Shown here: in pieces, positions 1 through 64,000 of the stretch | How positions within the stretch are numbered: position 1 is the stretch's first letter | Layout: each line of letters starts with the position of its first letter | Source: Candidatus Nomurabacteria bacterium RIFCSPLOWO2_01_FULL_41_18 | Lineage (GTDB): Bacteria; Patescibacteriota; Minisyncoccia; Phycocordibacterales; UBA9973 | Direction: 5' to 3' | Length of the DNA stretch: 64,000 nucleotides | Assembly (NCBI GenBank): GCA_001785865.1 | Contig: MFUZ01000009.1 | Coordinates: 15,309-79,308, forward strand | Made by a program: the position numbers and the translations under genes | Notes under the pieces: model-generated | What the model saw: the letters and a program-made list of their open reading frames with translations, nothing else | What the model was told of the DNA's origin: nothing | The model's database searches: none

Positions 1-939
1 TTGGTGAATGCCCACAACATTGATGTCACCCCTCTTGATCCCAACAAGATCACTACTCTCAAGTTCCATTCATCCGCTTCGGGTGAATTTGAACCCTGCA
101 CAAAAACAGTTACATCGCATAATTGGCCATTGGACTTCTTTATGAACACAATTACAGGCAATGGTGTAACATCGGACTATGAAGGATTTGGGTTTGCATT
201 AAGTGAAGATGGCAACTGGCCCTATCCTCTTGTTCCTTATACGCCAGGAAATGATCCAGCTCAAATCTTGGGCACCCCCGACCCTACATGTGTCACGGAA
301 GTTCAGCTGACTCCTGCGACATGGAATAATACGTTGATTGATTTTACTCAATCGCCGACAGTCCAAAGCGATACCGGCACAATTCTAAAACGTTCTGACT
401 CCTCAATCAAACTGTCAAGTGGATCACCAGTGTGGCTCGCTACGCTTGTTTCCAGCACTAATCCATTAAATGTGATTTCCTTTGATACTGAATTCATCAG
501 TTTAAGTGGAGCTCAAGGATTATTGACGGTTGTCTGGGACGACCAAGTCATCGGTTCAATTGACGAACGTATTGTCAGTAATAATCATTACACGTTCAGG
601 TACCCAAATTCAATCGCGAACAGCAGTCATACTCTGGGACTCCGTCTCGATTCGTTCACGAATATTCAGTCAATCGTAGCGATTACAAACATTGTTCTTA
701 ATCAGGTTGGTGTTAGCCAGCCATTCTCGCTATCTATAGGAAGCGAGATAACAAATGGCGTGCGAATCTATCAGTTAACAGGAGAGGCGGGGTTTGAATA
801 TAACGTTCAGTCCTCTGTCAATCTCGTTGACTGGAATGACATCGCTGTCCTTAAAAACACGAACGGAGCTGTCCGATTCTTCGATCAAAGCTCAACGAAC
901 TACCCGATGAGATTCTACAGGGCAGTTGCACCGTATTAA
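1..939 (+). CDS. C-terminal part of a large secreted/surface protein (5' end probably outside window)
   Basis: Open frame from base 1; Ser/Thr-rich beta-type sequence; C-terminal YNVQSSVNLVDW...FFD...RFYRA motif. Confidence 0.75.
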   Translation: MVNAHNIDVTPLDPNKITTLKFHSSASGEFEPCTKTVTSHNWPLDFFMNTITGNGVTSDYEGFGFALSEDGNWPYPLVPYTPGNDPAQILGTPDPTCVTEVQLTPATWNNTLIDFTQSPTVQSDTGTILKRSDSSIKLSSGSPVWLATLVSSTNPLNVISFDTEFISLSGAQGLLTVVWDDQVIGSIDERIVSNNHYTFRYPNSIANSSHTLGLRLDSFTNIQSIVAITNIVLNQVGVSQPFSLSIGSEITNGVRIYQLTGEAGFEYNVQSSVNLVDWNDIAVLKNTNGAVRFFDQSSTNYPMRFYRAVAPY

Positions 940-960
940 GTAATTAGTTAGTCACAACAC

Positions 961-986
961 AGAGCTTGCTTCGGTAAGCTCTTTTT
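961..986 (+). terminator. Intrinsic terminator between convergent genes
   Basis: AGAGCTTGC-TTCG-GTAAGCTCT followed by T run. Confidence 0.75.
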
Positions 987-1284
987 ATTTACTATTTCTA
1001 AGTTTTATAAATTTTATAATCGAACCTACTAGAGAACCAAAAACAAACCACACGGCAGTTCCGGCTATTGTATATTCAATTACGGACAAGGAAATTATAT
1101 TTTTAAAAGACCAGAAAGGAATCCATGGAATAGCAAAAGGCAAACATTCAAATCCTAAGCCCGTATAGCCTGGTACCATAATTATATATTCACAAAAACT
1201 TGTTAGAAAAGTAGAAACAAGAGAAATTCCACCTCCGATCACCCCTCCTCGTAGCCAGTAAGGCATTTTTTTCCAAAAGCTCAT
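985..1284 (-). CDS. Small membrane protein
   Basis: Hydrophobic ORF; ATG 1284 lies 7 nt after TGcTAGAAT. Confidence 0.7.
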   Translation of the reverse strand: MSFWKKMPYWLRGGVIGGGISLVSTFLTSFCEYIIMVPGYTGLGFECLPFAIPWIPFWSFKNIISLSVIEYTIAGTAVWFVFGSLVGSIIKFIKLRNSK

Positions 1285-1353
1285 AAAGCTAATTCTAGCA
1301 TATGGAAAGCTAGGATTTTTCACAAGAATGTTTATAAATGCTACAATACCGCT

Positions 1354-1983
1354 ATGGTATTTAATTTTGATTTCGGGGACATAAAAGTTGTTTTAGGAAT
1401 AATTGCTGGGGTAATCGCCTTTTTAGCCTATATTGTTTATATTATTTCAATATTCAGGGGTGGTTCGAAACCCAACCGAGCGACGTGGTGGATTTGGTCT
1501 TTCATGGGTTTGGTAATCGGAATAAGTTATTATGCCTCCGGCGCTGTTAATACAATATGGGTCCCCTTTGTTGAATTTATCGGACCTTTTTCTATAGCAC
1601 TATTATCTATTAAATATGGAGAAGGAGGATTAAATAACAAAACTGATTTAATTTGTCTATTTGGCGCAATTTTTAGTATTATTCTATGGGTTATATTCAA
1701 TAATCCAGTAGTCGCCCTTGTAACTAATTTATTGATTGACTCTTTTGCAATAGTGCCCACTATTAAAAAATCATACTTGCGACCAGAAGGAGAAGACTTT
1801 TGGGCATGGTTCGGTACGGGAGTCGCAGATAGCTTGAATATGTTTGCTGTGGAAAGATTTACTTTCGCAATTTTATTATACCCTATATATATGCTTGTTT
1901 CTGATCTCATAATAATTTTTATACTTCTTTTAAGAAAGAAGGGTATAATGAAAGATATAAGTTTTCTTACGAAGCATAATTAA
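1354..1983 (+). CDS. Multi-pass membrane protein
   Basis: 209 aa, about 7 hydrophobic segments; TGcTACAAT 6 nt before ATG. Confidence 0.8.
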   Translation: MVFNFDFGDIKVVLGIIAGVIAFLAYIVYIISIFRGGSKPNRATWWIWSFMGLVIGISYYASGAVNTIWVPFVEFIGPFSIALLSIKYGEGGLNNKTDLICLFGAIFSIILWVIFNNPVVALVTNLLIDSFAIVPTIKKSYLRPEGEDFWAWFGTGVADSLNMFAVERFTFAILLYPIYMLVSDLIIIFILLLRKKGIMKDISFLTKHN

Positions 1984-1986
1984 ACC

Positions 1987-2529
1987 ATGAAAATCTACAT
2001 CGGGGAGAGTAAATTGCACGGGAAAGGAATTTTTGCAAAAAAAGATATAAAAAAAGGTGATATCGTTTTTATTATCAAAGGAGAGAAAGTTAATTTTTTA
2101 ATACACAACAAAAAGCAAGCAAAAATTGCTGGTTTTAACTGGATTGGAATAAGAAAAAATACTTGGATTAACCCTATAAACCACGGTTTGTACATAAATC
2201 ATTCCTGTGAACCAAATTGTGCCATTAAAGGAAGAGTTACGGCTGCAGCAATCCGTGATATTAAAAAAAATGAAGAAATAACTTTCGATTATTCATTGAA
2301 TGAGGCAGATATTTTTTGGTACATCAAATGCTATTGCGGTTCGAAAAATTGCAGAAAAACAATTAGGTCAATTCAGTTTTTGCATCCAAAAAAATTTTCC
2401 GGGCATGAATCACATATCCCAAAAGATTTTAGAAAAATTTACAAAAAGTTTAATGCATTTAAATTCAAAAATCAGAAAAAATTACAAACTGAATGGGTAA
2501 ATTTTATTAAAAAGGATTTTAATGTATAA
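1987..2529 (+). CDS. SET-domain protein (putative protein lysine methyltransferase) with post-SET zinc motif
   Basis: HGKGIFA, YINHSCEPN, EEITFDY and CYCGSKNCR motifs. Confidence 0.9.
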   Translation: MKIYIGESKLHGKGIFAKKDIKKGDIVFIIKGEKVNFLIHNKKQAKIAGFNWIGIRKNTWINPINHGLYINHSCEPNCAIKGRVTAAAIRDIKKNEEITFDYSLNEADIFWYIKCYCGSKNCRKTIRSIQFLHPKKFSGHESHIPKDFRKIYKKFNAFKFKNQKKLQTEWVNFIKKDFNV

Positions 2530-2536
2530 TAAATAC

Positions 2537-2689
2537 ATGGTAGATAAAAAATCAAAAATATTTTTCCTTATATTTATTTCACTTGCAATTGTGTCAATTA
2601 TAATTACTTATAACAAATATGTAATTAATAATGATTTCGAAGTATTCCAAGATGAGGAGGCATTTAACGAATCTTTATTAGAGGAATAA
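2537..2689 (+). CDS. 50-aa single-pass membrane protein, not in ORF track
   Basis: MVDKKSKIFFLIFISLAIVSIIITYNKYVINNDFEVFQDEEAFNESLLEE*; fills the gap between the SET gene and the kinase. Confidence 0.7.
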   Translation: MVDKKSKIFFLIFISLAIVSIIITYNKYVINNDFEVFQDEEAFNESLLEE

Positions 2690-2693
2690 TCAT

Positions 2694-4349
2694 ATGGATA
2701 TGATAACTCAAACATTTATAGAATTGTGCGAATGGGATTCATCAAGATTTTTGATTTTTTCTGACAATGTATTTGGAACTTTGATTTATTATTCGCATTT
2801 TCTTGCAATGATTTTGGCCTTGGTGGTTGGTTTCTTTGTATTTTCTCAAAATAAAAAAGGTTTAGTAAATAAATTATTATTTTTTATAATGCTTTTTTTC
2901 GCGACATGGACATTCCTCGACCTTGTCCTTTGGGCAAATGAAAGGCCTGATTTTATAATGTTTTTTTGGTCGTTAATTCTTTTAGTGGAACCCCTTGTGT
3001 ATGCTCTATGTGTGTACTTTATTTATGTTTTCATTGAAAAAAAGGATATAAGCTTTAAAAAAAAGATTGGAATATTTTCGTTGTTATTACCAATCATAGT
3101 TTTATTACCAACACAGCTTGCACTTGTTTCATTCGATCTATCAAACTGTTTTAGAGAACCAATTGAAGGACCCATAGCTACATATTATATATATATAACA
3201 GAAACCATATATTTATTCTGGATACTCCTATACGCTTTTAAGGCGTACTACAAAGCCACCGAAATAATGCGAAAGCAAATCATTCTTGTTACTTTTGGTA
3301 TAATACTTTTTCTTTTAAGCTTTGTTTCAGGAAATATAATCGGAAGTATAACTGAGGATTGGACTCTTGCACAAATCGGTCTTTTCTGTATGCCTCTGTT
3401 TGCACTATTTTTAGGGTACATGATTGTAAAGTTTAAAACATTTAATGCAAAATTGATTGGGACACAAGCTCTTGTTGCTGCTCTTGGATTTTCAGTCCTA
3501 GGAATTATTTTCATTCGAAGTATAGACAATGTTAGAGCAGTTGCAATAGCAACACTTCTACTTATTATAATTATGGGTGACCTCTTGATAAGAAGTGTTA
3601 AAAGAGAAATAAAGCAGAAAGAAGAGCTAGCCAAACTTAATGTTGAACTTGAAAAATTGATCAAACAACGTGAAAGCTTGATGCATCTCATCAACCACAA
3701 AGTGAAAGGTTCGTTTACTCATTCCAAATATGTCTTTGCGGGCATATTGGATGGAACTTTTGGAGACATAAATGAAGAAGTCAGGAGGAGATCCGAACAG
3801 GGCCTCGAGGCAAACGACAACGGCATCAAGACCATTGATCTGATTTTGAACGCTGCGAACTTGCAACAAGGTCTCATCAAATACGAAATGAAAAAGGTAG
3901 ACTTTAAAGATGTAGTCTCAAAATCATTCTCTGAAAAAAAGATCCCCGCGGAAAAGAAGGGCCTGAAAATAGAAAAGGAAGTTGGGGAAAGTGATTATAC
4001 CGTACCAGGAGATGCTTTCTGGCTACAAGAAGCGGTAAATAATCTTATCGACAATTCCGTCAAATACACCAAGGAAGGAGGGATATTCATCTCGCTCAAG
4101 CGGAATGCTGGAAAAATATTGCTGTCAGTCAGAGATACCGGCATGGGCATCACCCCGGAAGACAAGAAGAACTTGTTTACCGAAGGCGGCCGCGGCAAGG
4201 ACTCGATCAGGGTAAACGTGGACTCGACCGGCTATGGCCTCTATTCGGTCAAACTCATCATCGAAGCGCATAAGGGCAAAGTCTGGGTAGAATCTGAAGG
4301 CGAAGGCAAGGGCTCCACTTTCTATATCGAATTGCCAGCGGTAGAATAA
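2694..4349 (+). CDS. Membrane sensor histidine kinase (multi-TM N-terminus plus HATPase_c)
   Basis: NLIDNSVKY N-box, DTGMG G1, GYGL G2; atypical H-box INHKVKG. Confidence 0.9.
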   Translation: MDMITQTFIELCEWDSSRFLIFSDNVFGTLIYYSHFLAMILALVVGFFVFSQNKKGLVNKLLFFIMLFFATWTFLDLVLWANERPDFIMFFWSLILLVEPLVYALCVYFIYVFIEKKDISFKKKIGIFSLLLPIIVLLPTQLALVSFDLSNCFREPIEGPIATYYIYITETIYLFWILLYAFKAYYKATEIMRKQIILVTFGIILFLLSFVSGNIIGSITEDWTLAQIGLFCMPLFALFLGYMIVKFKTFNAKLIGTQALVAALGFSVLGIIFIRSIDNVRAVAIATLLLIIIMGDLLIRSVKREIKQKEELAKLNVELEKLIKQRESLMHLINHKVKGSFTHSKYVFAGILDGTFGDINEEVRRRSEQGLEANDNGIKTIDLILNAANLQQGLIKYEMKKVDFKDVVSKSFSEKKIPAEKKGLKIEKEVGESDYTVPGDAFWLQEAVNNLIDNSVKYTKEGGIFISLKRNAGKILLSVRDTGMGITPEDKKNLFTEGGRGKDSIRVNVDSTGYGLYSVKLIIEAHKGKVWVESEGEGKGSTFYIELPAVE

Positions 4350-4404
4350 AGAACAACCAAACTCGTTGCAGGTCATTCGACTCTGAGAGTCTCAGACTCG
4401 ATGA

Positions 4405-4495
4405 GCGCACTTTTTGAGAGGCCTTTCGCAGCGCGACGGCGCGAGAAGTTCGCTCCGCGAGCACGCGGAGATAGATTGCCTATCAAAAAGTGTGC
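4405..4495. repeat. Long-stem element with two-hairpin core (same core as pcrA insert)
   Basis: Arms GCGCACTTTTTGAGAGGC / GCCTATCAAAAAGTGTGC enclose CTTTCGCAG..CGACGG..CGAGA..CGCTC..AGCA..GAGA. Confidence 0.75.
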
Positions 4496-4560
4496 CAAGA
4501 AAGAGTTTGGTTACATTTGCAATAATAAAATTAGTTTGCTATTCTTTATTTACAAGTAAA

Positions 4561-4712
4561 TATATCAAGAGTGGCGACGATCCTCCTTCGTAAAACTACG
4601 GACGGAGAGCGAGAATTGGCTTGATGACTCGCCCGGCAACCTAGCTATACGTTTTAGGCAAAGGTGCTAAATCCAACCAAATGCTGATAAGACAGCATGA
4701 GGAGAGATAAGT
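4561..4712 (+). ncRNA. SAM-I (S-box) riboswitch with hairpin insert in P2
   Basis: ATCAAGAG...TTGATGA...CGGCAACC...AAGGTGCTAAATCC...GAGATAAG directly upstream of metK. Confidence 0.85.
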
Positions 4713-4737
4713 ATGCCTAGTCGACATAAAATTCTTT

Positions 4738-4761
4738 CCTCATTAGTTTGAGGATTTTTTT
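4738..4761 (+). terminator. Probable riboswitch expression-platform terminator
   Basis: TCCTCA-ttagtt-TGAGGA-TTTTTT just before the metK ATG. Confidence 0.55.
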
Positions 4762-4777
4762 ATTCAAAAAATTATTT

Positions 4778-5890
4778 ATGTTTTACAAGCACAATGGCAG
4801 TTATACAGTCGAGAGCGTTACTTCTGGGCATCCGGACAAAGTCTGCGACCAGATTTCCGACTCAATTTTAGACGCTTACTTGAAAGCCGACCCCAAAAGC
4901 CGGGTCGCAGTCGAAACTTTTGGCGGGCATGGCAAGCTAGTGATCGGCGGAGAAGTAACTTCCAAAGGAAAAGTGGATTACGCCAAAATAGCGCAGGATG
5001 TCTATAAGAAAATCGGCTATAACAACAAGCTCGATATCTCCGCGCGTATCGTCACTCAGTCCCCTGACATAGCGATGGGGGTGGACACCGGCGGGGCGGG
5101 AGATCAAGGCATAATGTATGGCTACGCCACCAATGAAACTCCGGAATTTCTGCCGAAAGGGGTAGTCCTAGCGCACAAGCTCGCAAGCCGCCTCGAAGAG
5201 ATGCGAAAAAGAGGCAAAATAAAATGGCTCAAGCCGGACGGCAAGACGCAAGTCACTTACAGAGACGGCAAGCTTCACACTGTCCTCGTGAGCACCCAGC
5301 ACGCCAAAAATGTGAGCCAGGAAGAAATCAAAAAAGAGATCACTAAAAAAATAATCCACCCTCTCCTCACTCCTCTCGAAAGAAAAACAGCGAAAATATT
5401 GGTAAACCCGACTGGACACTTCGTCTCCGGAGGATTCGAAGCGGACACCGGTCTCACTGGGCGCAAACTGATGGTGGACACTTATGGAGGCCTAGTCCCC
5501 CATGGCGGAGGCTGTTTCTCCGGCAAAGATGCCACCAAGGTAGACCGCTCCGGCGCCTATATGTGCCGATATGCGGCCAAAAGCTTGGTCGCCGGCGGTT
5601 ATGGCAAAGAAGTATTGGTATCGGTCGCCTATGCGATCGGGGTAGCGGAACCGCTCATGGTAGAAGCTATCAACGAAAAAGGAGAAGATTTGTCGCAAAT
5701 CGTCCGCGAAAATTTTGATTTTCGTCCGCTCGCCATCATTGAGAGCCTCGGTTTGCGCAATCCCATCTTTAAGGGAACTGCTGCATACGGGCATTTCGGC
5801 AAGGGAAACCTGCCTTGGGAAAAGATCAAAAAAATAAATAAAAAACACCAGAATCCTAATGTTTTTTACGAGCTTAGCAAGCAATTATAA
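4778..5890 (+). CDS. metK: S-adenosylmethionine synthetase
   Basis: ESVTSGHPDK, GAGDQG, GGGCFSGKD motifs; ATG 4778 preferred to TTG 4748. Confidence 0.97.
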   Translation: MFYKHNGSYTVESVTSGHPDKVCDQISDSILDAYLKADPKSRVAVETFGGHGKLVIGGEVTSKGKVDYAKIAQDVYKKIGYNNKLDISARIVTQSPDIAMGVDTGGAGDQGIMYGYATNETPEFLPKGVVLAHKLASRLEEMRKRGKIKWLKPDGKTQVTYRDGKLHTVLVSTQHAKNVSQEEIKKEITKKIIHPLLTPLERKTAKILVNPTGHFVSGGFEADTGLTGRKLMVDTYGGLVPHGGGCFSGKDATKVDRSGAYMCRYAAKSLVAGGYGKEVLVSVAYAIGVAEPLMVEAINEKGEDLSQIVRENFDFRPLAIIESLGLRNPIFKGTAAYGHFGKGNLPWEKIKKINKKHQNPNVFYELSKQL

Positions 5891-6022
5891 TTTTATAACC
5901 AAGAGTACGCCGATTACGATTGCTGCGACTGCGCTGATGACCCGGGAATACTTGAACGGATAAAAATGGCTGATGCCAAACACAAGAAAGAAAACGACTT
6001 GCGCTAGAGTTAGTACTGACAT
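5885..6022 (-). CDS. 45-aa two-helix membrane protein, not in ORF track
   Basis: MSVLTLAQVVFFLVFGISHFYPFKYSRVISAVAAIVIGVLLVIKL*. Confidence 0.6.
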   Translation of the reverse strand: MSVLTLAQVVFFLVFGISHFYPFKYSRVISAVAAIVIGVLLVIKL

Positions 6023-6093
6023 AAAAAAATGGTAAAAGAAATTAATAAGCGACCTGTGTTTATTGTAACACGTTTACAACCCAAATAGCACCA

Positions 6094-7008
6094 TTATTTC
6101 TTGATCTGGCCTGCAGCCAGGCGAGTCATTATTTCCCGCACAGCCTTTTCAGTGTTGGTGATAATGACAGAATTATCATCTGCAAAGACGTACATTAGAG
6201 CTATCTTCCTGTCCTCTATGCTGTCTTTTTCATATAAAATGCGCGCATTTTTGTTACCCACAATACCGTCCTCAAAATCAGCAGTGAGAAGATAATTATT
6301 TTCAGTCGTTACCGTTTGGCCCAAAAATTTGTATAAGTCGAGAAACATCTTGTCTTCCCAGAGGCGGAGCGTATCAAAGACATCTGCGATGGAACGGACT
6401 TTAAGCAAAATAAAAAAGTCGTCTGTTTGATTTTTTACTGCCCCCATCAGGAAACTATCGCTCACAAAGCTGACGGTTCCGGAACCATCCGTGAGGGGCT
6501 GATCCGGCTTCGGCTCGAAATTTGCTTTGATAAGGGTGAAGAATTCCCGGAGCCCTATGATCTTGTTCTTGTCGTAAGTAAGATAAATGCCTTCCACGCC
6601 TCCGTTTTTGACTTCTGTTGCATTGACGGCGTTCACTACCGCCTGCATTATTTTTTCTTTTTTGAGATCTTTCACCTCGATAAAAGTGCTCTGGTCAAGG
6701 AAGATAATAGGCGAAAACTGCTGCCCTACCGGCACAGTCGGAACTTTAGTCTTGGAAAAGAAGTACACCAGAGTCACAACACCGAGTATTATGAACAATC
6801 CGCCCACCATCATAAAGAATTGGTTCTTTTTTGATTCTGGAGAGAGATTCCTCTTTTCTTTTTCATGCTGTTCTTCTCCATGGATTATTTTTTTTACGAG
6901 GCCAGTCTTGTCATCTTCAATCACCTTCACCATGTCATCGGCGTAAGTTTGAACGATCTTGTTGCCAATTTCGGCCCCTTGGAGATTATTTTTATTTTCT
7001 TTTTCCAT
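6094..7008 (-). CDS. Membrane-anchored hypothetical protein
   Basis: 304 aa, one TM segment near residue 70. Confidence 0.8.
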   Translation of the reverse strand: MEKENKNNLQGAEIGNKIVQTYADDMVKVIEDDKTGLVKKIIHGEEQHEKEKRNLSPESKKNQFFMMVGGLFIILGVVTLVYFFSKTKVPTVPVGQQFSPIIFLDQSTFIEVKDLKKEKIMQAVVNAVNATEVKNGGVEGIYLTYDKNKIIGLREFFTLIKANFEPKPDQPLTDGSGTVSFVSDSFLMGAVKNQTDDFFILLKVRSIADVFDTLRLWEDKMFLDLYKFLGQTVTTENNYLLTADFEDGIVGNKNARILYEKDSIEDRKIALMYVFADDNSVIITNTEKAVREIMTRLAAGQIKK

Positions 7009-7030
7009 ATATTTGCTTAAACAAACAAGT

Positions 7031-9196
7031 TTAAGGCTTCTTAAAGAAATCTTTATCTGCTTCCTTGATAGACAGGCCGATCCTGCCTTTTTCTCTGTCG
7101 ATAGAAATGACCTTGACCGGCACGATCATCCCTTCCTTTATTATATCGCTAACTCGTTCCACGCGAAATGGCGCCAATTCTGAGATGTGAACCATGCCGT
7201 CGGTAAATGCATTCAGCCCCACAAAAGCCCCGAAGTCGGCTATTTTTACGACTTCACCTTTCAATATTTCGCCTACGGTAAATTCATGGGTCATGTCGAG
7301 AACTATGGTCTTCGCTTTCTCTGCGCTATCCCCTTTACCGGTAAAATAAACCGTGCCATCGTCCTCGATAGTTATTTCCGCTCCGGTCTTTTCCTTGATC
7401 TCTTTAATAGTTTTTCCTCCCCCGCCGATCACCATACCAATCATCTCCGGATTGATCTTGATGATCAATATTTTCGGCGCGCTCGGCGATATATCGGGGC
7501 GAGGGGCGCTTATCTCTTTTTCAATCACATCCAAGATCGCCATGCGGGCACTCTTTGCTTGCTCCATGGCTTCACTCAATATTTTTATCGGCACTCCTTC
7601 CACTTTCACATCTAGTTGTATTGCCGTGACTCCAGTCCTCGTACCGGCCACTTTGAAATCCATGTCACCATGATGATCTTCGGGGCCTTGGATATCAGTC
7701 AAAATTTTGTACTCAAAATTTTGACCCTGAGCGGAGCCGAAGGGTAATCCCTCGACAGAAACTCGGGACTTTGCTTCGCGCAGCATCAGCCCCATCGCGA
7801 TGCCGGCGACAGGCGCCTTGATCGGCACTCCGCCGTCCATGAGAGCAAGTGAGGAAGCACAGATCGAAGCTTGAGAAGTCGAACCGTTCGAAGCCATTGA
7901 TTCCGAGACCAAACGCATCGTGTAGGGAAAATCCGCCACAGCAGGCAATACCATGGCGAGAGCTTTTTCAGCGAGTGCTCCATGGCCGACTTCGCGACGG
8001 TTGGTAAACCCTGCCCTTCCTGTTTCGCCGGCAGAGTACGGAGGAAAGTTGTAATGATGCATAAATCTTTTTTCAACTTTGAGCTGAAGACCATCCACTA
8101 GATTCCTGTCTTCTGGTCCGCCCAAAGTGAGCACCGAAAGAACATGCGTGCCTCCGCGATAAAAGATCCCCGAGCCATGCAGTATCGTCGAGAGCCCTCC
8201 AGCTTGCGCAAAAAGATCTCGAACTTCATCCATTTTTCTGCCATCAGCACGTTTATTTTCTTCAATTGCTTTTTTGTGGAGAATGTCGTTTTCTGTATCG
8301 TCAAATAAATTATCTTCTAGACTGAAATCTTCTCTGTCTGTATACTTTTCGGCCACCATCTTGTTCCAAACGTTGTGGAGCGCATCTATTTTGGCTTTGC
8401 CTGCTCCGGAAAAGATAGCTTCCTCCATTTTTGGTAATATTTCCGCGTTGAATAATTTTACTGACTCGGGGTCGATCGTCTCTTTTGGGATGACTCTCTT
8501 TTCTTTCCCGATTTCAGCCACGATGCTCTTCTGAAAATTTTCCAATTTAGTGATCTCCTCGCTCGCTTTAAGCAGAGCTTCGGTGAGCTCCGCTTCTGCC
8601 GTCTGGTGGGCGGATGCCTCAATCATATTGATATGGGTATTTCTCCCGCACACCGTGAGATCAAACTGATATTTCGTATCATCTTGGCGCAAACTCTGGG
8701 AAGGATTTATTTTCAAGCTCTCATCATCGTACTTTCCGATACGTACACAACCGATAGGCCCGTTCCACGGGATATTCGACACTGCAAGCGCGAGCGAAGC
8801 GGCATTCACCGCTAGAATAGTCGGGTCGTTATCGTCGACAGAGATCACCGTCACTATCACCTGCACCGCATGCCGGATAGACTGGTCAAACAGCGGTCGC
8901 AAAGTCCGGTCGATGACTCGGCTCGCGAGGATGGCATCTTCGGATGGCTTGCCTTCTCTCCTTACAAAACGTGAACCTAAAATTTTTCCGGCCGCATAAA
9001 ACTTTTCTGCATAATCCACCGTCAGATTGAAATAGCCCAGACCCTTTTGGCTGTCGTGCGACATACAGACAGTGGCGAGGACTATCGTCTCGCCGTATTT
9101 GAGCATCACTGATCCGTGAGCTTGTTCCGCTAAATCGGTAAAAACAGCTGTCATTTTTTTACCTCCGATCTCCACACTATATTCTTTTTTTTGCAT
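7031..9196 (-). CDS. pnp: Polyribonucleotide nucleotidyltransferase
   Basis: Two RNase PH domains (RREVGHG, DMDFKVAG), KH and S1. Confidence 0.98.
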   Translation of the reverse strand: MQKKEYSVEIGGKKMTAVFTDLAEQAHGSVMLKYGETIVLATVCMSHDSQKGLGYFNLTVDYAEKFYAAGKILGSRFVRREGKPSEDAILASRVIDRTLRPLFDQSIRHAVQVIVTVISVDDNDPTILAVNAASLALAVSNIPWNGPIGCVRIGKYDDESLKINPSQSLRQDDTKYQFDLTVCGRNTHINMIEASAHQTAEAELTEALLKASEEITKLENFQKSIVAEIGKEKRVIPKETIDPESVKLFNAEILPKMEEAIFSGAGKAKIDALHNVWNKMVAEKYTDREDFSLEDNLFDDTENDILHKKAIEENKRADGRKMDEVRDLFAQAGGLSTILHGSGIFYRGGTHVLSVLTLGGPEDRNLVDGLQLKVEKRFMHHYNFPPYSAGETGRAGFTNRREVGHGALAEKALAMVLPAVADFPYTMRLVSESMASNGSTSQASICASSLALMDGGVPIKAPVAGIAMGLMLREAKSRVSVEGLPFGSAQGQNFEYKILTDIQGPEDHHGDMDFKVAGTRTGVTAIQLDVKVEGVPIKILSEAMEQAKSARMAILDVIEKEISAPRPDISPSAPKILIIKINPEMIGMVIGGGGKTIKEIKEKTGAEITIEDDGTVYFTGKGDSAEKAKTIVLDMTHEFTVGEILKGEVVKIADFGAFVGLNAFTDGMVHISELAPFRVERVSDIIKEGMIVPVKVISIDREKGRIGLSIKEADKDFFKKP

Positions 9197-9419
9197 ATGA
9201 TTCCCGCTCTAGACGGGCGATCCGCCAAAGGCGGACAGGGTTCGTGTCCAGACTACAGTGTTGTTTCATTTTTATTTTCCGTTTTATGGGCGGATTGAAA
9301 CACTACTTTGTGTCTAGACGCGAACTGATTAACTAATAAAGTCTAATGAACTATTGATTATATTAGCATTTTGAGGTAAAAAAGCAACGGATCTTATATT
9401 ACACTAAATGTTTCAACAG

Positions 9420-10286
9420 TCATCTCTTCAATAAAAAAGGAAGATCTCCGATCGAAGAGAGTTTGGACTTGTTTAGCCTTGGGGAAAGGACATCAATAAA
9501 TTTCTTGATTCTCGCGACTTCCGCATCGAGGCTCGCGAAATTGTTAAATTTTTTCCTTGTGTAAATGACCAGTTCCCCTTCTACCCATTCCATGTCGTGA
9601 TCCCATTTTGAATCAAGGAGCTCGGCAAAAATTTCCGGAGTAAAAATTTCCAGAGTTTCTATTTCGTATTCCTTTGGTGAGTATAGTTTGAACTTATCTG
9701 CAAATTGGGGCGGGACGGAAATATTGGCCAGAGAAGAAAACATCGAGGGAGGGTTTGCATGCCAGTCACCTTTATAATTCAAATAAAGATGCGGAAATGT
9801 TCCGGAAAATTTTATTTCGAAAACCGTAAATGAATAAGTTGTTTTGTGCTTGCCGTAGCCTACAGTGTACTGATATTCAAAGATGTGGAAGGGCTGGCCG
9901 TTGTAGGTGCCACTGATGCCATGATGCGATTTTGGAGAGTGGCCGATTTTGAATAAAAGTGCTTTTTCATCCAAAGTATTTTTGGTGGCTATATAATCCC
10001 ATTTATATTTCAAAGCGAGCTGCATCCAGAAGGCCTCGCGCACTTTGGAGTAAAGCATCGCCAGGTAAACGCCGAATAAGACCCACGGGGTGATAAGAAT
10101 ATAAAAACCGAGATCCGATAAGGTAATTTCCTTAGGCAAAAATATGAAGAAGCATACGCTCCAAGCTGTCGATATGAAAACAGCAAGAAAAATATTTTTG
10201 GATTTCTTTTTGAGAACAGCAAAAAATGCCTGTTTCGTGTCCAGCACCTCACCGTATTCTTTGAGAATAGGCGCAGTATTGCTCAT
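9420..10286 (-). CDS. Hypothetical protein with two N-terminal TM segments
   Basis: 288 aa ORF between the NYN gene and pnp. Confidence 0.8.
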   Translation of the reverse strand: MSNTAPILKEYGEVLDTKQAFFAVLKKKSKNIFLAVFISTAWSVCFFIFLPKEITLSDLGFYILITPWVLFGVYLAMLYSKVREAFWMQLALKYKWDYIATKNTLDEKALLFKIGHSPKSHHGISGTYNGQPFHIFEYQYTVGYGKHKTTYSFTVFEIKFSGTFPHLYLNYKGDWHANPPSMFSSLANISVPPQFADKFKLYSPKEYEIETLEIFTPEIFAELLDSKWDHDMEWVEGELVIYTRKKFNNFASLDAEVARIKKFIDVLSPRLNKSKLSSIGDLPFLLKR

Positions 10287-10289
10287 GTC

Positions 10290-10799
10290 TTATCTCACCC
10301 CGATTAGATATTTTTTAGGATTTTCAGAGAGATCCACAAAGTCGTCCACCGCTTCGCGGAGCTTGCCGGAGGTCGATTGACCGAAGGATACGACTTCTAC
10401 TTGCACGCCCATGGTCTGCAGATATTCCACTAGCGGAACAAAGTCGCCGTCGCCGGAGACTATGACTGCAGAGTCGAGGCGAGGAGACATTTTGATCGCG
10501 TCGACCGCGAGCCCAACATCCCAATCAGCTTTCTTTGATCCGCCTGAAAATATCTGTAAGTCCTTGGTCTTGGTTTCGATGCCTAGCTTCTGCAGAGCCT
10601 CAAAGAAATTTTTCTCGTCGCCCGCCTCGGTGGTGATGACATAGGCCACCGCCCGCACCAGCTTCCTGCCGGAGACCGCGTCTTTCAAGACTGCGCCAAA
10701 ATTGACTCTCGCTTTGTATAAATTGCGGGCCGAGTGATATAAATTTTGAGTATCGATAAAAACTCCGACTCTTTGCTCTTTGTGCTTAATGACTACCAT
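10290..10799 (-). CDS. NYN-domain (LabA/DUF88) protein
   Basis: FIDTQNL, KADWDV, SGDGDF motifs. Confidence 0.92.
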   Translation of the reverse strand: MVVIKHKEQRVGVFIDTQNLYHSARNLYKARVNFGAVLKDAVSGRKLVRAVAYVITTEAGDEKNFFEALQKLGIETKTKDLQIFSGGSKKADWDVGLAVDAIKMSPRLDSAVIVSGDGDFVPLVEYLQTMGVQVEVVSFGQSTSGKLREAVDDFVDLSENPKKYLIGVR

Positions 10800-10861
10800 A
10801 TATAAAAAAAATTATTAAAAATATTAAAAGTTCAACCTGAAGTAATTATACCAGATTATAA

Positions 10862-10945
10862 AAAATTAATATATGAGAAATTTTTGCGGATTTCTCCATC
10901 TGGTGATGGAACCTTCCCCGCCAAAATTTCTCATATTTTAATTTT
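10862..10945. repeat. Long-stem element with TTYCTCC-hairpin-GGAACCTTCC core
   Basis: 28-bp arms around TTTCTCCATCTGGTGATGGAACCTTCC; core recurs twice inside cca. Confidence 0.75.
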
Positions 10946-10953
10946 GAGTTTAA

Positions 10954-11217
10954 CTAGACGAGCTCAATCTTCTTCATCAAAGCGTTGTAGCGAGCTTTGT
11001 TTGTTCGCTCCAAGTATTTCAAATGAGTGCGCCTGTCGGCAACCATTTTGATGAGTCCCCTCCTAGAATGATTATCCTTTTTATGCTTCTTTAAATGTTT
11101 CGCCAATTCATCAATAGCCGCAGAAATCACAGCCACCTGTACTTCCGGAGAGCCCGTATCTTTATCGTGAATCTGATTTTTCTTTATAATTGCTTGCTTT
11201 TTCTTGGTTGCTAACAT
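10954..11217 (-). CDS. rpsO: 30S ribosomal protein S15
   Basis: DTGSPEVQVA, HKKDNHSRRGL. Confidence 0.97.
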   Translation of the reverse strand: MLATKKKQAIIKKNQIHDKDTGSPEVQVAVISAAIDELAKHLKKHKKDNHSRRGLIKMVADRRTHLKYLERTNKARYNALMKKIELV

Positions 11218-11335
11218 ACCCCGCATATTAGCATAAAGTAGCTAAAATTGCAACCTTCCCCTGTACCCCGTGATTATGTGTGAGCAAGCACTTTCTCATT
11301 ATAAAATATATTGTGCGACATGGTATAATTGGCAA

Positions 11336-12259
11336 ATGGCATCACTAAAGGAGCTAAAAAATCAATTCTTGGAATATGTGGAGATAGAAAAAGGCCGTGC
11401 TATCAGAACTGTAGAAAATTACGACCACTATCTGACTGTATTTCTCGAGCAAACAAAAATTACCGACCCAAAAAATATTACGGATGAAAAAGTTCGAGAT
11501 TTCCGTATTTGGCTCAATCGCCAGACGACTGGGAACAACCGCGCCACCGGAGACACGATAAAAAAGAAAACCCAGAATTATTATATGATTGCTCTGCGAA
11601 GTTTTCTCAAATTCCTAGCAAAAAGAAGCATCGCTTCTCTTCCCGCTGACCATATAGAACTTGCAAAAGTCGGTGAAAGACAAATCGACGTAATTTCGCA
11701 AGAGGAATTGAAAAGACTTTTGGATGCTCCTAACAAAGAAAAAAACTTGGAAAGGTGTGCGCGTGATAAAGCGATCATGGAAATGCTTTTCTCTACGGGT
11801 CTGCGTGTTTCAGAACTTTGTTCACTAAAAAATGACTTAGACTTGCATCTAGATGAATTCTCTATTAGGGGGAAGGGTGGCAAAGTGCGAGTTGTTTTCC
11901 TATCCGACGAGGCAAAAAAATCTGTTAAAGAATATTTATCGATTCGCAAAGATATATCAGACGCTCTTTTTGTGAAACTAAGCGATGAAATTTCAAAAAA
12001 AGAAACAACTGAAGGGCTCACTCGCCGTTCAATAGAAAGAATCGTAAAGAGGTATGCCACTATCGCCGGAATATCTAAAAAGGTAACCCCGCACGTGATT
12101 CGTCACGTTTTTGCCACCGACCTCCTATCAAATGGCGCAGATATCCGCTCCGTACAAGCCATGCTCGGCCATGCCAACATCGGCACCACACAGATATATA
12201 CGCACGTTACAGACAAACATTTGCGGGATATACATAAGAAGTTTCATAATAAAAATTAA
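11336..12259 (+). CDS. XerC/XerD-like tyrosine recombinase
   Basis: TGLRVSEL, PHVIRH, LGHANIGTTQIY; ATG 6 nt after TGgTATAAT. Confidence 0.93.
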   Translation: MASLKELKNQFLEYVEIEKGRAIRTVENYDHYLTVFLEQTKITDPKNITDEKVRDFRIWLNRQTTGNNRATGDTIKKKTQNYYMIALRSFLKFLAKRSIASLPADHIELAKVGERQIDVISQEELKRLLDAPNKEKNLERCARDKAIMEMLFSTGLRVSELCSLKNDLDLHLDEFSIRGKGGKVRVVFLSDEAKKSVKEYLSIRKDISDALFVKLSDEISKKETTEGLTRRSIERIVKRYATIAGISKKVTPHVIRHVFATDLLSNGADIRSVQAMLGHANIGTTQIYTHVTDKHLRDIHKKFHNKN

Positions 12260-12270
12260 AAAGACAACTT

Positions 12271-12300
12271 GGCATATTTACGCTATAGCGTATATATGTC
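12271..12300. repeat. 30-bp imperfect palindrome (related to 16973-17000)
   Basis: GGCATATTTACGCTATAGCGTATATATGTC. Confidence 0.6.
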
Positions 12301-12389
12301 GCATACTATGAAATCCCACGATCGTGAAGTTTTATAGAACAAATAGAAAAACCGCCCTCCAAACGGTTTCCCTTTGTTGAGCGGTTTGA

Positions 12390-12737
12390 TTAGTCTCTAA
12401 ATAACTCCCTGATTTCCTTAAAAAAGGAATAAAGGCTATCAAAGTCTTGGAGGCTGGGCAACCCTTCTGCTCTCAAAACTTTGTCTATCTCCGCGATATT
12501 TTCTTCTCCGACACAAGACTCGAGTTGATCTTGTCCGGATAGATTGGTATTCTCCTTGTACAACTCCCAAAAATATCGCACCCTTCTGTCCGCCAGTTCA
12601 GCAACAATGCCCGCGTTTTTAGGATTGTGAAGAATCTGTTTTTGGAAGTTTCCAGATTGGGAATACCATATCTGTTCTTCCAACTTTTCCCTAATTTTTT
12701 CCGGCTCCCACAAGAGTTCTTGTTTTTCTTTCTTCAT
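12390..12737 (-). CDS. Hypothetical protein
   Basis: 115 aa, preceded by AAAGGA. Confidence 0.65.
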   Translation of the reverse strand: MKKEKQELLWEPEKIREKLEEQIWYSQSGNFQKQILHNPKNAGIVAELADRRVRYFWELYKENTNLSGQDQLESCVGEENIAEIDKVLRAEGLPSLQDFDSLYSFFKEIRELFRD

Positions 12738-12763
12738 TCTTGTTTCCTTTCGTTTTGTTGTTG

Positions 12764-13009
12764 TTATTTTCTGTTTAATTCTTTCTCAATGCGGTTGTGG
12801 CAAAAACTCCTTAGTATCTCGAGTTTTTTACGCTCTTCTTCTAAATCAGGAGGCCCATCATCAAAAAACTCAAGGGCGCAAAACCTGGCAATACTATCAC
12901 GACAACTATGATAACGCTCTTCAGTATAAAGCAACAATTCTACAAATTCTTTTCCCGACAAGGAATCGACGTCACTTTCACTGTAATCAAATAAACTCTT
13001 TTTTTTCAT
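12764..13009 (-). CDS. Hypothetical protein
   Basis: 81 aa charged ORF. Confidence 0.6.
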   Translation of the reverse strand: MKKKSLFDYSESDVDSLSGKEFVELLLYTEERYHSCRDSIARFCALEFFDDGPPDLEEERKKLEILRSFCHNRIEKELNRK

Positions 13010-13206
13010 TTTTTTGCATTTCCGCTATATTATTTCGGGACAGCGAGGCTTCCTTTCAAGAGCCAACCCATTTATTAAGTTTTCAAACAACTTCTTTCAT
13101 CATTTTGACATATTTTTAGTATTTGTCAATAATTAAAGACATATTTGACAATAAAAGAGAAATAGACTATACTATTTGTATTTAGTAGTAATATATTGCC
13201 AATAAA

Positions 13207-14220
13207 ATGAATAATAAGGGACTGGATTTAATAGACCAAAAGATACTTTACGAGCTTGATTTGAATAGCGGGCAGTCTTTTTTGGATTTGGCGCAAAAAG
13301 TTGATATTCCAAATGAAACTGTCGCCTTTCGGGTCAAACGCTTGCAGAAAAATGGCTATATTAAGAATTTCATAACCAGTATAAACACTTCAAATTTAAA
13401 TAGTTTCTATTACAAATTCTTTTTTAAGTTTCAGAAAACAATTCCCAAAATAGAAAGAGATATTATTGATTATCTCCGCGCCTATCATGGGATAGCGTAT
13501 TTGGCTAGGCTCGAAGGCAGGTTTGATTGTACTTTTTTGGTTCTAGCGCAAGATATTTCTAATTTATATGCTTTTCTAGTTCCCTTCAAGGAAAAATTTG
13601 GAGAATATGTTTTGGAACAGGAAATTTTGACTATGACTTCAGTGCATAGATTTAATTTTCGCTTTTTTTATGAAGGCGGAAAATTACTCCATTCGCACTA
13701 CCCAGAAGAATTAAAAAGGCCTGACATAGATGACCTAGATTATGGGATTATCACTACCCTAGCGAAAAACTCGCGCGCAAGTTTGAGTGAAATGGCTAAA
13801 ACAAACAAAGTTCATCCGAATGTTATAAGATACAGAATCCAAAAACTTAAAAAGGGTGGATTTCTAGGAAATTCGGTCTTAGATATTAATTTTAAAAAGT
13901 TCGGAGTGGAACAATATCAAGTAGATTTCACTTTAAAAAACCAAAATGATGTGCAAAAAATTATAGATGCTGTGGCGCTACTACCCGAATCCACTTTTGC
14001 CACTGTGACTTTGGGTAAATACGATCTCGCCGTAGAATTCGCCGTAAAAAATAAAGATTCATTGAAAAGAATTTTGGATAGAATCAAAACTGAATTCAGC
14101 GACACGATCATCAGTCAAGATGTTTTTGAGATGGAAGAATATACCGTCAACTGGTTCCCATATAGTTTGAAGAAAAATGGCAAAGCAGAGACTCCGCTCC
14201 AAAATCAAACAGTGGTATAA
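13207..14220 (+). CDS. Tandem (double) Lrp/AsnC-family regulator
   Basis: Two LD..D..I...L..NS HTH modules, each followed by a G(R/K)(F/Y)D-type RAM domain. Confidence 0.88.
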   Translation: MNNKGLDLIDQKILYELDLNSGQSFLDLAQKVDIPNETVAFRVKRLQKNGYIKNFITSINTSNLNSFYYKFFFKFQKTIPKIERDIIDYLRAYHGIAYLARLEGRFDCTFLVLAQDISNLYAFLVPFKEKFGEYVLEQEILTMTSVHRFNFRFFYEGGKLLHSHYPEELKRPDIDDLDYGIITTLAKNSRASLSEMAKTNKVHPNVIRYRIQKLKKGGFLGNSVLDINFKKFGVEQYQVDFTLKNQNDVQKIIDAVALLPESTFATVTLGKYDLAVEFAVKNKDSLKRILDRIKTEFSDTIISQDVFEMEEYTVNWFPYSLKKNGKAETPLQNQTVV

Positions 14221-14227
14221 TTTACAA

Positions 14228-14884
14228 ATGGATTATCAGGCGCATAAAACATATTTCGAAACAGCTTACAAGACCGGCACCGACGTCTGGACACACAAGC
14301 CCACTAACAAACAAGTGGCGAAACTCACGAGCAAGCTCAAAAAAGGAGACATCATTTTAGAGCTCGGATCCGGTCGCGGGCTTTTTGCTAAACATCTTGC
14401 GGAAATAGGTTTCCGAGTGATTGGGCTCGATTTCGAAAGTGCCATAGTCAGAAAAGCGAACGAAGCCATCAAAGACTGGAAACTGGAAGGTAAAGTAGGC
14501 TTCTTGGAAGGAGACGCGCTCAATATTCCCCTGGTAAATGAGAACTTCGACGGAGCATGCGACTTTGGGCTTTTCGAAAATTTGTATAAAGAAGACTGGC
14601 CACAGTATGTAAAAGAAATACATCGTATCTTGAAGCCGGGAGGTCTCTACTTGAACGTATCCCTCTCCTCCAAGACATCCGGCTTTTTTGAATTTCATCC
14701 TTCCGCCTCGTCCACAAGAGAATTTGAGAAATACGGCGTGCATTATTATTTCTTTGAAGGTGGAGAGATAAAAAATATATTTAAAACCCACTTCGAGGTT
14801 GTCTCGCAGGAAGTGAAGCCAACCGAAGTCCAAAGAGGAATGAATAAGCTAACTTTGATCGAAACTCTTTTCAAAAAAATCTGA
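14228..14884 (+). CDS. Class I SAM-dependent methyltransferase
   Basis: ILELGSGRG, RILKPGG; ATG 6 nt after TGgTATAAT. Confidence 0.9.
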   Translation: MDYQAHKTYFETAYKTGTDVWTHKPTNKQVAKLTSKLKKGDIILELGSGRGLFAKHLAEIGFRVIGLDFESAIVRKANEAIKDWKLEGKVGFLEGDALNIPLVNENFDGACDFGLFENLYKEDWPQYVKEIHRILKPGGLYLNVSLSSKTSGFFEFHPSASSTREFEKYGVHYYFFEGGEIKNIFKTHFEVVSQEVKPTEVQRGMNKLTLIETLFKKI

Positions 14885-15708
14885 TGAAAATTATGTCTTG
14901 GAACGTGAACGGAATACGAGCAGTCCATAAAAAAGGGCTCTTTGTGCCATTCATAGAAAAATACCAGCCGGATATATTGTGCCTACAAGAAACCAAGGCA
15001 GAGCAGCACCAATCTGAAGTAAACCTGCCCGAGTACGAGGAATACTGGAATTCAGCAATTAAAAAAGGATACTCAGGCACTGCTATTTTCGTAAAAATAA
15101 AATCAGTCGGGAAACCACTTTCTGTAATAAATAATTTTCCTGAAAACATTGCAAAAAAATATAAATTAAAAGATACTTACGGCGATACGGAAACTGAAGG
15201 TAGAATAATCACCGCAGAATTTAAAGACTTTTACCTCGTGAGCGTCTATACTCCAAACGCCAAGGACGACCTCTCTCGCATTCCTTTGCGCTATAAGCAA
15301 TGGGATCCCGCTTTCCTCGAATATTGCAAAAGGCTGGAAATCAATGGTTCGGCAAGCTCACCACACGGAAAACCGGTAATCTTCTGCGGAGACCTGAATG
15401 TAGCGCACACACCGGACGACCTCGCCCGCCCCGGGGCCAACGAGGGGCTGAAAGGATTTACCAAAGAAGAGCGCGAAGGGATTCAAAAAATTGTAGACAA
15501 TGGCTTCGTAGATACTTTTCGCATTTTCACCAAAGGGCCAGGGCACTACTCCTGGTGGAGCCATTTCGCTAATGCGAGAGCGCGGAACGTGGGCTGGAGG
15601 ATAGATTATATTTTCGCAAGCAGCAAGCTCGCAAAGAAAATAAAAAGCGCTGAGATTTTTCCAGAAGTCTTGGGCTCCGACCACTGCCCTGTTTCAATAA
15701 AAACTTAA
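14884..15708 (+). CDS. xth: Exodeoxyribonuclease III / AP endonuclease
   Basis: SWNVNG, LQETK, GDLN, GWRIDY, SDHCP. Confidence 0.97.
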   Translation: MKIMSWNVNGIRAVHKKGLFVPFIEKYQPDILCLQETKAEQHQSEVNLPEYEEYWNSAIKKGYSGTAIFVKIKSVGKPLSVINNFPENIAKKYKLKDTYGDTETEGRIITAEFKDFYLVSVYTPNAKDDLSRIPLRYKQWDPAFLEYCKRLEINGSASSPHGKPVIFCGDLNVAHTPDDLARPGANEGLKGFTKEEREGIQKIVDNGFVDTFRIFTKGPGHYSWWSHFANARARNVGWRIDYIFASSKLAKKIKSAEIFPEVLGSDHCPVSIKT

Positions 15709-16253
15709 TAGGATTTGAAATATATGTGTTTATGGGAATTGAACATTTTGCGATAAAAATTCAGATCCCTATTCATGTTCTTGGAATTAAATATTATCTG
15801 ATCCATCCCCTCCCAGAGCAGAAACCACGCCGCGGGCTCCAAAAAGACGACTAGGAAAGACAAGAACAAGCTTTCCGAAGGATCTTTGAAAACAATAAAG
15901 GTAGCAGCCACCATAAAAATAATACCCATGATCACCATGCTTCGCCCGAGCTTGAGCACGCGATGCTTCTCTGCTGATAGTAGATGAAAATGCTTCTTGA
16001 AATGCACCGCTAGACGCTCCTTGATGACTTCTTCTTCGGATTCATTCCGATCTTTTTCAGGAATATGCAGCATGAGCTCTATCCCGCCCTGGTCTGCATC
16101 TGTCGCTGCTCGCTTGAGCTCTTCTAGAAAGTCTATCGAGAGCGCCCTCCTTCCAAACGGCCTCATGTCGAAATCCGAAAAGATATCGCTATACTGTTCC
16201 AGCCGGAGATAAATCTCCGCTCTTTCCTCGGCTAATGAAGATTGTTCTTTCAT
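15705..16253 (-). CDS. Two-TM hypothetical protein
   Basis: YSDIFSDFD..P...R.LS motif and two TM segments. Confidence 0.8.
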   Translation of the reverse strand: MKEQSSLAEERAEIYLRLEQYSDIFSDFDMRPFGRRALSIDFLEELKRAATDADQGGIELMLHIPEKDRNESEEEVIKERLAVHFKKHFHLLSAEKHRVLKLGRSMVIMGIIFMVAATFIVFKDPSESLFLSFLVVFLEPAAWFLLWEGMDQIIFNSKNMNRDLNFYRKMFNSHKHIYFKSY

Positions 16254-16324
16254 GTCTTAATATTACAATATTTTAGTAAAAACCGAAAGTTTATATTTAA
16301 TTATTTTTATGCTATATTAAAAAC

Positions 16325-16966
16325 ATGAATCATGCCAGATTGGACCAGCTTTCGGACGGAATTTTTGCAATCGTCATGACGATTCTGGTTTTTCAGATTG
16401 ACCTTCCTGACCTATGGGGCCCCGTGACCAACATGGAGCTTTGGTCTGAAATCCAAAGATTAATCCCGGTATTCTTGAGCTACATTTTGAGCTTTGCTCT
16501 ACTCTTCACCTATTGGCGTGCGCATCATTTTTTCATCTCCGTTTACGCAAAAAATATAGATTCCACGCTCATAAATATCAACGCCGTGTTCCTCATGTTG
16601 ATAAGCTTGGTTCCATTTTCGACTAGCCTGCTTGGCACCTTCAGCCACAATGAGCTTTCCGTCATAGTTTTCGGCATTCATATAATTCTTATCGGCCTTT
16701 GCCTGTACTGGATGCGAAAATACGTGCTCTACTCTCCGCACATCCAAAACCCGGAGATAACCAGGCACGAGATCCGCGGGAGTACTGTCCGCACCCTCGC
16801 TCCTGTAATCTTCGCCATAATAGCCATTCCTCTTTCCTTTTTCAGTATCTCTCTTTCGCTCGTCTTGTTTACGCTCGCTGTGATTTTCAATCTATCTTCC
16901 TACAGTACAAGACTTTTCGAGAATTTCACCAAAGAGATCTATGGAGAAAATTTGTCAAAACTGTAG
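16325..16966 (+). CDS. TMEM175-family potassium channel
   Basis: RLDQLSDGIFAIVMT and YWRAHH motifs. Confidence 0.9.
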   Translation: MNHARLDQLSDGIFAIVMTILVFQIDLPDLWGPVTNMELWSEIQRLIPVFLSYILSFALLFTYWRAHHFFISVYAKNIDSTLININAVFLMLISLVPFSTSLLGTFSHNELSVIVFGIHIILIGLCLYWMRKYVLYSPHIQNPEITRHEIRGSTVRTLAPVIFAIIAIPLSFFSISLSLVLFTLAVIFNLSSYSTRLFENFTKEIYGENLSKL

Positions 16967-16972
16967 TAGTTT

Positions 16973-17000
16973 ACACATTTACGCCATGGCGTAAATGTGT
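16973..17000. repeat. Perfect 28-bp palindrome between convergent genes
   Basis: ACACATTTACGCCATGGCGTAAATGTGT. Confidence 0.8.
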
Positions 17001-17001
17001 T

Positions 17002-17784
17002 TTATATATTTTTATCTAATCTTTTGGCTTCCGCCCAAGCGAGCTCGTAAATTTTTTTCATTGCATCGGCGATTTCTGAACTTTCAATGATGATGCCGAG
17101 CTTTTCTCTCCAAGAGGCAATCATAATTTTGTTGTCATAAATGTTTATTTCAGGAGAAAAAAGAAAAGTGTCTTTTGGCACCAGAGCAGTCTCTCGCATT
17201 TCTGCCTTATCGAAACTTCTGCGCTCTAGCCCTGTCTCGGTATTTGGGATGATTGCTCGTATGGCGATGCCCTTCCCCGCTCTTCTTTTGTAGTAATCAG
17301 GAAAATACCCCGGCAAACCTTCGTGCATATCCCCGACGCTCGCATAAGCCCGTATCGGCTCAGAGCTCGTGAGCGTATCTTCGTATACATGCTTGAGACC
17401 TTCTTTGCCTTCATAAAATCTGATTCGAGGGCGATTTTGTTTCACGTGAAGGCGCTCGAGCTCAGGAATAATAGTTTCGGATCTTTTTATATTCTCTGCC
17501 ATTTCTTCCGCTCTTTTTTTTAAATATGCGGTGATTGCTTCCGGCGACTCCACTGCATATTCTGATTTTGGCTCTTTGCCGGAAACAGAAACCAACCCTT
17601 TATTGGAAAGCGAACCCAAGATATCGTAGCTCGTGGTACGATTTATTCCTGCCTTACCGCTGATTTGTCTTACTGTTCCTTTTCCTAATTCCAAGAGGGC
17701 GACATACACGATCGTCTCTTTTTCGCTGAATCCAAAAGATTGAAGATTTAGTTTAAGTTGTTCATTTGTATCTTTCATATCCAA
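17002..17784 (-). CDS. TrmB-family transcriptional regulator
   Basis: GFSEKETIVYVALLELG wHTH; RFYEGKEG; EINIYDNK. Confidence 0.9.
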   Translation of the reverse strand: MDMKDTNEQLKLNLQSFGFSEKETIVYVALLELGKGTVRQISGKAGINRTTSYDILGSLSNKGLVSVSGKEPKSEYAVESPEAITAYLKKRAEEMAENIKRSETIIPELERLHVKQNRPRIRFYEGKEGLKHVYEDTLTSSEPIRAYASVGDMHEGLPGYFPDYYKRRAGKGIAIRAIIPNTETGLERRSFDKAEMRETALVPKDTFLFSPEINIYDNKIMIASWREKLGIIIESSEIADAMKKIYELAWAEAKRLDKNI

Positions 17785-17929
17785 ATTCTAATCTAGAAAA
17801 TATTCTGTGTCAATCTTTTTCCACAATAATATGTTGATAACTATAAATAGATTGTCGTCTATGGCTTATTTGATTATTTAATTGACGAAATCTATTGACA
17901 ATGACATATTATATTTATAAGATGATTGT

Positions 17930-18208
17930 ATGATAAAACACATAGAAAGTGGAATATCTGGAAAGGGCTTAGGACTTCATTATCTTCAATCAATAAGAAG
18001 TCTGGCTATTATGTGTCAAATCAAGGGTATAGTATTTACAAAGCCAGATGGTAGTATTAAGGTGGTGGCAAAGGGAGAGGAAAGAGATTTGCTAGAGTTC
18101 GCAAGCAAACTAGAAAGAGAAAGCAGCTCCCGGGAAATAGAGAACTTTTATACAAAATGGAGTGAACCAAATAAGGATTTAGAAAGTTTTCACGTAGTAA
18201 CTGGTTAA
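17930..18208 (+). CDS. Acylphosphatase-like protein with degenerate active site
   Basis: IKGIV...PDGSIKVVAKG fold motif; the VQGVGFR and N motifs are not conserved. Confidence 0.65.
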   Translation: MIKHIESGISGKGLGLHYLQSIRSLAIMCQIKGIVFTKPDGSIKVVAKGEERDLLEFASKLERESSSREIENFYTKWSEPNKDLESFHVVTG

Positions 18209-18214
18209 ATATAT

Positions 18215-19894
18215 ATGCAAAAAAATTGCCAAACATGTAACAAAGAGTTCGAAATAAGAAAGGATGATTTGATTTTTTACGATCAAGTAAAAACCGCTCC
18301 CCCAGAGGACTGCCCCGACTGCCGAGCGATGCGTCGCCTTGCTTTCCGCAATGAGCGAACTTTCTACAAAAGGCCTTGCGATCTTTGCAAGAAGGATATG
18401 ATTTCTCTCTATACGACCAATTCTCCTTACACGGTGTATTGCCACGAATGCTGGTGGAGCGATAAATGGGATCCTAAAAATTTCGCCCAAGATTACGATC
18501 CCAATAAAACATTTTTTGAACAATATGGAGAATTGCAAAAGAAAGTCCCAAGATTGTCTTTGATGATGATCAACTCCGTACGGAGCGAATATACAAACGG
18601 TGCAGCCGACAATAAAGATTGCTATCTCATCTTTGCAGCAGATGGCAACCAAGATTGCCTATACGGGAGATTGGTCCAAAGATCAAAAAACTGCGTCGAT
18701 TGTGCTTTTATCTACGATTCAGAATTATGCTACGAGTGCATCGATACTCATGAATCCTTTAAATGTATGTATTCCGAACAATGCACCGCCTCGAGCGATC
18801 TCTTATTCTGCTACAACATGCGCAACTCAAATAATTGTATTTTTTGCGTCAATGGAAGAAATATTTCTAACGCGATTTTAAATGTAAAATATTCAAGAGA
18901 AGAGTTTGAGAAAAAGAAAAAAGAACTCCTGTCCAGCTATGAAAACATCGAAAAAGCAAAGAAAGAATTTACAGAATTAAAAAACAAGACAATCGTTAAA
19001 TACTCTGCGCAAGTAAAATGTCACAACATTACGGGCGACCATCTATACAATTGCTATGACGGGATACGAGCATTCGATAGTTCGAGCGCAAAAAATTCTT
19101 CCTACATCGCTGACGCCGAGGACTCTATCGATTGCATGGATTTGAACAATTGTTATTACAAGCCCGAACTTTGTTACAACATGATGGGTGTCTTGCAAAG
19201 CAGTAAATGTAAAAACGGTGCTTTCGTATTTTATTGCAATGAAGTTGAATATTCTGAAAATTGCCACAATGTGACGAGTGCCATCGGGTGCAACGCTATA
19301 CGCAAGGGTCAGTATATGATTTTCAATAAAGAGTATTCAAAAGAAGATTTTTACAAAATCAAAGAACAAATCGATGCACAGATGAAAAAAGATGGAACTT
19401 ACGGACAATTTTTCCCGCCAGAGCTCGCCCCTTTTGGCTTTAATGAAACTCTGGGAAATGATTATTATCCACTTACCAAAAAGGAAGCAGAAGAAAAAGG
19501 TTTCAAATGGCAAGATCAAACTACTGGCACATACGGAAAAGAAACAATCAAAGAAAATGAAATTCCGGAGACCATTACTGAGGTCACAGAAGATATTTTA
19601 AATGAAATTTTGGTTTGCAAGGACTGCAAAAAGAATTTCCGTATCACTCAATCAGAGTTGGATTTCTACAAGAGGATGAACATTCCTCTCCCGCACAAAG
19701 ACTTTGAATGCCGACACCGTGACAGAATGAAGAAGCGCAATCCTCGCAAGCTTTGGCCTCGTTTCTGTATGTGTAAACTAAAAACTCATCAACACGGCAC
19801 AGAAAAATGTGAAAACGAATTCGAAACCTCCTACTCCCCCGACAGACCCGAGATAGTTTACTGCGAAAAGTGTTATCAACAGGAAGTTTCCTAG
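18215..19894 (+). CDS. Large cysteine-rich zinc-ribbon protein (CPR-type, function unknown)
   Basis: Multiple CxxC, WWSDKWDP, RNPRKLWPR, IVYCEKCY. Confidence 0.88.
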   Translation: MQKNCQTCNKEFEIRKDDLIFYDQVKTAPPEDCPDCRAMRRLAFRNERTFYKRPCDLCKKDMISLYTTNSPYTVYCHECWWSDKWDPKNFAQDYDPNKTFFEQYGELQKKVPRLSLMMINSVRSEYTNGAADNKDCYLIFAADGNQDCLYGRLVQRSKNCVDCAFIYDSELCYECIDTHESFKCMYSEQCTASSDLLFCYNMRNSNNCIFCVNGRNISNAILNVKYSREEFEKKKKELLSSYENIEKAKKEFTELKNKTIVKYSAQVKCHNITGDHLYNCYDGIRAFDSSSAKNSSYIADAEDSIDCMDLNNCYYKPELCYNMMGVLQSSKCKNGAFVFYCNEVEYSENCHNVTSAIGCNAIRKGQYMIFNKEYSKEDFYKIKEQIDAQMKKDGTYGQFFPPELAPFGFNETLGNDYYPLTKKEAEEKGFKWQDQTTGTYGKETIKENEIPETITEVTEDILNEILVCKDCKKNFRITQSELDFYKRMNIPLPHKDFECRHRDRMKKRNPRKLWPRFCMCKLKTHQHGTEKCENEFETSYSPDRPEIVYCEKCYQQEVS

Positions 19895-21657
19895 TTATTT
19901 TTTCGTACTCCGTGTTTAGTGTGCAATTTTTCTATTTCTTTTTCTTCAAGTTCTTCTTTTTTTTCTTTTCCTTTATCTCCAAGCGCCTTTAGTTCTTTAT
20001 CATCAAGTTTATCCATAGATTTTACCAACTCTGACAACTTTTCTACAGTATTTTTCTTTGGATCTTCTAAAACTTCTTCCAATAACGCACTTAAAATCCA
20101 CCCCATGCGGGGTCCAGGCTTGATTCCGAGCTTGTGTATCATAAATTCTCCGTTTATTTTTAATTGGCCGACGGAAATAGGGTCTCGCAGTGCCTCTTCT
20201 ATCATGGCAAAATACTTCCGCAGTCGATACGGAGCTTCTTTTTTCTTCATCCCTACCCTATCACATTCCCTTACTTTCATTAAATCCCAAATTGGATGAT
20301 CTTTATTTTCTTTTTTATCCGCCAAAGCTTTAGCGTCGGCGGGGCCAACTTTTGTAATGATTCTACGCACTGCAGAAAGTGTAATTAGCTCCGTATCAGA
20401 GAAAAACATATGATTGCGGACGAGTTTTTCCACAAGATCAGTTTCCTTTTTTGGAAATCTCAGCCTCTCCATTATTTTTTTTGCCATCCGCGCCCCAATA
20501 ACTTCATGGCCGTAAAAAGTGTATTTCTTTTTGCTTCTCGCTGGAAATAAATTCTTTGACATTCCTCCAGTCTCCGACTGGAACCTTCCGTCTGCAGAAT
20601 TTTTTTTCCGCTCCGAAGCAGGTTTAGGGAGATTCTTCACGCGGAAGGTTCCGCCCGAAGGGTGGAGGAAAGCGGAAGAATTTTCCTGAACCTGCGAAAC
20701 ATCTCTGCGACTTTTTGGCTTTCCAATATCGTGGAAAAGCGCAGAAAGCCTTATTTCTAAAGGCCAGTTTTTGTCGGCAGCGTGCTGGAGAGCATGCAAT
20801 AAATGTTCCCAAACATCATAAATGTGCTCCCCTAATTGTTCGCACTTTATCCCCTCCTCTAATTCTGGAATAATATTTTTTAGCAATCCGAATTTTTGCA
20901 GCATCACGATTCCGCTCGCAGGATTTTTCGACAAAATTATTTTTATAAACTCGTCGCGAATTCTTTCCGGAGAAATATTTTTTATCAAGTCCGCATTTTT
21001 AAAAATGCTTTCTGCAGTTTCTGATGAAATAGAAAAATTTAATTGTATCGCAAACCTCACCGCCCGCAACATTCGGAGTGCATCTTCTTTAAAACGATCA
21101 CCTCCTTCCCCTACTGTCCTCAATGTCTTGTCCTTTATGTCCTTTATACCATTAAACATATCTACGAGATGTCCTTTAGAATTTAAAGCGAGGGCGTTGA
21201 CCGTAAAGTCACGTCTTTTAAGATCATCTTCTAGCTTATCACTAAATTTCACCTCATCAGGATGTCTAAAATCGCTATATTTTGCTTCAATTCTATATGG
21301 GGTGACTTCCACAATGGTGGTTGTTTCTCCTACCAACACTGAAGCTTTTGTGGACAAGTGTGAAACACTATCAATTGTGGTTTCACGGGAAACTACCACT
21401 CCCACTGTGCCAAAAGTATTCTCATACACAGTCTTCTTGAAAAGTTTAATGATTTCTTCTGGTTTAGCATTGGTTGTGACATCCCAATCTTTAGGTTCCC
21501 TTCCTCCTTCGGCTCCGCTCAGGATCTGCGACATCATAAGATCTCTTACACATCCACCCACCAAATATGCTTCAAAACCAGCTTGCTCAAGGGCATCTGT
21601 TACATGTGAAACAGTTTTTGGTATTTTTTCTATTAAGTTTTTATATTGACTGTTCAA
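19891..21657 (-). CDS. cca: CCA tRNA nucleotidyltransferase with HD domain
   Basis: VGGCVRD, DWD, RRDFTVNA, EDALRMLR, HDIGK. Confidence 0.95.
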   Translation of the reverse strand: MNSQYKNLIEKIPKTVSHVTDALEQAGFEAYLVGGCVRDLMMSQILSGAEGGREPKDWDVTTNAKPEEIIKLFKKTVYENTFGTVGVVVSRETTIDSVSHLSTKASVLVGETTTIVEVTPYRIEAKYSDFRHPDEVKFSDKLEDDLKRRDFTVNALALNSKGHLVDMFNGIKDIKDKTLRTVGEGGDRFKEDALRMLRAVRFAIQLNFSISSETAESIFKNADLIKNISPERIRDEFIKIILSKNPASGIVMLQKFGLLKNIIPELEEGIKCEQLGEHIYDVWEHLLHALQHAADKNWPLEIRLSALFHDIGKPKSRRDVSQVQENSSAFLHPSGGTFRVKNLPKPASERKKNSADGRFQSETGGMSKNLFPARSKKKYTFYGHEVIGARMAKKIMERLRFPKKETDLVEKLVRNHMFFSDTELITLSAVRRIITKVGPADAKALADKKENKDHPIWDLMKVRECDRVGMKKKEAPYRLRKYFAMIEEALRDPISVGQLKINGEFMIHKLGIKPGPRMGWILSALLEEVLEDPKKNTVEKLSELVKSMDKLDDKELKALGDKGKEKKEELEEKEIEKLHTKHGVRKNN

Positions 21658-21668
21658 GATTTACTTTG

Positions 21669-21740
21669 TGCACCCGGCAAGACTCGAACTTGCAATAATA
21701 GTTCCGAAGACTATTGTGATATCCGTTTCACTACGGGTGC
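21669..21740 (-). tRNA. tRNA-Arg(TCG), no encoded CCA
   Basis: GCACCCG/CGGGTGC acceptor stem, ATAGT-CTTCGGA-ACTAT anticodon arm, GTTCGAG T-loop. Confidence 0.92.
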
Positions 21741-21894
21741 AAATTATTTTTTAATATGATAATTTTACACTATTTTTTATATAATGGCAAATAATGCTTA
21801 TTCTATAAGGAAATTTTGACCCAAAGTGGCAATTGCATTAGATGCTACAAAATACTATAATGTTTGCAACATTAATTTGGAATAAAAAAAAATT

Positions 21895-21965
21895 GCGGTC
21901 ATGGTTTAGTGGTAGAACACGTCCTTGCCAAGGATGAGACGGGAGTTCGATTCTCCCTGGCCGCA
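21895..21965 (+). tRNA. tRNA-Gly(GCC), no encoded CCA
   Basis: GCGGTCA/TGGCCGC, loop TTGCCAA, GTTCGATT. Confidence 0.95.
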
Positions 21966-22190
21966 CAAATATAAGCAATTTCAATGTCCTTTATTAATAA
22001 CTTTAACACATAAGGGTTTTACTAAAACTGGGGATAACTGTGTTGGTAATGTTCATAAAGGACATAACAAAAGTTTGTCTTTTATGGTCGTTTTTAGCTA
22101 AATACGTTATAAAATAAGGGTTTTAGTATAAAAGACATTAAATTATACATGTACGTTTCACGTGAAACGTGTTACATATGAAACAACTAA

Positions 22191-22616
22191 ATGCCTAAAG
22201 TATTCACCTCAGAAAAACAAAAAATAGGGGAAATAGGTGAAAATATAGCAGTGAAGTTTCTCATGAAACATAATTTCTCGATTTTAGACCGAAATTACAC
22301 AAAAAAATGGGGTGAAATAGACATAGTAGCTGAAAAACAAAATAAACTTTATTTTATAGAAGTGAAAAGCGTTTCTCGTGAAACACTGAATACTTTTATA
22401 CCAAAATCGTACAATGACTCCGACGAGAGATACGAACACAGACCAGAAGACAATATGCATCCTTGGAAATTAAAACGTCTCTCGCGCACAATTCAAACTT
22501 ATATTTTATCTAAAAATCTGGACGAAAAAGAATGGCAAGTAGATTTGCTTGTGGTTTATTTATGTCAGAAAGAAAAGAAGGCAAGGGTAAAGGTAGTAAG
22601 TGATATTATTTTGTGA
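22191..22616 (+). CDS. yraN: YraN-family (UPF0102) nuclease-like protein
   Basis: GENIA, GEIDIVA, FIEVK. Confidence 0.92.
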   Translation: MPKVFTSEKQKIGEIGENIAVKFLMKHNFSILDRNYTKKWGEIDIVAEKQNKLYFIEVKSVSRETLNTFIPKSYNDSDERYEHRPEDNMHPWKLKRLSRTIQTYILSKNLDEKEWQVDLLVVYLCQKEKKARVKVVSDIIL

Positions 22617-22690
22617 CCCTTCGATAAACTCGGGCCTTCGCTCTGAGACTCAGGCTCGAAGAGGTCATGGTGAATTTAATAGAACCATGA
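22614..22690. repeat. Composite palindromic element with nested insert (inverted copy at 59956-60003)
   Basis: TGACCCTTCGATAAACTCGGG[insert]GGTCATGGTGAATTTAATAGAACCATGA. Confidence 0.8.
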
Positions 22691-22706
22691 TATACTCGTT
22701 TTTATT

Positions 22707-22777
22707 CGGGCCGTAGTATACCGGTAGTACAAGTGCTTTGGGAGCATTTAGACTGGGTTCAATTCCCAGCGGCCCGA
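22707..22777 (+). tRNA. tRNA-Pro(TGG), no encoded CCA
   Basis: CGGGCCG/CGGCCCG, loop TTTGGGA, GTTCAATT. Confidence 0.93.
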
Positions 22778-22781
22778 CATT

Positions 22782-23192
22782 ATGACTTCATTTGCTTTGC
22801 TTTTTACACTCTCAACGATTGGAATCAGTGAAACTGTTTATCTTATTCGCAAGAGAATCGCTTTAGAAAAACCTATCTGTCCGATCGGAGGGGGCTGTGA
22901 AAAAGTGCTAGAAAGTAAATACAATAAGATTTTTTTCATCCACAATGATGTTGTGGGCCTTTTATCTTACATAATAATTTCTGTCATAGCGGCATTTTTG
23001 GTAATTGAGGTCCCGCCGGCCACTTTGTGGAGCTTGCTAATTAAAATTCTCGTTGTGACAGCTTCGCTCGCATCTTTGTTTTTCACATATCTGCAATGGC
23101 GTGTCCTCCGAGCTTGGTGCTTTTGGTGTCTGATGTCGGCATTTACAATCTGGCTGATGGCGATTATAATATTGGTAAGTGCAGTAATTTAA
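22782..23192 (+). CDS. Vitamin K epoxide reductase (VKOR) family protein
   Basis: CPIGGGCEKVLESKY and CFWC motifs, four TM segments. Confidence 0.9.
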   Translation: MTSFALLFTLSTIGISETVYLIRKRIALEKPICPIGGGCEKVLESKYNKIFFIHNDVVGLLSYIIISVIAAFLVIEVPPATLWSLLIKILVVTASLASLFFTYLQWRVLRAWCFWCLMSAFTIWLMAIIILVSAVI

Positions 23193-23194
23193 TT

Positions 23195-23608
23195 ATGAAC
23201 AAAACTTCATTTCATATTTTAAGAGTCGGGCTCGCCATAACTTTTTTATGGATTGGTGTTTTAATTTTTAAACAACCTGAAGCTTGGGGAGGGTATCTGG
23301 CGCCATGGGCCGCCAACCTATTGCCCGTACCCATTGAGCAGGCCATGATGGGAACCGCATTCGTAGATATTTTAATCGGAGTTTTCTTATTGATTGATTC
23401 GTTTGTATGGATTGCAGCACTGGTGGGAGCACTACATTTGATAGCTGTCCTAGTAGTGAGCGGTATTACTGACATAACAGTCAGAGATATTGGAATTTTG
23501 GCAGGAATGGTCGCATTGATGGCGGATTCTCTTCCGAAAACTTTGATCGACAAAATACAATCATGGACAAAAAGGGGAAATGGGTCAGAACAAACAAATC
23601 AAAGTTAG
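23195..23608 (+). CDS. DoxX-like membrane protein
   Basis: LRVGLAITFLWIG and VRDIG motifs. Confidence 0.8.
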   Translation: MNKTSFHILRVGLAITFLWIGVLIFKQPEAWGGYLAPWAANLLPVPIEQAMMGTAFVDILIGVFLLIDSFVWIAALVGALHLIAVLVVSGITDITVRDIGILAGMVALMADSLPKTLIDKIQSWTKRGNGSEQTNQS

Positions 23609-23645
23609 TCACTTTGCAGATTATTATTAATTTTATTTACAAATT

Positions 23646-24107
23646 ATGAATAAAACAATATCTTTCGTTTTAATTTTAATAGTTGTCGCCTTAGGGGGTT
23701 ACTTTTTATTTAAAAGTCCGAAAGTTCAAGCGCCAGTTTCTCCATCAGGAATAACCAACAATGAAAATGAAACTGAGACAACAGATCAGACCACGAATGA
23801 CAGCAACATAGCCAGCCCTGTAATAATTTATAGCAATACGGGCTATGCACCCAGCACGATAACCATAAAAGCCGGGACTATTGTAACGTTCAAAAACGAA
23901 AGCTCTTTATCAATGTGGACAGCTTCCGCATCTCACCCTACACATGGAGTCTATCCTACGACTGGTGGTTGCCTTGGTAGCACTTTCGATTCCTGCAAAG
24001 GTATTTTGCCTGGAGAATCCTGGTCATTTAAATTTGACGAGGTTGGAAATTGGAAATATCACGATCATTTGAAACCCAGCTTCTTTGGAACTATTGTCGT
24101 AGAATAA
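23646..24107 (+). CDS. Membrane-anchored cupredoxin-like protein
   Basis: PSTITIKAG.IVTF.N, HPTH, WKYHDH, GTIVV. Confidence 0.82.
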   Translation: MNKTISFVLILIVVALGGYFLFKSPKVQAPVSPSGITNNENETETTDQTTNDSNIASPVIIYSNTGYAPSTITIKAGTIVTFKNESSLSMWTASASHPTHGVYPTTGGCLGSTFDSCKGILPGESWSFKFDEVGNWKYHDHLKPSFFGTIVVE

Positions 24108-24201
24108 ATTTTAGTTCAAAAATTTTGTAACTCGAGAACAATACTAGTAGATACCCAGTATTGTTTTTGGTGTTTTTTTAGGGTATAAATAATGAGCGAA
24201 G

Positions 24202-24272
24202 GCGGGATTAGTTTAATGGTAAAATAACAGTTTTCCAAACTGTGGACAGGAGTTCGATTCTCCTATCCCGCA
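24202..24272 (+). tRNA. tRNA-Gly(TCC), no encoded CCA
   Basis: GCGGGAT/ATCCCGC, loop TTTCCAA, GTTCGATT. Confidence 0.95.
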
Positions 24273-24273
24273 C

Positions 24274-25017
24274 ATGTCAACATATATTTTTGCATTGGCC
24301 AGCGTGGTGGTAGTGAGCCTAGTTTCATTAGTTGGAATATTAGGGCTTTCTTTTAGAAAAGATCTGCTCGAAAAATATATTTTTATCTTCATCAGTCTCG
24401 CAGTAGGCGCGCTCCTGGGAGATGCATTCATCCACCTCATCCCCGAAGCTTTCGAATCGGCCAATCCGCTCCTTGTGAGTATTCTCATCGTCGCAGGGAT
24501 CTTGCTTTTTTTTGTACTGGAGAAATTCCTACACTGGCACCACCACGGAGACGATACAGAGAAGAATCACGTCCACCCCATGGGAAAATTGATCCTGATT
24601 TCGGACGGAGTCCACAACTTCATCGACGGAGTAATCATAGGCACAAGCTTCATGATAAGCATTCCGATCGGCTTAGCGACCACGCTCGCAGTCATTTTGC
24701 ATGAGATTCCTCAAGAAATAGGGGATTTTGCCGTGTTGTTACACGCCGGCTACCACAAGACCCGTGCACTCTTTCTAAATTTTCTATCGGCACTTTTGGC
24801 TATTGTGGGAGTCATAGTGGCCCTGCTTTTAGGGGAAGTGGTACAGAGCTTCGTCACCTATTTTTTACCGATCGCCGCCGGAGGATTTATTTACGTGGCA
24901 ATAGCAGACCTAATGCCTGAACTTCATAAAACAAAAAATATCAAATATTCCATGCTGCAATTGACCGCAGTCATCGTCGGTATTTTGGCTATGATTTTTC
25001 TCACTCTCCTCGAATAG
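24274..25017 (+). CDS. ZIP-family zinc transporter
   Basis: HWHHH loop, HNFIDG, HEIPQEIGD. Confidence 0.95.
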   Translation: MSTYIFALASVVVVSLVSLVGILGLSFRKDLLEKYIFIFISLAVGALLGDAFIHLIPEAFESANPLLVSILIVAGILLFFVLEKFLHWHHHGDDTEKNHVHPMGKLILISDGVHNFIDGVIIGTSFMISIPIGLATTLAVILHEIPQEIGDFAVLLHAGYHKTRALFLNFLSALLAIVGVIVALLLGEVVQSFVTYFLPIAAGGFIYVAIADLMPELHKTKNIKYSMLQLTAVIVGILAMIFLTLLE

Positions 25018-26130
25018 TTAGAAAGGATTTTTACCTCCTAGGACTTCGAAATGCAAATGAGGTCCGGTCGAGCGTCCGGTAGATCCCACATAACCGATCA
25101 CACTAGACTGTTCGACTTGTGCGCCGGTAGATGTCCCCAATCGGGACATATGAGCATACAAGGTTTTTGTTCCGTTCGGATGCTGGATCACAACATAATT
25201 TCCAAAACCGCCATTGTAGCCATTTCGCGCGATCAAAACCTTTCCCGCAGCCGCAGCGTGAATCTGTGTGCCGGTAGGAGCCGCCAAGTCTACGCCTTTA
25301 TGTCCAGGCACTAGACCTCGAGTCTTTCGCGCCCCCGGAAGTGGGTTTACAAAAGATCCGGCCACACTAGGAGAAGGTGAGCCACCACTTGCGACCTGGC
25401 CACCAGTGCCAGTGCCAGTGCCAGTGCCAGTGCCAGTGCCAGTGCTTTTTGGTTTAATGTCTGCTAACAAACCTGCTCCGGGAATAATCAACTTCTGTCC
25501 AATCGTGAGCTTTGAATCTTTGTCTATATCGTTTGCATCCAGCATATCGTCCAAGCTTACTTTATGACGATTGGCTATGCCTTGAGGCGTGTCACCGCTT
25601 ATTACAGTATATTCCACTCCGGAAAATGGGAGAATGAGCAGAACATCATCGATTTGGAGTTTGTCGCCTTTTTTCATATTGTTAGCAGACAAGACGGTGT
25701 CTTCGGTAACATTAAACATTTCAGCTATTTGAGATAAGCTATCGCCACTTCTGACCACATAAAAACTCACTTGATCCAAGGAAAAATCTTCCAATTCGGC
25801 ATTCGCCTCCGAAGAGACACCCATCGGGCCCGTTACCGGCAAAAGAGCACTATCAGAAACTATATTTACCTCGGCATTCGCGACGATATCTTCGTCATTT
25901 TTCGCTTCATTTTTGGTGTTTTTGTCTCCATATGAAAAAGAGGAAGTATTGGCCTCTAGAAGCGCCATGGTCCCAGAAGTCTCCGGAAGAGTTGAATTTA
26001 TGGCTTGTGCCGACCCGATCGTTACCCGAGTGTCGGCATGGGCATCGTCGCCTAAAAGCAACGATAAAAGGCCAGCCTCCGCCTGGAGAGGGGTAGACGC
26101 GAATAACAACACAAAAGCGACCCTAATCAA
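25018..26130 (-). CDS. LysM + M23 peptidase (start uncertain)
   Basis: Two LysM repeats; HKGVD, YAH, HLH motifs. Confidence 0.93.
   Translation of the reverse strand: MIRVAFVLLFASTPLQAEAGLLSLLLGDDAHADTRVTIGSAQAINSTLPETSGTMALLEANTSSFSYGDKNTKNEAKNDEDIVANAEVNIVSDSALLPVTGPMGVSSEANAELEDFSLDQVSFYVVRSGDSLSQIAEMFNVTEDTVLSANNMKKGDKLQIDDVLLILPFSGVEYTVISGDTPQGIANRHKVSLDDMLDANDIDKDSKLTIGQKLIIPGAGLLADIKPKSTGTGTGTGTGTGTGGQVASGGSPSPSVAGSFVNPLPGARKTRGLVPGHKGVDLAAPTGTQIHAAAAGKVLIARNGYNGGFGNYVVIQHPNGTKTLYAHMSRLGTSTGAQVEQSSVIGYVGSTGRSTGPHLHFEVLGGKNPF
25403..25444. repeat. (CCAGTG)7 tandem repeat encoding a Thr-Gly linker
   Basis: Seven perfect hexamers. Confidence 0.95.
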
Positions 26131-26503
26131 CAGAGAAATAGCGAAAAGGGAGCTGAATATTTTAAATAGTGGTTTTATAAAACAAACAAAATATCGTAAG
26201 ATTCCTTTCTAACCCTTACAAAATAAGGGTAGAATTACAGGACGACCAAATAGTACTGCAAACAAAGGGTCTCACGATGGTTACTATCATCTCTAGCATT
26301 CGGTTAGCTCAGGTCATACCTCTACTCCGAAACTATAAGGTAAGAGTACCCTAAACAGGGAGAGAAATCAAACCTTCAAGACCTCCGATGTGGATAACTA
26401 ATTTGACCTAAAAACTGGACAAAAAGATAAGAAGGCGGTATAATTAATAGATATTTTAATAGAAAACTGGTATTGCAAGGCCTAAAAATATATAATACAA
26501 AAG

Positions 26504-27826
26504 ATGTCAGAGCCAAACCCACAACCACCAAAAAACTCAACCGCAAAGCTTGAGGCAAGACCGTTTGATACGGTTTCTAATTTTACCGAGTTGTATGCTC
26601 TTTTAGATAAAACAGCAATTGGAAAATCTATTTCTCATAGAATCATGACTATTATTATTGACTCAAAAAAATTTAACCCACAAAGACGATTTATTGCATA
26701 TACAAGATTCATGACAACATTAGTCGACCCTGCAATAAGAGATGCTGTGAATAGACTCCTTATAACACAAGACCCAGTCTTGTCCGAAATACAACACAAA
26801 GAAACAGAAAAGGCCGAAAGGGAAACCAGTGAGACTTTTATAAGAGAGACTACAACTCAACATATTAAGAATCTAGAAGGAAAAAAAGCAGACAAATGGG
26901 GAGAATACATGGACCAAACTCTAAATGATGCAAATAAGATCGACTCAGATCATCCGGGATTCCTCGCAGCACTTAGTACGGCTTATGAGGAACTTTTAAA
27001 AACTACAGGAAAATCAGTCCTGGAGACAAAACCAGTTAAGAGACCTAAAAAAAATGAAAACGAGTCTCCTGAACCTAAAGCAACATCTGAAATAAAAACA
27101 GAAAAAGGAGAAGAGGAAGTAATCGCAAGACTGGAGAAGGTGATAGCAAATGTGACAAAAGCACTGGAAGAGAGCCGGATCGCAAGAAAACTCGAAAATC
27201 ACTTATTGGCTGACCTAGAAAAAGAGCTGGTAAAATTACAGGAAGCGGAAAAAGAGGAAATAAATAAACAAAAGAAAGAACCTGAAGTGCAAAAAGAGGA
27301 TGCGGGCACAGAAGAAATATTGACTGATTGGAAAGAAACAATAGCAGTAGACACTACAAAAGTGGTAGAACCAAACACACCTGAAGCTGGAGACAAAAAT
27401 GAAGAAAGTAGCAAAAGTACAGAAGAAATGTCGACCCCTGAAAAAATAGGAAATTGTTTTGTGGAATATTGTAAAAATGCCGACAATCTTGCCGAATTTA
27501 ATGTCAAATCTTTTGGTAGGTCAGTGGCTAAGATTCTGTCGGAAGTGAACGTCAAAACGATTTATCGTCCAATCAATGCTCAAGAAACATATTTTGGAGG
27601 AAGAAAATCTGAAGCTTCTGACATGAAAGCCATATTGGTGAGTATTGGTGGGGAAAACTATTTATTACCTTACCCGTTAAGCGTAAAAGAATTTGATACA
27701 CTGGAAGATTTATTTAAATTTGGAGCAGATTCAAGTAGTCCGGACAAGATCCAGAAAATTATTCCTGCGGAAATGGCTAAAAAAGGCAAAAGATGGGAAG
27801 TGAAGACCATGGGTCAGCTTAATTAA
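26504..27826 (+). CDS. Lys/Glu-rich hypothetical protein
   Basis: 440 aa, coiled-coil-like middle. Confidence 0.8.
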   Translation: MSEPNPQPPKNSTAKLEARPFDTVSNFTELYALLDKTAIGKSISHRIMTIIIDSKKFNPQRRFIAYTRFMTTLVDPAIRDAVNRLLITQDPVLSEIQHKETEKAERETSETFIRETTTQHIKNLEGKKADKWGEYMDQTLNDANKIDSDHPGFLAALSTAYEELLKTTGKSVLETKPVKRPKKNENESPEPKATSEIKTEKGEEEVIARLEKVIANVTKALEESRIARKLENHLLADLEKELVKLQEAEKEEINKQKKEPEVQKEDAGTEEILTDWKETIAVDTTKVVEPNTPEAGDKNEESSKSTEEMSTPEKIGNCFVEYCKNADNLAEFNVKSFGRSVAKILSEVNVKTIYRPINAQETYFGGRKSEASDMKAILVSIGGENYLLPYPLSVKEFDTLEDLFKFGADSSSPDKIQKIIPAEMAKKGKRWEVKTMGQLN

Positions 27827-27845
27827 TAATTTAATTAAAGCATTT

Positions 27846-29723
27846 ATGGATAATATACCACAAAACAAAAAAACCAGAGAACAGATAGAAGCTGAAATAG
27901 GAGCAATGCAAAAAAAGGGAGCAGAAAGAGATTTAGCTGATGCAAAAATGAGAGAAGATTTACAAAGAGCCACAGAAGCTTTGGGGGCGATCAGAAAAGC
28001 AAGGGAGCAAAAACCAGATCCGACAGTAGAAGCAGACGCGGAAGAACAGAGAAAAGAAGCCCAGGCTATAGCGGAAATGGAACGAGCGAGAGCTGAAGCA
28101 GCAGCACGGGAGGAAGCTAGAGTGGCGGCAGAAAAAAAAGCTGCAATGGAAAACCCTCCGGTGAAATTGCCGCCAGAACCAACAAAAGTAGAAGAAACAA
28201 TTCCCTCGGAAGAAATTCCTACGAAAACATTTTCTCCCCAATATATAGGAGAAAGAATTACTTCACTACTTAGAGAGGTAGTGACTGTGGTCAGAGACCC
28301 GGAGGTTACAGGAGAGGACAAAGAAATGACTGTAAAGACGACGATAGAAAAATGGGGAGGGACTGTGGGCATACAAGCTATTTTAGAAAACAAACAAGAC
28401 GGTATCGGCGTAAAGAGATATAAAATTGAAGCGACATGGATGGTCAAAAAACTGGCAGAAGCATTTATTGGGACAGAACTTGATAAAGTTTCAAAACTGT
28501 TGAAATCTTATATCGAAAAAGAAGAAAAAAAAGAGGTAGCAAAAATGGAAATCGTGAACGGCGAGCTTCAAGTCACTTTTGGTGCAACTAAACCAGAAAA
28601 AGAAACGTTGCCGACGACACCTCCGCTGACCGAGGACACGTCCGAAGCTTTGGCATCCATCCAAGACCCATCTGAAAGTAAACCAGGGTGGTGGAAAAAT
28701 TTGAAAAGAAAAGCATTACCTATTGGATTGGCTGGACTGGCAGCTGGGGCAAGTTTTGTCGGTATAAAAGCCTTGAATAAAGAAGGAAAACAGGATACGA
28801 AAGAGCTAGCACCTATCAAAGAAGCCGTCAAAAATACTGCGACCAATGAAACGACAAAAGTTTACACAATGCCGGAAACAAATCTGACCGCCCGTGCCGA
28901 GCAGAAACAATTGGATCAACAAAAAGAAATAGAAAAGCTTAGAAAAGAATTCGAATCAAAATTCGCAGAACAAAACACAGCGTTTAGCAACCAAGTGGCT
29001 GAAATCAAAGCAAAAGTAGAAAAGCCCGCCCCACAAACTCATTCAGAAAAAATCGCCGACATACAAAGACGACTGGAAGAAGGAAAAAAAAGAAAAAACA
29101 AGGGGGAACCAGTACCCAAAGAATATCGAGTCACTGCCGATGAGGCCCTCTTGTACAATATAGAAGGAATGAAACAGCCGACAGTGGTGACGGGATGGAC
29201 GATAGAAACAGGTGGCACGACAACAACGAAAAAAACCAAACCAAAGACTCCAGAATCAACCTGGGTGCCTCCTCTTGGGGCAAAAGTGACTGGAGGGAGC
29301 GTGGATGCCGGCGGATTCAATTACAGTTATGATACTACCGGTGACAATTTTGAGAATCCTAACAAAATACCTAAAGCACCGGAAAAAACAAAAATAAATT
29401 CCAAGCTTTCGGAGCAGGCCCTAGAACAGGTAGCAGATACTTTTGAGGACAATATAGAAAAAATATTTCCGAAGGACACTTTGGAAAAATGGAACAAGCA
29501 AAAAGGCGAAGGCGCCTACGAACTCATGAGCAAAGCAGAGAAAAAGGTTCCAAAAGCAGAGAGAGCTTTATTTTCATACCTAGAAAAGCTGAAGGAAACC
29601 ACTGGATTAGAACCGGGGAGCGGGGTACGTGGTGGAAAACCTGAAACCATAGAACACTACATGCAAAGAGCTCTAGAAAAAGCAGCCGAGGAAGGAAAGC
29701 TGGAAGAATTGAAATTAAAATAA
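27846..29723 (+). CDS. Large charged single-pass hypothetical protein
   Basis: 625 aa; central ALPIGLAGLAAGASFVGI hydrophobic segment. Confidence 0.8.
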   Translation: MDNIPQNKKTREQIEAEIGAMQKKGAERDLADAKMREDLQRATEALGAIRKAREQKPDPTVEADAEEQRKEAQAIAEMERARAEAAAREEARVAAEKKAAMENPPVKLPPEPTKVEETIPSEEIPTKTFSPQYIGERITSLLREVVTVVRDPEVTGEDKEMTVKTTIEKWGGTVGIQAILENKQDGIGVKRYKIEATWMVKKLAEAFIGTELDKVSKLLKSYIEKEEKKEVAKMEIVNGELQVTFGATKPEKETLPTTPPLTEDTSEALASIQDPSESKPGWWKNLKRKALPIGLAGLAAGASFVGIKALNKEGKQDTKELAPIKEAVKNTATNETTKVYTMPETNLTARAEQKQLDQQKEIEKLRKEFESKFAEQNTAFSNQVAEIKAKVEKPAPQTHSEKIADIQRRLEEGKKRKNKGEPVPKEYRVTADEALLYNIEGMKQPTVVTGWTIETGGTTTTKKTKPKTPESTWVPPLGAKVTGGSVDAGGFNYSYDTTGDNFENPNKIPKAPEKTKINSKLSEQALEQVADTFEDNIEKIFPKDTLEKWNKQKGEGAYELMSKAEKKVPKAERALFSYLEKLKETTGLEPGSGVRGGKPETIEHYMQRALEKAAEEGKLEELKLK

Positions 29724-29750
29724 GAGAAAAGTTTGTGGTATATTTCAAGA

Positions 29751-31817
29751 GTGACTACCGAGGGAGAGCATCTAGAAGGACTAAATAGCGAACAGAGAGA
29801 AGCGGCAATTCATACGAATGGTCCGCTTCTTATCATCGCGGGGGCAGGCGCCGGAAAAACAAAGACGATAACGCACCGGATCGTGAATCTGATAAAAAAT
29901 GGTGTTTTACCGGAGCGGATTTTGGCTGTCACCTTCACCAACAAAGCGGCTAAAGAAATGCGGGAACGGATCATTGCAGAAATCAAAAAAAATACCAATG
30001 GGATTCACGGGCAAGATGGGGTTCCTTTCGTTTCTACATTTCACTCTTTAGGAGTTTACATAATAAAAGAGCATGCGAAGCTGCTCGGACTGACTAGGTA
30101 TTTCACTATCTTGGACGAAGGAGATGCAACCTCACTCATAAAAACAATACTCAAAGATATCGGCATAGACCCAAAACAATACGATCCGAAGAAAATAAAA
30201 AACATTATTTCGAGAGAGAAGGGCAAATTTGTACAGATTGCGAACTATACCGAGAGGGAAGGAGCCAATTCTCTTGCAAAAATAGTGGCACAAGTTTGGA
30301 GCCTGTATGAAAAGCAAAAAATGAAAGAAAACTCACTCGATTTTGATGATTTACTTTTGAAAGCGACAAGATTATTGAAAGAAAATCCTGAAATCAGAAA
30401 AATATATCAAGAAAAATGGGAATACATCCACGTTGATGAGTATCAAGACACAAATGAAGTACAGTATTTAATGTGCCAAATGCTTGCAGATAATAACAAA
30501 AATATTTGTGTCGTGGGGGACGCGGATCAGAACATTTATTCATGGCGCGGGGCAAATTTAAAAAATATCTTGAGTTTTGAGAAAGATTATCCGGATGCAA
30601 AGATAGTTTTATTGGAGCAAAATTACCGATCGACCCAGAATATCCTCGAGGCCGCCAATGTGGTGATCAAGAAAAATAAATTCCGGCCGGACAAGAACCT
30701 CTTCACCAAGAATGAGAAAGGGGAGAAGATCGGATTGTATGAAGCATTGGATGAAAACGATGAGGCAGAATTTGTGGTGACAAAAATTTTAGAAATCCTG
30801 GACGGTAAAGCGAATGTACCTCGGCAGGGTCTCTCGCAGGCCGACGGGCCGAGAGGGAGCGCTCTGTCAGCAGACAGAGACAGCGACCCTGTCGAGGTAA
30901 CATACGCTTTAAAGTCCGAGAATATCTTGTCCGAAGTCGCAGTACTCTACCGCGCCAATTTCCAATCTCGCGCACTGGAAGAAACAATGCTCAAATACAA
31001 CATTCCATATCAAGTTCTTGGGGTTAAATTTTTCGAACGAAAGGAAATAAAAGACACCCTCGCCTATTTGAGAGCAGCTTTGAACAAAGATAGCTTGTCC
31101 GATATTAAAAGGGTCATCAACTTTCCGGCGCGGGGAATCGGCAAAGTCACTTTGCTTAAAATTTTTGCCAACGAGACAGAAACCCTGCCGATAAAAGTGA
31201 AAATAAAGATAAATAATTTTTATCAGACCCTAGAAGATATCAAGGAAAAGATTGCAAGCCTGAAAACCAGTGAAGTAATAAAATTTGTATTGAAAAAGTC
31301 CGGCATAGAAAACGAACTTTCTTCCGGCACAGAGGAAGATGCGGAAAGGCTCGAAAACATAAAAGAGCTTGCGACGCTGGCGCTCAAATACGACAGTCTC
31401 GAAGCCGGCCGGGGGGTAGAAAAGCTTCTCGAAGACGCGTCCCTGGCCTCCGACCAGGACAGCATTATGATCAATGAAAGCCACAAGGAAGAAAAGATAA
31501 ATGGTGTAAAACTCATGACTGTACACGCTGCCAAAGGGCTCGAGTTCAAGTATGTCTTCATCACTGGACTCGAAGACGGCCTTTTTCCTCACGAGCGGCA
31601 CGGCGAAGGGGAGAGCATCGACCATGAAGAAGAACGCCGGCTTTTCTATGTGGCAGTCACTCGCGCCCGGAGCAAACTTTTTCTCTCCTTTGCAAATTTC
31701 CGCACCATCTTTGGATCACGCAATATGAATGCTCCATCAGAATTCATAGCTGATGTGCCCACAGACCTGCTTGAAAAAGAAGGCGAAGATAGTAGAATAA
31801 AAACCATCTATATATGA
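29751..31817 (+). CDS. pcrA: PcrA/UvrD helicase
   Basis: AGAGAGKT, VDEYQD, EERRLFYVAVTRA; GTG 6 nt after TGgTATATT. Confidence 0.96.
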   Translation: MTTEGEHLEGLNSEQREAAIHTNGPLLIIAGAGAGKTKTITHRIVNLIKNGVLPERILAVTFTNKAAKEMRERIIAEIKKNTNGIHGQDGVPFVSTFHSLGVYIIKEHAKLLGLTRYFTILDEGDATSLIKTILKDIGIDPKQYDPKKIKNIISREKGKFVQIANYTEREGANSLAKIVAQVWSLYEKQKMKENSLDFDDLLLKATRLLKENPEIRKIYQEKWEYIHVDEYQDTNEVQYLMCQMLADNNKNICVVGDADQNIYSWRGANLKNILSFEKDYPDAKIVLLEQNYRSTQNILEAANVVIKKNKFRPDKNLFTKNEKGEKIGLYEALDENDEAEFVVTKILEILDGKANVPRQGLSQADGPRGSALSADRDSDPVEVTYALKSENILSEVAVLYRANFQSRALEETMLKYNIPYQVLGVKFFERKEIKDTLAYLRAALNKDSLSDIKRVINFPARGIGKVTLLKIFANETETLPIKVKIKINNFYQTLEDIKEKIASLKTSEVIKFVLKKSGIENELSSGTEEDAERLENIKELATLALKYDSLEAGRGVEKLLEDASLASDQDSIMINESHKEEKINGVKLMTVHAAKGLEFKYVFITGLEDGLFPHERHGEGESIDHEEERRLFYVAVTRARSKLFLSFANFRTIFGSRNMNAPSEFIADVPTDLLEKEGEDSRIKTIYI

Positions 31818-31932
31818 TCCCGAACGAAATCGCGGACGCATAAAAGAAATAAACTATAATTTTCATGAAAAATAAAATCACAAAATTAGAAATAAGACAT
31901 CAGCGTACGCGTCCTATTTCGTACGGGATGAT
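31814..31932. mobile_element. MITE-like insertion with 5-bp direct repeat at the pcrA/rsmA junction
   Basis: ATCCCGAACGAAAT...ATTTCGTACGGGAT (13/14 inverted match); ATGAT on both sides of CCCG...CGGG. Confidence 0.7.
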
Positions 31933-32707
31933 CTATAAAGCTAAAAAATCACTAGGACAGAACTTCTTGAAATCGGAAATAGCCCTCCGACAAATTATCG
32001 AAGCGGGAGAGATAAGATCCGATGATATAATTCTAGAAATAGGGCCGGGTAAGGGAGCGCTCACATCCAAGCTTCTAGCTTCTAGCTCTAAGTTGATAGC
32101 TGTAGAAAAAGACAGAGAACTTCTTGAATTTCTTAAAACAAAATTTGAAAAAGAAATCGCATCTGGGCAATTGGAATTAGTACAGGGAGACATTTTAGAA
32201 TTTAATGCTAGTGCCTACAGCCTAAAGCCCAGCGCCTATAAAATCATAGCCAATATTCCCTACAATATCACCGGTGCAATATTGAAAAAATTTTTAACTG
32301 AAAAAAAACAGCCAGAAGCGATGGTGCTCATGGTTCAACACGAAGTGGCCACCAGGATTCTCGCGAGAGACGGCAAAGAGAGCATCTTGTCGGTATCGGT
32401 CAAGGCTTACGGCAATCCAAAGATGGTGGCGAAGGTTGATAAAAGATATTTTTCACCGGCGCCAAAAGTAAATTCAGCAATCATTTCCATAAAAAAAATA
32501 TCTCGCCAAACTTTTCAGGAAAATAACGTGAACGAAGAAAAATTTTGGGAAATAGTAAAAGCCGGCTTTGCCCACAAGAGAAAAAAGCTCTCTTCTAACC
32601 TAAAAGCTGTGTGTCAAAGGGACACTTTAACATCTTTAGGAAATAAAAGGGCTGAAGATTTGACGCTTTCGGACTGGATAGAGCTTTGCACTGAAAATAC
32701 TAGATGA
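31928..32707 (+). CDS. rsmA: 16S rRNA adenine dimethyltransferase
   Basis: KKSLGQNFL, EIGPGKG, ANIPY; start revised from 31865. Confidence 0.96.
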   Translation: MIYKAKKSLGQNFLKSEIALRQIIEAGEIRSDDIILEIGPGKGALTSKLLASSSKLIAVEKDRELLEFLKTKFEKEIASGQLELVQGDILEFNASAYSLKPSAYKIIANIPYNITGAILKKFLTEKKQPEAMVLMVQHEVATRILARDGKESILSVSVKAYGNPKMVAKVDKRYFSPAPKVNSAIISIKKISRQTFQENNVNEEKFWEIVKAGFAHKRKKLSSNLKAVCQRDTLTSLGNKRAEDLTLSDWIELCTENTR

Positions 32708-32718
32708 GATCTTCTTTT

Positions 32719-33978
32719 TTATTTAGGCGCTTCGCCCCATACAGGACTTGCAACATTGGCCGTGACGTCACCACAGTAAGGTCTGACTCCAATTGAACAT
32801 GTACCAGCATTTTTAGTAAAAAAACCGAGCTGAGGCCCAGCAATTCTTGGGTCCCCAACAATAGGTTTATATCCAGAGGACCACCAATAAAAACCTGACC
32901 CTTGGTTACTAGAAAAATCTGTCATAATTGTCAAATACCCGTCTCCGCAAGTGCACCTCGTAACAATACCAGTATTGGTGCCCCCTTCTGGTGTCTGTGC
33001 GTAAGCTTTTTGAGGTGTGAAAACATCAAAAATAGAATGAAGCATTGCAAGAAAATTTTTATTCTCTGAACTTGTTAAGTCGGAACCAAATGATAGTTTT
33101 CTCAAGCCAGATAAAATTGGTGCCTGGGAAGATCCACTACCATACCCGTTTTCAATTGTCACCCAAAACTTTTCGTATAATTCATCAAAATTATGCCCAT
33201 TATCATTTAACATTTTTCGTAGATCATCTTCGTTTTTCATATCTCGATACGGAGCCACAATATCGTCAATAGAACCACCGACTGCCTGCACTGGATCTAA
33301 GATTTGATTTAAAAGCGTAGACGGTAAATTTAACAACTCTTCTTTATTCATGGTTTTTACTTCCGGAGGTTGAAACACGAAAGAGATAACTTTGCCATCA
33401 CTGGATGGTAGATCTTCAAATCTAGCTTCGATTTGCCCATATTGGAGAAGCACAGTATTACGATTGAAAGAAAAATTTTCACCGTAAATTTTTACGGTAT
33501 TCCCAGATCTCACTTTTTCTGGGTAAACACTAAAAACCTTCGGGGGCTGAACTTGAGAAACAGGGACGTAATCTGGAGACGGAATACTAAGTGAGGCCTG
33601 ATCAGTTTGAGGTTTTGGACTACCGTCACATTTGGCACCAGTTATGGGACTATATCCAATACTTGAAACACAACCTGTGGGGTAAATACTACCATTAGCC
33701 AAAACACCATGGAGCACAAAACGAGAGAGAGGGCCAACTATTCCATCAGCCACCAAGCTATTATTTAACTGAAAAATTATAACCGCATTTTTGGTCAAAG
33801 GGCCAAAACTACCATCTGCGACGACTCCCACCTTTTCTTGGAGACATTGGACCTGTAAGCCTTTAGAACCCACTCTAAGTGTGTCGACAATGGTACAGTC
33901 GCCGGAAACTTCTGTTACAAAGACAGTTTGTAAAAAAAACAAAGAGAAAAAAAGAATAAAAAAGTGAAATAATCTCAT
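32719..33978 (-). CDS. Secreted peptidoglycan-binding-domain protein with IPT-like domain and Cys-rich tail
   Basis: ADGSFGPLT / ADGIVGPLS repeats; signal-like N-terminus. Confidence 0.82.
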   Translation of the reverse strand: MRLFHFFILFFSLFFLQTVFVTEVSGDCTIVDTLRVGSKGLQVQCLQEKVGVVADGSFGPLTKNAVIIFQLNNSLVADGIVGPLSRFVLHGVLANGSIYPTGCVSSIGYSPITGAKCDGSPKPQTDQASLSIPSPDYVPVSQVQPPKVFSVYPEKVRSGNTVKIYGENFSFNRNTVLLQYGQIEARFEDLPSSDGKVISFVFQPPEVKTMNKEELLNLPSTLLNQILDPVQAVGGSIDDIVAPYRDMKNEDDLRKMLNDNGHNFDELYEKFWVTIENGYGSGSSQAPILSGLRKLSFGSDLTSSENKNFLAMLHSIFDVFTPQKAYAQTPEGGTNTGIVTRCTCGDGYLTIMTDFSSNQGSGFYWWSSGYKPIVGDPRIAGPQLGFFTKNAGTCSIGVRPYCGDVTANVASPVWGEAPK

Positions 33979-34102
33979 AAGTATAATTATACACAAAGGA
34001 AGCCCGAAAAAGCTAGTTTGCTTTATAAAAAGGTGATACAATTAACCTATAATTAAAGATATTTGGTTAAAACACAAGAGGATACTTCTAATCATTTTTG
34101 CG

Positions 34103-34978
34103 GTGCTTTTTTTGGTTGTCCTATTTCTCATAAAGAACACATCAACATTTAAAAATACTGAGACATTTCTAAAGGGAAATAAGCAAGACAGCAGTTTGGT
34201 CTACGGAGATATGACTTTTGAGGATCTGGTGAATGAAGATACCGATGGTGACGGGGTGCTGGATTGGCAAGAGGGCTTATACGATCTTGACCCGACCAAA
34301 AGTGAAACCACCCCGGGAGTTTTAGATAGTGTAGCAATACAGAAGCTAAAAAGTGAGCAGGAGGGATCGTTGCTTGAAAGTGATAATACACAAAATGTAG
34401 AAAACTTAACACAGACAGATAAATTTTCTAGAGAACTTTTTGCCATAGTGGCCGCGACAAGTCAAAATGGAGTAATTGACCAAACTACCATAGATACCTT
34501 AGGCAGTTCGCTTGCAGAAAAAATACAAAATTCTGTTCCGAGAAAAATATACGTAATTTCCGATATAAAGATAATAGAAAGTGATATAAAAGAGGCTATA
34601 CAAAAATACAGTAACGAATTAGCTAATATCTACACAAAATATAATATTAAAAAAGGAGTAATGAATATATTGGAAGAATTCATAGCCGATGAAACTAATA
34701 CAAGTATCTTATTAGAACTTGATCCCATAATAAATCAGCTCAACGAAGTGATAAATGAGTCAGTAAAAATGCAAGTCCCAAAATCTCTATCACTTATACA
34801 TCTAGATTTAATAAATAGTTTTCAAAGAGTGCTAGAAAATATAAACGATATCAAACTTTTTGATAGTGATATCGTAGTAGCGATGGGTGCCATAATACAG
34901 TACCAACAAAATACCATAGCCCTGGAATCATCTCTGAATAGACTTACGGAAGCAGTCAGGCAAAAATTGAACAATTAA
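34103..34978 (+). CDS. Membrane-anchored protein with DTDGDG Ca-binding motif (true start likely upstream)
   Basis: N-terminal hydrophobic segment; DTDGDGVLDWQE. Confidence 0.8.
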   Translation: MLFLVVLFLIKNTSTFKNTETFLKGNKQDSSLVYGDMTFEDLVNEDTDGDGVLDWQEGLYDLDPTKSETTPGVLDSVAIQKLKSEQEGSLLESDNTQNVENLTQTDKFSRELFAIVAATSQNGVIDQTTIDTLGSSLAEKIQNSVPRKIYVISDIKIIESDIKEAIQKYSNELANIYTKYNIKKGVMNILEEFIADETNTSILLELDPIINQLNEVINESVKMQVPKSLSLIHLDLINSFQRVLENINDIKLFDSDIVVAMGAIIQYQQNTIALESSLNRLTEAVRQKLNN

Positions 34979-35005
34979 TTTAGAAAATGTATAATAAATA
35001 ACAAA

Positions 35006-37222
35006 ATGATAGCTAAAAATAAAATAACAAAACTCATTTCCGCTTTCTTAATTATTTCAATATTGTTGCCTAATGTTTTATTTTCTAAACCACAACCAGT
35101 AGAAGCTCAAGGACAAGTACCAGTTTTGGACGCTGCCGCTGCAAAGATTCTCGGTACAATTGCAGGCAACGCTAGCTCCCTCAATCTTACGAGCTTAAAA
35201 GATTGGGCAGTATATATCGGTAAAGAGTTACTCAAAGTAGCTGCAAAAAGACTGTTGGCAAAAATGACCCAAGCCACGATCAACTGGATAAACTCGGACT
35301 TCCACGGCGCTCCGCTCTTCTTGGAAAATCCAGAATCTTTCTTTAGAGACATAGCAAAATCAGAAATCAGAAACTTGGTGGACATGATCGGTTATGATAC
35401 TTTCAGGTTCCCATTCGGCAAACAGACGGCGCTCAACGTGATAAGCAGCTATAAGAGCCAGCTCGAAACCAACGCTCAATATTCTTTGAGCAAGGTGATA
35501 AATGATCCGGACCTCTTAGTGCGTTACAGAAATGATTTCAATTATGGAGGATGGAATGGATTTCTCATAAATACCCAGTATCCGCAAAATAATTACCTCG
35601 GATTCCAAATGATAATACAGCAAAACTTGGCTAGCAGGCTACAGGGGACACTGCAAGCTCCAGCGGAAAAAGTCCAAAGCTTGCTCCAGCAGGGAATGGG
35701 CTTTTTGTCTCCGCAATCTTGCCCTTCAAATCCTGCATACAACAATGGTACAAATGAATTTCAACGACCGAGCTATAAATCAATACCTTACACAAACTAT
35801 GAAGTAGAACCCACTTATAATCCGAATGTAGGTAGCGAAGAATACATCGCAGAACACGGCGATGGGCGTCCCACTCCGACCAATCAAGCAGAAATAGATA
35901 TGGCTCGCGAGCGATGGAATGCAGACAACGCGTTGTATAAAGCAGACTGGGAAAGGACAAATACTTGCCCCGGTGGTTTGCAGGCCACTACCCCCGGCTC
36001 GGTGGCAGCAAATCAAATATTTAACGCGCTTGATACTCCTAGAGAATCAACAACACTCGCTGGAGCATTGGGTAATAGTGTGGTAGATAGTGTAGGCGCT
36101 ATTTTTGACGCTCTGATAAACCACTTTTTAGACAAAGGCTTGACTGCACTCGCGAGCACAGTAAGTTCATCATCAGGAGGAGACAATTGGAGTTATAACG
36201 GTCAGACTCTTGATGGCTCGACGCCATCCGGCACGCCTACGGCTTTGAACATACCGCAAAATGTTTCAGTTACAGTAGGACAGACGGCTAGTACCACTAT
36301 ATCTGGTGGAACTGCGCCTTACAGTATTCAGACACAACCCAATATAAGTGTAGCCACTGCCCGAATTGACTTTACCGGCTCTGGGAATCCTACCCTTACA
36401 GTCACTGGTATTACGCCGGGTCAAACTTTTGTGACAGTTCAAGATTCTTCAACACCTTCTAAAACTGTTGCGGTTCAGATTGCAATAAATGCAATTGGAG
36501 CTTTAGTGATAAACCCACACAATATTTTGACAAATACGAACGACACAGTTGTAGCGACAATATCCGGTGGCCAAGAACCCTATTTCATACAAACACCCCC
36601 AAATCAAGCAGTAGCGATAGTTTCCTTGTCGAGCACAGGATTGATTGTATCTGGCATTGGAGCAGGTCAGACTTCTGTGGTGGTGAGAGATTCATCAACA
36701 CCAGTAAAAACTACGATCGCTCAAATCACGACAAATGGCACAGTTAATTTAGTTGTTCCAGATGTTTCAGTTGCAGTGGGACAAACGACCAACACAACTA
36801 TATCTGGTGGTGTGGCCCCTTATAGTGTTGAAACTCAAAATTTTACATCGGCAAATGTCAGAATTGAAGGTTCGACTCTTATAGTTACTGGTATCACGCC
36901 AGGACAAATAGTCCTGGTGGTAGAAGATTCATCTACAAAACTTACTACAACCAATGTTACAATAAGTGACAACAGATTTTTGACGGTTAATCCTGAAGAC
37001 GTTTCACTGACTATGGGTCACACAACGAACGCAACTATATCTGGTGGTGTGGCCCCTTATAGTATCAAGACAGCGCCGAGAGCAGACAGAGCAACTGCGC
37101 AAATTACTAATAGTAGCCTAAAAATAACAGCTGGCACAAATGATGGTAGAACTTATCTTATAATACAAGATTCATCCACGCCAAATCCTCAGACTTTCAG
37201 AGTTAATATTACATTGCGGTAA
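35006..37222 (+). CDS. Secreted T4SS-cluster protein with four Ig-like repeats
   Basis: Signal peptide; WINSDFHGAP motif; ISGGxxPY four times. Confidence 0.82.
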   Translation: MIAKNKITKLISAFLIISILLPNVLFSKPQPVEAQGQVPVLDAAAAKILGTIAGNASSLNLTSLKDWAVYIGKELLKVAAKRLLAKMTQATINWINSDFHGAPLFLENPESFFRDIAKSEIRNLVDMIGYDTFRFPFGKQTALNVISSYKSQLETNAQYSLSKVINDPDLLVRYRNDFNYGGWNGFLINTQYPQNNYLGFQMIIQQNLASRLQGTLQAPAEKVQSLLQQGMGFLSPQSCPSNPAYNNGTNEFQRPSYKSIPYTNYEVEPTYNPNVGSEEYIAEHGDGRPTPTNQAEIDMARERWNADNALYKADWERTNTCPGGLQATTPGSVAANQIFNALDTPRESTTLAGALGNSVVDSVGAIFDALINHFLDKGLTALASTVSSSSGGDNWSYNGQTLDGSTPSGTPTALNIPQNVSVTVGQTASTTISGGTAPYSIQTQPNISVATARIDFTGSGNPTLTVTGITPGQTFVTVQDSSTPSKTVAVQIAINAIGALVINPHNILTNTNDTVVATISGGQEPYFIQTPPNQAVAIVSLSSTGLIVSGIGAGQTSVVVRDSSTPVKTTIAQITTNGTVNLVVPDVSVAVGQTTNTTISGGVAPYSVETQNFTSANVRIEGSTLIVTGITPGQIVLVVEDSSTKLTTTNVTISDNRFLTVNPEDVSLTMGHTTNATISGGVAPYSIKTAPRADRATAQITNSSLKITAGTNDGRTYLIIQDSSTPNPQTFRVNITLR

Positions 37223-37276
37223 ATGAGATAGTAAAAAAAGTGAGAATTGTAAAGTTTTTAAAGTTAAAAATTAAAA

Positions 37277-39844
37277 ATGTCTGATAAAATTAAAAAAATA
37301 ATCCCCTATTTTCTGGTACTGATAATACTAGTCGGAGTTTTTAGTTCGGTGGAAGAGGTGAAAGCTTCCACTGCTAATCCAACAGAACCCTGTGTGATTC
37401 AATATGGAACTCCCATAAACAGACCTTGTGTTCTGCCTGAGACAACTCAACCACCAGCAGGAACACCGCAGGGACAGCCACAACCGGAAGGACCTCTGCC
37501 GGTTTGCGTTTACAACATGGGGACCGCCACAAACAGACCTTGTACTGATCCTGCCACGACAGCAGCAGCTACAACGCCAGACCCAAATAAAACACCATTT
37601 GAAAACGCTCTGGACGATCACTGTTTATCCATCGCTGACGGAAGTGTCGGCGGCTGTCTGGCGCAATTATTTTATTTTTTATTCCAGACAATACCGGCAT
37701 TTTTACTTTCTTTAGCTGGAAAACTTTTCGATGTTGTCATCGCTCTTTCTTTAGACAGTACTACATACAAGACGGGCTTTATTGAACAAGCATGGATAAT
37801 CGTACGAGATTTCTCAAACATTTTCTTCATCCTTATTTTGCTTTATGTAGCTATTCAAACAATCTTAGGAATAGGTCACGAAACTAAAAAAATAATTGTT
37901 CAGGTAATCATAATGGCTCTTCTCATAAATTTCAGTATGTTCTTTACAAAAGTGGTAATTGATTCATCAAACATCTTAGCGCTAGTTTTTTACAATAAAA
38001 TAAGCGCACCTCAAGGAGATACGCCCGCAAATATAGAAACCTTGGACGCAAAAAAGAAAAGCGTTCGAGAAAAGGGAGTAAGCCAGAGACTGGTTCAAGG
38101 CTTTGACATTACAAGATTAATTGGAGCAGAATTTTTTGAACAAGCAAAAAGCCGCTCAGGTTTTACTCTAGTATCCGTGGGAACTGGAGCCTCTGCGGCA
38201 GGTGGAGCAGTGGCCGGGGCAGCTTTGACTGCTTGGCTCGGGCCAGGAGCGGCGATCGGAGCAGTGGCCGGGGCAGGCATTGGAGCATTTTTAGCATGGG
38301 TTAATTCTGATAAAGTACCACCATCTTTACTCATGAGCATACTGATACCAGGAGGTATTATTATGTACTATGCTATATATACTTTTTTTACAGCAGGGGT
38401 TGCTTTTTTGTCTAGAATAATTGAACTCTGGATTTTAATTATCTTTTCTCCCTTTGCTTTTATGTCTTCAGCATTACCAATCTTGAAAAAAGTTTCAAGT
38501 ATTGGCTGGGATGAATGGGTCAAAAAACTCGTGGCGATAGCTTTCATGGCTCCTATTTTTATATTTTTCCTGTTCTTGATTTTTAAAATAATAGAATCCG
38601 ACATAACCAAAGATCTGCTTTCACCCACAAGAGCATTGGGAGAACAATGGCTCCTCGAAACAATTGTGCTTATTTCAATCGCTGCATTTATAATTCTGGC
38701 TCTTCTTAATAAAGCAACCAAATACGCCAAGAAGGCAGCTGGAGAAATAGGAGAAGTGATAACAAAGGGCATCATGCTAACAGCAGGGATGGCAGTGGGT
38801 GGAACTGCTCTAGGTGGAGCTTTTGTTGGAAGAGCTGCAATTGGCGGATTTATGAAAGCAGCTTCGACTGGTGACACGGCAGCAAGCAGAATGCAAGGAA
38901 GTGCTGGTAGAATAGCGAACCTCAAGACAAGTTTGGCCGCCCCTAATACAACTATTGTAGAAAAAGCAAGAATTAGAAAAGAAATATGGAGAGAATATAA
39001 AGATCAAATATCAGGAAGCATACAACAAAGAATTCCAGGGCTACAGACTGCACAAACTTGGATGGGTACAAGGTTAAACCAAGATCAACACAATATTGAA
39101 CATGCGGCTCATGCAAGACATGATCTAGACCAAGCGGCAAATGCTGTGGCCCCTGGTAAAAAATGGGAGGAGCTAAATGGAGAAAAGAGATATGAGGCAA
39201 GAAGGCAAATAGCTAGAGAAAAGGTCATAAGAGACAATGCAGCTTCGGGTACTTCTATAAAAGATTCTGCAGGAAATGTGGTGACACGCTCTGTAACTAA
39301 TCCAGATACAGGAGCAGTCACAAATGTTCCAATTGGAGCTTTTGGTACTAGAGGATGGGATAAATTAGGAACCGAAGAAAGAGCGGCCATTGATCGATCA
39401 GCAGAAGTGGGAAATGATCCTATTACCAACCATGTAATTGCTGGAAGCGCCCTAGACACAAATAAGCCAGGAGGAGGTACGACGGAAGCTGATACACTAA
39501 TTGTAGCTGCCCGGTACAAGCAAGGTATTGTCAGCAATGTTGTTCAATCTGGAGTTACCGGAAGCTACGACGTTAGAAATCTTGCCAACGTCATAGCCAA
39601 AGAACAAAGTACTGGATTCGCCAAAATGGCAATGGGTATAACGGGGGCTCTCTCAATAGGCATGCGGGGCGGATTTAAACAAATGGGAGTAAGCTACGGT
39701 GAAAGTCAGAGAAGCTTCTTCAAGGATCTTGGAAATACCATTTCTGAATCTCTAAAGAGTGCTAAAATAAATGTTGACCTTTCACATGTGGGTGAGGTTC
39801 AAAAAGAAGACAAGAAAGGAGGAGGCGGTGGAGGACATCATTAA
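37277..39844 (+). CDS. Large VirB6/TrbL-like polytopic membrane protein
   Basis: W.IVRDFSNIFFI, LINFS, RIIELWILIIFSP.AF motifs; T4SS gene context. Confidence 0.78.
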   Translation: MSDKIKKIIPYFLVLIILVGVFSSVEEVKASTANPTEPCVIQYGTPINRPCVLPETTQPPAGTPQGQPQPEGPLPVCVYNMGTATNRPCTDPATTAAATTPDPNKTPFENALDDHCLSIADGSVGGCLAQLFYFLFQTIPAFLLSLAGKLFDVVIALSLDSTTYKTGFIEQAWIIVRDFSNIFFILILLYVAIQTILGIGHETKKIIVQVIIMALLINFSMFFTKVVIDSSNILALVFYNKISAPQGDTPANIETLDAKKKSVREKGVSQRLVQGFDITRLIGAEFFEQAKSRSGFTLVSVGTGASAAGGAVAGAALTAWLGPGAAIGAVAGAGIGAFLAWVNSDKVPPSLLMSILIPGGIIMYYAIYTFFTAGVAFLSRIIELWILIIFSPFAFMSSALPILKKVSSIGWDEWVKKLVAIAFMAPIFIFFLFLIFKIIESDITKDLLSPTRALGEQWLLETIVLISIAAFIILALLNKATKYAKKAAGEIGEVITKGIMLTAGMAVGGTALGGAFVGRAAIGGFMKAASTGDTAASRMQGSAGRIANLKTSLAAPNTTIVEKARIRKEIWREYKDQISGSIQQRIPGLQTAQTWMGTRLNQDQHNIEHAAHARHDLDQAANAVAPGKKWEELNGEKRYEARRQIAREKVIRDNAASGTSIKDSAGNVVTRSVTNPDTGAVTNVPIGAFGTRGWDKLGTEERAAIDRSAEVGNDPITNHVIAGSALDTNKPGGGTTEADTLIVAARYKQGIVSNVVQSGVTGSYDVRNLANVIAKEQSTGFAKMAMGITGALSIGMRGGFKQMGVSYGESQRSFFKDLGNTISESLKSAKINVDLSHVGEVQKEDKKGGGGGGHH

Positions 39845-39850
39845 AATTTC

Positions 39851-40948
39851 ATGGACCAAAAAGAATTACAAAAACAAATAGCTCTCTTTTATTCCAGGCT
39901 CCCGCCAAACGCGCAGGCACTGTTCTCCAGCATGGAGTGGCTGGAAACTCTTAAAAAAATCAGCCAGAAATATAAGCTGACCGACGAGCAGATAGAAACT
40001 CTCGGCACCGAGACCACTCTTGCGCTCCTCGGCATCATTCATTTGGTGGAGTACGAAGAAGCTCTCACGAATGAGCTTCGCTTGCCAAGAAATTTAATGG
40101 ATAAAATGATGTTAGAAATAGAAGAAACCATCATCAAGACCATCCGCCCGCAATTAGTCGAAGCTTTCGAAGCCAATAAAAATTCCGAAACAGGGGAGAG
40201 CCCTGACATTGAATCAAAGTTGGATGAACGATTTGAAAGACTGCCGAAAGAAACTCAAAATATCGTCCTAGAGTCGAAATATCGAACCATTCTTTACAAC
40301 ATCGCAAGATCGTACAACCTGAATGTGGAGCAAACAGGCATCCTCGAGTCAGCTGCAACCAGTTTGGTTACTGGAGCAATTCGTCCAGAGGAATTCGAAA
40401 ATTCTCTAAATAAAAATCTAAGATTGCCGTCTGAAACGATAAAAAAAATAGTAAGTGAAATCAGCGAGAAGATCTTTAAAAAAATAAGGGAAGAGTTGGT
40501 CAAGAACACAGGGAAAAAACCTCCTAGTCTTGATTACCCCGCAGAAGACATCGTACCAGTAGCCCCACCTACAACTTCAACTGCTTCGGAAAAAGCTACA
40601 AAAGAAGATTCTTCCATCCTGACTTCGGCTGGGATAGAAATCGTGCCGGAAAAATTAGAATTAGAGCCCGCAGAAAAGCCGTTAGAAAAAAGAGAGGAAA
40701 TGCTCCAAAAAATAGAGAAGCCCGAACCTCCTCTACCTCCTTTGGCAAAGATGCCCACAATAGAACATACGGAAAATGCTCCTACAACTCCCGTGATTCA
40801 TCCGATCTTGGCGCAAAAGTTGTCTGGCCCATTAAAGATCCCGATGACGAAAACAGAGCATTCTTTAGACAACATCACCAAAACCAACACTCCACCGCCC
40901 CAAGATACAGCCAAAAAAATAGATCCATACCGAGAAATACCGGAGTAG
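39851..40948 (+). CDS. Hypothetical protein, two helical repeats plus DPYREIPE tail
   Basis: 365 aa; duplicated RLP..Q...I...Y.L..EQ module. Confidence 0.82.
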   Translation: MDQKELQKQIALFYSRLPPNAQALFSSMEWLETLKKISQKYKLTDEQIETLGTETTLALLGIIHLVEYEEALTNELRLPRNLMDKMMLEIEETIIKTIRPQLVEAFEANKNSETGESPDIESKLDERFERLPKETQNIVLESKYRTILYNIARSYNLNVEQTGILESAATSLVTGAIRPEEFENSLNKNLRLPSETIKKIVSEISEKIFKKIREELVKNTGKKPPSLDYPAEDIVPVAPPTTSTASEKATKEDSSILTSAGIEIVPEKLELEPAEKPLEKREEMLQKIEKPEPPLPPLAKMPTIEHTENAPTTPVIHPILAQKLSGPLKIPMTKTEHSLDNITKTNTPPPQDTAKKIDPYREIPE

Positions 40949-40953
40949 CTGTC

Positions 40954-41086
40954 ATGCAATCCCGTTAGAGATCAGATAGTTTATTGTTTTAGTTAATGTT
41001 AAAATTATTATTGTGGTTAATGTAATTAATAGTCTTTAATCTAGGTACGGAAATCTTAAGATTTCCTATCTCTAACGGGATGCAGT
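40954..41086. mobile_element. MITE-like insertion at the start of the PrgI gene
   Basis: Perfect 14-bp inverted repeats ATCCCGTTAGAGAT (40959) / ATCTCTAACGGGAT (41068); flanks ATGCAAT / ATGCAGT. Confidence 0.75.
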
Positions 41087-41511
41087 TTAAAGTACCACAA
41101 TTCTTAGACATAGAGGACAAGATATTTGGCCCATTTACTTTTAAAGAGTTTGTGTATTTGGCAGGCGGGGCGGGCTTGTGTTTTGTGCTTTATAAATTAT
41201 TGGGGTTAATCCTCGGAGCTATACCTATCTTGGCAGTAGCCACCCTCGCCGTAGCCCTCGCCCGCTATAAGCCAAACAACAAGCCTTTTATCAATATGAT
41301 CGAATCGGCTTTCAATTATTTTCTTACAAGCAAGCTCTACATCTGGAAAAGGCGTAAGAATACGGCCAAGAATGACAAATTAGAAAAGGAAAATGACACC
41401 AAAAAGAGAGAAGATATGAGAGATTCTGTCCGGCTGGGGAGAAATAAATTGCGAGACCTGGCTTGGAGCCTTGATGTATTAGACCTAAGCAAACACGGAG
41501 AAAATAAATAA
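41080..41511 (+). CDS. PrgI-family (VirB3-like) protein
   Basis: VPQFLDIEDKIFGPFTFKEF plus two TM segments. Confidence 0.9.
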   Translation: MQFKVPQFLDIEDKIFGPFTFKEFVYLAGGAGLCFVLYKLLGLILGAIPILAVATLAVALARYKPNNKPFINMIESAFNYFLTSKLYIWKRRKNTAKNDKLEKENDTKKREDMRDSVRLGRNKLRDLAWSLDVLDLSKHGENK

Positions 41512-41512
41512 T

Positions 41513-42151
41513 ATGGCATTAAAAGCAAAAGCAACTCAAGAGTTTGTACCGATCAAGGAAATCCGTGACGGAGTGATCGTGCTAAAAGACGGAGGCTTGC
41601 GGGCAATAGTGCTCGCCAACTCAGTCAACCTGTCTCTCAAATCCGACGACGAACAAAAGGCGACGATAATGCAATTCCAAAGTTTTCTAAACACTTTGGA
41701 CTTTGCCATCCAGATATCCGTACAATCGAGAAGGCTCGACATTCGCCCCTACCTTTTGCTTTTGGAAAATAGAGTAAAAGTACAGAACGAACCTCTACTA
41801 AAACTGCAAACCAAAGAATACATAGAGTTCATTAGGAACTTCACAGATAGTGTGAGTATAATGACAAAAAGCTTTTTCGTGGTGGTTCCTTACACCCATA
41901 CCACCCTGAAGTCTGACTCAAACATTTTGAAAAGATTTTTTTCAAAAAGAAACAAAGAGGAAGCCAACATCGCCAAACAGGAAGATTTCGAGGAAAAGAG
42001 GTCTCAACTGGAAGAAAGAGTCGGCGTCATCCAGCAAGGACTCAGCCGCTGCGGCATAAAATCAGTCCAATTGGACACGGAGGCTGCGGTAGAAGTGTTT
42101 TATAAAGTTTTCAACCCCGGAGAAGTGGAAGGAAAAATTAGACTGGAATAA
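41513..42151 (+). CDS. TraC/VirB4 N-terminal-like protein
   Basis: TQEFVPIKEIRDG, FLNTLDF.IQI, FFVVVPY. Confidence 0.8.
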   Translation: MALKAKATQEFVPIKEIRDGVIVLKDGGLRAIVLANSVNLSLKSDDEQKATIMQFQSFLNTLDFAIQISVQSRRLDIRPYLLLLENRVKVQNEPLLKLQTKEYIEFIRNFTDSVSIMTKSFFVVVPYTHTTLKSDSNILKRFFSKRNKEEANIAKQEDFEEKRSQLEERVGVIQQGLSRCGIKSVQLDTEAAVEVFYKVFNPGEVEGKIRLE

Positions 42152-42155
42152 AATT

Positions 42156-44030
42156 ATGTCAATTTTTGAAAAATTATTTAAAAAGAAAAATGTTACTCCA
42201 ACCATAGGCAACACCTATTCGAATGAAATGCAGACTTCGGTCCTGCCGGTATTGCCAGAGCAGATCTACGAATCGGCCAGTCTGGAGCTTCAGGATATCA
42301 TTGCTCCTTCGGCGCTCAAAATAGAGCCGAAGTCGATCAACTTGGGTGATAAAACCGCCCGCACCTTTTTCATAATATCCTATCCGAGATTTTTGACAGA
42401 TAACTGGTTTTCTCCGGTAATAAATTTGGACAAAATCTTCGATATTTCTATCTTTATCCACCCGATAGACACATCGCTCATGCTTCGCCAGTTCCAGAAA
42501 AAAGTCGCCGAAGTACAGAGCCAGATAAGCGTGCGCGAAAAAAAGGGAATGGTGCGAGACCCGATGCTCGATACCGCCTATCAGGACCTGGAAGGCCTCC
42601 GCGACAACCTGATCCAGGCACAAGAAAAAATGTTTGATGTGAGTATATACATCACCATTTATGCCGACAATGACATGGAGTTGTTTAAGATTGAAAACGA
42701 AATAAAATCCATTCTCGAATCAAAATTGATATACATCAAGCCAGCACTCTTCCAGCAAGAAGCCGGGTTCAAGAGCGTCATTCCCACCAATACCGACTTA
42801 CTCAATATCCACCAAAAGCTTAACTCCGGGCCGCTTTCAAGTGTTTTTCCTTTTATATCTTTCGACCTGACTGACAATAAAGGCATCCTCTACGGCATCA
42901 ACCGGCACAACTCGTCCCTCGTTATCTTCGACAGATTCAGCTTAGAAAACTATAATTCGGTGACTTTTGCCAAATCAGGTTCGGGAAAATCTTATGCCAC
43001 CAAACTGGAGATCCTGCGATCTTTGATGTTTGACGTGGACGTCATCGTCATCGACCCGGAGAGGGAATATGAATTCCTGGCGGAAGCAGTCGGCGGACGA
43101 TATTTCAACATTGCTCTTTCTTCCGACCATCACATGAACCCTTTTGACCTGCCGATACCCCGCGAAGACGAGACAGCTGAAGACGTCTTACGGTCAAATA
43201 TTATAAATTTGGTCGGGCTTTTCCGCCTGATGTTAGGCGGGCTCACCCCCGAAGAAGATTCGATGGTGGATCGGGCGATTTCGGAAACTTATGCCATGAA
43301 AGACATCACTCCGGAATCAGATTTCTCTAATATCGAGCCCCCACTTCTTTCAGATTTTGAAATGGTACTCTCCGGCATGGACGGCAGCGACTCCATCGTC
43401 GCTCGCTTGGCAAAATACACCAAAGGCTCCTGGGCCACTTTCTTGAATCGCCCTTCGAATGTAGACATAGATAAAAAATTCGTTGTCTTTTCGGTTCGCG
43501 ACATGGAAGACGAGCTCAAACCAGTAGCCATGTATATCATCATGCACTTCATCTGGAACGCAATCCGCAAAAACCTCAAGAAGAGACTCTTGGTTATAGA
43601 CGAAGCCTGGTGGATGATGAAGTCCGAGGATACTGCCTCGTTCCTCTATTCCATTGCTAAAAGAGGCCGAAAATATTATCTGGGCCTTTCCACCATCACT
43701 CAAGATGCCGCCGACTTTATGAAGTCCCCATATGGTGTACCGATCATCACCAACTCTTCCATCCAGCTCTTGCTCAAACAATCTCCAACCACCATAGATA
43801 TATTGCAGAAAACTTTCAATCTTACCGACGAAGAAAAATACCTACTTTTGGAGTCGAGCGTGGGCGAGGGGATATTCTTTGCCGGATTAAAACATGTTGC
43901 CATAAAGATCATCTCGTCCTATACCGAAGACCAGATCATAACTTCCGATCCCTCGCAAATATTATCCAATAGAAAAGCTAAAGAAGAACAAGATGCGGCA
44001 GAACTCTCTTCAAAGACCAAGCAGGTTTAA
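42156..44030 (+). CDS. virB4: VirB4-family T4SS ATPase
   Basis: AKSGSGKS Walker A, IDPEREY, IDEAW Walker B, RGRKY..ITQ. Confidence 0.92.
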   Translation: MSIFEKLFKKKNVTPTIGNTYSNEMQTSVLPVLPEQIYESASLELQDIIAPSALKIEPKSINLGDKTARTFFIISYPRFLTDNWFSPVINLDKIFDISIFIHPIDTSLMLRQFQKKVAEVQSQISVREKKGMVRDPMLDTAYQDLEGLRDNLIQAQEKMFDVSIYITIYADNDMELFKIENEIKSILESKLIYIKPALFQQEAGFKSVIPTNTDLLNIHQKLNSGPLSSVFPFISFDLTDNKGILYGINRHNSSLVIFDRFSLENYNSVTFAKSGSGKSYATKLEILRSLMFDVDVIVIDPEREYEFLAEAVGGRYFNIALSSDHHMNPFDLPIPREDETAEDVLRSNIINLVGLFRLMLGGLTPEEDSMVDRAISETYAMKDITPESDFSNIEPPLLSDFEMVLSGMDGSDSIVARLAKYTKGSWATFLNRPSNVDIDKKFVVFSVRDMEDELKPVAMYIIMHFIWNAIRKNLKKRLLVIDEAWWMMKSEDTASFLYSIAKRGRKYYLGLSTITQDAADFMKSPYGVPIITNSSIQLLLKQSPTTIDILQKTFNLTDEEKYLLLESSVGEGIFFAGLKHVAIKIISSYTEDQIITSDPSQILSNRKAKEEQDAAELSSKTKQV

Positions 44031-44069
44031 AACCATCCATTTTAAGGCAGACAATGTTATAATTAACTT

Positions 44070-45053
44070 ATGAAGTTCAGACTTTTATCTTTATACTTGA
44101 TTGCCACGCTTCTCTTGTTTGGAAGTTTGGCATTGCGAGCAAATGCGGCTCCATCTACCGATATCTTAGTTGACATCACCCCTCCCAACCCTGCCCCTTA
44201 TGAAAACACGACCATAACTTTAAAAAGTTACGTTTATAATTTGGACAGTGTAATGATATCCTGGTCTCTAAACAGCAAAACCGCCGCCTCGGGGGTCGGG
44301 AAAAAATCATTTTCTGCCACTGCCCCGGCGGCAGGAGGGGAGACATCCATCGTGGCCACCATATCGCTCCCCGACGGCACCATAGAATCAAAAATCACAC
44401 TGAAGCCTTCGGTCATGGTCCTTCTTTGGCAGGCAAACGACTCTTATGTGCCGCCTTTCTATAGGGGCAAAGCCTTGCCGACAGCGGACAGCGAAGTGAA
44501 AGTGGTGGCAATGCCTGAAGTACGGACCGGCTCGGGGCTAGTATCTCCCAAAAACATGACTTATTATTGGAAAAAGGACTACACCAACAACACCGAAGGG
44601 TCTGGTTATGGAAAGAATTTTTTTCTTTTCGTAAATGATTACCTAGAAAATTCAAACAACATCTCGGTAACCGCTTCCACTATCGATCAGCAGTCTTCGA
44701 CTGCAGCAAATATAAACATAGGCATAACAGAGCCAAAAATATTATTTTATAGAAGTGACCAGTCGTTCGGAACAATTTGGCAAAATTCACTGGGTAACCC
44801 GCACAAAATAGAAGGCAACGAAATGGTGGAGGCAGTTCCTTATTTTATCTCACCCAAGCTTATCAATCATCCTTATCTAGTCTGGAGTTGGTTTATAAAC
44901 GATACGAGAGTAAGCCTGGCAGGATATAAAAAAAATATAATGCCACTACAAGTAGAGAAAGGGATGCACGGGACATCTAAATTAAGACTTGAGATCGAAA
45001 ATACCGACAAGATATTCCAAGCAACGACAAAAGAAATAAATATCGAATTTTAA
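44070..45053 (+). CDS. Secreted Ig-like protein
   Basis: Signal peptide; SYVPPFYRGKALP motif. Confidence 0.8.
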   Translation: MKFRLLSLYLIATLLLFGSLALRANAAPSTDILVDITPPNPAPYENTTITLKSYVYNLDSVMISWSLNSKTAASGVGKKSFSATAPAAGGETSIVATISLPDGTIESKITLKPSVMVLLWQANDSYVPPFYRGKALPTADSEVKVVAMPEVRTGSGLVSPKNMTYYWKKDYTNNTEGSGYGKNFFLFVNDYLENSNNISVTASTIDQQSSTAANINIGITEPKILFYRSDQSFGTIWQNSLGNPHKIEGNEMVEAVPYFISPKLINHPYLVWSWFINDTRVSLAGYKKNIMPLQVEKGMHGTSKLRLEIENTDKIFQATTKEINIEF

Positions 45054-45054
45054 A

Positions 45055-46185
45055 ATGCAAAAATACTTGCCTTACATTTTAATACTGATGATACTGGTGG
45101 GAACACTCTTGCCGCTTGGGCAGGTGAGTGCTCAGACAGAACCGCTCGGTACTTGCACCATAACCAACAGAACCCAGCCTCGAAACATTAGCTATACTAT
45201 TGTCAAAGACCTGTCAGAAGATAGCTGTCAGGCCAGGGAATCTCCGCCTAATTTTACCGTAGCCTGGACGCAGAATCCCCCCGCACCAGTTGCTCCGACC
45301 TCTCCGCCACCGCCTGCAGCCACCACGGCTCCGGCAACAACTCCTCCCGCAGGGTACCAGCTTTTAGCTCCGCTCCCTTGTGAAAATAGCACGCCTGGAT
45401 GCGAGGGGGGAGAGCTTAGAACTTTTAACTCTGACCAGCCGAATAATCTGGGTACATACCTCAACTTGATGATAAAAATATTCATCGGAATATGCGCGGT
45501 CTTGTCAGTGGTAATGATTGTCGTGGGCGGACTCGAATACATGACAAGCGAGCTCGTACACAACAAAGAAGCAGGAAAGGAAAAAATACTAGGCGCGATT
45601 TTTGGCTTGATTTTAGCCTTGGGCGCGTACACTCTTCTTTTCACGATCAATCCCGATTTACTTGAGTCAGATGTCAGGCCGACGACGCTAGAAACTGCAA
45701 GCACAGGCGCCCCAGGCCTCTCCGGGGGAGCACCAGCAGTCAGGCCGGGAACACCGTCGTCTGCTACATGCTCAATCCAATCAGCCACATTTAACCCATC
45801 TGGTAATCAGAGCGATTCATGGTTTAATGACGACACTCCGCCCACAGTCAGGCTTCAGGTAGTTGGCAGTGCCGGCTGTGCTGGTAAAATAGCTGAAGTC
45901 AGCATCGTGGAAGATGATACTGTCTTAGTGGATGACGATGTGGCTGGAATAGATGATTTCAATGTTTTATTCACGGATAGCAACCGTTTCACTATCGACC
46001 TCATAGCTGGGGAAACTGATTGCGAACAATGGCTGGGAAATGATTGCGAATATTTTATAAAAATAGATCTGACGGGAGCTTCAAACTTTTCGACCGAAGA
46101 CCAAGGGGGAGGAGGAAACTTGGAATATGACTGCGATGGTTTATGTGATGAAGGCTGGCGCATGAGTACCATAACCCCACAATAA
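45055..46185 (+). CDS. Extended TrbC/VirB2-like pilin
   Basis: LLAPLP; IGICAVLSVVMIVVGGLEYMTS...GLILALGAY..L.TINPDL core; acidic Cys-rich C-terminal domain. Confidence 0.8.
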   Translation: MQKYLPYILILMILVGTLLPLGQVSAQTEPLGTCTITNRTQPRNISYTIVKDLSEDSCQARESPPNFTVAWTQNPPAPVAPTSPPPPAATTAPATTPPAGYQLLAPLPCENSTPGCEGGELRTFNSDQPNNLGTYLNLMIKIFIGICAVLSVVMIVVGGLEYMTSELVHNKEAGKEKILGAIFGLILALGAYTLLFTINPDLLESDVRPTTLETASTGAPGLSGGAPAVRPGTPSSATCSIQSATFNPSGNQSDSWFNDDTPPTVRLQVVGSAGCAGKIAEVSIVEDDTVLVDDDVAGIDDFNVLFTDSNRFTIDLIAGETDCEQWLGNDCEYFIKIDLTGASNFSTEDQGGGGNLEYDCDGLCDEGWRMSTITPQ

Positions 46186-46189
46186 TAAG

Positions 46190-47740
46190 ATGACAAAAAG
46201 AAATTTCATACTTTTAATAGTAATCTTGGCCCTCACTGTAATTTCGGTTTTCGTGTTTCTGGTTTTGCGCGAGCCGGGAACGGAACCATCCGGAGAAGAG
46301 ACAGGGAAGGGTACGAATTTTATTTCGCAATTTAATCCGTTCGCAACCAAGCCAAAACCTCCGGCCGAGAACCCACCGGCCGAGACTACCCCGGATGAGC
46401 TTCCAGTAGAAACTGAAAAATTAAAATTCACTAAAGTTTCAAGCATGCCCATAGCCGGATTCGCAGTCTTCACAAAAGAAAGATTGAAGGATGTTCCTGC
46501 AATCATACCGGCAATAACAGAAGAAACCCCCTATGATTTCGGCTCCGCCACTATTAAAAATGGAAGCACTGGTGAAGCAGTAAAAGAAGTTCAGAGATTT
46601 TTGAATAAAACACTAAATCTTAGCCTAGAACTTGATGGCACACTAAATGCAGAAACAATTGCCGCTATCAAGAAGTGGCAGGGAGATCATGGATTGGTCA
46701 CTGATGGTGTCGTCGGTGCAAAAACAAAAGTGTTGATGTATTCTTCTGTAAACCAAAATATGGGAACCTCAAATCCCACCTCACCGCCGACGGAATTCAT
46801 GTCTGCCTTGAGATATGTGGACAAGGCGACCGGAAATATTTACCAGACTTTCGCGGATAAGATCGAAGAAAGGAAATTCACCACCACGATAATACCGAGG
46901 GTGCACGAAGCATATTTCGGGAACCACGGAGGATCGGTAATCATGCGATATCTGAAGGCAGATGCGAGAACCATCGAGACTTTTGTCGGCTCCTTGCCGA
47001 AAGAGGTACTCGGAGGGGATACGACAGGAAATAATGAGATCAAAGGATCCTTCTTGCCTAGCAACGTCAAAGACGTGAGCCTGTCGCCGGACACTCTAAA
47101 AGTATTTTACTTGTTTGAAAGCGGTGAAAATATCATCGGCACAATTTTAAACCTGACCACTAATCAAAAAACTCAAATCTTTGATTCTCCTTTCACCGAG
47201 TGGCTACCCGAGTGGCCAAATCAAAACACTATTACGCTCTCGACCAAGCCTTCTTTCGGCGTCCCCGGATATATTTATTCGATGAACTCGGCTGGCAAAA
47301 ATTTTAGCAAGACTTTGGGTGATATAAATGGACTCACTGCGCTCACAAGTCCAGATGGGAAACTTATTCTTTTCAGCAACAACAATTTATCCCTGAACGT
47401 TTATCACACAGATACCAGAAATTCTGACACCCTCGGCATAAAGACCCTCTCGGAAAAATGCGTCTGGGGCAAAATGAGCGACGCTATATACTGTGCTGTG
47501 CCGAAGTTAATTGGTGTGGGGGCATTCCCAGACTCTTGGTACCAAGGAGAAGTTTCTTTTTCAGATCAGATTTGGAAAATAAATGTGAAAAATGGGAATG
47601 GGGCCCTGTTGCTCGACCCGGTGGCGGTAAGAGGAGGGGAGGAAATCGATGGCATGAGACTTGCCCTAGATGAGAACGAGAACTATTTATTCTTCATGAA
47701 CAAAAAAAATTCTTTCCTGTGGGAATTGGAATTGAAGTAA
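46190..47740 (+). CDS. Membrane-anchored protein with PG-binding domain and beta-propeller-like C-terminus
   Basis: GSTGEAVKEVQ, DGVVGAKT, SPDG repeats. Confidence 0.82.
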   Translation: MTKRNFILLIVILALTVISVFVFLVLREPGTEPSGEETGKGTNFISQFNPFATKPKPPAENPPAETTPDELPVETEKLKFTKVSSMPIAGFAVFTKERLKDVPAIIPAITEETPYDFGSATIKNGSTGEAVKEVQRFLNKTLNLSLELDGTLNAETIAAIKKWQGDHGLVTDGVVGAKTKVLMYSSVNQNMGTSNPTSPPTEFMSALRYVDKATGNIYQTFADKIEERKFTTTIIPRVHEAYFGNHGGSVIMRYLKADARTIETFVGSLPKEVLGGDTTGNNEIKGSFLPSNVKDVSLSPDTLKVFYLFESGENIIGTILNLTTNQKTQIFDSPFTEWLPEWPNQNTITLSTKPSFGVPGYIYSMNSAGKNFSKTLGDINGLTALTSPDGKLILFSNNNLSLNVYHTDTRNSDTLGIKTLSEKCVWGKMSDAIYCAVPKLIGVGAFPDSWYQGEVSFSDQIWKINVKNGNGALLLDPVAVRGGEEIDGMRLALDENENYLFFMNKKNSFLWELELK

Positions 47741-47750
47741 GAATTTCTTT

Positions 47751-48218
47751 CTAAAGAAGTTTCAATTCTCTAATTTTCTCTTGAAAATCTTTTTCACCGG
47801 TAAACAAAAAAGCTTGTATACCGACGCTCTGGCTAGCTGCTACGTGTTTTTCTTGATCGTCAAAATATACACACTCTTCAGGCTTCAAATCGTTTTCAGA
47901 TAAAATATTCTCCCAAGCCCTTGTGTCCGGCTTTTTTAGGCCTGTTTCAAAAGAAAAATACACTTTGTCTGCAATTTCGTCTATCCAAGGATATTGTTCT
48001 CGATAGTATCGGGCCACCTCTTCTAAGGAATTGGAAAGAAAAAATACTTTGATCCCTCTTTTTTTAAACTCTCTCGCAAAACCGATCATCTCTTCGGAAA
48101 CTTTTTCTTTTCTTCGAAGCATTGCGATAAATTCTTTGATAGAAAGCCTGAACCCCTCTTCTAAACCAGGGCTTTGTAAAAAGATTCCATTCAAATCAAA
48201 AATTGCCGCTTTTATCAT
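47751..48218 (-). CDS. HAD-family hydrolase
   Basis: IFDLNG, LSN, KKPD, YFDD. Confidence 0.88.
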   Translation of the reverse strand: MIKAAIFDLNGIFLQSPGLEEGFRLSIKEFIAMLRRKEKVSEEMIGFAREFKKRGIKVFFLSNSLEEVARYYREQYPWIDEIADKVYFSFETGLKKPDTRAWENILSENDLKPEECVYFDDQEKHVAASQSVGIQAFLFTGEKDFQEKIRELKLL

Positions 48219-48419
48219 ATGCGAAGTATAACAAAACGATTAAAAAATATGAAGTTTTTCAATTCATGAATTGACATTAAGTTCTAGAAATGATATAATA
48301 TAAAGAATTAGTTACGTGTACATTGGAAAACAAAAGTCGTTGAGCAACCGACACAAAACAGCTCTAAAATAGAAAGAGAGGTAGCTCTGAAAACAAAATC
48401 AGTAGGTATAGTCTTCGTC

Positions 48420-48917
48420 GTGGCCTTAAGAGCAGCGGGAAAATGGTACGTTGCTTTGCAAGTCCGCCCGTACTGGAACACAGAAAAAAACAAGCGGGAA
48501 TCGTGGCCTGGCGGACACCAAGTCACAGCTCATGGCAAATTAAAAGATGACGAAGATTTCATCCAGAGCCTCGTTCGCGAAACGGAAGAAGAGATTGGCT
48601 ATGAAGCTGCTTCCGTGGTACAACGGCTCGCTGCAAGCGGCGAACTGATCAAATTGGTTGACCACGACGGTGAAAAGGAACACGCAATCACCTTCGGGGC
48701 CGTAATCGGAAACCCGGCTGACGTAGAAGCGGTCTTGGCGGGAACAAACAGAACCACCAAAAAACAAGTCACCACCCTCATCAGACTCGTAAACGAAGAC
48801 GTGGAAATTGTCGACTTGCGCCAATTCGACAAGGAAGCGGGGGTCACAAACGACAGCATTGCGATGTTTCCGGACGAGAAGGAAGCCGTCCGGCTTGCCT
48901 TCGAAAAACTCGGTTGA
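48420..48917 (+). CDS. NUDIX hydrolase (start possibly CTG at 48387)
   Basis: G....DE......RETEEEIG Nudix box. Confidence 0.78.
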   Translation: MALRAAGKWYVALQVRPYWNTEKNKRESWPGGHQVTAHGKLKDDEDFIQSLVRETEEEIGYEAASVVQRLAASGELIKLVDHDGEKEHAITFGAVIGNPADVEAVLAGTNRTTKKQVTTLIRLVNEDVEIVDLRQFDKEAGVTNDSIAMFPDEKEAVRLAFEKLG

Positions 48918-48970
48918 AATTGAACCATCACAAAATTTTCCCCATGTCGCTAGGGTGTAGCGACAAAACA

Positions 48971-49005
48971 AACAAAACCGCAAGGGCTCGACTCTTGCGG
49001 TTTGT
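48971..49005. terminator. Bidirectional terminator
   Basis: AAACCGCAAG-loop-CTTGCGGTTT between convergent genes. Confidence 0.7.
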
Positions 49006-49027
49006 TAATTTAAGAGAGAAATTTTAT

Positions 49028-49519
49028 TTATATGCCCCCGATGTATTTAATTACCACTCGGCGAGTCGGGCCAAAACCCGTCGATTCGGTCTTGAGGTCT
49101 GTCGCATTAGATAAAAATTCGTGGACTATCCTGCGGTCGAAGGCTGTCATGGGGTCGACTTCGATGCTGGATTTGAAATATCTGGCCCTCTCTCCCATCA
49201 TGTGAGCTATGGCTCGGATATTTTCCACTCTTTTTTTTTGAAAACCGTTCACGTCAATGATAAGACCGATTCCATTTTGCTGTTTCTCGTCCGGGAGGAG
49301 AGCAGTTTTCGGAGTTTTAGCCTCGATGATCCGGTGCACAAGGTGGTTAAGCGCGTGCAACCCCTCGCCGTCGGAAGAAATGAAAAAATGTGGCTCTTTG
49401 ACCTCTATCGAGACCCAGGTGCTTTTCGGCTCGTCAACAGTGATAGAAATAGTGTTCAAAGTAACTCCGGTTTTCTCGATTATCCTTTCTATTAAATTTT
49501 TAATCTCCGCTTTTTCCAT
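49028..49519 (-). CDS. jag: Jag/KhpB-like KH-R3H protein
   Basis: PMTAFDRRIVH R3H motif; downstream of yidC. Confidence 0.9.
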   Translation of the reverse strand: MEKAEIKNLIERIIEKTGVTLNTISITVDEPKSTWVSIEVKEPHFFISSDGEGLHALNHLVHRIIEAKTPKTALLPDEKQQNGIGLIIDVNGFQKKRVENIRAIAHMMGERARYFKSSIEVDPMTAFDRRIVHEFLSNATDLKTESTGFGPTRRVVIKYIGGI

Positions 49520-49549
49520 CTATTTTTGCTTTATGAACTTTTTAACTTT

Positions 49550-50284
49550 CTACTTTATGACTGTTTTAAAATTTTTTTCTCTTTTAACATAGATCTGCTG
49601 GCCAACCATGAACAGATTGCTGGTGATCCAGTACAGGGCCACTGCTCCAGATATGCTGTAGGCGATGAAAGCAACCACAAATGGGAAGATGTATTTCATC
49701 TGGGTATGCATGCTTTTAGTAAAGCTTTCCGAGAATGAAGGGGTCGATCCCTTTGGACTCTCCGAAAAGGCTGGCTTCGGCATAAAATGGGCTTGTAGAT
49801 ACTGAGATACTCCAGCCAAAATCGCGAGTGGTAAACTCTTCGCACTAATGTCTAGGATGCCCAGAAATACCATGTTTACGCTTTCAGGAATATGGACAAA
49901 GGAATAAAGATGCCCACCTTCGAAGTTGATGCCTTTATAGAAAACATAATACAAGGCAAAAATGATCGGAATCTGGATCAGGACCAAGAGGCATCCGGAA
50001 AATGGATTGACTTTGTGCTGTTTGTAGAGCTCGAAGGTCTGCTTGGCTTGTTCCTCCTTGCTTGCTCCGCCTTCCTTTATTTTTTTGAGCTGTGGCGCAA
50101 GAATATTCATCTCGGCTTGGCTCTCGATAGACTTTTGAGATAAGGGAAACAACAAGATTTTAACCAAAAGAGTCAGAATTATTACTGCCAGACCGACATC
50201 CCCGCCTGGAATGACTGACACCAAAAAAGCCAAGGCGTTCAGTAATGGCTGGTATAGGACCGTATCCCATATATTTATAAGCAT
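49550..50284 (-). CDS. yidC: Membrane protein insertase YidC
   Basis: NPFSGCL..LIQIP, LYWITSN. Confidence 0.95.
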   Translation of the reverse strand: MLINIWDTVLYQPLLNALAFLVSVIPGGDVGLAVIILTLLVKILLFPLSQKSIESQAEMNILAPQLKKIKEGGASKEEQAKQTFELYKQHKVNPFSGCLLVLIQIPIIFALYYVFYKGINFEGGHLYSFVHIPESVNMVFLGILDISAKSLPLAILAGVSQYLQAHFMPKPAFSESPKGSTPSFSESFTKSMHTQMKYIFPFVVAFIAYSISGAVALYWITSNLFMVGQQIYVKREKNFKTVIK

Positions 50285-50314
50285 TATCTCATTCTATATG
50301 AAAATAATTAAAAA

Positions 50315-50530
50315 TCAAACTAGGGGATCGAGGTGGTTTTTCTGCCATGGGTGGCAGCGGAGGATGCGCAAAAAACCTAAGCAAATTCCTTTGAGGACTC
50401 CGTATTTACCAATTGCTTGCTTAGTATATTCGGAGCAAGTCGGATAAAAAACACATCTCGGTCTGGTAAAGACCGAAATATGTTTCTGGTAAAAATTAAT
50501 TAATTTTACTAAGTGTGTTCTTAATCTCAT
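50315..50530 (-). CDS. yidD: Membrane protein insertion efficiency factor
   Basis: CVFYPTCSEY, RILRCHP. Confidence 0.93.
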   Translation of the reverse strand: MRLRTHLVKLINFYQKHISVFTRPRCVFYPTCSEYTKQAIGKYGVLKGICLGFLRILRCHPWQKNHLDPLV

Positions 50531-50840
50531 TTTCAAGCACCAAAACATCATCTTGATATCTTTTGAAGATAAAAACCCCTCTGACCCCGGCAGGGAACTG
50601 GTCTATAGTTTTTTGTAGGGCTAAATATCCACGTCTTCTGAGAAAATTCCTCTGGACGGCCAGTTTAGCTACGTTTTTCGGAGCCAGAAAGGAAATTTTC
50701 TTTTCTCGATCGTCGTTTTTAAAATATTTAAAGGTCAAGTTGGGGGAAACGACAAACTTGCCTTCTTCCCCATTCGGCGGGCAGACTTTGAAGATCTTTT
50801 CAACTTCCTTGGTGGTTACCCTGTTCTTTTTTGGGAGCAT
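50496..50840 (-). CDS. rnpA: RNase P protein component
   Basis: MLPKKNR, AVQRNFLRR; located between rpmH and yidD. Confidence 0.9.
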   Translation of the reverse strand: MLPKKNRVTTKEVEKIFKVCPPNGEEGKFVVSPNLTFKYFKNDDREKKISFLAPKNVAKLAVQRNFLRRRGYLALQKTIDQFPAGVRGVFIFKRYQDDVLVLENEIKNTLSKIN

Positions 50841-50849
50841 GCCAAAAAA

Positions 50850-50984
50850 TTATACGGATAGCTTTTTCCTACCTTTCTGACGCCTTCTTTTCAAAACAGC
50901 TTTGCCGGTCTTGACCCTAGACCTGACTAGAAACCCATGACTTCGGGCTCTTTTTCTCTTTTTGGGTTTGTATGTAAATGACAT
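50850..50984 (-). CDS. rpmH: 50S ribosomal protein L34, not in ORF track
   Basis: [44 protein letters not shown]. Confidence 0.96.
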
Positions 50985-51089
50985 ATTTCCAATACTATAA
51001 CAAAACTGGGCTTTAGGCAACTAGGCCTTAGTCATTAGCATTAGAATCTTATTTTTTTGCTAGAGCCTAGCACCTAACAGCTAGTGCCT

Positions 51090-51228
51090 ATTTTTTTATC
51101 CACACATTATCAACAACTTTAGTAACTTTTTACAAGTATGCAACATTTTCTAAATAGTATAGTATAGAGTAGTTGAAAGTTTAAAGTTCATAAAGTCATA
51201 AGTAAAAAATACTTAAAGAATTAAATTC
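51090..51228. promoter_or_regulatory. oriC segment / dnaA promoter with DnaA boxes
   Basis: TTATCCACA (51096), TTATCAACA (51107). Confidence 0.75.
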
Positions 51229-52581
51229 ATGAATACAAAACAACTTTGGAAAGACTGCCTGACCGAAATCGAGACTGGCATCTCAAGGGCAAATTTTAGC
51301 ACCTGGTTCAAGAACACATCCATTGTAAAAGAGGATACCGGCATTATTTATATCGGCGTGCCGAACGAATTTGTGCGCGATTGGCTGATAAATAAATACC
51401 ACAAACTCATCACCAAGACAGTTGCCGACGCCTATGAGAACATGCGCGCCGTAGAATACCTGATAACTAAGATAGAATCTTCCAAGCCGGAACCTGTTCC
51501 GACGGGGGAAATAAATAAAAGCTATGCAAATAAAGAACTGCCCTTAAAAGATCTGTACGTAAATCCAGATGATAACTTAAATCCTCGTTATCACTTCAAT
51601 TCTTTCATTGTAGGATCTTTCAATGAACTTGCGTATGCCGCCTCTCTCGCCATCATAGACAGTCCGGGCACCAAATACAATCCATTTTTCATCTATGGAG
51701 GCACCGGCCTCGGGAAAACTCACCTGATCCAAGCAGTAGGGAACACAATCAAAGACAAATACCCGAACAAAAAAGTTCATTACATGACCTTGGAGAAATT
51801 CGCCACTGATTTTATAAATTCTCTTCAGAGTAATAAGGCAAATTCTTTTAAAGAGAAGTATCGTAAATATGACCTGCTCATCATAGATGACATCCAGTTC
51901 ATCGGAAAAATGGAAAAGATACAGGAAGAGCTCTTTCACACATTCAACACCTTCCATGAAAATAGCAAACAGATAATTTTTTCCTCTGATAAGCACCCAA
52001 ATTACATCCCTGAATTAGCAGATCGCCTCAAATCTCGCTTTGCCGCCGGGATGATAGTGGACATCTCGCCCCCGGATTATGAATCCCGCTTGGCTATTCT
52101 GAAGGTAAAAGTACGAGAGCTTGATATAGATCTAGATCCTGAGATTTTGGATTACGTCGCTCTTTCTGTAGATGGTAATATCCGAGAGCTTGAAGGTAGT
52201 TTAAACATCATCGTTTGCCAATATCGCTTGAAAAATAAGGCTTTAACTCTATTAGAGGTGAAAAGTCTTCTAAAGAATAACATGAAGCCAAAGAAGAATA
52301 TCGCTATAAAAGATGTGGTAAAAATAGTAAGCGAATATTATAAATTAGAAGAAGTCTCTGTCTATGAAAAAACTAGAAAAAAAGAAATTGTAAAGGCAAG
52401 ACAAGTAGTAATGTATCTCCTTCGAGAGGATTTTAATGTATCATACCCTCTTATTGGTCAAAAGCTTGGGGGAAAAGATCACACTACTGTGATTCATTCT
52501 TGTTTAAAGATTAAAAACGATCTAAAAAACGACCCACAACTTTTACAAGAATTAGAACAAATACGAATTATGTTTAAGTAA
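51229..52581 (+). CDS. dnaA: Replication initiator DnaA
   Basis: YGGTGLGKTH, IDDIQF, GGKDHTTV. Confidence 0.99.
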   Translation: MNTKQLWKDCLTEIETGISRANFSTWFKNTSIVKEDTGIIYIGVPNEFVRDWLINKYHKLITKTVADAYENMRAVEYLITKIESSKPEPVPTGEINKSYANKELPLKDLYVNPDDNLNPRYHFNSFIVGSFNELAYAASLAIIDSPGTKYNPFFIYGGTGLGKTHLIQAVGNTIKDKYPNKKVHYMTLEKFATDFINSLQSNKANSFKEKYRKYDLLIIDDIQFIGKMEKIQEELFHTFNTFHENSKQIIFSSDKHPNYIPELADRLKSRFAAGMIVDISPPDYESRLAILKVKVRELDIDLDPEILDYVALSVDGNIRELEGSLNIIVCQYRLKNKALTLLEVKSLLKNNMKPKKNIAIKDVVKIVSEYYKLEEVSVYEKTRKKEIVKARQVVMYLLREDFNVSYPLIGQKLGGKDHTTVIHSCLKIKNDLKNDPQLLQELEQIRIMFK

Positions 52582-52710
52582 TTAAAAGTTATTAGACTTA
52601 AATTAAAAATAAAATAAACATAACAATATTGTAAATTATAAGTAAAAAATAGTTATCCACTTATCCAGTTACCTAATAGTATTAATAAATTAAATAAAGA
52701 AAATAAATAC
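52582..52710. promoter_or_regulatory. oriC segment (boxes plus AT-rich unwinding region)
   Basis: TTATCCACT / TTATCCAGT at 52653-52669 followed by TAA-TAG-TAT-TAA triplets and an AT tract. Confidence 0.65.
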
Positions 52711-53808
52711 ATGAAATTAGAATGTAAAATAGAAGAACTCCGGAATAAAGTTTCTCAAGTAGAAAGAATAACTGGTAAAAATCTTACCCTGCCTATTTTA
52801 AATTCAATTCTCCTAGTTGCTTCTGGTAAATCTTTAAAATTAAGATCTACAAATTTAAGCTTAGGAATAGAAGTTGAAATTCCTACCAAAATAGAAAAAG
52901 AAGGAATTGTAGCTATATCTGGATCAGTCTTGAATGGTGTATTTTCTAATATTTTCCAAAACGAAAATGTTTTCCTGGAAAGCACAGATGGTAATTTATC
53001 TATCCAGACCAAAAAAAACAAAATAAAGCTAAAAGGACAACCACCTGACGATTTTCCCACAATACCCAGAGTTACTGGAACTAGCTTCGAGATAGAGTCT
53101 AAAAAACTAATAGATGGTATAAAATCAGTTTATTATAGTGGAGCTATTTCAGATGTGAAACCCGAGATAGCAAGCGTTTTTATATATACACATGAAGAAA
53201 ATCTAATTTTCGTTTCTACGGATTCTTTTAGATTGGCAGAGAAAAAAATAAAAATAAAAGGGATTCCAGAGATAAGTGGGATTCTTGTTCCATATAAAAA
53301 TATTGCTGAAATACTGAGAGTTTTTGGAGAATCATCTTCCATTATTGAAGTTCATTTTAATAAGAATCAAATATCTTTTTCTACCGATAGCGTTTATCTT
53401 ACCTCTAGGGTGATTGATGGAGTTTTCCCAGATTACCGTCAGATTATTCCAAAAACCTCAAGTACTAACGCTATAGTCTTAAAACAAGACCTATTAAACG
53501 CTCTCAAGATATCCAACATCTTTTCTGATAAATTCAACCAAGTTAATTTAAGGATATCAGCCAAAGAAAAAGTTTTCGAAATTTCTTCGATGAATAATGA
53601 CATCGGAGAGAATAAGACATACTTAGATGCGACCCTCTCAGGAGAGAATATAGAATTAGGGTTTAACTATAAATATTTTCTAGACTGTTTCCAATCCATC
53701 ACTACCGACAGTTTGTCTATTAAATTCTCTGGAGCTTCTAGCCCGCTAGTAATATCTCCTGTTTCAGATCCATCTTTCCTATATCTCATTATGCCTATGA
53801 ATAGGTAG
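52711..53808 (+). CDS. dnaN: DNA polymerase III beta clamp
   Basis: STDSFRLA, FPDYRQIIP, LIMPM. Confidence 0.98.
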   Translation: MKLECKIEELRNKVSQVERITGKNLTLPILNSILLVASGKSLKLRSTNLSLGIEVEIPTKIEKEGIVAISGSVLNGVFSNIFQNENVFLESTDGNLSIQTKKNKIKLKGQPPDDFPTIPRVTGTSFEIESKKLIDGIKSVYYSGAISDVKPEIASVFIYTHEENLIFVSTDSFRLAEKKIKIKGIPEISGILVPYKNIAEILRVFGESSSIIEVHFNKNQISFSTDSVYLTSRVIDGVFPDYRQIIPKTSSTNAIVLKQDLLNALKISNIFSDKFNQVNLRISAKEKVFEISSMNNDIGENKTYLDATLSGENIELGFNYKYFLDCFQSITTDSLSIKFSGASSPLVISPVSDPSFLYLIMPMNR

Positions 53809-53812
53809 GTTT

Positions 53813-56410
53813 TTACTCTTCAATTTTGAATACTAGAGTAGCTTCGCCGGTGTTATAAACACTATCGTGAGCGATTACTTTGAGTTCATTCTCTTTTTGC
53901 AAGTCTTCTATATCTCTCGGAATAAAAGAAAAACCGGTGGCGGAATCTGAAGTCCCTAAGTATGTGTTGTTTACGAAAACATCCATCCTAATAATCGGAT
54001 ACTTCGTAGAAGTACCCACTTTTACATTTATTGTTCGGTTGGGCTGGTAGGTGGTTTTACTATTAGGCTCAATGATGGTAATGATGGTCTTTAGCTCACC
54101 AGTGTGTATATCATCTTCCATCCTTGGTTTATCAGAAGCAGTCGTGATTTGGAATCGTCCTTTGTTTTGAGCCCACCAGTTTTGGATTGGAATTTCCCAG
54201 TGTTCAAATTGTGGATTACTACTCGGGTTTTCTGGTGGAGCTCCTAAAATATCGTTTCTATCCACCCAGTAAAGGATGGAGTGGACATTGGTTATCACTT
54301 TTTCCTCCAAAGTTTCTTTCGGGGTGTATTCCGTAGCTAGTTTTCCAGAAATTCTATCTATGAAAAAACTTTCGTTTCCCATCCAGCTTCCCCGGAGCGC
54401 CGGCTTTACTATTTCTGGATCAACATCGAGATTTGGTTCTTCAAACCTTTCGTCTGGCAAATTTTCGAGAGCGGTGCTTATAAATTTATTCCAAATCGGT
54501 CCGGCGACAGCCACACCTCCTTTTTTCATTGGCTCGTTGTCGTTGTTGCCCGCCCAAACTCCGACAACGATAGAAGGCGTGTAACCGATGGTCCACGCAT
54601 CTTTGTTACTGTTGGTGGTTCCGGTCTTTACGGCGACCTCGTGCCCAGGGATAAGAAGAGCAGAGCGCGCCCCGAAGGTCGGGATGCGAGATTTTTCGTC
54701 TGACATTATGTCGGAAATGGTCAAGGCAGTGTTCTTGGGAATAACTTGTTGGGTATTGGGCTTGAACTCTTCTAATATATCCCCGTTCAAGTTTTCAATT
54801 CTTAAAATTCCAGTATAAGGGTTTCTCATTCCATCGTTCGCAAAAACTCCGTAAGCGGAAGTCATGTCGAGGAGAGAAACTTCTCCGCCTCCGATGACCA
54901 GTGTAAGTCCATAACGTCCGATATCGCCCAAAGTGCTGATACCCATGTCTTCGGCTGTCTTGAGTGACGAGGGCAGACCGGCCAAATAGAAAAGCTTTAC
55001 TGCTATCACGTTGATCGATTGCGCGAGCGCGTCACGGAGAGTCATCGGCCCGCGGGATTTTCCATCGTAATTGTCCGGCATATAGCAATCCTTCTGATTG
55101 CGTCCTGGAAGGGCCCTGCCGTAGGCGTTGCAAGTGGTTTGAAATTCGGTAGGCAGGTCAAAGAGCACTGTGCTCGGAGTAAAGCCCTTGTTGAAGGCTG
55201 TGGCGTAAATGAAGGGCTTAAAAGATGAACCTGGCTGCCTGGCCGCGGTAGCCACGTTGAAATTTCCATCTATTTCTTTATCGAAATAGTCTCGAGAACC
55301 AATCATGGTGAGGATCTGCCCGGTTTTCGGGTCGATTGCAACCAATGAAGCATTTCCTCCGTTCCAATCTTTCTCATTTTTAAGAGCACCCTCCTTCACG
55401 ATCAGTTCCCCCTTTTCTTGCAACTCATAATCGAGCGTGGTGATGATCTTCAATCCACCCCTTTCCACCATCTCTCTCCCATATTTTTCTTCTAGATAGT
55501 TCTTTATAAAGAAAACAAAGTGGGACGCCTTGATCCCGCTCGCAGACTGCGGAGAAAAAGCCACAACCTCCTTTTTTGCACTGTCGTATTCCGCCTTGGT
55601 TATAAAGCCAAGCTCCAGCATGCGTGAGAGCACCAGATTTTTCCTGGCTTCCAATTTTTCCTTATTTTTTCCGTAAGGAGACAAGACGGTCGGAGATTGC
55701 GGGATAGCCGCGAGATAAGCGGCTTCAGCTAGTGTGATGTCGAGGGCCCTTTTATTGAAATAAGTTTTGCTGGCTTCTTCTACCCCATAGATGGTTCCTC
55801 CATAAGGGGCTTCGTTCAGATAGTGCTCCAGAATTTTTTCTTTCGGCATGGTGTTTTCTAATTTTATGGCTAGGACCCATTCCTTTATTTTGCGAGATAT
55901 GGTCACCTTTTGGGTAAGTAAGGTGTTTTTTATCAATTGCTGGGTGATGGTGGATCCGCCGGTAACTCTTTTGCCGGTCAGTTTGGCCCATATCGTAGCC
56001 CGGATGATCGAAGTGATCCTGATTCCGCCATGATTGTAAAATTCTGAGTCTTCGATGGCCACTGTCGCGTTCATGATGTTCACTCCCATATCTTCGTAAG
56101 GAATATCCGTTCGCTTTGTTTCGCGATGCATATCATAGAGGAGTATTTCCCCGGTCCGGTCATATATTTTTACCGAGTTTTCGATCCTTCTTTCGTTAAA
56201 GGAATTGAAATCCGGTATTTTTAAGGAAGAAAGCCAGATGGTGACCACACTTACCATGACAATAAAGACGCCAGCGGTAAAAAGCATCAGATTCTTCAAA
56301 AATCCTTTTTTCCTATAAAATCTCATAACTACAGCGAAAATAGTGGCCTCAAATTTGTCGAGATTCTTTGCCATCTTGCTGTTTCTTATTTTTTTGTATA
56401 TTTCTTTCAT
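53813..56410 (-). CDS. Class A penicillin-binding protein (PBP1A family)
   Basis: EDSEF, GGSTITQQ, QPGSSFKP, KTGT. Confidence 0.95.
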   Translation of the reverse strand: MKEIYKKIRNSKMAKNLDKFEATIFAVVMRFYRKKGFLKNLMLFTAGVFIVMVSVVTIWLSSLKIPDFNSFNERRIENSVKIYDRTGEILLYDMHRETKRTDIPYEDMGVNIMNATVAIEDSEFYNHGGIRITSIIRATIWAKLTGKRVTGGSTITQQLIKNTLLTQKVTISRKIKEWVLAIKLENTMPKEKILEHYLNEAPYGGTIYGVEEASKTYFNKRALDITLAEAAYLAAIPQSPTVLSPYGKNKEKLEARKNLVLSRMLELGFITKAEYDSAKKEVVAFSPQSASGIKASHFVFFIKNYLEEKYGREMVERGGLKIITTLDYELQEKGELIVKEGALKNEKDWNGGNASLVAIDPKTGQILTMIGSRDYFDKEIDGNFNVATAARQPGSSFKPFIYATAFNKGFTPSTVLFDLPTEFQTTCNAYGRALPGRNQKDCYMPDNYDGKSRGPMTLRDALAQSINVIAVKLFYLAGLPSSLKTAEDMGISTLGDIGRYGLTLVIGGGEVSLLDMTSAYGVFANDGMRNPYTGILRIENLNGDILEEFKPNTQQVIPKNTALTISDIMSDEKSRIPTFGARSALLIPGHEVAVKTGTTNSNKDAWTIGYTPSIVVGVWAGNNDNEPMKKGGVAVAGPIWNKFISTALENLPDERFEEPNLDVDPEIVKPALRGSWMGNESFFIDRISGKLATEYTPKETLEEKVITNVHSILYWVDRNDILGAPPENPSSNPQFEHWEIPIQNWWAQNKGRFQITTASDKPRMEDDIHTGELKTIITIIEPNSKTTYQPNRTINVKVGTSTKYPIIRMDVFVNNTYLGTSDSATGFSFIPRDIEDLQKENELKVIAHDSVYNTGEATLVFKIEE

Positions 56411-56716
56411 TGTTCGAATTATACAACTTGATACAATATAATTACGTCTTTCGTTCGCAATAATCTAAGTACACTTAATTATTGCTCACTCATTAGTAAT
56501 TATAGCAGAGAAATCACTAAAATTATATTTTTCTGCTGTATTTTTAGTCCAAATCCTGAAGTTATTCAGGGGTATTGAGATATTATGAGGGTATTGATTT
56601 TTTTCTACTTTTGTGGTTAGGTTAGGTAAATAAACCCTGGAGTAACGGAATGTCCGAGCTCCGCTGGAGCTCGTTCTTTTACAACAGGAAAACAAAGTTT
56701 CAGGAGTTTAACAACC

Positions 56717-57616
56717 ATGAAAATCACGTTACTAGGTCCTCTCGGGGCCAATTTCTCGGATTTGGCTCGTAAGGATTTCGGTAGAATATTCGATGATCAC
56801 TTCCTTCAGACTAACGATCGATCCAGTTTTTTGTTGGTCGATCGAAATGAGGATGTTTTGCCAAGCGTCATCAAAGATGGTGGGTTGGGGGTGGTGGCGA
56901 TGAATACGGAAGCTGAAGGAGTGTACGAGGCACCTTTCAGAAAAGTGGTGGCCCTACTCGACCATTATGACAATTCCGGACGGTGTCCAGTTGCACTTAT
57001 CGCTGCTCTTGAAAAGAGAGTTCGCTTCACTCTCATGGTAAAAAAGGGGACAGAATTTCAAGAGATCCAGGAAGTATGTGCGCATCCAAAATCTCTCGGG
57101 GCGTGCAGAAATAATATCCGGGCACATGGCTGGCGACCTATCGAATGCAACAGTAACGGCAAAGCCGCGGAATATGTTGCTCGTGATCCGAGATATACCA
57201 AGACTGCAGTTCTTGGTCCACGCGAAGCCGTGGAAACTTTCAAAGAGTTGAGAGTTGTACCCGGATATGAGGCTTTGGAAGACAATCCCGCGACGACAAT
57301 TTTCCATTTGTGGGGGCCGAGGTCGAGAAAGCGCATTGCAGGGCTTCGGGAAAACAACATGATTGTTTTAGCTTGCAGGCTTTTCCACAAACCCAACGCA
57401 AAGGGAAGTGTTATGAACAGTTTTGGCAAAAGGGGGATTAACATGCTTTATGACACCCAGGTTTTCGTCGGTGCGGCCAAATATGACCACATCTTTCTTT
57501 ACGAATGTCGGAAGGATCAAGTTATTGCGCAACGGGAAGCCTTACAGGAAGTTAGCAAAAATTCTCTTGTGGAGCGTTGCCTTATGCTGGGTCCTGTCCC
57601 TATTGTTAAAGCCTAA
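56717..57616 (+). CDS. pheA: Prephenate dehydratase-like protein with ACT domain
   Basis: LGPLGANFS, HPKSLGAC, SNGKAA, EDNPATTIF; divergent from canonical ENS/TRF motifs. Confidence 0.75.
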   Translation: MKITLLGPLGANFSDLARKDFGRIFDDHFLQTNDRSSFLLVDRNEDVLPSVIKDGGLGVVAMNTEAEGVYEAPFRKVVALLDHYDNSGRCPVALIAALEKRVRFTLMVKKGTEFQEIQEVCAHPKSLGACRNNIRAHGWRPIECNSNGKAAEYVARDPRYTKTAVLGPREAVETFKELRVVPGYEALEDNPATTIFHLWGPRSRKRIAGLRENNMIVLACRLFHKPNAKGSVMNSFGKRGINMLYDTQVFVGAAKYDHIFLYECRKDQVIAQREALQEVSKNSLVERCLMLGPVPIVKA

Positions 57617-57678
57617 CCGCTCGTCAACCGAGTAACAGGCGAAATTCCTAATCAATTAAAATAGATAGTACCAAGAGG

Positions 57679-57712
57679 GCCAGCACAACACGTTGCTGGC
57701 TTTTCCCTTTTT
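57679..57712 (+). terminator. pheA terminator
   Basis: GCCAGCA...TGCTGGC followed by T-rich tail. Confidence 0.6.
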
Positions 57713-57757
57713 ATATATTAAAACTTTGTAAGTTTTAATTGGTATCTTGAATATCAT

Positions 57758-57909
57758 TTGACAAAATTACACTATTTGATATCATACAAGTATGAGTCTT
57801 TTAATCAAATTTTCTGTTAACTATTATTACCGCCAAACGGGACGGTCTTCTTTTTGCTAATTAATTTAACTTTTAAAGCACAAAAGACCGCCCCGCAAGG
57901 CGGTTTTTT
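57758..57909 (+). promoter_or_regulatory. Promoter plus leader-peptide transcription attenuator of tyrS
   Basis: TTGACA-16-TATCAT; YYY leader ORF; mutually exclusive hairpins; terminator GACCGCC-CCGCAA-GGCGGTTTTTT. Confidence 0.8.
57792..57860 (+). CDS. Tyr leader peptide MSLLIKFSVNYYYRQTGRSSFC
   Basis: TAT TAT TAC at 57822-57830; ATG 6 nt after the -10 box. Confidence 0.78.
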   Translation: MSLLIKFSVNYYYRQTGRSSFC

Positions 57910-57968
57910 GTTTTTATGTTATGAAAATGAATTTTATAAATTTATCACAATATGCTAGAATCGGGATT

Positions 57969-59150
57969 ATGAAAGTTATTACCGATGAGAAGAAAATAGA
58001 CGAGCTTTTAACTCGAGGGGTGGAGAACGTCTACCCCAACAAGGAAGCTCTCAAGAAGGTTTTGATGTCCGGGCGAAAAATCAAACTCTATCTTGGGATT
58101 GACCCGACAGGTGGAATTTTACATCTTGGACACTTGGTTCAATTTCTCAAATTAAAAAAATTCCAAGACCTTGGTCATGAAGTTGTTATTCTTATTGGTG
58201 ATTTTACAGCGCAAATAGGAGATCCCACCGACAAACAAACAACCCGAAAACCGCTTACTCATAAGCAGGTCGTAGAGAATGCCAAGGGATACAAAAAGCA
58301 GATTAGTAAAATTTTGGATTTAAAGAAATTAAATATGAACTTTGTTCATAATGCCAAGTGGACTAACAAGCTTTCTCCAGAAGACATGTTGGAATTAGCC
58401 TCCAACTTTACAGTTTCCAACCTGCTTAGTCGAAGTATGTTTCAAGAAAGACTTAACACCGGTCGGGAAGTGCATGTTCATGAATTTCTATACCCAATTT
58501 TTCAAGCATATGATGCTGTGACTATGGATGTTGATCTGCAGATCGGGGGCAATGACCAAATGTTCAACATGCTAGCTGGTCGTGACTTGATGAGAAGAAA
58601 AAAACATAAAGAAATGTTTGTCCTGACTACTAAATTACTTGTTGACCCAACCGGCAAAAAAATGGGAAAAACTGAAGGGAATATGATTACCTTGAATGAT
58701 TCTGCCAACAACATTTTTGGTAAGATAATGAGCTGGCCTGACAGCATGATCGCTTCAGGTTTTGAAATATTTACTGGATGGGATTTGAACACTCTTCAAA
58801 TAGACAGCCCGCGTGATCAGAAAATGAAACTTGCCCACGAGGTCGTAAAAATTTGTCAGGGAGAACAAGCCGCAAGGGAAGCAGAAGAGAATTTTATTAA
58901 CACCTTCCAGAAAAAGGAGATTCCAGTAGAGATGGAAGAAATCAAGGGCCAAGAAGGTGAATTGGTGAGCGAAGTTTTGGTAAAAAATAAGATTTTATCT
59001 TCAAAAGGAGAGTGGCGCAGGTTATGCGAGGGGAATGGGGTGCATGACTTGGAGAAAAATGAAACAATTGCTGATCAAAATCTTAAAATTGACGGAAACC
59101 TGACACTCAAAATAGGGAAAAAGAGATTTATAAAAATCACAGCAAAATAA
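57969..59150 (+). CDS. tyrS: Tyrosyl-tRNA synthetase (alternative in-frame start at 57921)
   Basis: YLGIDPT, HLGH, QIGGNDQ, KMGKT, S4-like tail. Confidence 0.97.
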   Translation: MKVITDEKKIDELLTRGVENVYPNKEALKKVLMSGRKIKLYLGIDPTGGILHLGHLVQFLKLKKFQDLGHEVVILIGDFTAQIGDPTDKQTTRKPLTHKQVVENAKGYKKQISKILDLKKLNMNFVHNAKWTNKLSPEDMLELASNFTVSNLLSRSMFQERLNTGREVHVHEFLYPIFQAYDAVTMDVDLQIGGNDQMFNMLAGRDLMRRKKHKEMFVLTTKLLVDPTGKKMGKTEGNMITLNDSANNIFGKIMSWPDSMIASGFEIFTGWDLNTLQIDSPRDQKMKLAHEVVKICQGEQAAREAEENFINTFQKKEIPVEMEEIKGQEGELVSEVLVKNKILSSKGEWRRLCEGNGVHDLEKNETIADQNLKIDGNLTLKIGKKRFIKITAK

Positions 59151-59188
59151 AAACACCCCAAAGATAAATTAGGGGTGTTTTTATTTTT
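59144..59188. terminator. Bidirectional terminator
   Basis: AAAATAAAAACACCCC...GGGGTGTTTTTATTTT. Confidence 0.8.
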
Positions 59189-59191
59189 TAA

Positions 59192-59332
59192 CTATCTATC
59201 TTTGTCTGGGTCTTCCTCATCTAATCCAAAATCGGTTATGCCTTCTGGCGCATCCAACGGTTCACCCAGCTCATCTTCATCGGCGCCAATTTTGAAACCA
59301 TCTTCTACTTCTTCCTCTTCTTCGTAACTCAT
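59192..59332 (-). CDS. 46-aa highly acidic protein
   Basis: MSYEEEEEVEDGFKIGADEDELGEPLDAPEGITDFGLDEEDPDKDR*. Confidence 0.65.
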   Translation of the reverse strand: MSYEEEEEVEDGFKIGADEDELGEPLDAPEGITDFGLDEEDPDKDR

Positions 59333-59455
59333 ATGTTTTTTATTTTCAGCCAGAGGCTGATCCGCCTTTGGCGGAAATTTAATTTGTAATTTCCTACTTT
59401 GTATCAAAATATAAAAAGCTTGGCAATAGGGAAAAGACTTAAAATGTGGATAAGT

Positions 59456-59959
59456 CTAAGAACGTATGTGTGCAAAGGCGGTCAGCGCGATGGCAATGGC
59501 GTCTAGCTCGTCGTCGGATTTCTTCGAGTCGTCTACTTCTACCAGAATTTTCACCATTTTATTTATTTGTGTTTTGTCTGATCTACCATAACCGGTCGTC
59601 GCCACTTTTATTTGCAAAGGAGTCGCCTCAAAAATTTTAAGCCCCGCCAAAGATGCCTCATAAACTACTACTCCGCGCGCTTCGGCGACGCGCATCACCG
59701 TTTTTTGGTTGGTATTTAAAAATAAAGTTTCAATAGCTAAAACTTCCGGCTTGTATTTTTTTATTATATTTCTCACTTCTTCACCGATTAGTTTTAGCCG
59801 TTCCGAAAATTCTAATTTAGCAGAAGTCTTGAAACATTCTGAAAAAATCACATGCTCCCTGCCCTGAGCGTGGTCGAAGGGTTTTTTGCCGCCATTATCT
59901 TTTTCTAATATTGCAACACCCAACCTCTCAAACCCCGGATCGATTCCCAAAATTTTCAT
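59456..59959 (-). CDS. ruvC: Holliday junction resolvase RuvC
   Basis: ILGIDPG, AEARG, DDELDAIAIA. Confidence 0.96.
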   Translation of the reverse strand: MKILGIDPGFERLGVAILEKDNGGKKPFDHAQGREHVIFSECFKTSAKLEFSERLKLIGEEVRNIIKKYKPEVLAIETLFLNTNQKTVMRVAEARGVVVYEASLAGLKIFEATPLQIKVATTGYGRSDKTQINKMVKILVEVDDSKKSDDELDAIAIALTAFAHIRS

Positions 59960-60003
59960 GGTTCTATTATATCACCATGACCCTGAGTTTTTCGAATGGG
60001 TCA
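59956..60003. repeat. Composite palindromic element filling the ruvB-ruvC gap
   Basis: TCATGGTTCTATTATATCACCATGACCCTGAGTTTTTCGAATGGGTCA. Confidence 0.8.
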
Positions 60004-61044
60004 TAATAATTTTTTCTGATTTTCTTTCAAATCAAACCCAAGATGTTCATACGCTTTTTTTGTAGCAACTCTCCCTCGAGCAGTGCGTTCCAAAAGCCCG
60101 AGCTGAATTAAATATGGCTCTACCACTTCTTCTATTGTTGCTTCTTCTTCCGAGAGGGCCGCCGCCATGGTTTTGAGTCCTACTGGTCCGCCATTAAATT
60201 TCTCAATCAATATTTCCAAGAATTTTCTATCAGAGGAATTGAGCCCTATGTTGTCTACGGCAAGCATGTTGAGGGCATCCTTTACTATTTTTTGATCCAG
60301 ATTTTGCTTTTCGCTTTTTTTGTTCACTTGAGCAAAGTCGCGCGCTCTTTTCAAAAAATAATTTGCCGTGCGAGGAGTGAATCTACTTCTTTTGGCAATT
60401 TCTTTTAAGGCATCTTCTTCGAGGGTAATATTTAAAAGCTTACTTGACCTCTCCACAATTTTTCCAATTTCTTCATTTGAATAAAATTCCAATCTAAAAA
60501 CTCCACCAGAGAATCTGGAACGAAGGGGGGAGGAGATAAGAGCGACACGGGTGGTTGCTGCAATGAGTGTAAAAGGCGGAAGATCAAGCTGGATAGTGCG
60601 GGCCGATGGGCCTTTACCAATAATGATGTCTAGGACACCAGACTCCATGGCCGGATAGAGTATTTCCTCAACCATTTTATTTAATCTGTGGATTTCATCT
60701 ATGAAAAGAATATCACCCGAAGCAAGGTTTGTAAGTATGGAAGCCAGATCACCCACTTTTTCAATCGCGGGTCCAGAAGTTATTTTCATTTGTCTGCCAG
60801 TCTCCTTGGCGATGAGGTGGGCGAGTGTGGTCTTGCCTAGCCCGGGAGGTCCATAAAATAGGATATGTTCAGGTATGTGCCCGCGTTCTTCCGCCGCTTT
60901 CAGTAGGATTTTTACGTTGTCTTTTATGTGTTTTTGGCCGATATATTCATCCCAGCGGGTAGGGCGCAGAGTCTGATCGAGGACGACATCCTCATTCTTG
61001 CTTACCTCTTTAGAATTGGGGTCTTTTGTTTTTGGGCTTGACAT
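60001..61044 (-). CDS. ruvB: Holliday junction helicase RuvB
   Basis: GPPGLGKTT, FIDEIHR, EPYLIQ. Confidence 0.98.
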   Translation of the reverse strand: MSSPKTKDPNSKEVSKNEDVVLDQTLRPTRWDEYIGQKHIKDNVKILLKAAEERGHIPEHILFYGPPGLGKTTLAHLIAKETGRQMKITSGPAIEKVGDLASILTNLASGDILFIDEIHRLNKMVEEILYPAMESGVLDIIIGKGPSARTIQLDLPPFTLIAATTRVALISSPLRSRFSGGVFRLEFYSNEEIGKIVERSSKLLNITLEEDALKEIAKRSRFTPRTANYFLKRARDFAQVNKKSEKQNLDQKIVKDALNMLAVDNIGLNSSDRKFLEILIEKFNGGPVGLKTMAAALSEEEATIEEVVEPYLIQLGLLERTARGRVATKKAYEHLGFDLKENQKKLL

Positions 61045-61421
61045 TGATTTAATAATATGCTATACTAAAAAAGTATTAAGGTTATCAACATGGTATCAAC
61101 ACAGCTATACACATTATAGCATCCGATGCGATTTTGATAATAGTATAATACAAGTAAGAGGTTTTTAACTCTCCGCCTGGGGCGGGACAAAGAAGACATT
61201 AATCTCTAAGCAATCAGCCAAAAGGTTATACGAATTTGCATAGGACGTTCTGGCAAGAATTTATTTTTACTGGGTCTATCCTCTAATAATTTGTTACTCT
61301 TGGAGCCCAGCTTCAAAAGGATTGTTTAGAGATTAATGTTTTTTTATTTCAGAATAAAAAGCGAACCATGTTAACCATGGTGTTGATAAATAAGGTTTAT
61401 TCTGTTACTCTCTCTAATGTA

Positions 61422-62174
61422 ATGTATCAAAAGATCATCAATAAGATAATCGAACTCGGTGATTCCCTTCCGGTGATTTCTGGCCGTGTTCCCGATATAG
61501 GAAAAAGCAAGCAGTGGCTGACCCAAAAAGAAATAGAGATAGAAACAGAGCTCGCGGAGATGATAAGCACTTTTCCAGGTAAGCATTCGGTGTACGCTGA
61601 AGAACTGCACAGTATTTTTATAAAAAACGACAACGTTTGGATCATAGATTCGATTAGCAACACGACTAATTTTCTCCGAGGGATGCCCCACTATTCCATA
61701 GTGTTGAGCCATCTTCATAAAGGAAGAATAAAATTTGCAGTCATATATGATCCAACCAACAAGGAATTATTCACGGCTGAAAAAGGTAAAGGCGCGTTTT
61801 TAAACAATAAAAGAGTCCGTGTTTCCAAACGAAAAGAAAATCTTTTCTTTCTGATCGGTCCATATTTCACTCCGCCGAGAACATATCGAAAAAAAGCGCT
61901 GAAAATAATCAAAATTATGTCGGAAAGTGGCAACACGATCCGGATCGTAGGATCTCTCGCGGTACATTATGCATATATTGCCTGCGGCCGAGCAGATGTG
62001 GCTATTTCGTTCAATGAAGATACCTTTCCAGAGTTTGCCGGAAAACTTCTAGTGGAAGAAGCGGGAGGAAAGTTCACTGATTTCAAAGGTGGTGCTTTGC
62101 GTCCGGAAACAGTGGGTGTTATTGCAAGCAATGGGCTCATTCATAAAGGGATTAAAGATATTGTCGGGGCGTAG
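61422..62174 (+). CDS. Inositol monophosphatase/SuhB-family protein with degenerate catalytic motifs
   Basis: AEE, WIIDSISNTTNF, AEKGKGAFLN, VEEAGG. Confidence 0.85.
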   Translation: MYQKIINKIIELGDSLPVISGRVPDIGKSKQWLTQKEIEIETELAEMISTFPGKHSVYAEELHSIFIKNDNVWIIDSISNTTNFLRGMPHYSIVLSHLHKGRIKFAVIYDPTNKELFTAEKGKGAFLNNKRVRVSKRKENLFFLIGPYFTPPRTYRKKALKIIKIMSESGNTIRIVGSLAVHYAYIACGRADVAISFNEDTFPEFAGKLLVEEAGGKFTDFKGGALRPETVGVIASNGLIHKGIKDIVGA

Positions 62175-62189
62175 TATAATAAGATCAGA

Positions 62190-62876
62190 ATGATAAAAAA
62201 AACAAACAAAATAAAAATAGCTCTGATAGGTTACGGCAAGATGGGGCAGGAGATCGATGCTCTTTGTCGCGACTCAGAAAATTTCGAAGTGGTCTCTATT
62301 AGTTATAGAAAAATTACCGATGCGATAGATATCAAGGGGATCAGTGAAGCTGATGTGGCGATAGACTTTACATCCAAAGATGTAGTTTTAAAAAACATCG
62401 AAGAAGTCGCAAAGCTTGGCAAGAATATTGTTATCGGGACAACTGGTTGGTATGGCGACACAGAGAAAGTAAAAAAAATAGTAGATAAATACAAAATTGG
62501 TTTGTTGTATAGCCCAAATTTTTCTGTTGGTGTAAACATTTATTTCAAAATAATTGATTTTACCGCGAAACTTTTTGCAAAATTGCCAGAATATGATGTT
62601 TACGGATTAGAAATTCACCATAAGGCGAAATTAGACAGTCCTTCTGGAACTGCTTTAAAAATTGCCAGTCTTATCAAAGGGCTTAATTTCAATTCTATAA
62701 GAGCTGGGAGTAATCCAGGCTTTCATGAAGTTGTGTTTGATAGTCCTGCTGACGGTATAACCCTTTCTCACCAAGCCTACAACAGAACAGGATTCGCCAA
62801 AGGTGCGCTTGTCGCAGCAGAATTTATTAAAAACAAGAAAGGCGTTCATTCTTTTGAAGACCTATTCAGCTCATAA
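62190..62876 (+). CDS. dapB: 4-hydroxy-tetrahydrodipicolinate reductase
   Basis: GYGKMG, GTTG, EIHHKAKLDSPSGTA. Confidence 0.95.
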   Translation: MIKKTNKIKIALIGYGKMGQEIDALCRDSENFEVVSISYRKITDAIDIKGISEADVAIDFTSKDVVLKNIEEVAKLGKNIVIGTTGWYGDTEKVKKIVDKYKIGLLYSPNFSVGVNIYFKIIDFTAKLFAKLPEYDVYGLEIHHKAKLDSPSGTALKIASLIKGLNFNSIRAGSNPGFHEVVFDSPADGITLSHQAYNRTGFAKGALVAAEFIKNKKGVHSFEDLFSS

Positions 62877-62888
62877 GACGATAAATAT

Positions 62889-63800
62889 ATGCGAAAAATA
62901 AATTTTTTTGGTTCCATCCCCGCCATAGTCACTCCATTCAAAAAGAATGGGGATCTCGACCTCGAAGCGCTCGACAGAATTGTGGAATATCAGCTCGCGG
63001 GAGGAGTGGATGGGATAGTGGTGGCTGGTTCGACTGGAGAAGCGGCGACATTGAATGAGGAAGAATACGCAGAGATTGTAAGAAGGGTAGTGAAAAAAGT
63101 TTCAGGGAAGGTCCCAGTGGTCGCCGGAGCGGGTTCGAATGACACTAAAAAAGCAATTCATTTTTCTAAGCTGGCGAAAGATGCCGGAGCAGACGCCCTC
63201 CTTCATGTCACCCCTTATTACAATAAGCCAACTCCAACCGGCCTCGTTCTCCACTACCAAGCAATTTCCAAAGCGGTGGATTTACCCATCATAATTTACA
63301 ACGTGCCTGGTAGAACAGGGTCCAATGTCTCGCCTCAAGTCATCGTGCGGATAGCCCGCGAAGTTCCGGCAGTCGTGGCAGTCAAAGAAGCTTCTGGTTC
63401 TCTTCCGCAGATGATGGAGATCATAAGTGAAGTGTCCCAAAACGGCTCAAAGGAACTTGAGAATTTCTCCGTATTGTCCGGAGATGATTCTCTCACTCTA
63501 CCCCTCATGGCTGTCGGCGGGCGAGGCTGTATCTCGGTAGTTGCGAACGAAGCCCCAAAGTTATTTTCCGACATGGTTCATCTGGCCCTAAGCGGAGATT
63601 GGAAGGGGGCGGCCAAGCTACACTACCTACTTCTTCCCCTCATGAATATTAATTTCATCGAATCGAACCCTATTCCCGTCAAGGCAGCAATGTCCATGAT
63701 GGGGCTCGTCGAAAATAGCTTGAGGTTACCGCTTACTAGCCTTGAAGAAAAAAACAGAGCCCAGGTTGAAAAAGCTTTGCAAGGAGCGGGACTTCTCTAA
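62889..63800 (+). CDS. dapA: 4-hydroxy-tetrahydrodipicolinate synthase
   Basis: GSTGE, TPYYNK, YNVPGRTG, VKEASG. Confidence 0.97.
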   Translation: MRKINFFGSIPAIVTPFKKNGDLDLEALDRIVEYQLAGGVDGIVVAGSTGEAATLNEEEYAEIVRRVVKKVSGKVPVVAGAGSNDTKKAIHFSKLAKDAGADALLHVTPYYNKPTPTGLVLHYQAISKAVDLPIIIYNVPGRTGSNVSPQVIVRIAREVPAVVAVKEASGSLPQMMEIISEVSQNGSKELENFSVLSGDDSLTLPLMAVGGRGCISVVANEAPKLFSDMVHLALSGDWKGAAKLHYLLLPLMNINFIESNPIPVKAAMSMMGLVENSLRLPLTSLEEKNRAQVEKALQGAGLL

Positions 63801-63813
63801 ATTTAAGAAAAAA

Positions 63814-64000
63814 ATGGCCACTATCAACAAAAATTACAACAAATTGCAAGGGTCATATTTGTTTTTGGAAATAGCCAAACGAACGAAAGATTTTTTGGAA
63901 AAAAATAAAGGAGTAGAGCTCATGCGGCTCGGCATCGGCGATACGACCGAGCCTCTATCAAAGGCGGTGATCAGTGGATTGTCGGCGGGGGTAAAGAAGC
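63814..64000 (+). CDS. dapL: LL-diaminopimelate aminotransferase (N-terminus, cut by window end)
   Basis: MATINKNYNKLQGSYLFLEIAKR...RLGIGDTTEPL. Confidence 0.88.
   Translation, partial: MATINKNYNKLQGSYLFLEIAKRTKDFLEKNKGVELMRLGIGDTTEPLSKAVISGLSAGVKK

Follow-up and report, generated by a model that had tools for sequence, protein, structure and literature searches.

Palindromic elements with a conserved centre and site-specific arms inside protein-coding genes of Candidatus Nomurabacteria

To our knowledge, the spread and in-frame landing of short repeats of the kind represented by Rickettsia palindromic elements (RPE) and REP sequences have been an open question for two decades, and we know of no cognate enzyme for RPE. 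REP and REPIN sequences are extragenic hairpins with a GTAG or CGTC foot that are associated with the RAYT (TnpA-REP) HUH transposase; integron attC sites lie between cassettes, are conserved at their outer ends and variable inside, and are used by the integron integrase. RPE (Ogata 2000, 2002, as summarised in PMC10969869) are elements of about 150 bp that fall into several families and often lie in frame within unrelated housekeeping genes. Prokaryotic MITEs, as presented in PMC3184786 and PMC10969869, are non-autonomous elements of less than 200 bp that form a long stem-loop and can give rise to in-frame gene fusions; their defining features are terminal inverted repeats, conserved on either side of a core, and target duplications. 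Template switching, according to PMC8604942 and PMC5941160, homogenises the arms of inverted repeats and inverts the spacers between them. Here we describe an AATT-core family (hereafter family A), a real and, as far as searched, previously undescribed repeat family whose palindromic elements lie mostly inside genes and are built inside-out; a search of the literature outside subscription papers returned no paper on it.

The window (the whole stretch of DNA analysed, 64,000 nt) is derived from Candidatus Nomurabacteria bacterium RIFCSPLOWO2_01_FULL_41_18 (contig MFUZ01000009.1, positions 15,309-79,308), whose 750 kb genome is labelled G000. A sequence-only reading had placed a conserved core at 10891-10917, at 20562-20589 and, reversed, at 20643-20670, and all three are present there: the core pattern has three matches in the window vs none in each of 100 dinucleotide shuffles, and each match is inside a long hairpin with z-scores of -3.2 to -8.6 (DNA) and -2.8 to -8.1 (RNA). 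The extent of the core had been underestimated, as the conserved unit runs over 52 nt from AATT to AATT. That reading was also correct in its claims that the inner mini-hairpin differs in sequence among the three cores and stays paired, and that the intergenic core lies within a different 28-bp stem, the arms of which measure 28 nt and are 93% complementary. This intergenic copy (whole hairpin 10862..10945, plus strand) is located between a small upstream gene, which we take to be rpsO from its sequence, and an NYN-domain gene; its conserved unit, as read from the sequence, comprises AATT, a core of 42 nt (2 nt shorter than that of the coding copies), and AATT (10879..10928, plus strand). A XerC/D-type tyrosine recombinase gene is found at 11270-12259, 325 nt from the intergenic copy.

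The other two copies are located within cca (19891..21657, minus strand; 588 aa, frame open), a member of the CCA-adding enzyme / poly(A) polymerase family with an HD domain. Its domains are a poly(A) polymerase head and the HD domain, its closest solved structures are CCA-adding enzymes, and residues H285, H309, D310, H384, H416, and D466 of the HD domain are invariant in 59/59 aligned sequences. The hotspot loop, defined by allele comparison, spans residues 314-379 (20521..20718, minus strand). About 55 extra residues had been proposed between HDIGK and TFYGHE; the insert is real and, because the loop comprises 66 residues vs 11-19 (mode 15) in short alleles, the excess is 47-55, making 55 an upper bound. 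It had further been attributed to two adjoining long hairpins, which are indeed present, one of them (20533-20619) with imperfect, bulged arms. Copy 1, the first in the reading direction, has 12-nt arms and reads QVQENSSAFLHPSGGTFRVKNLPKP (whole hairpin 20619..20694, minus strand); its conserved unit consists of AATT, a 44-nt core, and AATC, with TTCCTCC..GGAACCTTCC on the minus (sense) strand (20631..20682, minus strand). Copy 2, opposed to copy 1, is the bulged hairpin and reads KKNSADGRFQSETGGMSKNLF in the gene (20533..20619, plus strand); its unit consists of AATT, a 44-nt core, and AATT, with TTCCTCC..GGAACCTTCC on the plus (antisense) strand (20550..20601, plus strand). A contig from run X13, which may stem from the same campaign, is identical over 20513-20706 and argues against an assembly artefact. 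The structure prediction that had been suggested as a check on the insert returns a disordered loop: in an AlphaFold model built on a 59-row alignment (mean pLDDT 84.6), the HD helices are confident, the loop has a pLDDT of approximately 40, and residues 330-372 are predicted to be disordered. The model has a second low-confidence loop at residues 94-110. In the N-terminal part of cca (approximately 21505-21535), a 9-residue insert, SQILSGAEG, derives from a smaller repeat, and a similar 27-nt insert is present in genome G222 and absent in G045.

A profile built from eight copies has ten matches in G000 at E < 1e-4, corresponding to nine full copies and one broken copy. Eight of the nine full copies are within long frames, which we read from their sequences as ligA, truB, pheS, pheT, purH, a methyltransferase gene, and cca (twice). 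The broken copy (contig C6, 162010-162073) is split by a nested CCCGCCTG..CAGGCGGG-type palindrome and adjoins a dprA-like gene. Genome-wide, G000 contains 60 long hairpins vs 3-4 in two triplet-shuffled controls, and these include several other core families. A scan of GTDB matched 88 stretches, 80 of which were examined, giving at least 84 further distinct family A copies in at least 27 genomes. The titles of carriers among the matches listed are Nomurabacteria, Paceibacterota, Minisyncoccia, Patescibacteria, 'Saccharibacteria', and 'bacterium'; one 'bacterium'-titled locus is placed inside the genus on the cca tree, and all carriers among the matches listed belong to the CPR by title or by tree. 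Among the matches listed, 77 of the 84 copies are in ORFs at approximately 18 sites (58 in sense and 19 in antisense orientation), and the remaining 7 are outside long frames. The strict core is found in 9 of 151 genomes of the genus, a tally that counts three unpublished genomes (G072, G135, and G143) on which no conclusion rests, and the reversed control gave no matches. Outside this group, no Rickettsia occurs among the 80 listed GTDB titles; Rfam 15 contains no matching family (the window gives only tRNAs, and the best score on the insert is 25.5 bits vs a threshold of 100); and among viruses and plasmids the full-pattern core has no matches and a BLAST search of phages and plasmids gave none. 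Eleven viral or plasmid matches to a short pattern, which have neither arms nor the AATT frame, were taken as chance, and two other cores gave one chance-like match and none in viruses and plasmids. The refuting outcome that had been proposed for the motif did not arise: its frequency is far above background, and it has flanking stems wherever it is found in these bacteria.

The layout of family A is arm, AATT, 44-nt structured core, AATT, and inverted arm, with a core of exactly 44 nt in 82/84 copies, inverted arms of 9-22 bp, and whole hairpins of 72-96 nt. On the strand reading GGAAGGTTCC (the GGAAGG strand), the core folds into a 3-bp helix followed by a purine-rich internal loop and then by an 8-bp helix that ends in a triloop, which is of GNA type in 72/82 copies even with the loop left free in the search pattern. 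GNA triloops are a stable DNA-type motif. Over 52 aligned copies, in which the search pattern fixed the invariant core columns and intact copies are over-represented, pairing holds in 95.9% of 1508 cells and 21 of 29 pairs change on both sides, values above those of 500/500 shuffles and of all slid controls. In the arms, positions 1-14 are Watson-Crick paired in 1047/1148 cells and pairing falls to background near 23-25 nt; beyond approximately 8 nt, the columns are almost devoid of sequence information. The fold of the GGAAGG strand is better than that of its complement in 75/82 copies with DNA parameters and in 80/82 with RNA parameters. Wobble pairs favour the same strand by 34 vs 14, a bias that arises from sense-oriented copies only and to which protein selection could contribute. 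All four doublets found are in opposed orientation.

Several of the sites occupied by family A are hotspots with turnover of hairpins. The cca gene is represented by 156 distinct alleles. Long alleles number 90, of which 10 carry family A and most of the others contain hairpins of other cores, belonging to more than ten families, with 18 left unclassified; the remaining 66 alleles are short. The same mix of alleles is found in pheS, pheT, ligA, purH, uvrC, mnmA, a gene for an FAD oxidase (fad), and an ACT-like gene, and the intergenic spacer is likewise a hotspot for other hairpin families (25/28 loci parsed). On a tree of cca flanks (107 alleles, after exclusion of 49 whose flanks were short; bootstrap still unsettled), the nine family A rows need eight changes, at least five of them forced, and are no more clustered than shuffles (113/500); the double copy in G137 lies apart from that in G000. 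Quick trees gave eight changes for 10 carriers in fad, five for 7 in mnmA, and three for 4 in uvrC, where the copies could also share a single origin. Two neighbours of 91% identity (L069 and L507) have different cores in the cca loop. Among the short alleles are some that resemble a collapsed hairpin or a lone arm, and short alleles may be scars of earlier elements.

The element in pcrA (30803-30913) has a different core, in which CGCAGGC..GCCGAG is common to two other G000 families, and the same core is found with other arms in the cca loop of L061 and L075. The proposal that this element and the cca copies follow one design, a conserved core within a copy-specific stem, is therefore supported, as is its extension to a general class of elements, given that more than ten cores occupy the same loops. 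What is shown for the pcrA-type element and the AATT-core family is a common design, which need not mean common ancestry; the nearest relatives of the 52-nt family are other AATT-framed cores, which are 38-61 nt long. An intergenic copy of a second core family, with four copies in G000, is located at 4405-4495 and has semi-conserved inner and variable outer arms. Hairpins with fixed ends (CCCGTACG / CCCGTTAG) and a variable interior occur at approximately 31800-31945 and 40945-41095 of the window and on contig C8 of G000 (12620-12710 and 36169-36248). These ends agree with the ones that bracket small GIY-YIG genes in G000; the hairpins are likely non-autonomous derivatives of these, with a design opposite to that of family A. 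At three G000 loci (L490, L494, and L496), partly duplicated tRNA 5' ends lie on either side of small GIY-YIG genes. Upstream of the methyltransferase gene (G000 contig C6, 275594-275633; L282, 2041-2084), perfect palindromes are centred on AATT-YYGC-ATAT-GCRR-AATT and have the appearance of AATT-framed elements that have collapsed. A further family of perfect palindromes, 30-38 nt long and based on TACGTAAT, is found in G000 at C2:39427, C3:26927, C5:6827, C6:187381, C6:252419, and C6:299161.

The arms behave differently from the core. In 26 pairs of copies from different sites with cores 0-1 nt apart, arm identity is 0.23 (23 pairs between genomes) and 0.30 (3 pairs within genomes), which equals background; the exception is a pair of sites in ligA of L316, where an arm identity of 0.7 reflects local duplication. 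In L036 (900-1950; G037 contig C68), a composite of family A and the second core family brackets efp as an inverted pair, the arms of which are nearly identical, and resembles a small composite transposon. Arms track the site, with an identity of 0.40 vs a permuted null of 0.30, kin not being independent in this comparison. That arms might instead be common within one genome was rejected, as their identity there is 0.28. The hairpin is larger than the net insertion in 35/41 copies relative to the median short allele and in 32/41 relative to the shortest. Stems extend at least 5 nt into host-conserved codons in 5/46 copies (null 0.27%), at two sites only, and at least 3 nt in 8/46 (null 3.8%); 27/46 never reach a conserved codon. 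In G000, the purH arm covers Ala-Asp-Leu (ADL) and the pheT arm Phe-Arg (F-R). At cca, codon 7 is covered by 21 of 57 measured hairpins; hairpins of seven label classes begin on the host consensus, which these covering hairpins mostly read, with Ala in 13/21 vs 24/33 short alleles. The scar-like appearance of short alleles weakens both the net-insertion and the cca codon 7 arguments. Similarity of arms to short alleles is weak (mean z of 0.6 on the left and 0.7 on the right), and no polarity of the host-like arm by element orientation was found; the unpublished genome G072 may be among the purH alleles in the net-insertion, arm-similarity, and conserved-codon counts.

AATT flanks the core as a direct repeat that could represent a target-site duplication, but empty AATT-centred palindromes are rare (2 of 145). 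Insertion into pre-existing AATT-centred palindromes was rejected as the usual route on this count. The closest filled and short cca alleles are 92% identical, and no junction is fixed because no near-identical filled/empty pair was found. Among the matches listed, every allele on the run contigs belonged to another species, and the clean junctions in three genome pairs were all of other families with fixed ends.

We consider it somewhat probable that family A is a non-autonomous mobile element that travels as a core, with polymerase template switching making or rewriting its arms at each site. This reading is built on the core anatomy with its covarying helices, the paired arms that track their site, the scattered occupancy, and the single reading frame described below; recognition of ssDNA, snap-back synthesis from the flank, and flips and collapse of the core are the steps that we infer. 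The travelling part would be the 52-nt AATT-core-AATT unit, and the long inverted arms would come from host flanking DNA. The strand reading GGAAGGTTCC would fold as ssDNA, presenting its GNA triloop and purine-rich internal loop, and a putative factor would recognise the fold. A nascent strand ending in an AATT-like host sequence would copy the core and fold back on its own AATT; the folded-back strand would then be extended by a reverse copy of 10-20 nt from its upstream flank before rejoining the chromosome, in some cases through a short stretch that matches conserved host codons. Through later template switches the arms would remain paired and the core would be inverted and reduced to scars; protein selection would keep only insertions in tolerant loops and in the frame in which an inverted polar segment stays polar. 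Snap-back synthesis as the insertion step itself, whereby an ssDNA core is written together with an inverted copy of its target (an inverted target-site duplication), is offered only tentatively and is the more doubtful part of this scheme. If it is true, it would be a new mode of DNA mobility and the route by which over ten core families of Nomurabacteria enter, invert within, and leave the same loops of proteins, with no transposase of a known family beside these core families; if arms are made at insertion, the insertion chemistry would involve an inverted rather than a direct target duplication.

An ordinary MITE- or RPE-like element that inserts with its own arms, which are later rewritten by template switching and drift, is in our estimation unlikely while retaining a real chance. 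Both arms would change together and extend a few bases into the flanks and the core would flip, so that old copies would come to look site-specific. The rewriting mechanism is documented (PMC8604942); the innermost 4-5 nt of each arm, next to AATT, show partial conservation, the local duplicates in ligA (L316) and around efp (L036) do have arms in common, and most stems end short of conserved codons. Four mnmA copies, two per orientation, fall within one supported group, the pattern that inheritance with flipping would give, and this counts against our preferred reading. Three same-family spacer copies (L629, L631, and L633) keep the length and ends of their arms and differ in the middle, which is still paired, as concerted change after insertion would give. 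Such an element accounts poorly for near-identical cores, expected to be recent relatives, that have unrelated arms in 26 pairs, and for the hairpin exceeding the net insertion in 35/41 copies, and the scattered cca carriers suggest many young copies. Nor is rewriting fast where orthologous copies can be compared: at L069 and L071, which carry another family at 92% flank identity, arms do not hypermutate, since only 1-2 uncompensated arm bases differ.

A host-maintained structural signal (a protein-binding ssDNA hairpin, an uptake or recombination signal, or an mRNA structure) that spreads between species as alleles, through recombination and not transposition, is improbable. Strong covariation in short internal helices does imply selection on shape, and the repeated use of a few loops and the position of intergenic copies near gene ends would be in keeping with a signal; a signal maintained by the host is, however, difficult to reconcile with a strict core in only 9 of the 151 genus genomes, with short alleles or other cores in the same loops, with both orientations inside genes, and with the presence of decayed and collapsed copies.

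In all 77 ORF copies, whichever way they are oriented, the AAT of AATT is a codon, vs 30% of AATT occurrences in G000 genes; L043, a locus outside this set, has a core 1 nt shorter and reads another frame. When polar host stretches were inverted in simulation, a stop-free product of low hydrophobicity was obtained in 44% of cases in the observed frame vs 5-20% in the others. The frame rule is thereby only partly explained, because the simulation predicts approximately two thirds of copies in the observed frame and not all. An RNA-level element, in which mini-intron excision or ribosome hopping between in-frame AAT codons would explain the rule, could draw on the matched in-frame AAT codons that flank the core 48 nt apart in 77/77 ORF copies and on the 64 of 71 related AATT-framed cores with lengths that keep the frame, but it is very improbable: the ORF copies are all stop-free and in frame, so that no removal is needed, both orientations are present, the GNA triloop is a DNA-type motif, Rfam contains no match, and the arms are shaped like translated polar peptides.

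A search for a mobilising gene in five carrier genomes found GIY-YIG genes in 5/5, Y1_Tnp in 3/5, and DUF559 in 3/5; neither Y1_Tnp nor DUF559 was found in G000, and no family A core was near GIY-YIG, Y1, or DUF559 genes at 28 loci (five carriers per gene family). Reverse transcriptase (RT) genes are present in 4/5 carriers, with no core near them at five loci. On contig C8 of G000 (1958-2593), an RT gene beside a small four-helix-bundle-like gene is apparently part of a diversity-generating retroelement. No sbcD was found over the cut-off in 5/5 carrier genomes, the only ones considered, which fits tolerance of long hairpins. That one arm is random DNA made at insertion by a template-free polymerase and then copied back, with an origin in neither element nor host, is highly unlikely, since near-identical cores with unrelated arms, the weak resemblance to short alleles, and RTs in four of five carriers are set against arms that track the site and overlap host-conserved codons beyond chance, and against transcriptases that appear to be of diversity-generating or intron type and have no core nearby.

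Family A yields sharp predictions, namely that the unit is defined at 52 nt, that one particular strand folds, that only one frame is tolerated, and that the arms match the flank at their site. Whether or not the arms are made at insertion, fast turnover of loop inserts of 15-25 residues is evident in streamlined CPR, affecting the CCA-adding enzyme, ligase, tRNA synthetases, and repair proteins, and this turnover bears on protein evolution, alignments, and marker-gene trees of the group. The sites of family A map positions in enzymes that are naturally tolerant of insertion.

Comparison with described systems shows partial likeness to each. Template-switch homogenisation fits the paired divergent arms, the flips of the core at a fixed register, and the creep into flanks, also in coding DNA; it is, however, a mutational process and not an element, and leaves a conserved core at new loci unexplained. 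Like attC, family A would form a sequence-variable, structure-conserved ssDNA hairpin with strand-specific unpaired features, but its outer ends vary and its copies lie inside housekeeping genes and not in cassette arrays. The imperfect bulged hairpin, likely read as ssDNA, and the opposed doublets (4/4) recall REP and REPIN sequences, from which family A differs in being mostly intragenic (7/84 copies outside long ORFs), in having no conserved GTAG or CGTC end tag in the 52-copy alignment, and in that no Y1 transposase was found in G000 and the Y1 genes of three carriers have no core nearby; strand asymmetry and the GNA loop are the features seen that would bear on recognition by an HUH enzyme. 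As in MITEs, family A is short, has no transposase gene, and folds into a long stem-loop (72-96 nt), but its design is the reverse, with ends that vary instead of conserved terminal repeats and a conserved centre; elements of the usual fixed-end kind do occur in the same genomes. The closest resemblance in habit is to RPE, which are likewise short palindromic repeats of several families, in frame in unrelated protein genes with a recurring peptide, in small-genome, host-dependent bacteria; kinship is not supported, given the lack of Rickettsia among the 80 listed titles and of an Rfam match. Unlike RPE of about 150 bp, family A measures 72-96 nt, conserves only its 52-nt centre, and has site-specific arms, and its loops are re-invaded by many families across species, with copies in one frame and both orientations.

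Follow-up and report, generated by a model that had tools for sequence, protein, structure and literature searches.

How do palindromes inside genes stay paired, and how do they move? For coding palindromes such as the Rickettsia palindromic elements (RPEs) this is an open question, and we address it here through an insert in the pcrA gene of Candidatus Nomurabacteria bacterium RIFCSPLOWO2_01_FULL_41_18. The window, that is, the whole stretch of DNA analysed, covers 64,000 nucleotides of contig MFUZ01000009.1, from a 750-kb genome in 9 contigs (G000). The element spans positions 30801–30916, in frame in the open reading frame (ORF) of a UvrD/PcrA helicase. Sequence inspection places the inverted-repeat arms at 30806–30831 and 30885–30911, and four more base pairs form outside them (30800–30803 with 30914–30917). 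Folding of the insert region gives z = −9.1 over 200 shuffles. The features of the locus are listed here, with the basis of each assignment in brackets.

29733–31817, + strand: pcrA/uvrD helicase gene, 694 aa, which hosts the element in frame (ORF, domain search)
30801–30830, + strand: 5′ arm of stem P1, site-specific over its outer ~9 nt and common across sites over the inner ~21 nt (alignment, covariation)
30831–30857, + strand: P2, made of a 5-bp stem, a GCA/GA asymmetric internal loop, a 4-bp stem and a GACG tetraloop (alignment, covariation)
30859–30884, + strand: P3, made of 2 bp, a G/ACA internal loop, a 7-bp variable stem and an AGCA tetraloop (alignment, covariation)
30886–30916, + strand: 3′ arm of P1, with a conserved single bulged base at 30900 (alignment, strand test)
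30914–30928, + strand: 15-nt relic that matches exactly the 3′ end of another hairpin family seen at the same site in G005 (L008) (orthologue comparison)

The long inverted repeat that the preliminary description of this locus had read as encoding extra PcrA residues is present as quoted there, and the gain against outgroups is 37 residues: 67 aa lie between fixed anchors, compared with 30 aa in all seven orthologues from other families, which supply the empty sites that the description had proposed to look for. The 15-nt relic, left by a different hairpin family, accounts for five of the 37 residues. The insert maps to residues 345–350 of Geobacillus stearothermophilus PcrA, where it replaces a short loop. 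In three runs that are not marked as the source (X3, X4 and X6), contigs span one or both insert junctions with 0 differences, so the insert is not an assembly error; no joint bypassing the element occurs among the joints listed for the run contigs. Core-like contigs reach a total depth of ~2800 against ~12 for this organism in run X3, and the family is therefore abundant in these communities.

An alignment of 15 copies supports, for this family of ~115-base repeats, a predicted fold in which P1, ~30 bp long, closes a three-way junction. P2 carries the GCA/GA internal loop and a GACG loop, and P3 a G/AYA loop and mostly an AGCA loop. In this alignment 89.8% of cells are paired, whereas slid controls pair at 38–47%, and both sides change in 39 of 48 pairs; over 85 model-fitted matches 46 of the 48 pairs covary, a count in which the fit leans to the model. 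The GACG loop recurs in 105 of 113 canonical copies, partly forced by the search pattern, and most of the 113 have P3 loops of the form A-x-x-A. A 55-nt core is ~85% identical across unrelated sites, with a slight difference between pairs within a genome (0.865, 29 pairs) and between genomes (0.823, 316 pairs). The cross-site consensus continues ~21 nt outward from the junction, and its span gives a unit of an estimated ~96–99 nt; arms beyond are site-specific, which applies to the outermost ~9 bp of the stem only. We dropped a model that derives the entire outer stem from its target by inverted copying, because the consensus common to sites reaches this far. A 1-nt 3′ bulge lies 14–15 bp from the junction across sites, and tandem G.A pairs close the ~21-bp stem in many intergenic copies. 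Four loci (L191, L349, L352 and L380), with different neighbours, hold a longer four-way-junction variant with a second GCA/GA module.

The window also contains an intergenic twin:

4359–4508, + strand: intergenic twin of a second subfamily, main stem 4405–4495, with a histidine kinase gene on one side and the metK SAM riboswitch on the other (fold, covariance model, annotation)
4373–4404, no strand assigned: unrelated second hairpin nested in the 5′ arm of the twin (comparison with an uninterrupted copy at C6:255392)

The pcrA insert and the twin had been said to share a core (4423–4473 in the twin) with compensated inner stems, and both indeed belong to one family; the twin scores 74.9 bits on a covariance model whose training set included it. 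Its outer stem is common to other intergenic copies in the same genome, placing it in a different subfamily from the pcrA copy. The companion claim, that the outer stems are unrelated yet paired, survives in part: both pair, but their sequence is not free, given the consensus over ~21 nt from the junction and the bulge at 14–15 bp. As a separate observation, the SAM-I riboswitch before metK (4559–4713, + strand; E 0.00018; 28.7 bits, under the gathering score) has a P2–P3 region enlarged by a short palindrome insertion.

A covariance-model scan bears out the expectation that a real family would have further copies. It finds 11 in G000 and matches in 20 of 24 same-genus genomes, at 0–12 per genome with none in four congeners. 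Outside the genus there are matches in 3 of 16 other families and in 3 of 150 phylum genomes, the latter a lower bound since just 23 candidates were scored per genome. An exact 26-nt pattern occurs at more than 121 genome loci and more than 123 metagenome loci, although such scans hold the core fixed and the copies are related, so that counts are not independent. The 80 record titles listed for this pattern are all of Patescibacteria type (Nomurabacteria, Kaiserbacteria, Paceibacterota and the like) or unnamed bacteria, and the one pattern match among viral contigs is not an element. Rfam gives no match at gathering score at the element, and we found no description of this repeat family in the open-access literature.

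Within G000, copies are in frame in pcrA, tgt and mnmA, with a divergent copy in tsaD. Across the family, 68 of the 113 canonical copies lie in open frames at 13 or more sites and encode one peptide per orientation (40 sense and 28 antisense, in a single frame pair); for the other 45, gene breakage was judged from neighbouring ORFs only. One frame pair is stop-free in the coding copies, and the other frames contain stops in about half of them. In the outer stem, third codon positions face one another across the helix, and these vary most (0.54 versus 0.34–0.43), an excess expected under protein selection. Sites recur, with sense and antisense copies in PcrA (14 and 7, including L003, refiled from Def), Tgt (2 and 10), TsaD (5 and 4), IleS (0 and 3) and Fmt (1 and 1), and a second PcrA loop near residue 91 has the same core in five copies. 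The two oppositely oriented Fmt copies have near-identical arms and differ by inversion and compensated synonymous changes. Outer-arm identity is 0.49 within a site and 0.30 between sites, and at one site it is 0.495 for opposite and 0.487 for same orientation. At the TsaD loop, empty alleles have 24–30 aa and filled ones mostly 56 aa; footprints remain in L271 and L269, with one allele (L271) keeping both arms but no core and one the 3′ arm, and three alleles hold other hairpins. With its empty orthologous sites and many further copies, the element thus fits the earlier proposal of a dispersed, structure-defined element tolerated in protein loops.

Other palindromes occupy coding loops in these genomes as well. 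PcrA orthologues L002–L023 carry short in-frame palindrome peptides at other loops (PPAGG, PAGRHG, LRQGSAGQ, PAYASGYGEA). A CCA-adding/HD gene contains, in frame at 20549–20695, a pair of nested copies from another long hairpin family, in a loop that holds the pcrA-element family in relatives L155 and L413. This second family has an intergenic copy at 10862–10945 and further in-frame copies on contigs C2, C3 and C6, and several copies form C-GNA-G triloops on one strand, a DNA-stable motif.

The preliminary description did not include the in-place inversion and replacement by other families that we see at the PcrA site. Among 22 same-genus orthologues with both flanks (L023 being partial), 20 have an insert at this loop: the family forward in 7, the family reverse-complemented in 5 and other hairpin families in 8. 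The remaining two are short, with 31 and 38 aa between anchors. Seven filled copies, both orientations included, measure exactly 62 aa, and relics or tandem copies of earlier occupants persist in G000, G018 and G009. In a quick PcrA tree, sister sequences lie in opposite orientations in three pairs (support 97, 98 and 90). On a FastTree phylogeny of 31 PcrA rows built from the residues outside the insert, 16 changes are required to explain the four states, where shuffled labels average 15.3, and its starred branches force at least 6 changes for the reversed state; the state of the site is no more clustered than shuffled labels. No pair of genomes, the closest being 91% alike in PcrA, showed an insertion freshly made into an otherwise near-identical empty allele.

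Which strand carries the signal can be read from imperfect pairs. A first test that included junction bases was weak (G.T 106 versus A.C 83) and is superseded by junction-anchored tests. In P1 only, over 85 copies, the element strand has 92 G.T against 25 A.C and 109 purine against 21 pyrimidine mismatches, and 49 new metagenome copies repeat the bias (57 against 15, 83 against 11, and a 3′ bulge in 26 against 0), all of these counts being inflated by related copies. In the antisense-in-gene copies among the 113, G.T on the element strand exceeds A.C by 40 to 7 (20 to 3 in the outer stem alone), and in sense copies the outer-stem excess is absent (21 versus 16). Among the 68 coding copies, 55 have the bulge on the 3′ side and none on the 5′ side; at 14–15 bp it appears in just 3 of 45 intergenic copies. 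Energy models favour the same strand in 107 and 108 of the 113 copies, a preference in which DNA and RNA are indistinguishable, with a predicted stability gap between strands of −8.1 kcal/mol for RNA versus −3.7 kcal/mol for DNA. Replication-strand bias is absent (73 versus 87 of 160 copies). Nor are the copies tied to transcription: coding ones lie both sense (40) and antisense (28), and intergenic copies occur in all four gene arrangements, some between divergent genes. Judged from these sequences, only one strand conserves the branched shape. Selection would then act on the fold of one strand whatever the direction of transcription or replication, and therefore single-stranded DNA (ssDNA) probably fits best. 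The suggestion of an ssDNA or RNA element accordingly divides: the strand test favours a folded ssDNA substrate and speaks against an mRNA signal.

A search for the enzyme that might move the family found none: RAYT, GIY-YIG, IS110 and RT genes are not tied to the element. The link to REP/RAYT or Y1 transposases drawn in the preliminary description is not supported, as PF01797 (RAYT) has no match in G000, G012 and G013, among the richest genomes (11, 8 and 12 copies), and none of 25 RAYT loci examined, of ~100 matches, contains a full copy of the element, generic hairpins giving the top score of 21 bits. RAYT-like genes themselves occur in 22 of 24 congeners, and the 25 loci are flanked by their own ~20-bp repeats. 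Those at L117–L141 encode 205–255 aa, each with a distinct ~20-bp palindrome overlapping the stop of the gene, and the RsmA gene of G015 contains one RAYT-flank repeat in frame. For GIY-YIG (PF01541), 0 of 30 loci hold the family and the flanks examined are other repeats; two small GIY-YIG genes in G000 (L312, C6:288985–289264, and C6:307187–307575) lie inside their own inverted or hairpin repeats, in an Ssn-like manner. IS110 (PF02371) gives 0 of 5. An RT was rejected as the mover because the sole RT in G000 is part of a diversity-generating retroelement (DGR) that carries its own TR/VR, and because no RT occurs in the 8-copy genome G012. The DGR (L334, C8:458–4093) comprises the RT, an antisense Avd-like ORF and a 132-nt TR/VR pair at 83%. 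A tyrosine recombinase was likewise set aside, G000 having just a single XerC-like gene, and 67 small neighbour genes are housekeeping or unannotated save one RusA and one NYN, with no mover recognised among them. SbcD and MutS are absent and ComEC is present in 5 of 5 genomes, a permissive background that is not specific to element-rich genomes.

A family with a covarying fold and a strand asymmetry, which reuses sites in both orientations and leaves core-less footprints, is in our reading a putative non-autonomous selfish cassette, copied by a structure-specific ssDNA enzyme encoded elsewhere; we put the probability at about 0.52, barely better than even. The folded strand would present the P2 and P3 loops, and the bulge at its set distance, to the enzyme, and the ~96–99-nt unit would land at hairpins, often the arms of an earlier occupant. 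Either orientation could result because a hairpin target is symmetric, or because arms recombine. In genes, just the frame-keeping form would survive, in tolerant surface loops where it is likely translated; cores would later be lost, replaced or inverted while the site-specific arms remain paired. Without SbcD and MutS, and with ComEC, such copies would persist and pass from allele to allele more readily. We hold only tentatively, and think rather unlikely, a more specific form in which ssDNA cassettes addressed by structure home, flip and displace each other at fixed protein loops by natural transformation in MutS- and SbcCD-free CPR cells, with no neighbouring transposase, while a putative enzyme docks on the GCA/GA-loop junction and measures the ~30-bp stem.

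The cassette reading is weakened by the inheritance of arms per site, for which mobility alone does not select. Site-specific arms that diverge yet stay paired count in favour of a transformation drive or host DNA signal, in which the folded strand aids the survival, loading or integration of incoming ssDNA, or a host DNA process, and copies are kept paired with no dedicated transposase, like uptake sequences. Free orientation, ComEC in 5 of 5 genomes with neither MutS nor SbcD, and the concentration of copies in conserved recombining genes agree with such a signal, and Ssn/NTS hairpin repeats can modulate transformation, according to PMC11893778. A needed host signal, however, should not be freely swapped among families or lost, nor number 0–12 model matches per genome with four of 24 congeners having none, and we regard this explanation as possible but unlikely. 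Template switching during replication, proposed in PMC6649704 for Nematomorpha coding palindromes, could also keep arms complementary and flip them, leaving old neutral insertions with an unrecognised fold; opposite-orientation copies do have site arms in common, and MutS and SbcD are missing. Yet it should remove mismatches with no strand preference, whereas the bulge is 3′ at one distance (55 versus 0), purine mismatches dominate one strand, and the 55-nt core stays ~85% identical at unrelated sites. It may be the route of the flips; as the full explanation it is improbable.

RNA stems typically show an excess of G.U-type wobbles as well as tandem G.A motifs, features that the element shares. 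With the larger strand gap predicted for RNA, they would point to a small structured RNA from the element's own strand, copied back (retro-mobility) or protein-bound. This reading is doubtful: essential genes carry 28 of the 68 coding copies in antisense orientation, divergent genes flank some of the intergenic ones, Rfam has no match, and the RT content of G000 (the DGR alone) and G012 (none) offers little for retro-mobility. Very improbable is removal of the insert from the message, untranslated, by splicing or ribosome bypass. A 30-bp stem would bring the flanks together, but one stop-free frame pair is kept while other frames have stops in about half of copies, for 28 of 68 the message contains the strand that folds less stably, and variation in the outer stem peaks at third codon positions.

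Covariation across hundreds of natural variants, the swap of orientation, which serves as an internal control, and the footprints that lack a core together describe the substrate in enough detail to search for its putative reader protein. The essential enzymes of streamlined genomes accept, flip and swap 30-residue loops, and tolerant insertion points are marked in PcrA, TsaD, Tgt, IleS, Fmt and others.

The preliminary description could not assign the architecture to a named family. The Rfam scan is empty, and the element lacks at least one defining feature each of REP/RAYT, Ssn, MITE and attC. REP/REPIN with RAYT are likewise non-autonomous hairpin repeats read as ssDNA, with nesting and loss from the centre (PMC3733652); however, a GTAG-type foot tag is found in 2 of 140 copies here, and the family is not beside RAYTs. 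Ssn GIY-YIG nucleases read an oriented ssDNA hairpin in trans in competent cells, and small GIY-YIG genes are abundant here, but SRMs are 20–50 nt and flank their own nuclease and NTS are rarely in genes (PMC11893778). Integron attC sites, as PMC7439510 describes them, are one-strand hairpins with free stem sequence and an extrahelical base at a set place, and may lie inside coding sequence. The strand-defining base has its counterpart in the 3′ bulge (55 of 68 coding, 3 of 45 intergenic copies), whereas no conserved R box (RYYYAAC/GTTRRRY) occurs at the stem base; the conserved branched apex contrasts with the variable terminal structure of attC in that source, and cassette arrays are absent. 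Classical MITEs differ in having conserved terminal sequence: the commonest first 3 nt are found in 14 of 140 copies, and outer-arm identity between sites is 0.30. Target-site duplication tests gave, for coding copies, 14 of 86 4-mers versus 7.8 after shuffling, with no common length, and an intergenic excess that is one CGAG motif which also forms the tandem G.A pairs. Nematomorpha mitochondrial coding palindromes also place arms under joint protein and pairing constraint, but in PMC6649704 they are perfect repeats with no inserted core, and long ones avoid the third–third codon register used here. The analogy to RPEs drawn at the outset is supported. RPEs are described in PMC10969869 and PMC3733652 as palindromic repeats of 100–150 bp, each encoding a conserved peptide, that often lie in frame within housekeeping genes unrelated to one another and have no known transposase; the present family is likewise a palindrome of ~100–150 bp in frame in several unrelated genes, with a conserved peptide and empty orthologous sites. 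It is set apart by described features rather than by sequence comparison: the CGTC end tag of RPEs lies near a stem end in just 6 of 140 copies, the family lives in another phylum, its stem is free in sequence and fixed in length, it has a covarying three-way core and a strand-specific bulge, and at one orthologous site it undergoes repeated in-place inversion and exchange with other families.

Follow-up and report, generated by a model that had tools for sequence, protein, structure and literature searches.

The locus upstream of tyrS in the genome of this Candidatus Nomurabacteria organism, an ultra-small bacterium, raises the question of whether a gene for tyrosine--tRNA ligase is controlled by a short translated leader that senses tyrosine, as an initial annotation had proposed. 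The window is the whole stretch of DNA that was analysed, 64,000 nucleotides of contig MFUZ01000009.1, and all window features given below are on its forward (+) strand (G000 is the window genome, other G numbers are genomes of relatives, and L numbers are loci). tyrS occupies positions 57969 to 59150 (TIGR00234, 337 bits, cut-off of 114), with further in-frame ATGs at 57921 and 57927.

The unit in front of tyrS begins with a sigma-70-type promoter, P1 (57758 to 57785), in which TTGACA at 57758, a 16-nt spacer, and the extended -10 element TGaTATCAT (57777 to 57785) match the consensus at 11 of 12 positions. Six nucleotides past the -10 element, the ATG at 57792 opens a predicted leaderless ORF of 22 codons (57792 to 57860) encoding MSLLIKFSVNYYYRQTGRSSFC and ending in a stop codon at 57858 to 57860. 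The putative control codons, TAT TAT TAC (57822 to 57830), are Tyr11 to Tyr13; the window genome has one tRNA-Tyr, with anticodon GTA. The promoter, the ORF with YYY, and segments 1 to 4, which are numbered as in trpL and pheL, lie where the initial annotation had put them, with the stop codon ending segment 2. Segment 1 and the 1:2 hairpin, followed by a U-rich run that may be a pause site, span 57829 to 57846, and this 1:2 pairing can form as claimed but is weak (-6.5 kcal/mol). The 2:3 antiterminator is also present but had been drawn too short, because it includes CGGG (57838 to 57841) paired with CCCG (57892 to 57895); in full, 57838 to 57858 pairs with 57877 to 57895 (-20.7 kcal/mol), with covariation in the family described below. 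The 3:4 intrinsic terminator (57880 to 57911) is as described, with 13 pairs, 6 of them G-C, a free energy of -19.2 kcal/mol, and a U-tract at 57904 to 57909. Among the 3,286 ATG-started ORFs of 15 to 30 codons in the window genome, YYY occurs in 7 and YY in 72. The rarity of YYY, together with the preservation of the unit in 19 other sequences, places the unit beyond chance.

No Rfam family matches the leader unit at its cut-off. There is no T-box match at the gathering score or at E values up to 10, and the amino acid leader families stay below their gathering cut-offs (Phe_leader, 21.1 of 55 bits; Thr_leader, 17.9 of 55 bits; Leu_leader, 16.4 of 50 bits).

Of 404 long genes in the window genome, 79 have a -10-like hexamer whose end lies exactly 6 nt upstream of the ATG, 44 of them in the extended TG form; other distances mostly account for fewer than 20 genes each. 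The predicted start of the leader at ATG 57792 would fit this leaderless habit. Shine-Dalgarno motifs are not enriched (20 of 404 genes, compared with 19.8 in shuffled sequence), so the absence of such a motif need not block translation of the read-through RNA. The 3' end of 16S rRNA was not found in this genome with short probes. ARAGORN reports two unusual anticodons in the same genome, tRNA-Ile(TAT) and tRNA-Ser(ACT).

Folding of the window leader as naked, full-length RNA gives 2:3 plus 1:4 (-32.2 kcal/mol), which is an antiterminated state, and the fold switches to the terminator when the 5' side is covered beyond ~57840. The initial annotation had suggested folding the alternative structures as a check, and 2:3 and 3:4 are indeed both strong, but the unoccupied RNA does not fold as 1:2 plus 3:4. 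Ribosome position was modeled as occlusion, with an assumed footprint of 9 nt beyond the A-site codon and equilibrium folding of the remainder. With the RNA occluded through the stop codon, P(terminator) is 1.0 in 13 of 13 folded family members, compared with ≤0.16 for naked RNA. Occlusion of the window leader leaves the full -20.7 kcal/mol helix for a stall at Tyr11 or Tyr12, -14.8 for Tyr13, and -0.2 at the stop codon, and in the folded members a stall at the first Tyr retains a helix of -13.7 to -25.7 kcal/mol before segment 4 is made. The equilibrium P(terminator) for the window leader is 0.43 with a stall at Tyr11, 0.39 at Tyr12, and 1.0 at Tyr13, and with a stall at the first Tyr it is 0.65 in G191 and 0.96 in G151. 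Since the terminator still competes at equilibrium under these stalls, the switch needs a co-transcriptional order of folding. The trpL leader undergoes super-attenuation when it is not translated. In contrast, the window unit has a weak 1:2 hairpin and its untranslated RNA is antiterminated, so that termination is predicted to need translation; judged from equilibrium folds only, it has no stable 1:2 anti-antiterminator of the kind that gives translation-free termination. What it does have are clustered cognate codons, an intrinsic terminator, a covarying and mutually exclusive antiterminator, and, in silico, the ribosome-position logic of an attenuator.

The unit belongs to a family of 20 distinct elements, nearly all from the window's genus, which score 48 to 102 bits against the sequence model; 13 of the 20 served to train it. 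Members came from a DNA search of 212 genus genomes, with additions from the sequence model, a pattern based on structure alone, a metagenome pattern, and a protein search for phhA. The tallies include the unpublished genomes G112 to G114, on which we base no conclusion. The first 13 were found by their DNA likeness to the window element and are kin rather than independent cases. The structure-only pattern, which is blind to Tyr codons, found 31 loci in the genome contigs, of which 13 have the promoter-ORF layout; all 13 of these have Tyr, and three were new. The remaining 18 loci showed no Tyr ORF. Record titles of pattern matches are mostly Candidatus Nomurabacteria, Paceibacterota, Minisyncoccia, or Patescibacteria. 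In an order-wide search of 149 other genomes, the sequence-only model R1 gave no full-length match, and its hits in 50 of these genomes are weak (≤25 bits) and mostly partial; ten were read and none has a Tyr leader layout. Because R1 is this weak outside the genus, Tyr leaders of other lineages, if there are any, would be beyond its reach. A search of viral contigs for the leader gave 0 matches.

Within the family, all 20 members have Tyr in the slot that immediately precedes segment 1, and 17 of 20 have adjacent YY, with exchange of TAT and TAC; the three members that are short of one Tyr have YH, CY, and YHY. The -35 TTGAC and the TGnTA..T of P1 are preserved, and indels within the leader ORF keep the frame. 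In 16 members, the mean energy of a member's own segment 2:3 duplex is -17.6 kcal/mol, compared with -14.1 for swapped segments (0 of 20,000 permutations). The loops of hairpin 1 and of the terminator are reverse complements of each other, with 28 of 30 cells paired (tallies include C:G 5, T:A 4, and T:G 1, and A:T 4 and G:C 5), while shuffles average 21.7 and reach 28 in 9 of 20,000 cases, although the members are not independent, so that such counts overstate significance. This comparison uses the 10 of 20 members that have a fixed register and is anchored on motifs, since MAFFT and model alignments (A3 and A4) put segment 3 in two registers. In G013, a matched G-to-A and C-to-T change runs through all four segments. 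We see no reason for the terminator loop to covary with distant bases other than formation of 2:3. Based on the paired loop cells and the advantage of own over swapped duplexes, the covarying stems that the initial annotation had asked for are present. A duplicated terminator was also considered as the origin of the complementarity, and it is ruled out by the loops, which are identical in 0 of the 10 fixed-register members and are reverse-complementary instead.

The genes behind these leaders point to tyrosine supply. The first gene downstream is phhA (phenylalanine hydroxylase) in 10 members, a second Tyr leader in 7, tyrS in 2, and a SLOG protein gene in 1, the last in the member with YH. 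The phhA assignment is confirmed by Pfam in 8 members and rests on evident likeness in L104 and L159, and phhA is often followed by a gene for pterin-4a-carbinolamine dehydratase or PTPS. None of the 6 metagenome hits precedes tyrS. Conversely, phhA is present in 10 of the 212 genus genomes, and the leader lies directly upstream in 8 of the 9 published ones, two of these leaders being previously unseen; the ninth phhA is different, operon-internal, and without a leader. In the phylum sample, phhA was found in 2 of 301 genomes. The second Tyr leader is followed by a tyrA-like gene in one case (L037, weak, with a PDH_N score of 21.3 bits and a cut-off of 26.5) and otherwise by genes for tRNA-Thr_ED proteins or unknown proteins. 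Five genus loci exceed the PDH_N cut-off, and in the four published ones there is no Tyr leader within 320 nt of the PDH_N gene; three of them are operon-internal. PhhA makes tyrosine from phenylalanine, and TyrA also makes tyrosine. Since the products of the phhA and tyrA-like targets make tyrosine, the leader very likely senses tyrosine.

The tandem layout, in which another Tyr-rich mini-gene, also provided with a hairpin, follows the first terminator, is seen in L037, L039, L040, L041, L042, L043, and L161. Stand-alone tRNA-Thr_ED (PF08915) proteins are encoded behind the tandem leaders at L040:447-860 and L043:840-1340; one of the two has a faint Tyr_Deacylase match (E of 0.0086), and one adjoins a racemase-like gene. 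They are candidates for tRNA-Tyr proofreading. The proteins of L041:1048-1320, L042:1902-2177, L039:984-1322, and L040:902-1264, also under tandem Tyr leaders, have no Pfam match, and those of L041 and L042 are similar to each other. A further protein in this position is encoded at L161:866-1390.

In relatives, tyrS lies head to head with a penicillin-binding-protein (PBP) gene, separated by a short spacer with a TGnTAnAAT promoter 6 to 7 nt upstream of tyrS, a layout seen in 28 of 29 loci of one set (read by eye) and 18 of 19 of another. In the window, ~1.5 kb separates the two genes and holds a Phe-rich leader, a prephenate dehydratase-like (pheA-like) gene (56717 to 57616; PF00800, 55.8 bits), the terminator that ends this gene and insulates P1 (57675 to 57704), and the Tyr unit. 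With the window protein as query, the pheA-like gene is found in 5 of 212 genus genomes. The relative G228 has the same PBP-pheA-tyrS layout without a Tyr leader. The second TGcTAGAAT (57953 to 57961), which the initial annotation had mentioned as a caveat, is present but has more weight than that, because it represents the ancestral promoter of tyrS, which relatives also have: P2 (57933 to 57961), 7 nt before ATG 57969. Conservation of a Tyr-codon ORF upstream of tyrS, which the initial annotation had offered as a check, is not found: the leader is absent from 48 of 49 relatives' tyrS loci read (29 of 29, 18 of 19, and G228). A few short ORFs with YY do occur near relatives' tyrS, but they overlap the tyrS promoter or run antisense to the PBP gene, and by eye we judged them not to be leaders.

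The exception is G013, which has a YYYY leader directly before tyrS and no -10 element visible between the terminator and the tyrS start. The two leader-bearing tyrS genes (G000 and G013) fall in separate, fully supported TyrS clades, in a tree that retained 28 of the 47 rows offered after a motif filter dropped 19. G026, whose TyrS is in the clade of G000 (75% identical), has a plain tyrS and carries a leader at another locus. The first 30 bases of the G013 tyrS (L056:1547-1577) match the start of the G190 phhA at 28 positions, which suggests that the cassette was captured from a phhA gene. The G013 tyrS encodes a longer TyrS with an insertion. For the window, we infer that the pheA insertion carried the Tyr unit in as a movable cassette, and the independent linkage in G013 supports the status of tyrS as a real target.

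Taken together, these observations make it highly probable that the element is a genuine Tyr attenuator, and the unit very likely belongs with the classical attenuators that work by ribosome stalling, here tuned to tyrosine and carried on a movable cassette. We infer the transcription and translation of the leader, the stalling of the ribosome, and the direction of control as follows. Transcription from P1 would begin at ATG 57792 or beside it, so that the transcript is leaderless. With plentiful tyrosine, the ribosome would reach the stop codon at 57858 to 57860 and cover segment 2, so that 3:4 forms and the transcript ends near 57909. With scarce Tyr-tRNA, a ribosome stalled at Tyr11 or Tyr12 would cover segment 1 only, 2:3 would form before segment 4 exists, and the polymerase would read into tyrS. 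P2 would supply a basal floor, and the switch would act as a booster. Because tyrS keeps P2, the attenuator can only add to basal expression, unless it is an orphan. The proposal that it regulates tyrS is therefore upheld in part: conservation, covariation, and gene context favor a Tyr attenuator, but it is not a conserved control of tyrS, and most members precede other genes. We consider it probable that Tyr stalling adds read-through transcription of tyrS above the P2 level, although, given the absence of the leader from 48 of 49 relatives' tyrS loci and the intact P2, the added effect may be small or nil.

The main competing account of the window unit is that the cassette, as a genuine Tyr attenuator, entered together with the pheA insertion and ahead of a different gene (phhA, or tyrA behind a second leader), which has since been deleted, so that in practice P2 alone drives tyrS. 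The intact P2 is in keeping with this, as are the 18 of 20 family members that precede genes other than tyrS, the lack of PDH_N, CM_2, DAHP_synth_1, and Biopterin_H matches in the window genome, the PBP-pheA-tyrS layout of G228, which lacks the Tyr leader, and a weak resemblance, in AT-rich DNA, between the post-terminator spacer and the spacer before the second leader of G034. However, the unit shows no decay, with its 11/12 promoter, three Tyr codons, and both helices intact, read-through meets tyrS 60 nt on with no barrier, and G013 provides an independent tyrS linkage without P2; we regard the orphan account as unlikely. We give still less weight to the idea that the leader responds to something other than Tyr-tRNA charging, either slow decoding of NAY codons (Asn-Tyr-Tyr and its His variants), which are the codons of queuosine-containing tRNAs, or arrest by the nascent peptide IKFSxNYY. 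In its favor, the residue before YY is usually Asn, 2 of 20 members have His in place of one Tyr, a PTPS/QueD-family gene follows phhA in L044, and IKFS is preserved in approximately half of the members. Yet the targets are Tyr-supply genes (phhA in 10, tyrS in 2, and a tyrA-like gene in 1), a single transition suffices to turn Tyr into His or Cys, the phhA-linked members differ freely in their N-terminal peptide, and PTPS also serves the pterin supply of PhhA, so that this idea is improbable.

Least credible of all is a pair of adjacent terminator-like hairpins that insulate tyrS and happen to overlie a short ORF, with no regulation. Tandem near-identical terminators can by themselves yield complementarity resembling 1:2, 2:3, and 3:4, as in several of the non-CPR pattern matches such as L080 and L098, but the fixed-register loops described above are reverse complements and never identical, the family conserves the promoter, start codon, frame, and Tyr slot, and pheA is already closed by the terminator at 57675 to 57704. 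This passive account is already largely refuted. Returning to the Tyr attenuator, a broader proposal, which we put forward tentatively, is that a portable, leaderless Tyr-sensing cassette has been shuffled between genes in Nomurabacteria-type Patescibacteria and defines a Tyr regulon, and that tyrS captured it on two or more occasions, in G013 as its only promoter and in the window as a booster beside the old one. If so, bacteria thought to be poor in regulation have a tyrosine regulon, transcription and translation are coupled from a leaderless start, and the stand-alone tRNA-Thr_ED/DTD-fold proteins and the 92-aa family would be tyrosine-stress or tRNA-Tyr proofreading factors.

Leader-peptide attenuation is documented for several amino acids, among them Trp, Phe, His, Thr, and Leu. 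In the openly accessible literature, outside subscription journals and supplements, we found no paper on a Tyr-only leader attenuator, an attenuator of this kind for tyrS or phhA, or attenuation in Patescibacteria/CPR, which agrees with the statement of the initial annotation that it knew of no Tyr-codon attenuator for tyrS in CPR. Comparative attenuator surveys in subscription journals may list Tyr leaders. A literature search for leaderless RNA or coupling in Patescibacteria yielded nothing usable. The closest described arrangements are the E. coli pheM-pheST attenuator (Springer et al. 1985, cited in PMC11802643) and the predicted attenuators of Streptomyces trpS and leuS (PMC1262725), which share with the window unit a cognate-codon leader peptide, an alternative terminator and antiterminator, and a synthetase gene; the window unit differs in its Tyr codons, its occurrence in Patescibacteria, its predicted leaderless leader, and the second promoter past the terminator. 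As in E. coli trpL and pheL (section 7 of PMC11802643), it has 1:2, 2:3, and 3:4 pairings, control codons 11 and 12 before segment 1, and a stop codon over segment 2. The Corynebacterium glutamicum aroR-aroF leader (Neshat et al. 2014, in PMC11802643) likewise has a Tyr-containing leader ahead of an aromatic pathway gene, but it reads Phe-Tyr-Phe and Tyr availability is reported there to have no effect, whereas in the window family only Tyr codons serve as control codons and genes of Tyr supply lie downstream. In Firmicutes, tyrosine and most other synthetase genes are under T-boxes (PMC1262725); both systems, the present one by prediction, relieve termination ahead of tyrS when charged tRNA-Tyr is short, but the window unit senses through a translated ORF and has no T-box match. 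For tyrA operons, the relevant part of PMC1173090 gives predicted upstream attenuators and describes no leader peptides.

The element is real and well conserved. It is very likely a tyrosine variant of a textbook mechanism, on a cassette that changes genes and has twice come to lie before tyrS. If real as a switch, it fills the gap of a Tyr-only attenuator with a compact element of 150 bases, and it shows how a regulatory RNA can be transferred to an essential gene, a process of which one genus displays two stages. It also suggests ribosome-based sensing of individual amino acids in these uncultured minimal cells and marks uncharacterized genes as related to tyrosine.

The window holds a sister Phe/Tyr leader (56585 to 56680) before the pheA-like gene, encoding MRVLIFFYFCG and a stop codon (56585 to 56620) and followed by a terminator (56655 to 56673); related leaders occur in 5 other genus genomes. 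Those leaders precede pheA (G228), chorismate-mutase-like ORFs (G151 and G062), and other genes, and a second copy of this type is found at G000:C6:158640-158714. At G000:C6:81311-84549, where gene names were assigned from sequence, there are trpS, a trpR-like gene, a TGTACTAGTACA palindrome over a -10 element, a Trp-Trp leader with a terminator, a lone trpE-like gene, and a racemase-like gene; no other trp genes were seen beside the trpE-like gene at this locus. Based on the Trp leader before the trpE-like gene and the Phe leader before the pheA-like gene, in addition to the Tyr unit, leader attenuation looks like this genome's general way of sensing aromatic amino acids, although, as noted, it gave no PDH_N, CM_2, DAHP_synth_1, or Biopterin_H match. 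In G110 (L033, G110:C1), the pheA-like gene is preceded by a Phe-rich leader of another kind, NNYFFFFSF, and a strong terminator. In L129 (G301), an Ile-rich leader-like stretch and a terminator precede, by eye, RidA-like and threonine-dehydratase-like genes and are a possible Ile attenuator. At the end of the window (62190 to 64000), this CPR genome carries the lysine pathway genes dapB-dapA-(dapL-like).
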